From: Octopus vulgaris
Taxonomy: Eukaryota
Reading direction: 5' to 3'
DNA length: 64,000 nt
Assembly (NCBI GenBank): GCA_951406725.2
Contig: OX597820.1
Location: 63,550,001 to 63,614,000, forward strand
The notes beneath the pieces were generated by a model, which was not told the origin of the DNA, made no database searches, and was given only the letters and a program-made list of their open reading frames with translations. Of the stretch, positions 1 to 64,000 are shown in pieces. The position numbers and the translations under genes were made by a program. How positions within the stretch are numbered: position 1 is the stretch's first letter; every line of letters begins with the position of its first letter.

Positions 1-1199
1 ATTCATTTTCTGATCTTGACCTGCCTGAAAAATGAAAAAAAAATCCTGCTGCTCTGAAAAGTTAGCAACTCTTGATAGATCTAATAAGGAATACAATAGT
101 ATAAATGTCCTTAGAAGAATAAGGAAATAATCGGCAACGCAAGCAGACATCAAGAATATCAGGAGGAAATTATAATTGGTTTTCTATTATTAATTAGTTG
201 ATCACGATAAAGCGCTATTAATTTACCAAGGGATCTTCTTCTTAGAGGACTTCAAATTCCGATGACTTCGATCTTTTATGAAACTAAGTATGTGTCAGCT
301 ATACTAATTTGTCTGATTATATCTTATACATTTGTATAATTTGATGGCTGATGTAAAGGTTTTATATGAAAAAAGAAGGCGAATAAAATATTTTGAGAAA
401 AAATTAAACAAACCTGTGTCTAAAAATTATAGGCTAATAATTGTATTTGAAGAATAGATGAAAATCGAAATGCGTTAGATCTAAAGAAAATAATATGACT
501 GAAAAAAGACACATAAAGTCAATGTTTATTTAAAATTAAAATATAATTTTATTTGAAGTAGAAGCAATTTTAGAAGAAGAAAAACTTAAACGCTTAAAAT
601 TGATTTTTATTTTTTAGAGAAAAGTAAAAAATTAAATAACAATGGCAGAATCAGCAAATAATTTTAGACGAGAAGTGTACAATAAAATTGGAAATTTAGC
701 ATGGATTTTAGTGTTAGTAAATTAATAGATAATGAAAGATGGGAAAATGAAAGTAAAGAAAGAAGAAAAATAACGGTAACGTTTTCACTGTCCAAAAACT
801 TTAAAAGCAATGAAATTTTGACAAAGAAGCTAACATCATATTAGAAATTCTGATTTTAACAATTAAAACATTAATGAAAACGCATTATCTTATATAGTGT
901 AGAGCTCATACTACAAAGCAGTTGGTTTAAGGAAATATCGATTAATTAGTAATTGTTGAAAGTTAGTTAATAAATATAATGTCTGTAATTAGAAAATTAG
1001 AAGCTGGATAGGTAAGCTTAACGTGGTACACTATTAATTAGCAGTTACATGCGTAATGGGTGAATACATTTATTCCAAAGAGTATAGCCCTTTTATGTTT
1101 GTTTTACCTTTTATGTAATGAATGGTTACATAATATTTCAAATCTATACCAGTTGGACTGATGGACGAGAGTCATGCCTGAAATTTCGTAGTTTAAATT

Positions 1200-1900
1200 G
1201 TTGTGTGATAGAGCAAGGGAAGAAAGTTTCTTCGCTAAAGTTCAAAATATTCGATGTGTGTTATAATGTTTGAATTCTCAGCTATACAATGGTGGCATTT
1301 TCTTTCTCTTCCGTTATTTGCTGACGTTAGCGACGATGTTGAAGAATATTTGGAGGTTGTCCACTCTACTATTTTAAGGTTATTTTCCACATTAGGCAAA
1401 ATATGGTATTTTTTAAAAATTATTATCTCCAAACGAAGCCTAGTACTGCAGGTATTCTTCCTTGATGTTATTTCCACTTATAACAATATAGGTTCTTACA
1501 GTTTTATATAACATGTCATTGATCTTAATCTTGTAATTTAACTATTATTCAAGAGAGGTATTATGCAAAGGACAGCAACTGGGGACTCTAGATAGTCGGT
1601 TCTAATGCTATTATTTTTATTGTCCTTAAATATTCCATAACCTATTGAAGGTCTTATATTGTGAGAATGTGGCTTTGAAGTCACATTTATGCTGCTTGGA
1701 GGATTATATGGTAAAAGTTTTCTCTGGGTACATGTATGATTGTTTCGACGTAGATTACAGTGTTCTTAAAATGAGGTGCTTCTAAGAATCCGTTGTAATA
1801 TGGAAATGAATTTTTGAGAGTTGCTTTGCAAGATGAAATGTTGGAAACACACCTACGTATACAATAAAATGTTTTGCTCATTTTTGTCATAATACACATG
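1200..1900 (-). mobile_element. Decayed Penelope-like retroelement (Naiad-type): RT thumb/linker and GIY-YIG endonuclease remnant
   Basis: ORF 1687..1899 reads IRRCVSNISSCKATLKNSFPYYNGFLEAPHFK, like the PLE thumb motif RRISNISS..F....PYYN.AL..SGF. It is followed, with frameshifts, by YNPP, CCPL, RTYIVISGNNIK and RKCHHCIAEN (ORF 1235..1477), in the order expected for a PLE C-terminus. Confidence 0.65.
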
Positions 1901-3016
1901 GTGAGACTACTCTTAATACGTTCTGTACTGGAGCGTCGTACCTGTGAACCACAATTCTGGAGTCATCTATTGCATTGTTAAATGTATGGGTGTCGTGGGA
2001 GCCAACTAGCGACTTCACTATTATGTTATTTGCGGATAACGTCCCTAAATTATTTACTCCCTAACTATTGTTTCTTTGATATGCCAGGTAATGCACAACT
2101 TGCCAGCTGTATTTTGCAAATATTACTTTGTTACATTGAGAATGTTCAATAAAATGAAGTATACGCTTGACTGATGAGGTGAGAATAAGACCGAAAGTAA
2201 CTCCTTTGTACAAAATCAGCTGGAAATATATAACAAATATTTGTCTTAGACTGGCTAATATTGTGAAATTTTTACCAGTTTTTACATTCATTATGTCGCA
2301 TATATTGACACTAACAGACAAATTATAATAAAGTTGATATATATCGTACAAAATAAAACAGAAATCAGCATTCTAAATAGGTAATAAATGTGTAGTTATT
2401 TTTCTTCATTGATCTGTATCAAATTCTGCGTCTATCAAAGACTTTAGAAGTAAATATGTACTATTAAGAAATAGTGTATGACAATGGACTTTTAACCTTA
2501 TAAAATATCCAGTGATATATAATACGCTAAGGCGATCAATTGAATAAAGTAAAATAGAAATTGCGTGTAGCTAACCAGTTACGAATATTCCCGTACAAGT
2601 TGACATGCGAAAACAATAGATATGATGCTTCCTCCGTTTAGTTTATGCACTATTGCAAGACAAATATAATAAATTATAAAAGAATAGCCGCAATGTACAA
2701 CGTTCTTAACTGTAATATATTAATAAGCTGGGTTAACGTACGCAAGAAAATCTCATAAAGATATATTTGACGCCTCTGTACTTCAACATAAAGAACAATG
2801 CTTAGAAATACGGCTTCGAATTCAGGAGATTTCAGTGGTGCCTATCTATATAATGCAATACATTGTAATATAACACAATATGATATAATAAAGTATATAA
2901 TATTAGAGTATATACCCGAGAGTGAGTGTATGTATCTGCACATACACATTCATACGTACTTACAAATAAACACACAGACACATACACGCACATGTACACA
3001 CACACATATACATATA

Positions 3017-3070
<54 letters not shown>

Positions 3071-3269
3071 CATAAGCATATGCATATATATATATATACA
3101 TATATTTATAAATAAATATAGATACGTCTGTACATATGCGTATATATATGTGTGTTTATGTATATGTATTTATATATAGGTATATGTATATATATATATC
3201 TGTATATATATATATATATATATGCACATATATATTTTTACACATTCACACACAACACACACACACACA

Positions 3270-3311
<42 letters not shown>

Positions 3312-3317
3312 TCTCTA

Positions 3318-3353
<36 letters not shown>

Positions 3354-3922
3354 CATATATACATATACATACATATATATATATACGTTGAGAGAGAGGG
3401 AGAGAGAGAGAGAGACGTATACATATACACACAGACACATGTGTATGTACGTATATATGCATGTATATTATCTACTAACAATATATTGTAATGAAGCACC
3501 TGAAAGGCAGTTTCAAATATTGAAATGAAACAAAACACATGCTCATGCCGATAAATACACACGCACATTTTATGTGTGTGAGTGTGTGTTTGCGCACGAC
3601 TTTATTTATGTACATGTGTGTCTGTTTGTCTGCGTGTGTCTGTGTCAGTGTGTACGTATATACATGAATACGTAAGTATATGTACCGCTCTACTCGTACT
3701 CGAACATCACAAAGTATATAAGCATTGAAGTAAAAACACTAACCGCATATTAGAATACTGAGTACGCGTCATAGACACAAACACGCGCGCATTGAGGCAA
3801 AGGTGCACGCAAATACAACAATATATATGCGGACACATATATACGTATAGAAACACACACGCACACATACACATATATATACATATACACGGATGAAAGA
3901 AGCGAATGTATACAAAAACAAG

Positions 3923-3977
<55 letters not shown>

Positions 3978-4034
3978 GCACACATACATTTTGAGAAAAA
4001 TGGTATGACAAGAAAAGAATGAGAGACCTCGACA

Positions 4035-4150
4035 TTATGTAAATTTTTTTCCGATGGCCGGATAACTGGAGAGATGGCGGTGTGAATTTCCACCTCGGTA
4101 TCCGAAACTCGGAGTTTTAACATGGCTACAGAATAATCGTCACATCTTAC
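4035..4150 (-). repeat. Unclassified dispersed repeat fragment; second copy at ~28110-28235 (+)
   Basis: The reverse complement here (atgtgacgattattc...aaaactccgagtttcggataccgaggtggaaattcacaccgccatctctccagttatccggccatc) aligns by eye with 28113-28210. Confidence 0.6.
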
Positions 4151-4433
4151 ATTTACAGATATATATATATATATATATATTTATACATAGGTAAATATAT
4201 ATATATATATTTATATACATATGTGTGTGTGTTGTATGTGTGTGTGTGTGTCGGCGAGTTTCCTGCATTGACACTTATCCCATAACAACTTGATAATTGC
4301 CAACATACGAAACTCTCTAGTCTTGAGTCACTCTCTTACTTCTGCTCAATATTAATACAAAAATGCATATACTCATATTCTGTCCTATTTTCCTTGTTCG
4401 TATTAATAGACCTACATATATGTGTATGTGTGT

Positions 4434-4465
<32 letters not shown>

Positions 4466-4674
4466 TTGAGAGTGTATATATATATATATATATATATATT
4501 TAAGTAGTTGAATGAATTATCCTATATGAATGAATGATCATATATATATATATATATATATATATGCAAACATACATACATACATACATACATACATACA
4601 TACATACATACATACATACATACATACATACATACATACATGCACTCACACACACAGACGTCTGCATGTATGTA

Positions 4675-4765
4675 ATTATTCAGTTTATTTCAATATTTCT
4701 TGCCAATAAACTAGATCCAATTTTCCTTGATTGGAATTTCAACATCAACAGGGTATTTTTGTTTG
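4675..4765 (+). repeat. Unclassified dispersed repeat fragment; second copy at ~12792-12900
   Basis: Both loci read attattcagtttatttcaa...cttgcca...ctagatcca...aatttca(a/g)catcaac...agggt(a/g)ttttt, next to (ATGT)n. Confidence 0.6.
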
Positions 4766-5289
4766 TATGTATGTATATGCAGATTTGTATGTTTTATGTA
4801 CGTACTGTCATGCATATAGTTGCATATCTAGACATGCTCATATATATTTAGATGACAATCTTCTGGAAAGTTTTACAGACTTTTACAGTTCCAATGATGG
4901 ATTGGATCTCTAGTTTTCGAATTAGCTTTCTCCTTTCTGGTTTTGAAACCCCTAATTTCTCAAGATTGGTATTTAGACAGTACGTATGTATTTATGTTTG
5001 TATGTATCTATGTTTGTATCTGTGTATGTATATATGTATGTATGTATGGATAAATGGATGGAATGATGGAAGGATGCATATGCTCTTATTCTTTTATCCA
5101 TCAATACGTTTCAGCCAGTCATACGTTTCAACCATTAATACGTTTCATGCAGAGGCTATGCTGAAGCACCGTCTGTCTAACCAACACTTCGAGTTTTATA
5201 TGAATTGGTTGTGGCCTATAAGGCAGTTCAACACTGCTACTTTTTCTTGAGTTTCCTACCATGATGTAGGCTCACGTGTGACATTGGAC

Positions 5290-5850
5290 AACAGAAAGTC
5301 AAGTTGTTCCTTGAAAACATATACTCTTACCCATGAACCCCCCCGTGTTTTTGTAAGGTGTTACATGTCTGTAGGTCCTTGAATCCAAGCTGTTGCAGTA
5401 CATAATCCCCATCCTACACGGGATAGATGGGATCTTTGGAGAAGTATAGTTACCTATAGTTCAGGGATTCCTACAGCACCCGATACCAAATGTTGGTGCA
5501 GCCCTTCACAATCTTCCGTGCATATATCACTGCATGCCACTGCTGTCTTCACTCCAGGGAGTAGGATCGTACTCGTTTAATTCCCGACGACGAATGTCCT
5601 CCATAGGACCATCATAGTTTCTTGGGCTCTTGTGAAGATTCTCAGAATCCATCCGGCCATTCGCTTACATATTGCCACCATCGTGGTATGCATGTGAAAC
5701 AAGGCATCGTTGTTCATATCAATCCCGAGACCACGCATCGTATGCAATCCCACTGTGGGATCGCTGCTCCTTTTGGTTCAAAATATCAATTTTCGTCTTG
5801 AGTGCATCATTCAGCGTGGGGTTTGGAATTTTTCTGCATTAAATTGCATG
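5290..5850 (-). mobile_element. Old, decayed CR1-group LINE RT C-terminal fragment, related to 17531-18999
   Basis: Minus strand gives MQFNAEKFQ, GLGIDMNNDA and CKRMAGWILRIFTRAQETMMVLWRT. The intact copy has MQFNAEKFQ, DLGIYMSYDA and CRRLAGWILRTFRTREQETMMVLWRT. Confidence 0.85.
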
Positions 5851-6024
5851 TATATATATTATATATCGCCAGATACCGTGTTAGTTCTCAGTTATGCCCC
5901 AGGTTACGGCTAACTGCATCGATTAGTATTTAACATCTATGAATACTATAAGTTGTTAGTCACTCGATATATCCCTCCAATGTTTAGTTTCTTGTTCTCT
6001 TTATTGGATGGTAGTATTATCTGG

Positions 6025-6575
6025 AGTTGTTGGCATCCCTTCTGTCTCGGGAGACAATGGTGTTGCGCATGTTTTTTTTTTGTTTTTTTTTTTGTAGTCT
6101 AGTCCGGCTTTTATATTTCATGTCCTGATACATTTCCTGCTGTGGCTGTGTAGTCCTATCCTGGACAAACACTCCCTCTGGCAGGTACCGCAAATGTAGC
6201 GAAGACTGTTCCTGGCTGGTTGTAGTGCCATAGTCTCTTGTTTACGTCTCTTCCTTTCTTTCCTCTTTCCATTTCTCCTCTCTCTCTCTGTCACTCTTTT
6301 GTATTCCCTCTTTTACTGTACGTCGCTATTCTCCACGGTTGCCGGCAACTGCCTCCCAACCGCTAATATTGATGTTGCAGGCCTTCATATCCCTTTTGCA
6401 AACATCCCTGTAACGTAAGATCGGTCTACCCACAGACCTAGTACCCCTAGCAAGTAGAGTATGTCCTTGGGGATTCTGCCATCTTTCATACGGCTAACAT
6501 GCCCAAGCCATCTCATACGTCTTTGTGTGAGAAGTGCAAACATGCTTGGTATTACTGCTTGCCTGAGGACATCTG
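6025..6575 (-). mobile_element. RTE-clade LINE 3' fragment (BovB-like)
   Basis: ORF 6385..6591 has QRRMRWLGHVSRMKDGRIPKDILY, then RYRDVCKRDMKACNI and a terminal C2H2-like ICGTCQRECLSRIGLHSHSRKC. The 3' end reads ccattgtctcccgagacagaagggatgccaacaac, an RTE-type tail. Confidence 0.85.
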
Positions 6576-6837
6576 GAGTATATATTAACAATAATTATAA
6601 TGATAGAGAATATGGAGACTGGTACATCTCCATAATTTATTTCATCTTATTCATATATTCACATCCTCCGTAAACACACAGTGTACATATGTATACTTTT
6701 AGGACATTCTTGTGCGTGTTGTACTTCAATTGATATCTACAAATGCGACAGTTGTTCTAGATATAGGTAAAAGTTTATATATATGTATATTTACATATTT
6801 CTGTATAAATACACATGTATACGCACACACAGACACA

Positions 6838-6897
<60 letters not shown>

Positions 6898-6952
6898 TAC
6901 ATATACATATATTCTAAAACATACATTATATATGTGCGTGTGTGTGTTTGTT

Positions 6953-6985
<33 letters not shown>

Positions 6986-7484
6986 CTGTGTGTGTACAAA
7001 CTAGGCCACCTACTCACCATTCAGTTCTCGAGTTAAGACCAACCAATTTAACCGGACATCGGTTAAATATCAGAACCAAGGACTCTTAGCAAAAGCAAAA
7101 CAGAAATACTAAATTCCTGTACTTGCTGACCTCTGTCAGACACTACAGCAATGTTGGGAGAAACCTTACACCTCTTCACCATTTTCCTTCGTGTCAGTAG
7201 TCGTTTGGTGAACCTCGCTAAACTTCCGGAGTGGCTTGTCAAAACAGAAACCTGGAAGTGACAATAATTAAATCAACTATGATAACTCAAGCTGTGCTCT
7301 CACTTTGATACTGTGTTTTGATACCTCACCCGCTTTCTCGCTTGTCATTCTCTTTCTTTCCCTAATGTGTCTTTCTTTCTTTCTCTCATTTATCTACATT
7401 ACATCGTGTTTTCTCATCCCATCGTTATTCTCCTATACATTCCCATACATCAGCTACATTCCTCTGTCCTTACGCTTTCTCTCA

Positions 7485-7486
<2 letters not shown>

Positions 7487-7567
<81 letters not shown>

Positions 7568-7635
7568 CTTATCAAGTTATCTATCTATCTATCCATCTAC
7601 CCATCTATCTATCCATCTATCTATGTATCTATCTC
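7487..7635. repeat. (TATC)n microsatellite
   Basis: Directly visible tetranucleotide array. Confidence 0.95.
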
Positions 7636-7892
7636 TGTCGGCATGTAAATATTGAAAGAACCTGCGAGGAAAACGTTGGTGTAGCACGTGTGAGCGAAAG
7701 TCAGCTATTAGGAAGTAATTAATGATGCAGGGAAAGATAAAGAAAGAGAAAAAGGAAAAACATTTTTTTAAAAATGTAGATAACTAGCACTAAGCCATGT
7801 GTATTAGATATTTCTGACTGTAGTCATAATAAATAGGATTGTGTAATGGCAAATTAAATGCACACGCGCGTACAGACATATACACACACATA

Positions 7893-8600
7893 CGAGGTCT
7901 GGTCCATAAGTATTCGGCATGTTGCCAAAGTAACATAGCTAGAGCACGCACGGTAAATCCACGTGGCACAGATTGACCTTGAACACTGCTGTGTTCCGAA
8001 GGGTTTCAGAAGTTTTCAGCATCGCCGAAATAATGTCTATATTGACGAACGTTCTGGGAGACCCGCATCCAGCAAAAATGCGAAAATCATCGAAGATGTT
8101 CGTGAAGCCCTGTGGGGAAATCGTTGAATCACCATCCATGAGTTATCAGAGGATGTGAGGATTAGTTACGGTTCAGTTCAGTCCATTATCACTAAAGATT
8201 TGGATATGAGACGCGTGTTTACCAAGTTTGTGCCAACACTGCTTTCAGCTGACCAAAATGACACCCGGGTTTCAGTTGCACAAGAACTCCTTGCTGTGTC
8301 AAGAACAATAAAAACTTTTTGAAAGCTTTGCGTAGGCTTCTGAGCAGGTGTCGCCAAGCTTTTGACAAAAATTTGATGTAGGCTCTCCGCTCAACTCTCT
8401 AGCTCCGTCATGGTCAAGGCGACGATCACACGCTACACACCTTACTTCCAAGCACTGACGTAAGAAGTGGAAGTGAGCTAGAACTTCAAAACTTAGTGCA
8501 CATGCACAGCAATGTTCAAGGTTAATCTGTCAAGCAGCTTCACTCCGCATGATATAGCTTCGTTAATTTGGCAAGAGTCCGGATACGTTTTGGTCCGACG
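7893..8600 (+). mobile_element. Internally deleted mariner-like DNA transposon with ~100 bp TIRs
   Basis: TA-flanked imperfect TIRs: left cgaggtctggtccataag...cagattgaccttgaacactgctgtg, right cacagcaatgttcaaggttaatctg...tggtccgacg. The interior encodes a mariner HTH region, ITIHELSEDVRISYGSVQSIITKDLDMRRVFTKFVPTLLSADQ. No catalytic domain is present. Confidence 0.85.
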
Positions 8601-8609
8601 TATATCCAG

Positions 8610-11600
8610 GTTATAGATTTTCATTTGCTCTCATCTTCACAGTCACAATGGACTAAGAAACAAGCAGATCTGCATAGAAACCTAGAAAAACGTGGTTTCC
8701 CACAAAAGAACAGATCGACCTGATCCGCAGACAGGGAAAGTGCCTAAAATGTTTTGGGGATTCTCCATTTGATGTTCTCGGTCAAGAATTTGGATAAAAC
8801 AGTTGCTTCATATTTATACTTATACCAAGCAGAAAGGAGCACTTGAAACAATTGACTGAAAACGTAAGCGAATCCATAAATAAAATGAGATGGAAGCTAT
8901 ACAATATAGACTAGATATGCACGTGTGTATATAATAGTCAAAAAATTATACACACTTGAGTTCCGTTATGATAATGAATGCCATTTTGTCCATACGCTCA
9001 GACATACAAACAACACGCACTCATTATGCATACATGAAACAATTCAATTAACCACAAGCCCCTAGAGATAACTTGTCTTGACATTTTGCTAGTGAGTAGC
9101 TGGAATTCTCCAAGAGGAAATGTTTCAAAATAAATCTCAAGGATAGATTCCTACATGCATAGATTCCTACATGCCTACACACACAACCATATTTTTACTG
9201 TTATGTTTCTATGGGTGTGTGTGTGTTTGTATTTTTTGTTCGTGTAACATTTAACTCATGTTATATTCGTGCGCACCGGTGACGTGAACAGGAATCTGAA
9301 ACAAGCGTTGTTTGCTTAGGTCATAAATGTTTAGTCCAATCCATTGGTGCAAAAGCCAGTGTTCTGCTATGACGCAACACAGCAAATGACTCGATCGGGT
9401 CATCACATTTAACCAGACCACTTCTGCTCATGCACCGTTAGCTAATTGGCCTGTGCCACCAGTTTTCTAAGGAATCAGTGATTTAGGTCGATGCTATGTT
9501 ATCGAATGTCTCTGCTAAAATGCCGTGTCGTGGAGTATTTAAAACTGGAATTTTCGGTCGAGCAAAGTCAACCAATACATACATCTCAGCAGCTTCCCTC
9601 CTACCACTAATAGTTGCTGCTGAAAAATACACCATTTTCTCTTTTCCCTCTGTTTTCTCGTTTTTGTTTTTTTGTTTCTTTTCTTTTCTTTGTCATTAAC
9701 TGTCTATTGTCCCTGCTCTAATTTACCACAACAGCAGGAGTGGCTGTGTGTCAAGTAGCTTGCTTAGCAACCACATGTTTCCGGGTTCAGTCCCACTGCG
9801 TGGCACCCTAGGCAAGTGTATTCTGCTATAGCCTCGGGCCGACCAAAGCCTTGTGAGTATATTTGGTAGAGGGAAACTGAAAGAAGCCCATCGTGTATAT
9901 ATATATATATGTATGTATGTGTGTCTGTGTTTGTGTGTGTGTGTTTATGTATATATTTCTGTGTCTGTGTTTGTCTCCCTAACATCGCTTGACAACCGAT
10001 GCTGGTGTTTTTACGTTCCCGTCACTTAGCGGTTCAGCATGAGAGTCCGATAGAATAAGTACTAGGCTTACAAAGAATAAGTCCTGGGGTCGATTTGCTC
10101 GACTAAACACGGTGCTCCAGCATGGCCGCTGTCAAATGACTCAAACAAATAAAAGAATATAAGAATAAAAGAATAACTCTATATATTTTGAACAACGGAA
10201 CGCGTATAGTGCAATCAGTATCAAGTTGGATGATCGTGAACGTGACATTCGAAAGCTAAATGTGAAATTCCAACTGCAATAACTTTGAATATCTCTTGCC
10301 TCTTAATATTGAGTATTCTGAACTCGCTTTACATATGACATTATACACGCGTGCACTCACGCACACATATAAATTAATGTTCAGCTGTTCCTGTGTACCC
10401 AAGTGAAAAACGATATATTCGTTTATTCCCACATCAGTCCTTATCTAGTCAATTTTCTTCAGTCAAGCTGATTGAAAGTTAAAATAAATGGTTAAGCTCA
10501 CTGACCGCACATTTGTGGACTAGAAACGCCATAAGTTCGCATTATTTATAACATTACGAAAATATACTCAATGTTAACTTTGTAAAAAAAATATGCATCT
10601 CAGAATTTGGTTACAAATTACATTATTCTCAAGAATTGAATAGAGGATTACTAACAGATTCAGAAAGGAAACTATGTTTTAAAATTCACCCCCGCTGCTT
10701 TGGTGTCATTGCATCTTATTTAATTTCTTTAAAAGTGTTTTAGAATACCTTCAAGTGTCGCCTATGGAAAGATAGATAAATTTCCTTCACCTGTTCCAAA
10801 ATGCCGGTTGAAACCAGGCATGACTGTGGATTTAAGATTTTCGTTTCAAAGCTTTGTGATTGCTTGTTCGATCTAAGTGCGCAGCAGTTAGATCGAATTA
10901 GTATCTCACATCATAGCCCCGTATCCGCTAATCACTTCTATCAAGTATCTTCCACTATAGCGTCGTATCCCCTACAGTTCTGCGAATAGAATTTGGTAGA
11001 CATAAGGAAATTGTACAAATACCTCGAGATTTGGGGAATATTCTTGCTTTGCAGTCCTAAACTTCTGTCTGGTTTACACATCTACTTTGACCACTCTATA
11101 TCTTTATCTAACTTCACATTTTTGCAAATACTCAAAACATGAGTCAAGTCTGAAAATTGATCTTCCTTTTCTGCTCAATCCACTAAACGAAGCCATACTT
11201 TTCACTCAATCTCTTGCCTTTTGCTTTCCTTCAGTTTGACAATATCATCATGTTGCATATGAACAACACTGTTATCTGCATTTATTTTCCCTGATTAATT
11301 TCATTGACGGTTTTATATGAAAATCTCGCAGTATATTAACCATGCTTAGTCTAACTGACAGCTACTGGCTGGTGGCAATATGATCCTTCATGTATTTTGA
11401 ATTCAAATTTCTTACTTTCCTCCGATTTTAATCTCCTGTCTCTTGTATATTATTTCTACACTATTTGTGTGCCCTTTAGGGAGATTCACACTCAGCATGA
11501 TTAATAGTTTTGCGATATATTTCCATACATCTAACACTTATTATCCTGCCTGGTTTCTGTCAATTTTTGTTTTAACAAATCGCTTTTCCTTCTGAAGCTA

Positions 11601-12620
11601 CGATAAGGGATTTCTGTTTCTCTCTTTAATCCGCCAGTGAAACCCACTTTATTTCTCAGGCTGCTTATTATTTTCTTTTGACAACATTCTCTTTTTCTTT
11701 CCACATTTCCGCTTGTACATTTGATTCAAATATTTCATATATCTATAATTATTTCATTCTCTTCCAGTAAAATTGTACAAAGATCTCGATGTCCGCACAG
11801 TAAGAGTTATAATCACTTTGCTGTAACACATTTCAGTGAAAGTTATTAGCCCAAATTTCATTACGCAGAAATATAAACTTAGATGATAAATTTTAGAGGA
11901 AATATGTGCATTGACGTAAATACGGTTTGCATGACATTTATTTAAAAATTTCACTATTATAGTATAGTATATCCATAAATATTCGACATATTTATCTTAC
12001 CAGCGGCAAAATTCACTGTTGTACTGGATGAATAATTTTATTTTTTATTTTAACCAACAAAAAGATGGTAGATGAAACTGCATTCAACATATAATAATAC
12101 GTTCCTCTTACATATAACACTTACGCTAAAATTAAGGCTTGCTTAAATTCTTTGCTAGTTTTGTAACCGTCCCCATTCTACTTATAGTCGCCATCAGAAA
12201 TAAGTCAGAAACCTTATTTGTAGTTACTTGCATATGTTAAATATTATTAATATGAATACATTGACATTTTTTTTTCTTTTTTTTATCAATTTTTCAGTTG
12301 GCAAATTGTTTATTACAGCGGGGCAGGGTACCATATCATGAAGTACTTGCTCCAAAACCGAGTGCTGAGCAAATTTGACTCTTCATCTAATTCCGATGGG
12401 TGAAATATTACCAAAGCCGGGGATTTCATTGGCTATAATGAAACAACGTGAGGGCATATGTTGGGCTTCAATGCTCTGTTCGCTATGCCTTATAAGATAA
12501 AATTCCGTCACTGTTTACGGGAGTCGCGGATGGGTACACCATCCGTTCTAACACCAACATCTTGAAATTGGCTAAAAGGACTCGATGTTATTTGCCATTC
12601 CTTCCTGCTAGAATATCTAT
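8610..12620 (-). pseudogene. Highly decayed, apparently intronless Ig+FN3 cell-adhesion pseudogene (neuroglian/L1/contactin-like), interrupted by a SINE
   Basis: Ordered minus-strand motifs across many stops and frameshifts. Ig-like: ALVIFHPSELDEE (~12400), GLITFT/NVLQQSDYNSYCA (~11830), HVLSICKNVKLDKD (~11120), YSGRYLIEVISGYG (~10940), EGNLSIF (~10780), TDVGINEYIVFHLG (~10420). FN3-like: DDPIESFAVL (~9390), LSAWYKYKYEATV (~8820), GRSVLLWET (~8710). Read by eye only. Confidence 0.5.
9733..10176 (+). mobile_element. Full-length tRNA-type SINE, family A (internal TA/TG microsatellite)
   Basis: Head with pol III A-box-like tggctgtgtg and B-box-like ggttcagtccc, core ggcacc..gggcaagtg, internal microsatellite, tail cggtgctccagcatggccgc.gtcaaatgac and (aaagaat)n. 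More than ten related copies occur in the window. Confidence 0.9.
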
Positions 12621-13369
12621 AAGTTAAATTACTTCAAAATTGTTTATAATATCGTATGTGACGTACCGAAACATAGAGAAAAATGTCACCAGTAATAAAG
12701 ATTTGGACTATTATATATTTGGGAGGAAGCAAAACTGGTTGTCATCCTTCCATAGAAAAGTAAAACTAAGTGATCCGTATTTATGTATGTCATTATTCAG
12801 TTTATTTCAAAATTCCTTGCCAGTAGAGAAAGGAGCGTTTTCTAACCTAGATCCAAGGATCTTTCATTGCAATTTCAGCATCAACAACAGGGTGTTTTTA
12901 TTAGTAAGGATGCATGAATGCATATATGTATGCATGTATATGTGTGTATGTATGTGTATATATGTGTGTGTTTCAATGTGTGATATACCAACAGTAATGA
13001 AGAAGTGGGCAACAATATTTCATCTTGCGTCTTTCGATTTCCAGAGATTGGAACCTGACTCTGCCATTATTGAAACGCTTCTTTTGCTTCTTTAATACGA
13101 GTAACATGTTTCAAGGAGAATCAGGCCACCAGGATTGAGTAGTCTACCAGCAGTTTCCTAGTGTGGTACCTACCATTAGCAAGGGTATGTGTGAAGATGT
13201 ATGAAGAAATATAAAGAATAGAATGCCTGAAGCGAAGACAAACGGCGCAGTCGGAGACATTTAAATGCGTCCTCTGCCACGAATCAACAGCGAGAAGAGG
13301 AATTACTTTGCGTTGATAGAGGGCCTTACAATCCGTGAGCTTGCTGTACAAACGCATTCTGGTCACAAT

Positions 13370-13560
13370 GCATTGCAGAACATCGTAGATGACTTAGGGT
13401 ATCTGAAATTGGGAACAAAATTCGTACTCCGTTGTTGACACACAATTAGAAGGTGAGAAGACTAGAAGACTGCTCTAAGCAGCTGGCAGCATTTGAGGCT
13501 AATGAATATGCATTCAATTCCGCGTTACTCGCGATAAAACGTCAACGTATCTTTATAATC
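13370..13560 (+). mobile_element. Decayed mariner transposase fragment
   Basis: Reads NIVDDLGYLKLGTKFV, then KVRRLEDCSKQLAAFEANE and VTRDKT with frameshifts. This resembles the mariner segment from the WVP linker to VTGDETW. Confidence 0.6.
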
Positions 13561-14753
13561 ATTAAACTTCTTCCCTGGCAATAAAAGTCAAGGGCTTTTA
13601 TAGGACATAGCGAACGATAGATACATTTAGACTGTCAGAAGGCTTAAGGAAGCAAGATACAGAAGAAAAGTAATATTAGGCATTTTTTAAGATTTCTCTT
13701 CTGCCTCTTGCTTTTAATATTTCACGACACGTTTTGAATCTCTCACTACATTAACACGCTAGCCCAAATTTTATTAAACGTCTTACATTAAATAGTCTAA
13801 CTTCTTATAATATTTTTGAGGCCCTATCACAAATATTTACGTTTAATTTAGGTTCCGACATTTGATTTTCCACCACAGCTTCCTTTAAACGCAACATATA
13901 CAATATATGCTATCTAACCGGCTAATGAATCTGCTGTTCATATACTTGCCGTCTAGATGCTGTTGCATTTAAAATCTGATGAATCACTCTCGAACATCCA
14001 CAAGCTACCGAATTCAGCGAGGAGTCATTGGATATATAAATATAATACGGTGTACATTGTTCCTAGAAGTATTATTGGGATAGTCTAACCTTCAACTATT
14101 TTTGGACATAGATTTCTACTCGGAGAGTGCAACGGCTTCGAGCTAAATAACAATAACATGTCAAATCCAACGGTTCTACTTCAGACCCTAGAGAGTGATT
14201 GACTTAAACTTAACATGCTATATCTGTTTGTTCTGTAGTTTACTAACAGAAGTCTGTATTTATATCCCTGTATATTCTCTTTATTTAACGACGTGTAAAT
14301 ATAGGCCAAAATAAACAGGAAAGCACACACGCACAAACACACTCAATTATATTGGTGCACGAACAGTCTCTTTCTCGTATACTTACACAACATCTTCACA
14401 CATGTGGACAAGCTTGTAATAACATGCATTAGAATAAATGTCCCTGTTCAACCCCATAATTTAAATATATATTTTCGTACTTCGGTGCAAGAGTGCAAAT
14501 GTTGTATGCAATTACATATATGAAGAAAAAGAAAATACTCTTACAGATACACAAATCATAGCAGACTTCAGAACATTGGCTCACAAATATACGAACGAAC
14601 GAAAGGCTTTTATTATGACATCATATATCTCAAGTAGTAAATCTTATCTATTTGTATGTTCAGGTGTAAAGGAATCCATATATAAATAAACAAATATCTT
14701 TCTCTCGTATCATGTGGGTATGATATATCAGCATGTATGTAGATATGTGTGTG

Positions 14754-15135
<382 letters not shown>

Positions 15136-15195
15136 GTGTGCGGGGGCTTTACCATACTGGAACACCAGCTTGAAGTATATGTGTGTGTATCATAT

Positions 15196-15637
15196 ACTCT
15201 TTACTCTCTTTTACTCTTCTACTTGTTTCAGTCATTTGACTGCAGCTATGCTGGAGCAACGTCTTCAGTCGAGCAAATCGACCCTAGGACTTATTCTTTG
15301 TAAGCCTAGTACTTATTCTATCGGTTTCTTTTGCCGAACCGCTAGGTTACGGGGACGTAAACACACCAGCATCGGTTGCCAGGCGATGTGGGGGAGGGCC
15401 ACAAACACAGACACACAAACATATACACACACATACATACATACATACATAATATATATATATATATATATACATATATACGACGGGCTTCTTTCAGTTT
15501 CCGTCTACCAAATCCACTCACAAGGCTTTGGTCGGCCCGAGGCTATATTAGAAGACACTTGCTCAAGGTGCCACGCAGTGGGACTGAACTCGGAACCATG
15601 TGGTTTGTAAGCAAGTTACCGCACAACTACTCCTTCT

Positions 15638-15640
<3 letters not shown>
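15196..15640 (-). mobile_element. Full-length SINE family A
   Basis: Reverse complement of the 9733-10176 element along its whole length. Confidence 0.9.
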
Positions 15641-15674
<34 letters not shown>

Positions 15675-15708
15675 GAATACACACACATACACTAACAAAT
15701 ACACACAT

Positions 15709-15748
<40 letters not shown>

Positions 15749-15794
15749 ATACACAAGCATACGTACATCATGCTACTGCAAATTGTTTTAGGAG

Positions 15795-17400
15795 TGTATA
15801 CCGGACGGAGTAAGTGAGTTTATGAATTCAAATGGATAGTTCTGAAATTCCTCTTCCTTATAGCAGGCCACTTTATCTGTGCTTAAGTACATTTTAAGTG
15901 CCTATTCATCTATTGTAAGCCAGTCAGAATTCTTAGGAGATAAACTTCCCGTTTTTCCATTTCTTCTGGCGTGCATTTGTTGTAAATTTCTGGAACAAGT
16001 GATGTTTGATAGCAGGAAGAAATACGTACGTCAACAGTATGTAGTGGAACCTCTTGGAGGACACTGTTTAGGGAACCATTGTCAAGTAAAAATAGCCTCT
16101 TAGTAAATTCATGTTCATTAACATCTGCCCTCATATTTAGAGTTAACCTAAAGTGATGAAAATGATGCCATAAATGTGATCTTTTAATGCATGAATCAAT
16201 GATAGCTACTGGAGAAGCTCGGGGAACAAATGGAAGAGTTTGTCTGAAATCGCCCGCAAGTAGAATCATTTTTCCTCCAAAGACCGCATCGTTTCCCATT
16301 ATGTCTTTTAGGCACCTATTTATGGCATTTAAAGCATAACTGGGAATAATTGCTGCTTCATCTACTATGAAAACTTGTATGCATCTAAGAGCGATAGCGT
16401 GTTCTGAATCTGGTGGTACATTGCAAGCACTATTTTCTGTAAGTGGCACTGCTAACTTAAAGATGCTGTGAATAGTTTTGCCATTTGTCAATAGTATTGT
16501 TGCATTGTGACTTTATTGTTAATTCTTTTTTGCCTTTGTTGCACATGTTCCATACTTATGTGCCAACCACGTTCTCCATTGGGAAATAGTATTGGATAAA
16601 TCATAGGTTCTAAATGCTGCGAGAGATACGATATTTGTTGTTTTGTTCACCTCGTACAGTGATGAACTGGAGGTGCATCATCATCACCTACAAATACAGC
16701 TGCAATTTCATTATTAACAGGATTATTGTATCTCCTGGCATGTGGGCCTGATATGAAATGCTGAGTTGCTTTCCTCGAATTAACATTTTCTATAGCTGCC
16801 CTTGTCACTGCTTGCTCTTCAACAGTGCGCATATTTAAATATGCTGCAGTATATGGATTATTCAGCCTGAGTGAAGAAATCCTTTCAATTACTGACTGCA
16901 GGCAATTAATATTTTCAAGCACTTCAGCTATTGTTCGTAAGGCTTCTTTAGAAACAGCAATATAGAGCTGAGCTTATGTTGTAAGTTCATTGTTGCCAGG
17001 ATATAAGTTGCAAGTGGAAACAGTAGGGGCCACGACCAGGAGGTGATGTAACATTGGCTCAAATGAGGCGAATGAATACATTGAATTATAATTTCTGATG
17101 TTCTGTCAGCTCATTCCTTCAACGCCGGTATTCTCCAAAAGTTGTTTTAAATGGTCAACATATTCGTGTTTATTCGGCAAAGAAGCCTTACTATTGTGGC
17201 AACAATTAAATGTTTCCTGCGGAAATCTACTTGTGTGACAGAGCCGACATACTACGTTCATTTGAAAATTTTGTTTCTCTTTTATTATATTCCGCCTTGT
17301 TATTTGAGCTCTGTCTGTCATAACATAATTCTGTTTCAACTTCTTCCATATTCTCATCTTACTTGAACTCTGTTTCTCATATCTTGAAGGTAATTCTGCC
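15795..17400 (-). mobile_element. Helitron RepHel remnant: N-terminal region fused to PIF1-like helicase, Rep domain deleted
   Basis: N-terminal motifs CRLCHTSRFPQETFNCCHN, NNPYTAAY, RRYNNPVNNEIAAVFVG and EPMIYPILFPNGERGW. Helicase motifs GKTIHSIFKL, FIVDEA, FGGKMILLAGDFRQTLP, LTLNMRA and NYPFEFINSLTPSG. Many frameshifts. Confidence 0.92.
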
Positions 17401-17490
17401 TTTCATAAGTATAAAATATATTATATATATATATCTATATTAATATATATATATATCCATATTTATATATATATATACATATATACATTT

Positions 17491-17530
<40 letters not shown>

Positions 17531-17533
<3 letters not shown>

Positions 17534-18999
17534 TGATTGATTGATTCTAGTTTCAGCTCATGAGCTGTGGCCATGCTGGGGCACCGCCATTTGGTGTTGC
17601 TACATGGTTTTACTTCACGAATGCCTTTTAGCAACTGCCATTTGGTGCATGAAAGAGTTCGATGCAGCTGCCCTCATCTGCGCCTCCTGCCGTGAAGTTG
17701 GTTCATCTGGGATACCTGACAAGAAGAGATCCAGTTTCATTTTAAAGACATCTGCATCCACCCCATGCAGGTCTCTTAGGTTCTTCGGGAGGATATTGAA
17801 GAGATGTGGGCCTCGGAAGCCCAGGCTATCACAGTACCTTGTCCTACATCTTGATGGCAAATTTGGAGTCCTAGGCACCACGCAGTGGCGCCCAGTTCTG
17901 GCATTTGTGTAACTCTCGATGCCAAAGTTTGGGACAAGTCCCTCCAGGATCTTCCAGATGTATATTATGGCATATCTTTCTCGCCTACGCTCCAAGGAAT
18001 AGAGTTTTAATCTCTTGAGTCTTTCCCAGTTGCTTATATTCTGCATAGAGGCTATCTACTTCGTGTAGCTACGTTGGATCGCCTCAAGTTCTGTGATCAA
18101 CTTGACACTGGATGGTGACCATAGCTGAGAGCAATAGTCAATGTGGCTTAGGACAAGTGTCCTCCAGAGGACCATCATGGTTTCTTGTTCTCTTGTTCTA
18201 AAGGTTCTGAGAATCCATCCGGCCAGTCGTCTACATTTCATTGCCAATTTAGCAATATGTACACGAAAGGTTGCGTCATAACTCATGTAAATACCCAGGT
18301 CACGCACTGATTGTGCCTCTGGGATTGCAATTCCTCCGGGTCCAGTGTATTCATTGGGTATTGCATTTAGTTTTGCATGCTGATAGTATAAAGCTTGAAA
18401 CTTTTCAGCATTGAACTGCATGCTATTCTTTTCAGCCCACTTGTATATTTTGTCCAGCTCACATTGCAGGCGTTTAGTGTCCTCAGGGTTCTGTATTGCC
18501 TGTGAAACTTTTGTATCATCTGCATAACTTGTGATCGTGGCTCTCTGCGTGGCTGAGTGCATGTCTGAGAGGGCCATTATGAACAGTAGTGGTCCCAAAA
18601 CAGTGCCCTGCGGAACACCGTTCACTATTTGCGTGTTAATGGAAGTGGCCCCATTGGCTACCACCACCTGACTTCTATCTTTCAGAAAGTCATGAAGCCA
18701 TTCTCCCAGTTTTCCAACTATGCTAAGATCACGCAGTTTCTGACATATCATTCCATGATCGACTTTATCAAAGGCCTTTGCAAAGTCGAGATATATCACT
18801 TCCACATTTGAGTGGTTGAGCAGTCGTTTCAGCACCCAGTCATAGTGTTGTAGGAGCTGAGTTAAGCAGCTTCTTCCTGGTCGGAAACCATGTTGGGTGT
18901 CAGGCAGCAAGTCATTTTCTTCAAGGAAGGTGATCAGTTTCCTTCTGACTATTCGTTCCATGACCTTGCTGACGCGTGAGGTCAGAGAGATAGGTCTAT
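17531..18999 (-). mobile_element. 5'-truncated CR1-group non-LTR retrotransposon (RT domain, 3' UTR and (AATC)n tail) inserted in a (TA)n tract
   Basis: RT motifs YRPISLTS, QHGFRPGRSC, YLDFAKAFDKVDH, GVPQGTVLGPLLF and YADDTK. ORFs 18056..19165 and 17615..18046 are in the same frame, separated by a single TAG. The tail reads gaatcaatcaatcaatc. The N-terminal part of ORF 18056..19165 is microsatellite. Confidence 0.95.
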
Positions 19000-19018
19000 A
19001 TGTATATATGTGTATATA

Positions 19019-19125
<107 letters not shown>

Positions 19126-19646
19126 TTGTTAAGGAGGATAACAAGCGCTTAGACAAACATCTCAAGTCACATATACCTTATTATCAATAAAATATTTTAA
19201 GTCTTATAGCTGTATGTGACTTTAGATGAATGTCTTGCCTTCGAATTTGTTGTCCTGTTTAACAAAGATATATCCGTTATATCGGAAATATACAATGGTT
19301 CTGTAAGTCCCGTCTCGGCTCTAAGCTTGCAGCCCTGGTAATTCGTTACACCACTTACACACCGTATCTATCCTTTTAGATCACTTGTGAACTAAACCCC
19401 CATATTTTGTATTTGTCTGCACCAGCATGGCCGCAGTCAATTGCCTACAACAAGTAAAAGAACATATATATATATTTAGTCTGGGGAGAGTGGTTTAGTT
19501 TTAATGCCTTATCATTTAACACAGGCGTCAGTTCACCTTCCACTCATTAATTTTCTTTCCTAAAACTTTCGTTGCTTCTTGCAACCTTATCAATAGTTAA
19601 TTAATCTCTAAGAATCCATCTATCTATCTATTGTTCTACCTACCTG

Positions 19647-19679
<33 letters not shown>

Positions 19680-20237
19680 GAGTGTGTATGTAAATTTATA
19701 TACACATATATAGATATGTATTGGTGTGTGAGTGTGTGTGTGTATGTGTGTGTGCATGTGTGTCTGTGTGTGCGAGTGAGCGTATCTGTGTGTATGTGCG
19801 TGTGTGTGTGTGTGTGTGTGTGTTTATGCTAAAGAAATCAGATGAGGGAGTAATCCACTCAGATATAGTCAAATATAATATTTGTTTCGAAGTACAGAAA
19901 ATTCGAGTGGTTTTGTTTAAAAATAAAATCATCCTACGAAAGGAAATAATATGTTGTATACATGCATGTTTGAATATATATAAATGCGTAATCGGCATTT
20001 AAAAAAATAGCATTTTATACATGAAAGTTAAACTGATAGACCTTCGTGACGTGCAACACACATGAGTTGCATGCGAAAGGAACAACTTACTTATTACAGA
20101 GCAAATCGCCTGACAGTATTTTCTTAACGTATGCTCAGTTTAGTTATTTTTTTCTATTTGCTATATCATGATATTTTTATCGCTGTAAGTATTATTGAGT
20201 TAGAATTGTCATTTAACATTGTCGATAATGATAAACT

Positions 20238-20282
<45 letters not shown>

Positions 20283-20537
20283 TATACTTGTACATATATA
20301 ATATGTACTTTATTCTTCATTATAGGAAAGCATTCTACTAAGATTTGGAAGGTTGGAGAAAAAATATGGTGGCGGATATCATTCTTTTACACGCTTCAAT
20401 TATTTGCTTCCAGTCATTTTGGGGCAGCGCCTTGAAAGGTTTTAGCTGAAGAATTCGACCCTAGTACTGATCCTTTAAAGCCTAGAACTTGCTCATTTGC
20501 CGCCCTGTTAAGTTACGGGTACGTAAACACAACACTG

Positions 20538-20574
<37 letters not shown>

Positions 20575-20576
<2 letters not shown>

Positions 20577-20947
20577 TAATAATTATCACCAAGCTAATAT
20601 AGTATTCTAGAAATATAGGACGAATGCTGCCGTGGATTAGCTCCAAAAAGCCATCGCCTTTAGCTAAATATATGACACACGAACCTGTGTATATTATAAC
20701 CTTCGAACAGTGGAGCTCAGCCGCTTCCTGTTGCTCCTCAGGCATCTGCAGTCTTGTATCAGGATATTTGCCCCTTATCAATGCTCCGTAAAGGAAAGCA
20801 GCTGACGTCCCCTGTTCGAAGGTTCTAATGGACACAAGTTCGTATGTAACATAGTTAGCTAGAGGCGATGGCCTCTTGAAGCTAATCAACGGCAGCATTC
20901 GTTCTATATTTCCGGACTGCGATATTAGCTTGGCGATAACTATTAAT
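20575..20947. mobile_element. Foldback/MITE-like inverted repeat (~155 bp arms, ~60 bp spacer)
   Basis: 20575-20729 (attaataattatcaccaagctaatat...gaatgctgccgtggattagct...ccttcgaacag) is the imperfect reverse complement of 20792-20947. Confidence 0.8.
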
Positions 20948-21214
20948 ATCCAGTACCACACTGCCATGCCTAGCATAAACATTTCAAGAGTTTTAACATG
21001 AAAACTTCTAATATATTGGGAGGGTGATTACGTCGAGACACATTTCAATCTTACTTAGTGGAGAGAGGACACACCATTGAAGAGATCGGGAATGATAACG
21101 AAAGTTCTTTCTCAAACAACAGGCAACTTTTTGATTGATTGCTTAACCGACTGATTAAGGAAGCGATATATTAGTTGATTGGTTAAGTAACTGAAGAATT
21201 GATTAATAATGAAT

Positions 21215-22340
21215 TTAAATTAACGAGTGTGTGTTTGCATGTGTGTAGTGCCCGCGCGCTTATTATTAGCATATAATCCTCTCCAAGACGCAGCCAACTT
21301 TATTGCAATATATATTGCAGTAAAATCTAAGAAAAATTATACAAGAATGAATTATGAATGAGTTATTAAAAGCAATTGATATGTCTGTATTTATGCTATT
21401 ATTTCTATTATGCTGAACTGTCGTATATCCAAATTTGGCCAAATTCGTTTCTTTCAATATTTATTTTACCTGTAACAGCCAGTCCTTTGAGTGAAATTAT
21501 CGTATTTGCTCATACTATCGTATCTCCAGCTGCTTCAGGAGCCAAGGTACGAAAAATTGTCCAAGTGTAGTGCAACGGTTTTGCTATGGAATAGTGAAAC
21601 TACATTTTCGTTTTCCATAAAAGCAACGTTTTGGACTTACGACACTTTTCAATAATAGTAACAATGTACACATATATATCAAATACAAACTTATTCTTTA
21701 TGTTTTTTTAAAATCTGAAATGGCATATTTATATTGCCTTACGTAGCTAATTTTGTATTTTAATTTTTAACGCCAAAATTTTTGTATATAATTTATCATT
21801 GGTATCATGACACCACACGTTGATATCTGTCTTTTCTGTTTATCACTTTATTTTACTCTATTTCAAACTGATACGTTGCAATATATCAGAGAGGCGAAAT
21901 ATCTAAACAGAACAATTGGCAAATGATAATGTATTTGAATTAACCAGTGTGTGTGCGTGTGTGTGTGTGTGTGGTTATTACAGCCATATAAGCCTCCTCA
22001 AGACACAGCAAACTTTATTGCAATATATGAATGAATTCGAATTAAAATCTTGGAAAACTTATACAAGAATGAGTTATGAATAAATTATTAAAAGCAATAG
22101 ATACGTAGGTATGTATGTATGTTTTTATGTTTGTATATATAAAATATCTACAATGTTTTTCATCTTAAGTGGTATATTTACATTGCATTGCATCACTAAT
22201 TTTGTATTTGTATTTTCATTTTTAACTTCAATATTCGTGCATAATTTAACATTGGTGTCATGACACCACACGTTGGCATCAATCTTTTCTGCTTTTTTCC
22301 AACTTTATTTTACTCTATTGCAATGCAATCTGATATCTTG
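21215..22340 (+). repeat. Old diverged tandem duplication
   Basis: 21215-21385 matches 21935-22105 (caagac.cagc.aactttattgcaatatat...ttatacaagaatga). 21705-21880 matches 22155-22340 (catgacaccacacgttg). Confidence 0.8.
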
Positions 22341-22715
22341 TTTTTCACTTTACCTCCTAAGGAAAACAGGTTTATTTCAAAACTATTTTGAAATAGTTGA
22401 GTTTTCTTAGTGCACATTTACATGTTTTCCATATCTTCAGTCTATACACACCTTCAATCCCGAGATGCCATATTTTCTCAGAGTTGATACCATAACTGTA
22501 TATCATGCTACAAATGGTTAATACCCAACCTTAATTCGTTTCTGTCTCTTCCATGATCTAGATACCATCGGTGGAAACTGTAATTTATAAGGACATTATC
22601 AACGTCATCACATTATACCATAGCAAACTGGTACTCTTCCACTTAGTAGAAATATTCACCCATCTCTCCACCTTTCTGTACAGCGACCATAACTGTCTTC
22701 CCTTCTAACTGCTTT

Positions 22716-22921
22716 CAATTTTTGGCACACGTCCAGCAAGTCGGTGAGGAGGGTGAGTGGGTTACATCGACCCCAGTACTTGACTGGCATTTATTTTATC
22801 GTACCCCGAAAGGATGAAAGGCAAAGTTGACCTCAGCAGAATTTGAACTCAGATCGTAAAGACTGATGAAATCTGCCGAGTATTCTGTCCAGCGTGCTAA
22901 CGTTTCTGCCAGTTTGCAGCC
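22716..22921 (-). mobile_element. SINE family B
   Basis: Reverse complement reads ggctgcaaactggcagaaacgttagcacgctgg...gagttcaaattc...tttgcctttcatcctttcgggg, matching 58727-58935. Confidence 0.85.
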
Positions 22922-23049
22922 ATTTCTACAGTTGTAATTTACTAGCTTTCTATTAATCAATTATTGTGTTCAAGCTGCTATTAATTTACTTATTTGTATT
23001 TCATTATTTTCGTTCTTAATTCTATATAAATTCTACTAGTTCTATTAAT

Positions 23050-23498
23050 GTGGCTGTGTGGTAAGGAGCTTGCTTACCAACCACATGGTTCCAGGTACAT
23101 TCCCACTGTGTGGTACCTTGGACAATTGTTTTCTACTATAGCCGCGGGTCGACCAAAGCCTTGTGAGTGGATTTGCTAGACGGAAACTGACAGAAGCCCG
23201 TCGTATATATGTATATATATATATGTTTATGTATATATTTGTGTGTCTGTGCTTGTCCCCGCAGCATCGCTTGACAGCAGATGTCAGTGTGTTTAAGTCC
23301 CCCGATAGAATAAGTGCTAAGTTTACAAAGAATAAATCCTGGGGTGGATTCGCTCGAATTTGTCGAAAAAACCGACCCAAGTACTTAGTCTTTGTAAACC
23401 TAGTATTTATTCTATCGGTCTCATTTGTCGAACCGCTAAGTTACGGTTACATAAACACACGAACATCAGTGTAAATCATGGTGGGAGGACAAACAAAG

Positions 23499-23589
<91 letters not shown>

Positions 23590-23715
23590 CATAAAATCCG
23601 CTCACAAAGCTTTGGTCGATCCGATGTTATAGTAGAAGGAACTTGCCCCAGGCGCCATGCATTGTTACTGAAACCGGAACACTATGGTTAAGAAGCAAGA
23701 TCCTTAGCACAGAGA
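23050..23715. mobile_element. Two SINE family A copies in tail-to-tail inverted orientation
   Basis: A + copy at 23050-23357 and a - copy at 23362-23715 meet at tcgctcgaatttgtcgaaaaaaccga. Confidence 0.8.
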
Positions 23716-24226
23716 CACATGTACACACGCACACACACACGGATACACACATATATACATATACATACATACATACATACATACATACATACAAACATAC
23801 GTACAAACATACATATGTATATATTGGGTATATACACACACAATTTCTTTCTCTCTTTTTTTTTTTCTCTCTCTCTCTGTCTCTCACGCACACGCTCAAA
23901 CATGCACACGCAGAGTTATTGTTGTGTTGATAGTATTATCCTGGGAAGCTACACTCTGCCATAGATGCAATATATATGTACAGCTAAGAAGCAGGGTATT
24001 TAAGAGAGAAACGGATAAATATACCGTATCTTTGTATATCTCTTCCTAGAAAGAAGAAAAAAGGAAATCTGACGGAATCGTCCTATTCTCTCATTTCAGA
24101 TTTCATCTGTTACTGATTTCCAAATTTAACTGACCAAGTGGTCACACATCATGTACAGATAGGTAGTGTTTTATCTAAGTGCGTATTCAGACAAGCACGC
24201 CCACACACACAGACCTCGCACGCATA

Positions 24227-24305
<79 letters not shown>

Positions 24306-27300
24306 ATATCTATCTATCTATCTATATATATATATTTATATACACACATATATATATATATATACATATCAACATACATTCATATATGTATATGTAATAT
24401 ATATATATATACATACACACACACAGACATACATTCATAGATATGTACATACATACATACATACATACATACATACATACATACATACATGCATGCATAC
24501 ATACGCACGTACGGACGTGCGTATGTATGCATGTTTTGTGGAGAGAAATCTACATATACCGGTGTAAAGAATGAAAATCTTCTCGTATGTACCGTTGCAA
24601 TGATATCTCTAAAACTCGCTTGCACATGCAATGAATTAGTCTATTATTTTTATATCTTTATGCATGGAAAATATCTAATATTTGGATTTAGAATAGTACG
24701 ACGCATTTTTTGACGAGAACAACGTAATTGTTCATATAACATTGCTGAACAGATGATGATCGTACCATAATATACGAAATGGGTTTTCTAAGAAGTAAAC
24801 GGAAATTATAAAATCTTCTAGCATCAGTCTATATTGAATTTATTTTAGCAATGGTGGTGGTGGTACCGAGTGGCTTCCTCGATGAATTCGGTGGGAGTCA
24901 TTAAAATCACATATACTTCTAAACTTAAAATTTAATGTCTTTTCCAAATACACATCCCTGGTGGTAATGCTTTTTGATTGAACTTCCATAGAATAACCGC
25001 CGATCTTTCTCACTTGGTTTCGTTCTGTCTGTTTGTCTGTCTGTCTGTTGGTCTGTATGTCTATCCGTCTCTCTCTCCCTATATCCGTTTATCTATTACT
25101 ATATACATACACACACAAGAACACACTTATATAAATATATATATCATTCCCACTCTTTATCACTCACTATTTCTTCTTTGCTATTACAGATAAACTGAAA
25201 TTGGAGAAATCCAGATAGTTATGAGAGCGAAGTGACAAAAATGATAGACGAGCGAAAATGTTTGTTGTATTACAAGAAGAGTAACTAAAATCGTAACCTC
25301 GAGACACTTTTACATATTTCAAAGTAAAATAAATTCTTAGATAAAAAGAAACGATTTCTAGGAAACATTAAGCCTTTGGGAGATATTAAAACATTCAGAA
25401 AGCTATTCCCATTAAACATAGAAACAGTATTACAGTAATACTGTGACATGAAGCCGATAATATATTATTACTACATGCTGTTGGTTAAACTGAAAGTTCG
25501 ATATATCTTATTTTTCTGTTGATGTTATGCACGAGTGAAATATTCTTCGACAAGATTAGTAATCCATATTCACACTAAAACGAAACATGCTCGATATCCA
25601 TTGCGCGCCATATTCAACATATATCTTTTACTATGGTTTCATGTCTCCTATGATAGAATTATACTCGTACATGGTTTGAACGAAAATATATCGCAGGCTT
25701 GCTGAATGCAGTGCACCTATACCCGGGTGGGTGTAGATGCAATCTAGTTTAACATTATTCCCCAAACAGTATTTGCATACGTGTAGCATGTTCCATTCCG
25801 TCTCGAGCTTTGTGGCAGTATATTGCCTCTGCATTTCTCCACTCTTGTGTTTTTCTCCACTCTTGTAAATGCTAACTGGCACTGCCTTTGTTCACTTAAA
25901 TAATTCAAAAACTGCCATAGCGTAGATGTTAATGTCAAATATGTGTAGCTATAAATTAATGAGAAATTTTCTGCATAGGAATTTAGTCCGCTATGTAATA
26001 ACATTTATGAAAGCGTGGTACCTATGAAAGGTCTAGCAGGCAATATGAAACTTCGATGCAATTTCAACAGGCCACAATATTCTGTAAATGTATATCCTGT
26101 ATAATGTTTTATCACTAGATTGGTGACTGTAATGAAACTATTCACATTATACTGATGCTATTAAAATAAAAACGAAATTGTTTGGAGACCCATTCCATAC
26201 TTAACAGAAAAATTTGTACATTATATTCACAGTTTCTTTTTCTGAGCATGTAAATATTTTTTACTTGGAAAGTGATACATCATGTATTAAATAAGTAAAT
26301 ATTACAATAATTTCTATGATTTTTATGGATTGTTGTCCTTCAGGAAAGTTTCTTCTATAAATGCTCCTAACTTATTTGCTGACCTGTGAAAAATATGATA
26401 CATTCACATTGGTATAATCCCTCATCAGTACTTAGGTGAGTAGATTCATATCGTGCTTTGCTGATGAGATTATGATAGAGCGAATGATTATAATAGAGCT
26501 GTTATCTCACTTTCTTGAAAACAAAATCATTTCAGATATTGATGGACATTGCTTTCCTCCTCAACGTAAATTTATTTGTAACTAACTTTTTAATCCCTCG
26601 TTGCCTTAGATATCTTCACTCAAACTTGAACGTTGTGCAGTAAATGTGCATATGACATTCACAAATTGGATATAAACGAAGGTTGCCGAGTAGTATTTTT
26701 GTCAAATAGCATCTTCCATTCTATAATGAATGTTAACTAATAGCACTTTACATTTGAACATAAACTGGATTTATGTTAAGGATGCATTGGCAATATTTCT
26801 GTCATAATAAGGGCGCGCCTGTTTTCCTATTTAGCCCTGCAAACTCGTCATTATTTATGGTGCAGCTAATGCGTTTAACATAAATATATTTTTTTTACAG
26901 CAGTGTTTACTTGTTGAGGGCTGTTTGGGTTAAATTTATTGAAAATGAATATTGCACATGCCAGTACGAAGTGAGAAATGCATTGTTTTAAGCTTATGAA
27001 TTCGATCTAAATTCAGAGCCCAAGCGGATAGAAATGACTGCAAAACGTACCGCAAATCATATACTACAGTCTTGCAAATGTAATTATAGGAGGAAAATAT
27101 GATTATCGAATGTCTTTCATTATTGGTTTGATAATTCGGGTGACATAACGTTAAGCAATAAAAAATATTTCCTGAACTCACCTTATCTGAATCCGAGGAA
27201 TATGTCACAGAAAAATATTGCTACGGGAATAAAAAAAAGGGGGGAAAGATATCAAAGGTAAACGGGCCAGAAAAATATGTTACATATAAAAAGGCATAGG

Positions 27301-27474
27301 GAAAAAATATATCATAGGTAGAAAAACTGAGGCGGAAAATGTTTTAGGAAAAAGTAAATGTTTCTTCAATTTCATTGTTATATTTGAAAAATACAATAAA
27401 GCGTCATTCTTTTGCCTTGCATTTAAATGCAGGTTTTTAAGTTTATCTACCTGTATGTATGTCTGTGTATCTAC

Positions 27475-27553
<79 letters not shown>

Positions 27554-28746
27554 GCTGTTTGTCTCTCAATTTAGCTTTCAATACATTAGTTATACACGCA
27601 CACACAAACACACACTTTTTCGAACGACGAATGAAACAAATGCAGATTTTTTTAAATGTATTCTCTTTTCATTTTGTTCATATTTTCTCGATGTCCTGCA
27701 AAAATATATGCATGTATATATACATATATATGTAGGTATGTACATATATATATATATGCATGCATATATATACCGTTTGTTTTTTACTGTTTTGTTCTTA
27801 CTGTCCTGTTTTTGTTACCACTATATCCCTCCGCATATCCCAAATTTTATTTAATATGCTTTGCGGGAACGACTGTTTTAACGAAGTCGCTTCTTGTCCA
27901 TACGTTCGAAACGCGGAATAGATAAAACAGGGGACAACTGATGAAAGGATTGTTCTTTATGTTGCCTGTCTCGTTTCTCTATTTAATTGTCTCGTTGTTC
28001 GAAAAAAAGTTCGTATTCCATGTTTTTGTTTTTTCATCGCGTTTTTCATTTTGTTCATATTTTGTTGACGTGCTGTACCCATATATGCATATATATATAT
28101 CTGTAGAATAATATGTGACAATTATTCAATAGTCAAAGATAAAACTCTGAGTGTTTCTGATGCCGAAGTGGAAATCCACAACACCATCTCTTCGGTTATC
28201 TGGCCATCTGAAAACGCTATGAAAAAATACCGTTATATAAAGGGAAATTACTGTGTTATAATTCATCTACTTATATTAATTAAGATTAAAAGTCCATAGC
28301 AAACACGTAAGCATGGCTACTCATACGCTCACGTGGGTGCTCGCGCACCCACGTGCGTACTTATACGTCACCATGAAAACGTACACATCTTCACTCGAAT
28401 ATTTCGCCAAAAGTATATGCATATATATATACAAACTTATAGACACACATGCGTACCGTAAAAGTTCATACATACGTCTGTATACGCACAAGCACAAGAA
28501 AAAACATGGTTAAAGGTAACAATACAGAAAAAACAATAATACAGAAAAAACATAAGGAAGTATACAAAGCGTAAAAACCATGTTCATATACGGACATGCC
28601 CTTATACACTCATACACACACACGTCCATATATGTACATACCCGCACATGTTTATATACGCATACACACACCCGCATACACAAAAAAATGAATTATACAT
28701 ATGCCCCAAAAACCCGAAAAAATTGTAAAGATACTTATTAAAAACG

Positions 28747-28789
<43 letters not shown>

Positions 28790-29519
28790 TTATGCCCGCA
28801 CACACGCACACATCTATATACATACACACCCGCCCACTCATATATATTCACACACGTGTACAAATAAATCAATATACTCGTCTATATAGGCACAGGAAAA
28901 GATGCAGGATGGAAGAGTAGAGAAAAAAATATGTGTGAAAATATAAACATATATGAAATAATAAAAGGTATAATGAGATAAAAAAAACTTTTTGGGACAT
29001 AATATAGAAAGCAAGTTCTATCTGTATTCTTAGGGGGACCAAAAACGTAACAAAAATGTCGTCACATGTGAGCATGATCCGAAAGGTTCTGTCCTTGAGT
29101 TTAGACATGTAGTAGGGTCTAAGCTGCTTTTCCAGATAAGCCATCTCTCTATGTGACATAGACCGTACTTTCCACTGCCGTTTGTCAACCACAACACCTA
29201 GGAAACAAAAGCACAAGAATACCCCGCTTGGATAAACTGCACCAACACAGGTGCCACCACAGAACAGGATTGCAAGCGCACAACAAAACGCAAACTACGA
29301 AAGACAGGAGCCGATTCCTTTCCTCCCAAGAGATTAACAGTGACCAAACTGTGGTAGACCGCCCGAGTATGTATCGGAGCTATTAACCTCAGCCGTACAC
29401 ACGGTGCCCAATTTTTTCACATGTGGTATTTGGTCATACTTCAGCAACGACGGACTAACTAATAAAATATATATACATATACTATATGTGTGGTTGCTTG
29501 TAAAATAAGTGTGTGTGTG

Positions 29520-29670
29520 TGTATTGTAAGAAGCTTTCTTCCCAAGAACATAGGTCCTGATTCAGTCCAACTGCGTAGTACTAGTATTTTCTACTATAGC
29601 CCCAAACCTATCAAAGCATCGTGAGGGGATTTGGTACGCGGAAGCAGAAAGAAGCCCATCGGATAAATAT
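29520..29670 (+). mobile_element. Degenerate 5' half of SINE family A
   Basis: gtaagaagctttcttcccaa...ttcagtcc.actgcgt...ttctactatagcc...gaaagaagccc. Confidence 0.7.
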
Positions 29671-29784
29671 GTATGTATATACATGCATATATATATATAT
29701 ATTTGTGCGTACTTGTATATATGTATGTATGTATGTGTATATATATATATATATATATACAGAGAGAGAGAGGGAGGGAAAGAA

Positions 29785-29828
<44 letters not shown>

Positions 29829-31319
29829 GTAGATAAAATTATCAAAGAGGACAATAAACGTTAAGGCAAGACATATCTTAAATCATATACGTTATCATTT
29901 TTGAAAAGTTTGAAAGTCTTACACCTGTTTATGGGATATTCCGTCATCGCAGAAAAATAAGAAAAATGTGAAGGGTATAGATTAATGAAACGATGACATA
30001 GAAGACATGAGAAAAGAAATAAAGAAATGAAGAAAAAAAAAGGAAAAAAGTATAAGATATACTAGTTCAACTTTCCGATTGTGTAGATGTTAGTCCATAA
30101 GTCTTTAAGTGAAATCCAGTGTAAATCCATGTATGGTTATAACCTTAATAATGCAAAATAGTGTAAATAATGCCCTTTTACTAATTCGTCCGAAATCAGA
30201 TTTCGTGTGGCAGATGCGTCTTATAGAGGGTTTCGTTAAGAGGTCTGGTTTATGGTCCTTAAGATTGATGTGTGGGGCTCCTGGTTGTAGGGCTCCGTGC
30301 GGTCGTCGACTTCGAACGTATTTACAAGTCTCTAACTAACCATCATGGAACAGATAGCTGCAACTGCAGATCTGGTACCGACTGCCCGCTGCAAGCCCAA
30401 TGTAGAAGATTTAACGTGGTATACCAATGCACAATCTGCAACATATTAAATTATACCAATAGCTACTATAACGTATCAACCACTAAATTTAAACAAATAT
30501 ATTCTTGACATCTAAACTCATTTAAATATAAAGAGCATAGCAATTCCACATCACTAGCCAGTCACATACACCATCTTAATTAATAGAAAAATACAATATA
30601 GGTTATCCTGGGCTATAATAGATTCTGGCATCCCATATCAGACCCAGCACCGCTCCACATGAAGACTGAAAATTTTAACCCATAACTCATCACAATTGCT
30701 TAACAAGCGCAGGAGAATCCTTCGCAACGTTTACACAGAAATTCTTCCGCGCTATTAAATTATTCCATGAATCCAAATTCACCACACATAACACTCACAC
30801 ACATACCTCCATGATACCCTTGTATATCTTTTCTATCTACTTCAGTTTCTTACAAGATAACTGTGAATTCATTAAATTATTTTTAAACCTTACCCTACTA
30901 AATCTCCTAATAATTAGTTGTAACTCATATTCCTAAATAATTTAACATTCATCTGGTTTCTCCATTCACAACTTCCTAGACATTCATTCATACCTCCGTA
31001 GCTAAAACTATTTCTACAGCCATTGACCTTAGATATACAACGGACACAAACACTAATAGGTTTCCTCCCCAACCCCTACAAACTAGAAGAATAGCACTGG
31101 CACATTCTATTCTCTTTCAATCCCTTCATCTTTATTTTGTTTTGTTTCATACGTTATTTGCCTTTACCTCTTCCTCTCTCTTTATTTCCCCTTATATATT
31201 TACTTATTTATCTTGTTTATTTTTCTACGTTATCCCTAATTTTATCCTTCATACCAATCCTTGTTTTCCCTCTACAATTTCTGAACATTCTGCTTCACCA
31301 CTAATAACTTCCTCCCTTT

Positions 31320-31740
31320 CTCTTTTACTCTTTTACGCTTTTACGTGTTTCAGTTATTTGACAGTGGCCATGCTGGAGCACCATCTTTAGTCGCGCAAAT
31401 CGACCCCAGGACTTATTCTTTGTAATTCTAATACTTATTCTATCGGTCTCTTTTGCCGAACCGCTAAGTTACGGGACGTAAACACACCAGCATCGGCTGT
31501 CAAGCGATGCTGGGGGTACAAACACAGACACACAAACATATACACACACACGCGCATATATATATATATATATATATACGACGGGCTTCTTTCAGTTTCC
31601 GTCTACCAAATCCACTCACAAGACTTTGGTCAACCCGAGGCTATAGTAGAAGACACTTGCCCAAGGTGCCACGCAGTGAGACTGAACCCGGAACCATGTG
31701 GTTGGTAAGCAAGCTACTTACTACACAGCCACTCCTACTA
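31320..31740 (-). mobile_element. Full-length SINE family A
   Basis: Reverse complement of family A from tail to head (cacagccactcct). Confidence 0.9.
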
Positions 31741-32087
31741 CTATGTATATATAAGGGACAATAAGGAGAGAGGAAGAGGTAAAGGCAAATAAAGTAAGAA
31801 AACAAAATTGAGTAAGATAAAGGGATTCAAAGAGAATAGTAGATGCCAGTGATATTCTTCTAGTTTGGGAGGAAACCTATTAGTGTTTGTGCCTATTTAT
31901 TTTTGTATCCCTTAATAGCCAACTCCGCTACCATTCTCTTACAAAACTACGATATGTTCGCGTTTACCTCTGGATATTTACGCCAAATTTACACTGCGAA
32001 GGCTATAACCATACATGGCTTTACACAGGATTGCACTTTAGGACTTATCGACTGACAACTACACTATCAGAAATTTGAACTCTTTCT

Positions 32088-32235
32088 CTTTTTCTCTTTT
32101 TTCTCTTTTACTTGTTTCAGTCATTTAACTGCGGCCATGCTGGAGCACCGCCTTTAGTCGAGCAAATCGACCCCAGGACTTATTCTTTGCAAGTACTTAT
32201 TCTATCGGTCTCTTTTGCCGAACCGCTAAGTGACG
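32088..32235 (-). mobile_element. 5'-truncated SINE family A (3' part) inserted in the PLE pseudo-LTR
   Basis: cttgtttcagtcatttaactgcggccatgctggagcaccgcctttagtcgagcaaatcgacc. This segment is absent from the inverted pLTR copy at ~30050. Confidence 0.85.
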
Positions 32236-33943
32236 AGAATATTTATGCATCTTTTTTTTTCTCCATTTCTGTATTACTTTTCTCCTGACCTCTATGTCAT
32301 CGTTTCATTAATCTATACTCTTCACATTTTCTGTATTTGTCTCCGATGACGCAGTATAACATACATTGAGATATCCCAGAAACAGTTGTAGGACTATGAG
32401 TTTTTTCTGCTAGTAATAACGTATATAACCATATATGTTTATTTTGCTTTAGCGTGCGTGTGCGTGTGTGTATTTCTTTTAAATCCAGGGTAACCCGGAA
32501 TAGTTCTTATCTTACCTTACCTAAAAACAAACAAAAAAAAATGCAAACACTATCAAACCGGCGCATATACAGGTATACCTTAAGCTCCCATCCAGTTATC
32601 TTTAATAGATGTTGTTTCCTATAGCGTTTTGTTACGCATTGCCCGGTAAGGTACATTATATTCTGTAATTTCACCACAAGAATTAGCTTAATCATAGTCC
32701 GAAATATACCGCATTGCATCCTGTTGCTCGGCGAAGGCTTCTTCGAAATGCAGAGTAGAGCCTCCTTTATTTTACTAACAACACCAGCCAGTAACTGTAT
32801 ATTCCTGCGATTATGGTGTATTTCTCTATCGTATCATTTGGAAGGTTTGTCATAAATACGGATGACACACGTTTTTTGTTCATGCATTTATTTATTTATT
32901 TATTTATTTATTCATTTGTTATTGGCAGGGAATATCCGGGTTTTGCTTCCTTCTTATTATAGAATACAAAATGTCGGCCAGCGATCCACAGAAATTCACC
33001 ATCAGTAGAGAAATTCAAACACATTCCACATGATTTATATGCTTATAAAATGCATGCAGTACAATGCATGCAGAACAATGCCTAGCAGTAGAAGAAGATA
33101 AAGAAGAAAAATATTAATACGTATAAACACGCTCACAGGAAGTTTGGGTTATCTACCCATATTAGTTTATCCCCTATTAGTTCACTTGACTAGTATATCT
33201 TTACTGCTCAAACGTGTTAGGCTGTATTGCATCCTTCATCCTTTGTCTGACAAAGTACTTTATAATATGTCCCTTCGTCAACAGAAGCGCTTTCGTTGCA
33301 GATAGAAGACAACCAGTTCCATTTCCCGTCTCCTGATGAAGGAGCTTTGCAGGAAATGATGAAGAAAGCCAAATATATTTTCCTTACTACAAGGCCAATT
33401 ATGTTTTGTGTATTTTTTCCTTTGTATTCGTGTTTAGTTTCTGACAGCTTTTCTAGATACATACATACATACATACATGCATATATACATACATACATAT
33501 ACATACACACACATGATTATATATATATATATATATACATATATGCAACCATACACACAGAGGAAAAATATATGTTTCTGTATGAATTATCGATGCATAC
33601 ATTATATATGTGTGTATCATTATTAGTGAGTTTGTATGAATATTTTGAATGTATATACATGAATGCACATCAACACACATTAAAACACATTGTAATGCCA
33701 TAATGCACAATTTACATCCACCTAACCAACAAATACTTTCTTAATGTACTAAATATATTGACTTTTTACATTTCATTTGATCTTTTTAATCAACAAATAT
33801 TATTGTTCAAAGTGTAAAACCTTTAAAGTGTCTATTATTTTTGTATCGAATGAATAGTTGAAAGCTTTGACAAGTTGTACGTCTAAAACTCTAAAACTCT
33901 AAGACATCTGTAGACAATAATTCCTCTAGACCGAAAATACAAG

Positions 33944-33974
<31 letters not shown>

Positions 33975-33986
33975 CCTAAAATACAA

Positions 33987-34021
<35 letters not shown>

Positions 34022-34558
34022 CGTGTGTATGTGTGTGTGTGCGTGTGTGTATACGTGTGTGTGTGTGTGTGTTAGTGTGTCTGAGGGTGAGTGTGCCTGT
34101 TTGTATATGTATATTTATACTTACACGTATATATGTTTGTACGTATATATGGCTTGATACGGGTGTAAATACACGCCCCCACCAAATACACACACCCACA
34201 AACACACAAATATGTCTATATACATATGTATATATATATAACTTCGATGAAGTGATGTAATCAAAATATTTTATATGACACGCAATTAATCTTACAACAG
34301 AAACTCAATAAGGAAATGATGTGAGTAACATGAATATATAGTTCTGAATGAATCCTCTTACACCTGAATCCGCGCGTGCGCAAAAATGTACATACAGGAC
34401 CATACATACATGGGGAGGGATCGGTCCCACTGAGTGGAACTTTGGACGAGGGTCGTCTACAATTGTGATATGTATACCTCCACGTACACACACATATAAA
34501 TTCATATATTCATGTATATTTATATGTATAAATGTATAAACGTCTAAATGTATAAATG

Positions 34559-34636
<78 letters not shown>

Positions 34637-34880
34637 TATTTAAAACACTACTTAGTCTCAGTTAAGTTAGAAGTGAAAATTGATTTGTAGCGGACCTATC
34701 GAACACATATCTATCTCTGTATTCTCTCACTACATATGCTTCTTGCCCTAAGCAAGTCTAGTGGTGTGTACCAATACCATTTTAATTTGACCATTTCCTC
34801 TTTGTATATGCATACGACTGTAGCAAAAGCCTGTTCATAATGTGCATCTTTGCTGCAAGTGGTCACACATCAATCTAGCC

Positions 34881-34963
34881 CAGTGCCCCCCTAACCTGGG
34901 TCCCGCGAACCACTGGAGGTTCGCAAAGGTAGTACTAAGGTTCCGTGAACTAAATACAAAATT

Positions 34964-35018
<55 letters not shown>

Positions 35019-35880
35019 TTGAGTTGTGGGGTATCGCACGAGTGGGATTATATAAGAAAAAAGGTTTGAAAATGCAATTTAAACGATGTTTATTTACTTA
35101 ACCGGTTTCACTCTTTGGTAAAAGATTGTCAAAAGTTACATTTAAGGAAACATTGAATAATATGGGTTCAAAAAAAGTTTTTTACATAATTGTCACATTG
35201 GATATTATGAATTCAAAAATGTTTTTTTATACATAATTGTCACATTACATGTATAAATATAGTGTTGGGTAACAGAGAAGTTCAATAGTGTGATGAGAAT
35301 ATTTGGGAAAATTTGGCAGAAAAGGATAAAACAAATATATTATTGGGAATTGGTTGCGTTAATTATTGGTTGTCGCAAATTGTCACATTACATGTATATA
35401 TATACAATCTTTGGTATATATATACAGCGTTTTGACAGCAAAAATTAAAATGGATTTTTTGTACATCTCAGAATATTTTAAGTATGTTTTTACTGACCTG
35501 TCAGTATTAGCAGGAAGGCTGAACTGAGAGAACAGAAGAAGTAGCCAATGTGGTGTATACTTCCCCTTTATGCATGAATGATTTTGGGGTTATCAGGAGG
35601 TTAGTATGCGGGTGTGAATAGATGTGTCCGTGCCTGCTGGTCAGATAGCGTCTGTTTGTCACACACATATATATACACACAAACATACACACACACAACA
35701 ACACACACACACACACACACATAGTATACAAACACACACCACATACAAACAACACACACACACACAGAACACACACACCCACACACAACGCACCCACATA
35801 TATCACATATACACACAGCACACAAATATAACATGTATCTATATATAACATACACAGATATATAACACACATACACACAC

Positions 35881-35917
<37 letters not shown>

Positions 35918-36727
35918 CACACGCACACATACATACATAATATAAATATCACACAAATACACCTAGCATATATATACACACATACAATACACACATACAG
36001 CATGTAAGTAATATACATACACAATATATGCATGCAATATACATACGCAATACATACATATAATATATATATATATAGACAATGCATATACATATATAGA
36101 CATATACATATAAATAGTGTTTACATACACATACATAGATGTACCACATATACACACAACACACATACATACAATGCATACACATACACGTACGCATACA
36201 TATAATATATATCTACACACACACACACACATAACATACATACACACACAATGCATACATATATATACACGCAATGCATATACATGTATTCATGCATATA
36301 TAGCACACCTACAATATACATATATACAGTGCACACATACACACAAATATATACACTTAATTGTACACGTACATATACAATACACATACATACAATATAC
36401 ATATACACAATGCGCATGCAAATAATGTACATCTTTATACACACATAAACATGCAAATAAATATACACACACACACATACACACACACACATATATATAC
36501 ACATATATATATATATATATATACACACATACATACATACATACATGCACATACATATATTTTTTCACACACATACACACACATATATATATATAAAAAA
36601 TTCACCACCCCCCACACACACAAATTACAAACCTATAGCGTACACACTCAAATATATCTCTACATGCCGCACACACACACAAACAAAGTACTAACATATA
36701 CACACATACCATGCATATACACACACA

Positions 36728-36771
<44 letters not shown>

Positions 36772-37073
36772 GATACATATGTAAATACATACACACGTAC
36801 ACAATGCTCACACACACACACACACATACACACACCCACACACACAATGCACACACACACACACATATATACACACGTGCACACACACACACACACACAC
36901 AACGCGCGCACACACACATATACACACACACGCACACAGTGCACACACACACACACACACACACACACAACACTCACACACATACATCACCTACATATAT
37001 ATAATGCATGCGTGTGCATTGACCGCACACACGCATGCATTATATATATGTAGGTGATGTATGTGTGTGAGTG

Positions 37074-37105
<32 letters not shown>

Positions 37106-37203
37106 ACTGTGTGCGTGTGTGTGTATATGTGTGTGTGCGCGTGTGTGTGTGTGTGTGTGTGTGCACGTGTGTATATATGTGTGTGTGTGTGTGCACTGTG
37201 TGC

Positions 37204-37253
<50 letters not shown>

Positions 37254-37274
37254 ATTTACATATGTATCTGTTTT

Positions 37275-37309
<35 letters not shown>

Positions 37310-37503
37310 TGTGTGTGTGTATATGCATGGTATGTGTGTATATGTTAGTACTTTGTTTGTGTGTGTGTGTGCATGTAGAGATATATTTGAGTGTGTACGC
37401 TATAGGTTTGTAATTTGTGTGTGTGGGGGGGTGAATTTTTTATATATATATATGTGTGTGTATGTGTGTGAAAAAATATATGTATGTGCATGTATGTATG
37501 TAT

Positions 37504-37535
<32 letters not shown>

Positions 37536-38105
37536 GTGTATATATATGTGTGTGTGTGTATGTGTGTGTGTGTATATTTATTTGCATGTTTATGTGTGTA
37601 TAAAGATGTACATTATTTGCATGCGCATTGTGTATATGTATATTGTATGTATGTGTATTGTATATGTACGTGTACAATTAAGTGTATATATTTGTGTGTA
37701 TGTGTGCACTGTATATATGTATATTGTAGGTGTGTTATATATGCATGAATACATGTATATGCATTGCGTGTATATATATGTATGCATTGTGTGTGTATGT
37801 ATGTTATGTGTGTGTGTGTGTAGATATATATTATATGTATGCGTACGTGTATGTGTATGCATTGTATGTATGTGTGTTGTGTGTATATGTGGTACATCTA
37901 TGTATGTGTATGTAAACACTATTTATATGTATATGTTTATATATGTATATGCATTGTCTATATATATATATATTATATGTATGTATTGCGTATGTATATT
38001 GCATGCATATATTGTGTATGTATATTACTTACATGTGTATGTGTGTATTGTATGTGTGTATATATATGCTAGGTGTATTTGTGTGATATTTATATTATGT
38101 ATGTA

Positions 38106-38163
<58 letters not shown>

Positions 38164-39053
38164 TTATATATCTGTGTATGTTATATATAGATACATGTTA
38201 TATTTGCGTGCTGTGTGTATATGTGATATATGTGGGTGCGTTGTGTGTGGGTGTGTGTGTTCTGTGTGTGTGTGTGTTGTTTGTATGTGGTGTGTGTTTG
38301 TATACTACGTGTGTGTGTGTGTGTTGTTGTGTGTGTGTATGTTTGTGTGTATATATATGTGTGTGACAAACAGACGCTATCTGACCAGCAGGCACGGACA
38401 CCTCTATTCACACCCGCATACTAACCTCCTGATAACCCCAAAATCATTCATGCATAAAGGGGAAGTATACACCACATTGGCTACTTCTTCTGTTCTCTCA
38501 GTTCAGCCTTCCTGCTAATACTGACAGGTCAGTAAAAACATACTTAAAATATTCTGAGATGTACAAAAAATCCATTTTAATTTTTGCTGTCAAAACGCTG
38601 TATATATATACCAAAGATTGTATATATATACATGTAATGTGACAATTTGCGACAACCAATAATTAACGCAACCAATTCCCAATAATATATTTGTTTTATC
38701 CTTTTCTGCCAAATTTTCCCAAATATTCTCATCACACTATTGAACTTCTCTGTTACCCAACACTATATTTATACATGTAATGTGACAATTATGTATAAAA
38801 AAACATTTTTGAATTCATAATATCCAATGTGACAATTATGTAAAAAACTTTTTTGAACCCATATTATTCAATGTTTCCTTAAATGTAACTTTTGACAATC
38901 TTTTACCAAAGAGTGAAACCGGTTAAGTAAATAAACATCGTTTAAATTGCATTTTCAGAAACCTTTTTTCTTATATATATATATATATATATACTTACAT
39001 ACATATGCATATTTAAAGTGTTTCGTGAGAAAAAAAAAAGTTCGGAACCACTG
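34881..39053. mobile_element. hAT (Charlie-like) MITE split by a large palindromic insertion
   Basis: Termini cagtgcccccctaacc and gttcggaaccactg resemble CAGTGGTTCCCAACC TIRs. Flanking 8-mers atctagcc and atctaggc (7/8 identical) fit the NTCTAGAN-like Charlie target. Confidence 0.7.
35049..38976. repeat. ~3.9 kb near-perfect palindrome (two ~1.96 kb arms, 7-11 nt loop at ~37021)
   Basis: Centre catcacctacatatatataatgcatgcgtgtg-cattgaccgca-cacacgcatgcattatatatatgtaggtgatg. The unique outer parts (35049-35660 and 38363-38976) are reverse complements with only a few differences. Confidence 0.97.
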
Positions 39054-40338
39054 ATCTAGGCTTTCTGACTCTCATCCCATCACGTGACAGACCAGCCGAG
39101 CTGCGGGAATTTATATCACCTATATAAGGAACTCTTTCCCGCTATATGTTCTGTGAGGTGGGTTTGCACGATCGAGTTCGTATCTTCAGCAGAGAGTAAG
39201 TTTATATCGCAGGTAGCCTCATTTATTCTTTGACGCATACCTTTGTTCCTCTCCTCTAGCAGAGGTTATGTTACGTATTTGCTTTCCTATTCTACATCGC
39301 ATACGTCATTATCAAGTTCCAACTCCATATGCAACTATTGTGTATATATACTAACCGTTCCTTCAAGATATATCTCAACAACTTTGCTGTGTTAATGCTC
39401 TTTATCGTGTTGAATAAATCATCGCATTTAATCCTGGTTTCTTCGTTCGTCCTTTATCTATGCACGCAACCTTATTCAAACCAGATTTATCCATCAAATC
39501 AACAACCACCGTTAATGGAGTATGTTAACCAATGTGTCCATGCTTTTATAAGAGCATGGTACGCTTTTTCTGTTACTAACAAAACATACGAAAATACTAA
39601 CACATTAGTTTTTTTCTCGTCAAATACTGCTTATATTAGAACTAAAAATATTTAAATTGATGCTAATGAAGTTTGTTTGCATTTGATTGTAGATTATAAT
39701 CGGTGAAACAACCAACAAGACACGAATGAAAACGCAATTTATCTGGCAGTACAAGGATGAAAGCAAATCTATTTACGGCTGAATTTGAACGTAGAAAGCA
39801 AAAATCTGTAACAGAATACCAAAATATATTTCACCAGTTGATCTGAGGATCCGCTGAATCCTGAGCCTTTACGATGGAATACATTTAAAACATAAAATAT
39901 ACAGAGGCGTAAATAAGGTTTATATATAAAATCATAAGACAGAAAAATAATCACAGTCAGTTCGACGACAGGACACTCACTGTTTCATAGTACCAGTATA
40001 AGATATAATCGATTAGACAATAACAGTAAGAGATGGTGGGGGTGATAGGCTTATAGACAGGGTAGGGAAGAGCTTTTTCATTTTGCTTGGTGAAAGGAGA
40101 TTTTCTATTAAATAAACATATGTTTGATTATATACACAGACAATTATATATTCATACACCAATTCAAGCATACATACAGATACACATAATTACAAGACAA
40201 GACAGAAAGAGGAAAAGAGAGAGGAGTGAAAGGGGAAGAGGTTACGAACAAGGAATTTCAAATGAAATGGACAAGTTTTACGCAATGTATGCACGTATTC
40301 GTGTGAATGTGTCTGTGTGTATATATATACACGCATAC

Positions 40339-40389
<51 letters not shown>

Positions 40390-40453
40390 GTATATATATT
40401 TATGTATATGTGTAAATGTGTGTGTATGTATGTGAATTTATGTATGTAAACAT

Positions 40454-40553
<100 letters not shown>

Positions 40554-40932
40554 CTGTATGCATACAATTTACATATATGAACGTATGTGTGTATATTTAC
40601 GCACACAAATGCATATGTCATGAATTCCAATTAGCTAGAGTGTATATAATAACGGTTGGAGGACTCGCAGACAAACTTCATCAGCGTCAATCTAAAAAGG
40701 ATCATGTCTAATAAATACCGGGATTATGTTGGCTTTGTGTAAATTCCGCAGTTTCCTAATTGCTCAAGTGCTTTTCAAAGTAAATTTTTCGGTTGGTTTT
40801 CGTCTTCGTCATTGGAAGCGAATAAGCGAAGACACAACTATTGTACTGCTAATCGCTACACAGATTTAGTGGTGTAAAAAGCCATTTCGAATACAAATAT
40901 ACACAAGCACCCACCCCACCAAATTATATATG

Positions 40933-40973
<41 letters not shown>

Positions 40974-41080
40974 CTATATATATATATCTGTGTATATATT
41001 TGTATATATATATATATATATATATATACATACACACATACATCCATATATATATATATATATGTGTATATATTTGTATA

Positions 41081-41116
<36 letters not shown>

Positions 41117-41617
41117 CATACATATATATATACATACATATATATATGTATATATATGTGCAGAAGGTGCTTGGCTTACTGGTTAGTTCAATTGCCGTTG
41201 ACACGTTTTGTTAAAAGACATTTTTTCTTCACGTTGCTTCAGTCCAATCTGCTGGCAAAAATGAACTGTACCTGTGTTACGCTGGATCACTTTCAGAACT
41301 ACGTTAGGCGTAAACGTGTTTGTGGTGTGCTCGGTCACTTGTATCTTTATATATATATACCAAGAAAGTTGAAAAGGAACACACGAGTTCATATATATGG
41401 AAAAAATGTCAAGGTAGAAAATGCTAAAGTACTTTTATAAAATACATTTCAGTACCGGTTTCAGTCATTGAGAAACCTTCAACTCTAAGTATGGAAAACA
41501 ATTACATTTTGGAAAAATTGAAAGAAAAGAATTTTAAGAGAATATTTGCATTGTATTCAAATACAAGGGCCATTTTCCTTGTTTCTGCCTCTGTCTGTCT
41601 CTCTTGCTTACTTTTGT

Positions 41618-41682
<65 letters not shown>

Positions 41683-41974
41683 CAAAGTAAGCAAAAAAAT
41701 ATCATAAAGTGATGCAGTATGACCTCTTGAAGCGGCTGTATTTAATTGAGCAATGCAATCTTTACATAAATTTAAATACATGGCTATCATCAGCTGCACA
41801 AATAAATAGAATTTCCATCAGTTGGACACATTAATATATATTTTTCTCAAATACTTTAACAGAGCAAGATGTTGGGAAACATTTTTATATTATTCACCTT
41901 ACTTCGAGCTGTGCATATAATACCGGACTGACTTGGTGCTTCAATTCAAGTACTTAATTCAACTATATATATAT

Positions 41975-43205
41975 AATGGAAACACCTAAAATTTCAAACA
42001 AATTTACTTTAAAATGTGGTAGGACTGCCTTTGGAATTAATTAAACCTTGAATTCTACGGGGTATGGATTCGTAAAAATTTGAATTTCTTCCAAAGAAAT
42101 TTTTCTCCACTCTTCCCCACTTCTTGTATTGATGATAGTGGAGGACATAATCTCCTTACACGTTTTTTTCTAAAATGCACCATAAAAGTTCAGTAATATT
42201 GGGATCTGAGGACTGTGGTGAACAGATACGTTCAACTTCACTAAAATGTTCCTCGTGCCATTCAGTAACAATTTTAACTGTTTGAATTGGTACATTATCA
42301 TCCTGAAATTTTACGTTTCCCTCCGGATACAGTTCCGCAAACATAGGATGAATTTGATAAGATAAAATGCTTAAATAGTATTGACTATTAATTCTGCCAT
42401 AAAGGCAATCCATTGGGCCGGCGGATTTCTAAGATAAGCCCCCCCCCCCCCCAGATCATCACAGATCCTCCTTCATGTTTAACAGTTGGAAGAAGGTAGT
42501 CTGGTCAAATGCTTCATTTGGCTGTCTCTACATATATACTCGGCCGGTGATCAGAAATAAGGTAAAGGATGATTCATCCGAGAAAATGACATTCTTCAAC
42601 TGCTCTAGGGACCAATTCTGTAAGTGTTTACTCCACTCAAATTGCTTTTCAACGTTTGTTTTGAATGTAGATGTTTTCTGATTGCAGCCCTCTCGTGAAA
42701 TCCGGCTTAGTGCAGTTGCCGTCGGACAGTTTTTGCCTTAAACTCTGCAGTAATTTTGCATTAAGCTCTGCAGTAATTTTGGAAGCTGTACTTCTGTGAT
42801 CCTTTCTAACAATTTGCGGAAGAGACCAATTTTGGTCTTCTTCCGGAGTTTTCTTTCGACGAGGAGGTTTGTACCTCTTTCTCGAAGGCTGTCATTACGT
42901 TTGAGACACTACTTCTTGATGCACCAAATATTTCGGCTGTTTTCGTTACGCTAGCGCCTCCCATACGAGCAGCAACAATTTGACCACTCTCAAAGTCCGA
43001 TATATCTGTCATTTTAATGAATTTTAATTGACTTTTCCTGATGATATCTGACAAGGAACAGCAATTTCAGCAAAAACATAGTAAGCAACACTAATAATAA
43101 ATTAAAAAAAATATAAAAATAAACAAGCTTTTGACAGTTTTATAGATATTTCAAAATTATGATGCTATGATGCTAGGTCTTTTCATTACTTTATCCAACA
43201 CCTGT
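41975..43205 (-). mobile_element. Decayed Tc1-like DNA transposon (DD34E type)
   Basis: HTH region MTDISDFESGQIVAARMGGASVTKTAEIFGASRSSVS...SGRRPKL, then VIFSDESSF, FQDDNVPI and SPQSSDPNITELLW. One TIR (caggtgttgga...taatg) is seen at ~43180-43204; the other is partial. Confidence 0.9.
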
Positions 43206-43215
43206 GTGTGTGTGC

Positions 43216-43265
<50 letters not shown>

Positions 43266-43402
43266 TATTAAATTAGAGATAAAACCACTATTAGGCAAAT
43301 CAAACAATGACAAGCTTAAGCCAATACATAGAATTAATTAATTTATATTATTTTAAATATATATCAAAAGTATTAAAAGTTTAATCAAAGATTATATATA
43401 TA

Positions 43403-44331
43403 CTAGCAGCATAGTCCGGCGTGTCCCGGGTATGTAAGAGCCCCTAGTAGGCAACGACTTGCGGCTGCAGCAGCGATTAGCAGAAGTATGCCAAGGTTAT
43501 GTTGTCTGGTCATGTTTTGTCTCGTTGACTGCTTGAAATTGCAATGTTGGGCGTAAAGTCTTGAATATAATTTCTTCCTGGTAGGAATTCGTTCACGAAA
43601 ACATAGGTTAGTCTGGATGTTTCGATGTAATCTTTGGTTTGTATGTGGGATACCTTGAAGATTAAGTCTAGATTTCCTCCTGTGGGTTGAATTATCGATA
43701 GCTGTTTGATAGTTATTTGGGAGAGAGTTAAAGAAGGTCGAGTTGCGTCCCCTAGACAGTCTGTGGTTTGTGTTTAATACACAAATCGGTTTGTTATGTG
43801 TGCCTCATATGATTTAATTAACCCATTTTTCAAGTAATAAAGTATCCTATTGAAATAAAAAGGGCCATATAGCTCCTTGGAGTAGACATGATGCTCGCTG
43901 TGAATTTATAAAACATTCCTGCCAATTTGTTAAAGATATTGTCGAAAATATGTCATCATGAATTTGAACGCGATTTCCCAAAATGGCATGATTTTATCGA
44001 TTTTTTCTGATCGTAAGGTATTGCATGGAAAACTAACGTCGGAATTAAGTTTCTTAGAGTAACATTAAGCTTCACCATGAGTTTGGTGAAAATCGATTAC
44101 AAGTTGCGAAAACTACAACAGAAAATGTGTTGTATATGAAAAGCTTAGATTCTCGACCCCATGTCGAATTTATCGATTATTTTCAGAACTGGGGAAACTT
44201 TTCAAAATTTTCGCTTCGTTAGTTTTGAATTATGACATTGGGCTATGTGTGTGTCAAGTTTCTTCAGAATCGGTTGAAAGCCGTGGTCAGGGTAAGGGTA
44301 CAACCTGACAGACACACAGACAGACAACCTG

Positions 44332-44385
<54 letters not shown>
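43403..44385 (-). mobile_element. Non-autonomous Helitron
   Basis: The minus-strand 3' end reads cccgggacacgccggactatgctgCTAG-T (GC hairpin, CTAG, then T). The 5' end has (TA)n followed by a (TCTG)-rich tract and an accgattctgaagaaactt motif typical of Lep1-like non-autonomous Helitrons. Confidence 0.7.
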
Positions 44386-44392
<7 letters not shown>

Positions 44393-44824
44393 GCTTTCCT
44401 GCGTATACACACACTTACACACACGCGCGCGCACACACACAAGCATATATAGTGAGAGAGTGAGAAAGTGTGTAAAGTCTATTTGCCAGCGTCAAATGTC
44501 AGTCCTGATTAGGATGGTGTTACTATCTTTATATATATATATACATACATATATATATACATACATATATATATTATTGCGAGGATATGGATTCCTCTTA
44601 AAAGGGTTGTTAGCTCCAAGTATCTCCAGTTTAATCCTATATATCGAAATACATGGGAGTCAGGTTTTACTTCTTAGTATTGATTCTTATAGTTTAATAA
44701 TAGGGTTAAATATTAAACAGGTTTCGTATTCCAGGTGTATTTTAATAGATGCCTGTTCATTTCGATATATGGCTATATTTTAATATAGTATATGTTATAG
44801 AAGAAAATAGAAAATTTTAACAAA

Positions 44825-45113
44825 TAATATCAATTTATTAACATATTGTGAATTTTAACTTCGAGTTAAATATTTTGTCAGTGCGGAAAATTAATACGAT
44901 AGCAATTACATCTTAATTGATTGAGTCATCTGAAAAGACTCAATAAATTAAGATCTAATTCCACTGGCGTCAATGTTTCGCCCTGACAAAATGTTTAACT
45001 CGCAATTTTTAAAAATGCAATTTTAATTTTATAACTGCATAATTTGAATGAGTTGGACATGGAAACAATTATAGACAAATGGAAATTGACAATATGTTAA
45101 GAAATTGGTGTTA
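44825..45113. repeat. Imperfect foldback hairpin (MITE-like)
   Basis: 44862-44927 pairs with 44937-45002 around a 9 nt loop atctgaaaa. Outer arms 44825-44854 and 45083-45113 also pair. Confidence 0.75.
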
Positions 45114-45220
45114 TCTCTAACTTGTTTCGATATTTTAAAATGAGGCAATGCTGAGGCACCGTTCAGAAGTGTTTAGTACTTCAATCGACGCCGTAATTCA
45201 TTTCCTGTGACTCATTTCTT

Positions 45221-45359
45221 GGCACTGTCATGCTTTTTGCTGTCAGAAGTGAAAGTACGTCAACTTCGTTAATTTACGCCATTTATTTACGTACCACCAC
45301 GCTGTTAGGTTTATAGTTGATGTACTTTCACTTCTGACAGCTAAAAGCATGACAGTGCC
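45221..45359. mobile_element. 139 bp MITE with 45 bp TIRs and 8 bp TSD (Merlin-like termini)
   Basis: TIR ggcactgtcatgcttt(t/a)gctgtcagaagtgaaagtac(g/a)tcaact matches at 43/45 positions. catttctt flanks both sides. Confidence 0.9.
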
Positions 45360-45869
45360 CATTTCTTTATTTCGCACTATTTTTGCCGAAAGTTTTAGTT
45401 ACGCGGGCGTGAGCTATAGACCTGATAGTATGCCGATTGAAGCACGTTCACAGTCTATGGCTTCCTGATGTCAACCACGGTATTGATATAGCTCCAACGG
45501 GAATCTATCTCAGGAATTACTCAGTGTTCGTCGGGCATATAACAAATGATAGAAGCAGAAATACAATTCACGAGATTCTTTAATAATCACAAATATCGTT
45601 TCGACCCATCTTGCATCGACCACACGCGGACGAGATACTATAAAACTGGTTATGTTGCTTTCTTCGGTGTTCTGACGGAACGCATCGGCAATTAGCCTAT
45701 AGGCAACCAGCTACGGGCAAATAACGGCGTACTGTATGATCGAGCCAAGGCGAAATCGTGTTTATTGAGTGAAGTACCTATAACCAGCTGCATAGTATGA
45801 CAAGCCAGAGCGTTCGATGCAAAATTAATAACGAATCTTGTGAATTCCATTTTCTGTTTCTCAAATTCG

Positions 45870-45929
<60 letters not shown>

Positions 45930-46433
45930 TATATATATACATTATATATACATTATAAATACATATACGTGTGCGTGTGTCTGTGTGTGTGTGAGTGTAT
46001 ATAGAACTTAAAGGAATAGGGACTTCGAACCTAGACATATTATACACTATTAGAACTCTAATATAATCCTGGTTTTTGAAAAACATATCAAACGAAATAT
46101 AACACAGAATCATTTAACGTAAGCCATAAGTCGGTACTGCACTGGATAAGTAAATGCCGAGTTCGCTTCCTCCGATTTTATACAGAACACAGTTTATATA
46201 TACAAATATACACAAGGCATCATCATTATACATCTTGAAGACATGTTTATTATAGTAATATTGCCATTAAATTCACATTATATATCATTGTGGCTTTAAA
46301 TCTAATGATATTTTAATGAGAATAATACTGCAATAAACAAGTGTATAATATGTACAATTCTTCATTTTATTAAGATATCACACACACACACATGCAGACA
46401 CACCTCACATAAATACATATACAGAGTAAGTAC

Positions 46434-46479
<46 letters not shown>

Positions 46480-46629
46480 ATATATAAGCACTATATATAT
46501 GTGTATATATACACACATATATATGTATTGATATATATATATATATATATGTATAATATATGTATTGATATGTATATATATATATGTATATATATATACA
46601 TATATATATACATATATATATATATATCA

Positions 46630-46709
<80 letters not shown>

Positions 46710-47149
46710 CTGTTGTTAGAAAATAAATCATATGGTATACACCTGTTAGCGTACCGGTAGAGCACGTTCACATTTACAGTGTTCATCGGCTATTTGGTTA
46801 ATGAGAGAGACGAAGATACGAGTATTTATTGATCACTACAATTGTTTCGACCCTATCTAGCATTGATTCCTCATGTCTGGGATACTATACAGCAGATTTG
46901 TGAGTATCAGTAGTGTAGATGTGTCATTTCGGTTGATTACAAGGTTACCCCGTTAAAATAAAACCTGTTTCGTAAGATGTCCGCTTGCTATGTGCATAAA
47001 CAAACAAGAAATTAAGGGATAAAGATGACTTAGGGTATATGTCCACACACACGCATACACACACGCACACAGTCACACATATATGTATATGTGTGGACAT
47101 ATACTATTTTTTTATTAGTTTCAAGTGCTTAGTAGTTTTTTGTTTCCTT

Positions 47150-47275
47150 AAGGCAGCAGGCTGGTAAGATCGTTAAGCACGCCAGGCAAAATTTTTGAGG
47201 ACGTTTCCTTTACGTTCTAAGTTCAAATTCCGCCAAGGTCAAGTTAACTTTTTATCCTCTCGAGGTTGATAAGCT
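47150..47275 (+). mobile_element. Degenerate SINE family B
   Basis: aaggcagcaggctggtaagatcgttaagcacgccaggcaaaa...gttcaaattccgccaaggtc. Confidence 0.75.
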
Positions 47276-47458
47276 AAAACTTAACTCTTGGAATGTTTCA
47301 AAGATTTCAAGCCAAAGGTCACGGAATGAAATGTGTAATACCTTCTACTTCTCAAAGTCCTTAGAGTTTATTTTGGTACATTTATAAGTACTGGTTATAC
47401 ATTAGCAAATATATGTGCATGTATGGGAGCGTATTTGTTTTACTACCTATTGTTTCTT

Positions 47459-47489
<31 letters not shown>

Positions 47490-47567
47490 GTAACCACAGG
47501 GATACAACAAGTAGACATATATACGTGTGTGTATTATATTATACACAGATACATTGTTGTTGTTGTG

Positions 47568-47598
<31 letters not shown>

Positions 47599-47621
47599 GG
47601 ACATCTATAGGCATTGTTATT

Positions 47622-48520
47622 TATCAGGTTATCCCATGAGTTTTGTCTGAATTTTGAATAAAGAAAACAAGTGATCAAATGTTATATTTAATTAAAATTT
47701 AAACATCTATGACTTCCTTCATCTCTTTACAAGCTTTTTAATCGCATCAATGTAAATCTCTTTTGGCTTCAAAGCGAAAAAGTCTGAAATGTCAGATTCG
47801 ACCTCCTGGCTTGCGAAAGTTATGTCCCCCAAATGATTCTGTAAACTACAAAAAAATGCTAGTCTGAAGGAGCAAGATGAGGAGAATAAGGTGGATAAGG
47901 AATTAGTTTCCTAACCAAGCTCTTTGATCTTCTGTGATGTGATTTTTGCAGTGTGGGGTCGCACATTGTCATGATGAAACATCACTACTTTTCGATTCAC
48001 TAAAGCGGATCTTTTTTCCTTGAAAGTTTGTTTCAAACGCTTTAATTGCTGACAGTAGACTTGAGCGCAGATTGTCCCATTTGGTTGTAACAATTCAAAG
48101 TGAATTACGCCTTTGCGATCCCTCCAGATAGAGAGGAGAATCATTTTTCCATGAAGATCGCTTTTCGGTTGTGGTTGAGCTTTTTTCCTTTTACCAAGTC
48201 ACTGTTTACGACGTTTAACATTTCAATAGAAGATCCATTTGTCTTCACCAGTCACAAGTCTATCCAAAAAGGGTGAAATGAGTTCGCGAGAATGGAGAAA
48301 AGAGCAGATGTCAATTCAGGATTTGCGGTTGCTTTCGAATAATTCACGAGGCACACATTTTTCAATTTTAGGAAACATTTCAAGTTATTAAAGATGACGA
48401 TGAACAGTTATATGGTTAGAACTAAGCTTTGTTGCCAATTCTTCAACCGAAAATGCAGTATTTTCTTCATGTAATGCCTCAAGGAGTTTACAATCAAACT
48501 CAACTCGACGTTTTGAAATC
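47622..48520 (-). mobile_element. Decayed mariner transposon (DD34D type)
   Basis: PFLDRLVTGEDKWIFY, LLSIWRDRKGVIHFELL, FHHDNVRPH and PPYSPHLAPSD*HFF, with frameshifts. A TIR-like tatcaggttatcccatgagtt lies at 47622. Confidence 0.9.
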
Positions 48521-48924
48521 AGATGTTCATATCATCTGTGGATAAATTTTTAAAATGAGGATATCAACAGCAATGAGATAGGTAGATCGCAGGTGCAATA
48601 GCATTAAATAGCTATGAATTATAGATTTGTATGAAACGTTAGGATGCTTAAACAGGCATCTACCCGCTAGAAATTCTCAAATAATCCACCGTACCGCACC
48701 AAGATAACAGAGAAAAGCAGTATGCTAGGAAAACAGAAAGGTTTAGAACATTTAACAGCACAAATAGAAATTATTAATCGATTATGGATATCCACATACC
48801 AGATTTTGGCTTCTGAGTATTTAACCCTGAGCCTCGTCATTGTGGCCTACTGGTCATACTCCGTATCTGTCACGTTAAACTCTGACTGTGCAACTGGTTT
48901 TGTTTTGCGACAAAAACAGCACTT

Positions 48925-48992
<68 letters not shown>

Positions 48993-49323
48993 TGTGTATA
49001 TAAGTTTAGCTTAGTTAGAGATTATGATGACCGTTTAAGGGATAGAAGTATCCATTACACTACCAGTATATTACTTATGTTTAACCATGGGCATTATACA
49101 AACATATTAAGTACATTATTTATAGGTAAAGACAATGATAAACATGAATTGATCAAGATTGAAAATGTATATAAAGCAGAACATGGAGAAATATTGATGA
49201 ACAACAACTGAGTTACATCAATTATTATTTATTTTGTAATAAATAAATATCAATTGATGTAAGTCATTTGCCGTTCATCAAGATGTCCCAGTTTTCCGTT
49301 TATGTATAATACACACACACTCG

Positions 49324-49394
<71 letters not shown>

Positions 49395-49455
49395 ATACAC
49401 ACAAACACACACACATAACATATATATAGATATACTCATATATAATCACAATCAC

Positions 49456-49487
<32 letters not shown>

Positions 49488-50669
49488 TTACATATATATA
49501 TACATATGCACACATATATACATACGCACACACTCACACACATATATATACATATTCATATATACATATATGTATATATGTGTATGTACATTATTCATGT
49601 GTAGACTACTACCTGTCATGGTACATAATAACATCATTACATTTCGTAAGCTTTCAAAGCCAATCACTTTTAAGGTTAAGGATAACATGATATTAATTAT
49701 ATGCGACATATTAGTTCCTGCATATTTCTGAATGGATCTTCCTTGCTTATCATTACCATATTCTTAGAAAGATTATTTCGTAAGGCCTCTAGTAATTAGG
49801 AAGAATAACTGAACATCAAGAAAATCAAAGTTGAAGCTCTACATAAAATTATTGCTCCGTTCCTTATCTTCTGTTAAGTATTGTTTACCAGACATCGTGA
49901 CTAAACTTTAGAACGAGTCACTATGTGCGAGGTAAATCTGTTAGAAATACTCTACAAATCCCTCTGCAATTACAAACTTCAATCATTAAAAGTGTTCATA
50001 GGGACAATATTGGTTTGATATGCAACTGGCATGTTCAAAACTGAAGCGATATTGATCTTAGATCTGATTATTCAAAAGTGATATCTGATAAGAAAACAAT
50101 AACCACTGAAATTCTATTAAATGAAACCAATGTGACCTGGTGAGCAAAATTTCTATTGGAAACCCCTTTACATACCTTCCTTATGTCGCTGCAATTTTGC
50201 CAGAAAATATTACATATGTCGGTTAAAAGTGACTAAAAGACATAAATTTCATGTACACAAATTGCGTCCATATTTATTCGACTAATTTAACACGTTGCAA
50301 CTATGTCATATCTCCATAGACTAATTAGTAGTTAGAAATTGGACTGAATCTCTCTGACATTCACACTTCAACTTAAATGAGTAATTACGCATTCATTCCT
50401 TGGTCTGCTGATATTCGCTGTCCTGCAGTAATAATGCAGTTACAAAAACATAGTGTCTTTACTGGTGATTTACAACCACTTCATCTTCAATTCTTGCATG
50501 AAAAATGAACCATATATCGACAGCAAAGTTACATTTCGTCTAGTCACGAAAAAAAATAAGGCACGTTTCCTGCATATCAAATTCGCTGGATACAAAGTAC
50601 ATGTGGGTCTTGGTCTTGGACTAAATAAGAGAAACAGCGAGAAAAATATCTACAAATGCGTGGCATCCT

Positions 50670-51190
50670 GAGCAAGCCTTGTGAGTGTATTTGGTAGATG
50701 GAAACTGGAATATGTGTGTGTGTGTGTGTTTTCAGAAGTCAATCACGTATAGTAATGAACAAAAGACACTGAATGCACAGAGGTACAGATAAATGGGGGA
50801 AAAACACCGGTCACAAATTCCTTCATCAGATATCCGTTAGGGTGTCGAAAGCAATTTCATGCCATTATCGATAATATTGCATCCATCTTGGAGGCAACCA
50901 GCAAGAGAACTTGCTGGGAAAGCGACTAGATGATAACAAAACACAATGAACAACAAGGAGGAAAGGGGGACAAACAAAAATTATATGTATGTGTCTTTGC
51001 ACCTGTGTTTGTCCCCCATCTCCACATAACAACTGGTGTTGGTGTATTTACGTCCCACTAACGAAAGAAACCGTAAGAATAAGTACCAGTCTTAAAAACA
51101 AAAAGATACAGGGGTCGATTTGTTCGACTAAATTCCCCCAAGAGAGCGCCGCAGCATGGCTGCAGTCTAATGACTGAAGCAAGTAAAAGA
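50670..51190 (+). mobile_element. Degenerate SINE family A split by a ~250 bp insertion in its microsatellite
   Basis: aagccttgtgagtgtatttggtagatggaaactg at 50674. The 3' part gtgtttgtcccc...gcagcatggctgcagtctaatgactgaagcaagtaaaag lies at 50990-51190. Confidence 0.7.
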
Positions 51191-51548
51191 TAAAAGCTAC
51201 AAGAACTGTAGCCACAATCAACTTCTTCACACATACGCTGCACCTGTTGATCACCAAAATATGGTTCTTTGCTCATAGAGACCACTCAACATCAATCATA
51301 TCTAATGCTTTTATACCTTTATTCCTCGCTGTTATAGACACGCATTATTCTCACATGCACTCCTGTTCATACATGTACGTAGAACTCAAACGCCTCACTC
51401 GCAGCTTTTGCTATATTCTCATTTCAGATTCGTTGCTTGTTTCTGCTTACAGAAAAAACAGTATATTGAAGAACAAACATTTAATAATGTAAAACGTTAC
51501 AATGTACGACTTACGTTATCTACACAGCTCTTTATTGCTCACTATTTT

Positions 51549-51830
51549 AAGGTAGCGCGCTGGCAGAATCGTTAGCGCTCTAGACGAAATATTTAGCAGT
51601 ATTTCACCCGTCGCTACGTTCTGAGTACAAATAAATTCCGTCGAGGTCGACTTTGCCTTTTATCTAAGCGAAGGAGTGGTTGCGTGGTAACTGGTTTGCT
51701 TACCAGCCGCACGGTTCCGGGTTCAGGCCAGTGCGTGACACCTTGGGCAAGTGTCTTCTACTATAGCCTCGGGCCGACCAAAGCCTTGTGAGTGGATCTG
51801 GTAGACAGAAACTGAAAGAAGCCCGTCGTA

Positions 51831-51924
<94 letters not shown>

Positions 51925-51937
51925 TTATATATATATA

Positions 51938-51995
<58 letters not shown>

Positions 51996-52200
51996 GTGTT
52001 TGTGTGTCTGTGTTTGTCCCGCAACATCGCTTGACAACCGATGCTGCTGGTGTGTTTACGCCCCCGTAACTTAGCGGTTCGGCAAAAGAGACCGATGGAA
52101 TAAGTACTAGGCATACGAAGAATAAGTTCTGGGGTCCATTTGCTCGACTAAAGGCGGTGCTGCAGCATGGCCACATTCAAATGACTGAAGCAAGTAAAAG
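51549..52200 (+). mobile_element. SINE family B 5' part (51549-51665) directly followed by a full-length SINE family A (51672-52200)
   Basis: aaggtagcgcgctggcagaatcgttagc...gaggtcgactttgcctttt, then ggagtggttgcgtggtaa...caaatgactgaagcaagtaaaag. Confidence 0.88.
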
Positions 52201-53101
52201 ATCAAAATTCTATGTGAAAACGACGTGTGTATGTGCGCGTGCGTAAGCGTACGTGAATTTCGGGCGTTGTCGTGTGGAAGGAAGTTTGCTTCCCTACCAG
52301 AATGTCGCGAGTTCAGTCTCATTACGTTGCACCTTGCATTTGGCTCTTGTTCTATCGCCTCGGGCCAACTAAATTCCTGTGATTGGATTTGTTTGTCTGA
52401 AAGAAGTCTGAAGCTGTCTGATGTAACTGAAGCAGTCTGTCATATATGTATACAAATATACATGTGTGCGTGTGTGTGTGTGTAACTTTGTATCTATATT
52501 AATCTTCCATAACTGGTTTTGACAACTCATTTTGACAACTGGTTATGTGTAAATACACGTAAATATGGAGTTCGGCGAAAGATAAAGATACAATAAGCAC
52601 CAAATTTTAAGAGAATGTGAATCGAGTTGAATCCTTTCTGTTGTGGGCAGAGGACCTAAAATGTATACCCCGTACATATTTTATCAAACCCGAAATGAAG
52701 AAAAGTAAAGAAAAGCAAATTTGACTACAAGTGAGCACAACGTTACGAAGCAAAATTACTTACCACAAATCACGCTTGTGCTACAGAATATAGAGACAGT
52801 ATTCTCAAAGCTGAAATAGCGTTGTGTTATATTCATAAAGAAACGTGTACATATGATACAACTTTTCGAAAAAGTGTGTCGATAAATAAGTCGATTTTCA
52901 CTAAGTATATTGACCAATAATTGAGTACCTCATTTCCTAGGCATCGTTCGGTGTTTTCCATTTACAATATATCTGTATTAGAGAATATATCACACACATA
53001 ATGTATATCTCTATGGCATGTGTATTTTGTATATATTGTACATATTATATAAAGATAATACCCATTGAATAACTATATATGTATGCATATATATATATAT
53101 A

Positions 53102-53159
<58 letters not shown>

Positions 53160-53322
53160 CATACATTTATATGTCCATATATACATATATACATACATGA
53201 TTATATATATGTAGAGAGAGAGGGAAAAGGAAAGAGTGTGCATATATATGCATATATATATATGCATATATATGTATATATTTCTATTTCCTTATCTATC
53301 GATATATATATATATATGTATG

Positions 53323-53324
<2 letters not shown>

Positions 53325-53362
<38 letters not shown>

Positions 53363-53649
53363 AACGCTATTTTGCGTTATGGGATTGGTCGAGAGCGTCG
53401 GCGGATAATGTGTCGAACGAAACGTACAGCCAGATAAGGAATATGGAAAACAGGAAACAATAAGAGACAAAGGTTGAGTGGGTACAGGCGTAGCAAGATA
53501 AACCTAGCATAGAATGTATGCTGCATTAATGAATAAGCTATGAGTGAGACATGAAAAATAACAGATTCCATAATGAGACAGTATTTCAATGAAAAAATTG
53601 CTCAATAACGATAATTCATTACAGGACAAAGTCCATAAATATAAGACCA

Positions 53650-53691
<42 letters not shown>

Positions 53692-53890
53692 ACGTTTGTG
53701 TGTGCGCGCGGACAGATAAAGGTTGATATATTTGACGTCTTCTATAAGTTAAATATATAAAGAGCGAGGTTGATAGATACATGGACACACATATAGACTG
53801 ATGGACATATATATAAATATATATATATATATATATGTATATGCATTTGTATATGTATATATATATATAGAAATATATTTATATATGTCC

Positions 53891-53939
<49 letters not shown>

Positions 53940-54021
53940 GCAGACAAACAGATACACAAAGACAAAAATAGGTAGATAGATAAATACTCAGACTGAAAGA
54001 CTGACACACAGAAATATGTAT

Positions 54022-54083
<62 letters not shown>

Positions 54084-54371
54084 AACGCTATTTTGCGTTA
54101 TGGGATTGGTCGAGAGCGTCGGCGGATAATGTGTCGAACGAAACGTACAGCCAGATAAGGAATATGGAAAACAGGAAACAATAAGAGACAAAGGTTGGAG
54201 TGGGTACAGGCGTAGCAAGATAAACCTAGCATATAATGTATGCTGCATTAATGAATAAGCTATGAGTGAGACATGAAAAATAACAGATTCCATAATGAGA
54301 CAGTATTTCAATGAAAAAATTGCTCAATAACGATAATTCATTACAGGACAAAGTCCATAAATATAAGACCA

Positions 54372-54421
<50 letters not shown>

Positions 54422-54623
54422 ACGTTTGTGTGTGCGCGCGGACAGATAAAGGTTGATATATTTGACGTCTTCTATAAGTTAAATATATAAAGAGCGAGGT
54501 TGATAGATACATGGACACACATATAGACTGATGGACATATATATAAATATATATATATATATATATGTATATGCATTTGTATATGTATATATATATATAG
54601 AAATATATTTATATATGTCCATA

Positions 54624-54669
<46 letters not shown>

Positions 54670-54774
54670 GACAAACAGATACACAAAGACAAAAATAGGT
54701 AGATAGATAAATACTCAGACTGAAAGACTGACACACAGAAATATGTATGTGTATGTGTGTGTGTGTGTGTTTGT

Positions 54775-54810
<36 letters not shown>
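53325..54810 (+). repeat. Near-identical tandem duplication, period ~721-728 bp, bounded by (GT)n
   Basis: gtaacgctattttgcgttatggg starts at 53361 and 54082. Both units end with ctgacacacagaaatatgtatg. Confidence 0.95.
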
Positions 54811-54815
<5 letters not shown>

Positions 54816-54850
54816 TGCGTATAAATAAATAGATAGATAGATAGATAGTC

Positions 54851-54937
<87 letters not shown>

Positions 54938-55199
54938 CAGATTCAGAGTTTTATATAAACATAGATAGATGTATACGTATGTGAGTATAAGATATTATGT
55001 CGGTACTTGGAACACGAAAGCAAATAATTATTGCAAATATCTTTATCCTAATATATATATACAGTAGACCTATATAAGGATGTATATGTACATATGTGTG
55101 TGTATGTGTGTGTGTGTACTCACGGGTACGAGCTCGCTCGCATATGGATGTGTATTCATTTCTATGTATTTATATAAGCAGCTATCTATAAACGTGAGG

Positions 55200-55316
<117 letters not shown>

Positions 55317-55484
55317 TGTGTGTCTGTGTATTTATATATATATATATATGCATTTGCGTGTCTGTGTATTTATATATATGGAAATAATTTCGTGTGTCTC
55401 TATGCGTACATATTTTTACACACAAATGAATAAGTATTACCAAATATATGGATATATAGATATATATATATACATATACATAAG

Positions 55485-55770
55485 TTACGACGACTGAGTT
55501 CCAGTTGATCGTATAATTGGGTGACCACTCCACAGACAGGTGCACCCTTAAAGCAATTCTCGGGGAGATTCAGCCTGAAATAAAGGTACAACAGAAGAAA
55601 GAAAGAGTGACAAAAATGTACAGCATGGTTTTTCACCAACCCCTGTCAGAGCCACGTGGAGCTTTAAGTATTTTTGCTCAACAATCACTCACAACGATCG
55701 ATCTGGAAATCGAATTTGCGATCCAAAGAGCGCGTGTCTGCTACCCTAGCCAATGGGCCATTGCGCCTCA
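55485..55770 (-). mobile_element. Degenerate tRNA-derived SINE, family C
   Basis: Minus-strand head gaggcgcaatggcccattggctaggg (A-box-like) and aattcgatttcc (B-box-like). The 3' part reads gatcaactggaactcagtcgtcgtaac. Confidence 0.65.
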
Positions 55771-55781
55771 CCAAATATATA

Positions 55782-55827
<46 letters not shown>

Positions 55828-55922
55828 CGTGTGTGCGTGTGTGTGAGTGTGTATGTTTATATGTTTATATATAAATCATTATATACATACACACACACAC
55901 ACATACACACACACACACACAT

Positions 55923-55990
<68 letters not shown>

Positions 55991-56324
55991 TGTATTTATA
56001 TATATGTACACATATACATATATACATCCAGTTACATATGTATATATGTTTACATACATATTCTGTGTATACGGCATGTAAGAATATATGTATTCCATGG
56101 AGATATCAACTCAGTTATTAGATAACATTCATATCCCCTTGTCGAACCATGTATTTCGTAATCTACATTCTGATATTCATACCGCAGCGTATAGAAGTTT
56201 ACAAATGCATAGATATTTTTACCTTTTCTTTTGTCTGTATTGTATACCAGTGCCTCTGTGCATAACATTTGTATATGTTTGAATTAGTTTTCAGAAGACT
56301 AAACCTATACACACACACACAGAG

Positions 56325-56381
<57 letters not shown>

Positions 56382-56676
56382 CATACATACATATATATAT
56401 ATATGCATACATATATATATGCATACACGCAGAAACACACACACAGAAACACTCACACAGAAACACACACACACACACATATCTTTATATATATATTTTT
56501 ATTTTCCCTGTACAAATATATATATATTGTTTTAATATGTATTATTTTGTGAATATCTAGAGCTGCTTGTCTGCTATATGAGTATGTAAATGTATGAAAA
56601 CCTCTTTTCACTTTTATTTCTATATTTTTCAACTTATCATTTACTCTGTCTCTTCGTCTCTCTCTATATATATGCT

Positions 56677-56732
<56 letters not shown>

Positions 56733-56794
56733 GTATATGTATATATAGTTATAAACATGTGTAAGCATGTATGTATGTATCTATCTATCTATAC

Positions 56795-56879
<85 letters not shown>

Positions 56880-57126
56880 CATGCGTGTGCGAGCTATATT
56901 CTTAATGTGGGTGGGTGTATATTGTTTGGAATGGCATCACTTTTCGCTTTCACTTTAGACATGAATATTGTAATCTACCGTTCCTATACTTAGTCACAAT
57001 TATTCTTCTATGTTGTTTGAGTATCAACGTTTTAAATATTTCGAGCAATGCATTTGCTACTCTTCTCTTTGTTCATATGAAAAATTGTGCTGTTAAACGT
57101 CAATAGACAGATAGATAGATATAGAA

Positions 57127-57173
<47 letters not shown>

Positions 57174-57192
57174 TAGATAGATAGATAGATAT

Positions 57193-57559
57193 GTTTCTTT
57201 ATTAGCCACACAGGGCTGCACACAGATAGAACAAATTACAAGGTAGAGCTTTTCTTTTGAAGGTTTAAGAAAAAAAAAAAAAAAAAAAAAAGGAAGGGGG
57301 AGTTTCGATCAAAAGGGATCGTAAAAGGAGAGAAAGAGGACAAAAAAAAGGGGGTTTAAAAAAAGGGGCGGAGGAAAAAAATTGATCAATAGGGATCGTT
57401 ATCACAGAAATGTCAATATGAAGTGTAAAGGGGAGGACAGGTGAGGTTTACCCGTGGAAAGAAAAGCCTACGGAAAAGACCACGGTAACCTCGGTCAATG
57501 ATGTCACATTTTATTTTTTTTTTTTTGCAAATAAGCAACTCTCTGTTTTCGATTTCTGG
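57193..57559 (-). mobile_element. 3' end of a probable non-LTR element inserted in a (GATA)n tract; second, diverged copy at 58127-58362
   Basis: Both copies end (minus strand) in ccctgtgtggctaataaagaaac followed by (ATCT)n, and share gtggaaagaaaa(g)cctacggaaaagaccacggtaac. Confidence 0.7.
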
Positions 57560-57616
57560 GTTCATATGAAAAATTGTGCTGCTTAAACGTCAATAGATAG
57601 ATAGATAGATATAGAA

Positions 57617-57920
<304 letters not shown>

Positions 57921-58402
57921 ATGGATAGATGGATAGCCATGTAGACATGTAGAATGGTAGATAGATATAGTTAGATAGATGGATTCATTGATTGGTTGAT
58001 AGGCAGATAGACATACAGACAGACATACCGACATGCAGACAGACAGATAGACAGATATATAGATAGATAGAGAAGTAGATAGATAGATTGATAGATTGAT
58101 AGATTGATATATATATAGATAGATAAGTTTCTTTATTAGCCACACAGGGCCGAACACAGAGGGGACAAAATACAATGCAGATCATTTATTTTCGAAAATT
58201 GAGAAAAATGAGAAAATTAAAATTCCAATGAAAAGGGATCGCGAGAAAACAGAAAAAAATGATCAAAACAGATCGTGTATCACAGAAAAAATTTCTCAAG
58301 TGTAAAAAGCAAACTTAGGTTTATCTGTGGAAAGAAAACCTACGGAAAAGACCACGGTAACTTGTAGACATGTAGACAGGTAGACTGGCAGTTAGATAGA
58401 TT

Positions 58403-58456
<54 letters not shown>

Positions 58457-58458
58457 AT

Positions 58459-58522
<64 letters not shown>

Positions 58523-58726
58523 CGATACAGACAGACTAATGGACAGTCAGACATACATACAAACTAATAGACAAACAGATAGACAGATGCAAGCCATTAG
58601 TTTCACCTCTTTGTTTTCTCTACTGCTACTACAACGGCATATACGTAGCCTGTTCAAGCTATTACTCTTGTTATATCGTACTTATACACTTCATACTTCC
58701 TTTCTGTCGATACATTTATAAGATGC

Positions 58727-58935
58727 AAGGCGGCGTGCTGGCAGAAACGTTAGCAGGCCAGGCGAAAACCTTACCGGTATCTCGTATGTCTTTACGTTCC
58801 GAGTTGAAATTCCTCTGAGGTCGATTTTGCTTTTTATCCTTTCGGCGTCGATAGATTCTGTACCAGTTGCGTGCTGAGCTCGATCTAATTGTCTGGCCCC
58901 TCCCTCAAAATTTCTGGCCTTGTGCCTAGTGTAGA
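58727..58935 (+). mobile_element. Near full-length SINE family B
   Basis: aaggcggcgtgctggcagaaacgttagc...gagttgaaattcc...atcctttcggcgtcgata...gtaccagtt...ggccttgtgcctag. Confidence 0.85.
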
Positions 58936-59234
58936 CAGGTGTATTTAAAAGATGTACTGTATTGTAGTACGGTTTCGTTGCGCTCCCATGTATAAGATGC
59001 AGAGAACGCAGGCAGTTTTCTAGAAATGACTATAAGAAAATATGAATCACACACTTTTGTGCCCCGTGTTAGACAGACTTTTTCAGAACACTGGGCTAAG
59101 ATGACTTTTTACCGATACTTTACTTTCGTAGCTCTTCCACTTATACACATCTTGTCTCATCTACGCTTGTTCGAAAACAGTTGTACTTAGACCGTTGAAG
59201 TTTTTTCAACTGTATCTCTTAGCAACATAGTTAT

Positions 59235-60130
59235 TTCATCGATGATCAAAGTGTACCTTTTTATGCTGTATTTAGACCAAAGGAACAAATTTAGAACCAA
59301 TATACCAGAAGGTAACTGTCATCCGTATTTGACCGGGGGTGATCTGCATATTTTAAACACGTCACTGTCTACATGTACACGGCATTGAAACGGCTCAAAT
59401 TGGATATTGATATATTTCCACATAAGTGACTGTCGAGATTACTACGCCAGTAACTGTCCAACAAATGATGTATATAGATTAACTATGGTGCACAGACAGC
59501 TATATAATGGATTTTCATTTCATCAACACAGTAAGTTTAAAATTACTTTCAGTTCTTCAGATTCACACTGAACATAATACATATTTTTCTTAATTAATAG
59601 CCAGTCAAATAAAACCGAACTAGTCAACTTCAGCTACCTACTACGATACTACCCTAAGTTGTGACGGATCTTTACAATTGCTGACTGTTCTATACTATTG
59701 GCTGTGAAAGGAAACCGGGAGGACTTCTCTCTTAACTGATTAACAAGTTGGGAACTGACTCAAGTAGAAACTCTTCCCTGGTATTTCCACACATTTAAAA
59801 ACAGATCTTGTTGAGATTCTTATTGTATGATCCCCTTGTTATACTAATACGACAATTATTATTTCGTTTTCTCAGTGATTTACGACATCTGAGAAAGGTC
59901 ACAACTGACTGACATGTCCTGTAGACTTTAGATCCCTTTACACATTTTCAGCCGCGGAGAATCAAGACTGTTACATGTCAGACACCTGGGTCCATTCCCA
60001 CTGTAATATTCTGGACCAAGATTTATTAGTAATTCGGTGGATGGAAATATTGCAGAAACTTTGTTCTTGTAATTCAGTCGGGCACAGTGTTCATAGACTA
60101 AGGCAGTGTGATTCTGCCAAAGAGTTATGT
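59235..60130 (+). pseudogene. Decayed Ig-to-FN3 junction remnant (neuroglian/L1-like)
   Basis: Ordered motifs GGDLHILNTS/VYMYTA (~59340-59390), DTTLSCDGSLQLLTVLYYWL (~59645-59705), SLYTFSAAEN, TVTCQTPGSIP and DLLVIRWMEI (~59935-60050), with stops and frameshifts. Confidence 0.42.
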
Positions 60131-61614
60131 AAAGGTACAGAATTTTTGTGTTAGACTCAGGGACACATATCATAATTCAATCAGCTGTTTATTCCATTGC
60201 AAAAACATATCTAAAATTTTATTTTCTGAAACGAATGATGGGCCATTAAATATTCTTATTTACTGCCCTCTCTCCCTCTCTTCCCTTCTCCAGCTCCTTC
60301 TCCCTCGCTCTCTCCTTTCTTTTACTTCCTCATTCTCCACCACTCCCTACCTCACACACATATATGCAAAGCATGTCCATAAATACCTATACATATACAT
60401 ACATATTTATATATATATACGTATACAAACATGCACTTTCAAAAACGAATAGTTACACACGCATACATATACGTAAACATACACAGCGTATGTCTGCATG
60501 TAACTGTAAATGAGTGTAGGTATACATACATACATACATACATACATACATACATACATACATACATACATACATACATACATACATACATGCAGCACAT
60601 GCTTCGTTCTAAATCTGCCGAATAAATGAGTGTACATATATGTGTATATGCGGGTCACTTTATGTATACGTTGAGTGTATTGGTATTTTCAATTTCTCAT
60701 TTATTAAATCAGAATACTTTAAGCCTCGCCATCTGTAGAATCTCTATTTTCTAAGTTTTCGGGTAAGTTTGTTTCTTTTTTAGAATTTTGAAGCTTTATC
60801 CCTTATTTTATTTAGTGTTTGCTTCAGATAACCTTTCAAAATAATATAAAATTTGATTTCCGCGTAAGATGGGCGAAATGTAATTGGAGAAATAAATACA
60901 CTGGACGAAAATATCTTTATGCAATGTACAGATTTACCCCAAATATATGAGAAAAGATCGCAAGAAATAGATTGGATGCGGGAAACATATATTGAAAAAA
61001 GGGTAGAATGATGAATGCGACATATGACTGTATACCCCCTACACACAAACAGCTTTATACGCACACACACGCACGTATGTATATGTATATCTATCTATCT
61101 ATCTACCTATATATATATATATATATATACACAAACATACACACAGACTCGCGTACACAAAGGAACATGTGCAGATACACACATACACACGCACGCACGC
61201 ACGCCCGCACACAAACACACACACACATACGGGTTTGGAGTTGAAGTTGCACCTTGGTTTTCAAATGAATTTTAGTTTTTCTGTTATATTTATATAATTT
61301 GTAGCACCATGCCGCTTTCAACATTTTCTTCTTAAATAGTAAATATAAAGTAAAAAAATATGTTTAAATATTTATAGAAACTGAATGCAGAAGAAAAATT
61401 TACATAATGATAAAACAGGCTTAAAACTCAAATGCGCATTTCGTTTCATAGCACAATTACGTGAGGAATGTTCAGGTGTTGAATAAGTTGAATAAAAAAG
61501 AAATTGATAAAGTTCAGATGTTCGATACATTTATTTCGTAGCATGATTAGGTGATAAAATATCATAAATAAGCAATAATATATCATAAATTAGGCTTGAT
61601 GATGATTTGAAATC

Positions 61615-61682
61615 AAGGGCCGACCAAAGTTTTGTGAGTGGATTTGGTAGACGGAAACTGAAAAAGGCCCGTCGTATATATG

Positions 61683-61751
<69 letters not shown>

Positions 61752-61945
61752 CCCCCCATTAACATCGCTTGACAACCGATGCTGGTGTGTTTATGTCCCC
61801 CGTAACTTAGTAGTTCGGCAAAAGGGACCGATAGAATAAGTACTAGGTTTCCAAAGAATAAGTCCTGGGGTCGATTTGCTCGACTAAAGCCGGTGCTCCA
61901 GCATGGTTGCTGGCAAATGACTGAAAAAAGTAAAAAAAAATAAAG
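61615..61945 (+). mobile_element. 5'-truncated SINE family A
   Basis: gggccgaccaaag.tttgtgagtggatttggtagacgg...cggtgctccagcatgg...aaatgactgaaa. Confidence 0.88.
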
Positions 61946-64000
61946 AGCATCAACAAACCATCATCGTCCATCTTTCTTCAACCGTAATTAGATCCTGAAC
62001 GAACAAGGTCCACTTCAAAATCCACGGACATTCTGTTATTACTTCAGCATCGAATGCTGTCACAGATGGGCGATTATACTTTGTTAACATGCGACATACT
62101 TTCGTATATTGACTTATGTACCACATGGTTGCGTGAGACGCCCACTCTGTTGAATAATACTGAACCATACAGGTCGATGGAGATATATCTAGTATATCGA
62201 GCAGATTATGCTACATTGGAGAAGCTCGATCACTGTTTTTCTTATTCATTCTTCCTTTAGTCTCGAGTTGATCCTAACTGAAAAAGGCACTCTGGTTTTA
62301 ACAACTTCTCTTCGCAGTCCCAGAAAATCCGAGAAACGGAATATATTAGAAGTCAAAAAGAATCAATTACAAAATTAGGAACGATTAATAAAAATTCAAA
62401 GGTCTAAAACATAATTGAAGGATGGTGAGTGCGAATGGCTGCTATTTATAGATGACTGTGTAAGCACTTAGTAGCAGCCATTTTTGCTTCGTACCACCTC
62501 ACTACTGCTGTTGTTGCTGCAGTAACCGTTTGACCCCTGGAAACCTTGATCAATTAGACTTGTTATAGAACGGAATCCAACGCACAACATTACTGAACTT
62601 GCCCGTGTTTCTAAAAATGTCAATGTGTAATTTGAGTGAGAATTTGAAACTATTTTGTGATGTTCCAATGACCAAGTGGAAGCACTCTCGTTCACTGCTC
62701 ACATCTCATCTGATTTAGCTGTGAAGTGAAAGAACAGCAGTTTGAATGTGTTTGCAAATATACAAAATGCTAAACAAATATATTATCAAACATTTAGTCT
62801 GGCAACATAATCTGATGGAATGGAAATTCTGGCACGAAATGATGAAGTAATTTAATCTACGGAGACGACTCAATGTCTGGATGATTCACTTGTTTGTAGG
62901 TCACATGATTTTGGATGCGTCTACAATATTCAACGAAAATCATGGCCTACAAGCGTATCCTTCTCTTTCTCCCTAGGTATATCTCTCGTACTTACTCTCA
63001 CACGTTCTCCCTCTGTTACACTCTCTATCCCTTACTCATACTCTGTCTGTCTCTGTCTGTCACACACTCTCTCTCTCCCTCTCTCTCTCTCTGCCTTAAT
63101 ATATCTGCTTCTCATTGTCGTTATGTCTGCAAGTCGTTTTCTCTCCATAATTCTTCCTCTTTTAGGAAGGAATATATCTCGAGTTGCTAAATGCGAGTAA
63201 AATAAGCGAAATCTGCTTCAATCGTCAGCTCTCTTTCTTAACTATGAAAGAAATAATTTGACATTGAATCCCCTAATATAGAAATTGACCAAGCCAGGGT
63301 GGATGATAAATAGAATTGTTAGAAGGTCGGACAAAATGCTTTGTGGTACCAATGCCGACTTTCCATGATCAAAGTTAAAATTCCAACCAAAGCCTCAAAT
63401 CCTCCTTATCACATTCATATAAATCCTAAGTCGCCAAGCCGAGAAATCCTCTCAAATCAGCGGCACAAGCATCTCTTTGCTCTGCAATCTGATATATATC
63501 ACATCGTTTCTATACAAGGGAACTATGAACACAGAGGTTTTGAAGATAAAGTGCTGTGAGGATTGAACTCATGAATTTTCTTTATTCTGACTAAACTCAC
63601 AAGAAAATAGCTCCAAGATTCCTTTACAGATTAGACGCGAACAAGGAAACCCCGCTGAGACACACAATGCTACTGTTATAAAGACAGTAAAGTTATGAGT
63701 TGTAGATTTGATTGTTATTGCTGACGGAGATTCCGCGACGACATATGTTCACGATTTGGTGAATGAAATAAAGAGAGGGGGAGAGGAGAAAGGGCGAAAG
63801 AGAGAGAGAGAGAGAGAGAGAGAGTGTGTGTGTGTGTGCGTATGTGTCTTTATATGGGTGTCTCTATATATATGTGCGCGTTCGTGTGTATATGTGTGTG
63901 GGTTTATGTGCGTGTATTGCGTTACTCTGCATGTGTATGTGTGCGGTTACGTGTGTGTTCGTGTGTGTGTGTACGTTTGTCTCTCTGTGTGTGTATGCGT

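What the first reader, a model, noticed from the sequence alone, without database searches (positions are those of the whole stretch)
35049..38976. 3.9 kb palindrome with Penelope-type hammerhead ends, inserted inside a hAT MITE
Seen: two ~1.96 kb arms around a 7-11 nt loop, differing only by a few substitutions, a 2 bp indel near the end and repeat-length changes. Each arm ends outward with a degenerate hammerhead (ttgacaa-tcttt..aaaga-gtgaaaccggtt) about 50 bp before a TA tract. The outside flanks are the two halves of one MITE with a matching TSD, which argues against a simple fold-back read artefact. Inference: a PLE-mobilised RNA carrying ~1.5 kb of captured genomic sequence was reverse transcribed, and its cDNA folded back to self-prime the second strand. 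That would be a route to long palindromes and sequence transduction. Such palindromes are normally unstable.
Basis: partly seen in the sequence, partly recalled or inferred. Interest (0 to 1): 0.75.

Follow-up and report, generated by a model that had tools for sequence, protein, structure and literature searches.

The report
Head-to-head Penelope retroelement insertion
This mirror-image stretch is two back-to-back copies of the end of a young, common jumping gene, a layout already known for this class, and dozens of sister insertions suggest that such pairs likely form when both cut ends of the target DNA start copying the same RNA.

Summary
The palindrome and the split hAT-type MITE are real. 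Both arms are the last ~2 kb of a young 5.8-kb Penelope-like retrotransposon (reverse transcriptase, zinc-finger linker, GIY-YIG endonuclease) that inserts into (TA)n; 688 exact end matches lie in this genome. The CA-rich 1.4 kb is the element's own 3' UTR, not DNA captured here, and 35014-35048 is the element's 'tail', not flank. An inverted second copy with a tail at one end is textbook for this class. Sister insertions add numbers: the tail is on exactly one end in 67 of 67 scoreable pairs, both arms share a subfamily (13 discordant comparisons, 553 expected), either arm can be longer, and junctions show ~2-nt microhomology. That favours priming from both target ends on one RNA over cDNA fold-back alone, though near-perfect hairpin centres like this one are over-represented and may close by fold-back. 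The hammerhead fits a known U3-A8 variant; activity untested. Reads could not bridge the locus. This scan noted the same two-ended pattern before on other Penelope and retrozyme families of this genome. New member of a known kind.

The parts
34873..34880 (.). left copy of the MITE's 8-bp target-site duplication
   Evidence: 7 of 8 identical to 39054-39061; sister MITEs have similar TCTAG-centred flanks
34881..34970 (+). left half of an old hAT-type MITE (the host of the insertion)
   Evidence: 78-83% match to 11 of 11 sister loci; hAT assignment rests on the CAGTG ends and 8-bp duplication, recalled family knowledge
34971..35013 (.). (TA)n target tract, left part; native to the MITE family
35014..35048 (-). 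the element's 34-35-nt 3' 'tail', on the left arm only
   Evidence: 298 exact tail-plus-end matches in G000; lies between two TA runs in tandem copies
35049..37019 (-). tail-bearing arm: 5'-truncated copy of the element's 3' end, about 2010 nt of reference copy L046
35086..35141 (-). type I hammerhead-like motif, U3-A8 core, left arm (activity untested)
   Evidence: mirror of 38883-38938
35150..35246 (.). 44-45-nt tandem units; unit number varies between subfamilies and is the same in both arms here
35660..37019 (-). CA/TA-rich part of the element's 3' UTR, left arm
   Evidence: shared by sister arms at 93-98%; 37 of 38 hits of a 42-nt word lie 0.8-2 kb from an element end
37016..37026 (.). 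head-to-head junction: 4-nt microhomology (37016-37019) plus 7 nt that belong to the right arm, which lacks 15 nt found in other copies next to its tip
   Evidence: short form in 1 of 39 panel sequences that span the site, this arm itself
37027..38977 (+). tail-less arm: second 5'-truncated copy, reaching about 20 nt further into the element than the left arm and ending about 115 nt short of the RT-EN stop codon
38883..38938 (+). type I hammerhead-like motif: UUGACAA box 38892-38898, GAAA 38915-38918, palindromic ACCGGU, predicted cut after 38924
   Evidence: no Rfam hammerhead match
38978..38993 (.). (TA)n target tract, right part
38994..39053 (+). right half of the MITE, ending in CACTG
39054..39061 (.). 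right copy of the 8-bp target-site duplication

Best explanation
The stretch is one insertion of two head-to-head, 5'-truncated copies of a young Penelope-like retrotransposon in the (TA)n tract of an older MITE, likely made when both cut ends of the tract primed reverse transcription on one RNA. Shown: identity of the element, (TA)n targeting, tail on exactly one end, one subfamily per pair, a different junction at every locus. Inferred: the endonuclease cuts both strands of the TA tract; one end primes at the TA run just inside the tail (tail-less arm), the other at the TA run 34 nt further out (tail arm), which is still single-stranded if the inner site fired first; each cDNA stops independently and the two 3' ends are joined through 0-4 matching bases or a short insert. 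If only one site fires, a single-arm copy results. Identity about 0.97; mechanism about 0.6.
For: Copy L046 holds a 5829-nt unit with a 776-codon open frame: Pfam RVT_1 E=6e-8 above cut-off, DKG, RT motifs, CX2-5CXXC linker, GIY-YIG with two cysteines between. 132 of 134 outer ends abut (TA)n. Tail on exactly one side in 52 of 52 facing pairs (51 with both outer ends, L077's outer end is missing) and in 16 of 16 scoreable new loci. Single-arm copies: 22 tail-less, 9 tailed, and 2 that proved to be pairs, of 33, so the inner site primes on its own, yet no simple pair has two tail-less ends. Tail-less arm longer by >50 nt in 14 of 52; 4 of these hold a jumped piece of the tail arm, 10 do not; in the new set 6 of 14, plus locus C8 where it exceeds one unit. 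These pairs are not older (0.27% against 0.42% arm divergence, p=0.43). 13 discordant of 2460 comparisons at diagnostic sites, 553 expected. Microhomology median 2 against 1 in the null, p=4e-6, on the 29 of 51 junctions without insert. No two of 52 loci share a junction. In vitro a Poseidon protein cleaves and extends both strands and starts at two sites that bound the tail (PMC11167929).
Against: Near-symmetric pairs are over-represented (6 of 47 within 70 nt, 1.7 expected, p=0.005; 2 of 14 more in the new set), as fold-back predicts; this window is one of them, and its centre can be drawn as a 4-bp fold-back stem. The tail arm is the longer in 34 of 48 unequal pairs of the first set (p=0.006). 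A shared subfamily shows one source locus, not one molecule. The model needs strand displacement over kilobases, which is untested. In PMC11167929 priming is at RNA sites not homologous to the cut DNA, whereas here both sites are TA runs. One complex locus (C3, about 155.25 Mb) has facing tail-less and facing tailed ends, inside a mirror image that includes flank. An apparent excess of deletions in tail arms (9:0) did not replicate (2:5). Public contigs do not bridge this locus.
Confidence: 0.6

Rival explanations
1. Hybrid: the first cDNA (tail-less arm) folds back at its tip and copies itself, while a second priming at the outer site supplies only the tail and a short stretch that anneals to the returning strand.
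For: Excess of near-perfect hairpin centres; in 4 of the 6 tightest (window, L075, L089, L134) the tail-less arm is the slightly longer one; 4-nt stem at this window's centre; arms nearly identical.
Against: Cannot make the 34 of 52 pairs in which the tail arm reaches further, some by more than one unit, so it can hold only for a minority class; 22 of 51 junctions carry inserts and most others only 0-4 matching bases.
Confidence: 0.2
2. Pure fold-back: the tail arm is always the first strand, folds back, and the returning strand is cut or annealed at the inner TA run; pairs with a longer tail-less arm arise by later central deletion.
For: Tail arm longer in 34 of 52; 4 tail arms show internal deletions near the centre; Craig et al. 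ascribe the tail to endonuclease-mediated resolution (PMC8557442).
Against: 10 clean pairs plus 7 new ones with a longer tail-less arm, by up to 3.2 kb, not older than the rest; 22 tail-less single arms; no simple two-tailed pair.
Confidence: 0.12
3. Self-priming on an antisense RNA of the element, as proposed for rotifer Penelope elements.
For: Proposed for head-to-head palindromes in PMC3846280.
Against: Gives no reason for the one-tail rule; the later in vitro work maps the tail ends to start sites on the template RNA (PMC11167929). No RNA data were obtained here.
Confidence: 0.04
4. Assembly or read artefact (fold-back chimera).
For: No public contig bridges the junctions or the centre; palindromes are hard to assemble.
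Against: Ends are asymmetric by the tail, flanks are colinear halves of one MITE with a duplication, the arms differ at 29 places, and 67 other-or-same loci follow one rule.
Confidence: 0.03
5. Foldback DNA transposon with very long terminal inverted repeats and internal deletions.
For: Many inverted pairs share their ends.
Against: The long arm runs into an RT-endonuclease frame and into head-to-tail tandem units; every junction is unique; 31 single-arm copies.
Confidence: 0.01

Closest known systems
Endonuclease-bearing Penelope-like elements of the Neptune/Nematis type (Craig et al. 2021, PMC8557442; seen: passages, sections 3 and 11)
   Same: RT followed by CX2-5CXXC linker and C-terminal GIY-YIG; upstream ORF in another frame; hammerhead near the 3' end; (TA)n targets; partial tandems; an inverted 5'-truncated copy; 30-40-bp tail at one end.
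   Different: The paper says the tail is 'often' at one end; here it is 67 of 67. The 3' UTR is long (about 2.1 kb) and mostly microsatellite. Clade not tested by a tree.
Adineta vaga Penelope families Pen1-Pen3a (PMC3846280; seen: passages and Discussion)
   Same: Inverted pLTRs with palindromic junctions, 31-bp optional tail, 0.9-1.5-kb non-coding spacer before the 3' pLTR in Pen1.
   Different: Pen1 spacers differ between copies and are read as captured host DNA; here one spacer is shared by the family. Few copies there, hundreds here. Their model is antisense self-priming.
Poseidon_Ac of the green anole (PMC11167929; seen: abstract, main text, start of Methods)
   Same: Two start points bounding a tail, AT-rich targets, hammerhead upstream of the start points.
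   Different: There the tail lies inside the ORF and priming is without homology; here it lies just upstream of the first ORF between two TA runs. The parts read do not model inverted pairs.
U3-A8 minimal hammerheads of Schistosoma Cercyon elements (PMC4209133; seen: main text)
   Same: U3-A8 core, short stem I, palindromic helix III.
   Different: No G10.1-C11.1 pair; two extra bases before GAAA.
L1 twin priming (recalled, not read here)
   Same: Second target strand primes on the same RNA; the pieces join by microhomology.
   Different: In L1 the inverted pieces do not overlap; here both start within 34 nt of each other, so the product is a palindrome.

Membership tests
EN+ Penelope-like element | Reverse transcriptase with DKG and core motifs | tested here: met
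   RVT_1 E=6e-8; motifs by recalled patterns, in full-length copy L046; the window's arms themselves are non-coding
EN+ Penelope-like element | C-terminal GIY-YIG endonuclease with two cysteines between the motifs (CCHH) | tested here: met
   Motifs at residues 684-733 of the 776-codon frame; Pfam gave no GIY-YIG hit, so this rests on motifs
EN+ Penelope-like element | Partial tandems, inverted 5'-truncated copy, 30-40-bp tail at one end | tested here: met
EN+ Penelope-like element | Hammerhead motif near the 3' end | tested here: inconclusive
   U3-A8 core, stems I and II and palindromic helix III can be drawn, but it is not the lowest-energy fold, G10.1-C11.1 is absent and Rfam has no match; copies too alike for covariation
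Neptune/Nematis clades | CX2-5CXXC linker between RT and EN; (TA)n targets | tested here: met
   definition from PMC8557442
Neptune/Nematis clades | Placement in an RT phylogeny | not tested
   no named reference proteins were fetched
Hydra clade | DKT, no CCHH, CXCX5C linker, under 3 kb | tested here: not met
   DKG, CCHH-type motif, 5.8 kb
Naiad/Chlamys | Endonuclease N-terminal to RT | tested here: not met
   EN motifs follow the RT
Non-LTR retrozyme | Short non-coding unit in tandem | tested here: not met
   unit is 5.8 kb and coding
Foldback DNA transposon | Moves as a unit, so junctions recur; transposase or none | tested here: not met
   0 shared junctions among 52 loci; RT present
hAT-type MITE (host) | Short terminal inverted repeats, 8-bp duplication, dispersed family | tested here: met
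   the autonomous partner was not sought
3' transduction of host DNA | Passenger sequence private to few copies, with a free-standing donor | tested here: not met
   224 exact hits of a spacer word; 37 of the 38 checked lie beside an element end, the 38th inside an element; ancient capture not excluded

The most novel reading that the evidence does not exclude
Penelope-like elements make kilobase palindromes by twin priming: one RNA is copied from both target ends at the two edges of the tail, so the 'tail' is the footprint of the second priming, and this one family has seeded about 275 palindromes of 0.2-9 kb in the genome (extrapolated from 40 pairs per 100 ends, 688 ends).
Probability: 0.55. 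Interest if true: 0.6.

Novelty: new member of a known kind. Interest (0 to 1): 0.33.

Why it matters
The single locus is ordinary. How Penelope-like elements form their inverted ends and tail is named as open in PMC8557442, and a young family with hundreds of unique pairs gives counts that separate the models and predict what an in vitro assay should show. If twin priming holds, these elements are a steady source of long palindromes, which would form double-stranded RNA when transcribed and are candidates for local rearrangement (inference). Six searches of the held library listed no paper whose seen parts propose this model or count the one-tail rule; older subscription papers are not in that library and no supplements were read.

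Tried and rejected
Rfam: no hammerhead family among 105 matches at E up to 10; the miRNA hits are below cut-off and reflect the hairpin and microsatellites. Public runs: no RNA holder listed; contigs of 4 runs break at the TA tracts, so neither artefact nor empty allele could be tested. Tail-arm deletion bias: 9:0 in the first set, 2:5 in the second, pooled p=0.21; dropped. Age difference between arm-length classes: none. Hammerhead covariation: 88 ends identical over 88 nt, the rest nearly so; no test possible. PDB sequence search: nothing significant. Protein atlas: no answer. Donor locus for the spacer: none among 38 hits on C1 and the first 118 Mb of C2; 186 of 224 hits were not checked. 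Rows left out: L032, L041, L110 as overlaps; L071 from junction and variant counts (second arm not mapped); C26 (assembly gap), the C3 complex locus and L077's outer end from the tail count; L095 and L097 inner ends not mapped. The MITE as a cause: rejected, it only supplied a TA tract.

Full report
Observation. The palindrome is there. The arms 35049-37019 and 37027-38977 align as reverse complements with 14 substitutions and 15 indels of 1-5 nt, almost all in microsatellites. The flanks are the halves of one dispersed ~200-nt MITE family with a native central TA tract; the 8-bp duplication matches at 7 of 8. One thing was missed: 35014-35048 is not flank. It occurs joined to the element end 298 times in the genome.

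What the arms are. The outer 612 nt gave 49 matches among the 40 best of 1097 candidates, many as facing pairs. A 38-nt end motif has 688 exact matches and none for the reversed control. Sister arms follow the window arm over its whole length at 93-98% and run on. The longest reach a 5.8-kb unit that repeats head to tail (L031, L041, L046, L050). In L046 the unit holds a 776-codon frame with an RT (Pfam RVT_1, E=6e-8), a CX2-5CXXC linker and GIY-YIG motifs, behind an upstream ORF in another frame; the overlap has a T run whose length varies, with a -1 relation in 4 of 7 copies. This is the layout given for Neptune/Nematis-type Penelope-like elements in PMC8557442 (passages and sections 3 and 11 read). 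I built no tree. Both window arms stop about 115-140 nt short of the stop codon, so the palindrome is all 3' UTR. The CA-rich segment is the family's: 37 of 38 checked hits of a spacer word lie beside an element end and the last lies inside an element. No capture at this event is indicated; an ancient one is not excluded.

How common. Of the 64 loci behind the first 100 listed end matches, 40 are inverted pairs and 24 single arms (pairs have two chances to be listed, so this leans high). Pairs span 227-9134 nt and no two of 52 share a junction. 132 of 134 outer ends abut (TA)n. An inverted 5'-truncated copy with a tail at one end is described as typical in PMC8557442 and PMC3846280 (passages and Discussion). 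The architecture is known.

Mechanism tests. Tail: exactly one side in 52 of 52 facing pairs, 51 with both outer ends, and in 16 of 16 scoreable new loci (two were picked through a tail hit). Left out: C26, cut by an assembly gap, and a locus on C3 where a mirror image includes flank and gives facing tail-less and facing tailed ends. Single arms: 22 tail-less and 9 tailed of 33 examined, 2 proving to be pairs. Length: tail arm longer in 34, tail-less longer in 14, within 50 nt in 4 of 52; 4 of the 14 hold a jumped piece of the tail arm. In a second set chosen for long arms the split was 6, 6 and 2 of 14, plus C8, whose tail-less arm exceeds one unit. Source: 13 discordant of 2460 comparisons against 553 expected; within-pair distance 0.39% against 3.3% between pairs; 13 private variants shared by both arms, 53 in one arm only. 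Junctions: 29 of 51 are blunt or overlap, median 2 nt against 1 in the null (p=4e-6); 22 carry inserts, several templated from the element.

Reading. A fold-back copy cannot hold what its template lacks. If the tail-less strand came first it could not gain a tail; if the tailed strand came first it could not be the shorter. Both cases are common, and tail-less single arms show that the inner site primes alone, yet no simple pair has two tail-less ends. Two primings coupled on one RNA, at the two TA runs that bound the tail, explain all classes (inference). PMC11167929 (abstract, main text, start of Methods) shows in vitro cleavage and extension of both strands and two start sites at the tail edges, and predicts a dimer. 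Against: tight hairpin centres are over-represented (6 of 47 within 70 nt, 1.7 expected), and this window is one, with a 4-nt match and a private 15-nt loss at the tip of the slightly longer, tail-less arm. Fold-back at the centre plus a second priming, or two cDNAs running off one RNA end, both fit. A deletion bias between arms seen at first did not replicate and was dropped.

Hammerhead. The motif has the U3-A8 core described for Schistosoma elements in PMC4209133 (main text), a 4+4-bp stem I, a 5-bp stem II and a palindromic helix III, but lacks G10.1-C11.1, is not the lowest-energy fold and has no Rfam match. The copies include sequence beyond the predicted cut, so the template was not cut there. 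Activity is untested. The retrozyme preprint 10.64898/2026.07.22.740005 (passages) did not bear on inversions.

Artefact. Contigs of four public runs do not bridge the locus, so the direct test is open. The asymmetric ends, colinear MITE halves and family-wide rule make an artefact unlikely.

Earlier notes. After I had reached this reading, the scan's index showed the same two-ended pattern on other families of this genome. These are unchecked AI notes, not support. One reports halves from different parents in another family; this family shows the opposite.

Verdict. No supplements were read; those of PMC11167929 and PMC8557442 may bear on the tail counts.

Noticed in passing
G000:C3:155246500-155262999 (L132, L133): Complex locus: element copies sit in a mirror image that includes about 1 kb of flank, giving facing tail-less and facing tailed ends; secondary rearrangement or assembly error.
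   Followed up: partly
L102 (G000:C1:195704300-195714299): A 544-nt tailed arm is followed by an inverted, non-overlapping piece of the element (reference 1922-1624), like a classic L1 5' inversion.
   Followed up: no
L034, L054, L060, L087 junctions: Junction inserts of 24-103 nt match parts of the element 0.6-1.9 kb beyond the tail arm's end: template jumps or deletions.
   Followed up: partly
L046 5651-5711 and six other copies: The two ORFs overlap at a T run resembling a -1 frameshift site; run length varies among copies.
   Followed up: partly
L144-L145 (G000:C8:20091000-20103600): An 11-kb pair in which the tail-less arm runs through more than one unit.
   Followed up: partly
L091 (G000:C1:22501100-22511099): The last ~24 nt of a single arm are repeated after a TA run at its truncated end.
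   Followed up: no
L045 475-1278: Another self-complementary stretch of about 800 nt (94%), outside this family's arm.
   Followed up: no
L044 4436-6477: Several ~480-nt repeats in inverted and tandem arrangement beside the element.
   Followed up: no
window 18056-19177 (-): Open frame with a LINE-type reverse transcriptase fragment, unrelated to the finding.
   Followed up: no
window 9733-10164, 15207-15449, 31517-31739: Dispersed repeats in opposite orientation at 82-86%.
   Followed up: no
window 35100: Many public contigs read another base at the last position of the predicted hammerhead cleavage triplet, still an allowed one.
   Followed up: no
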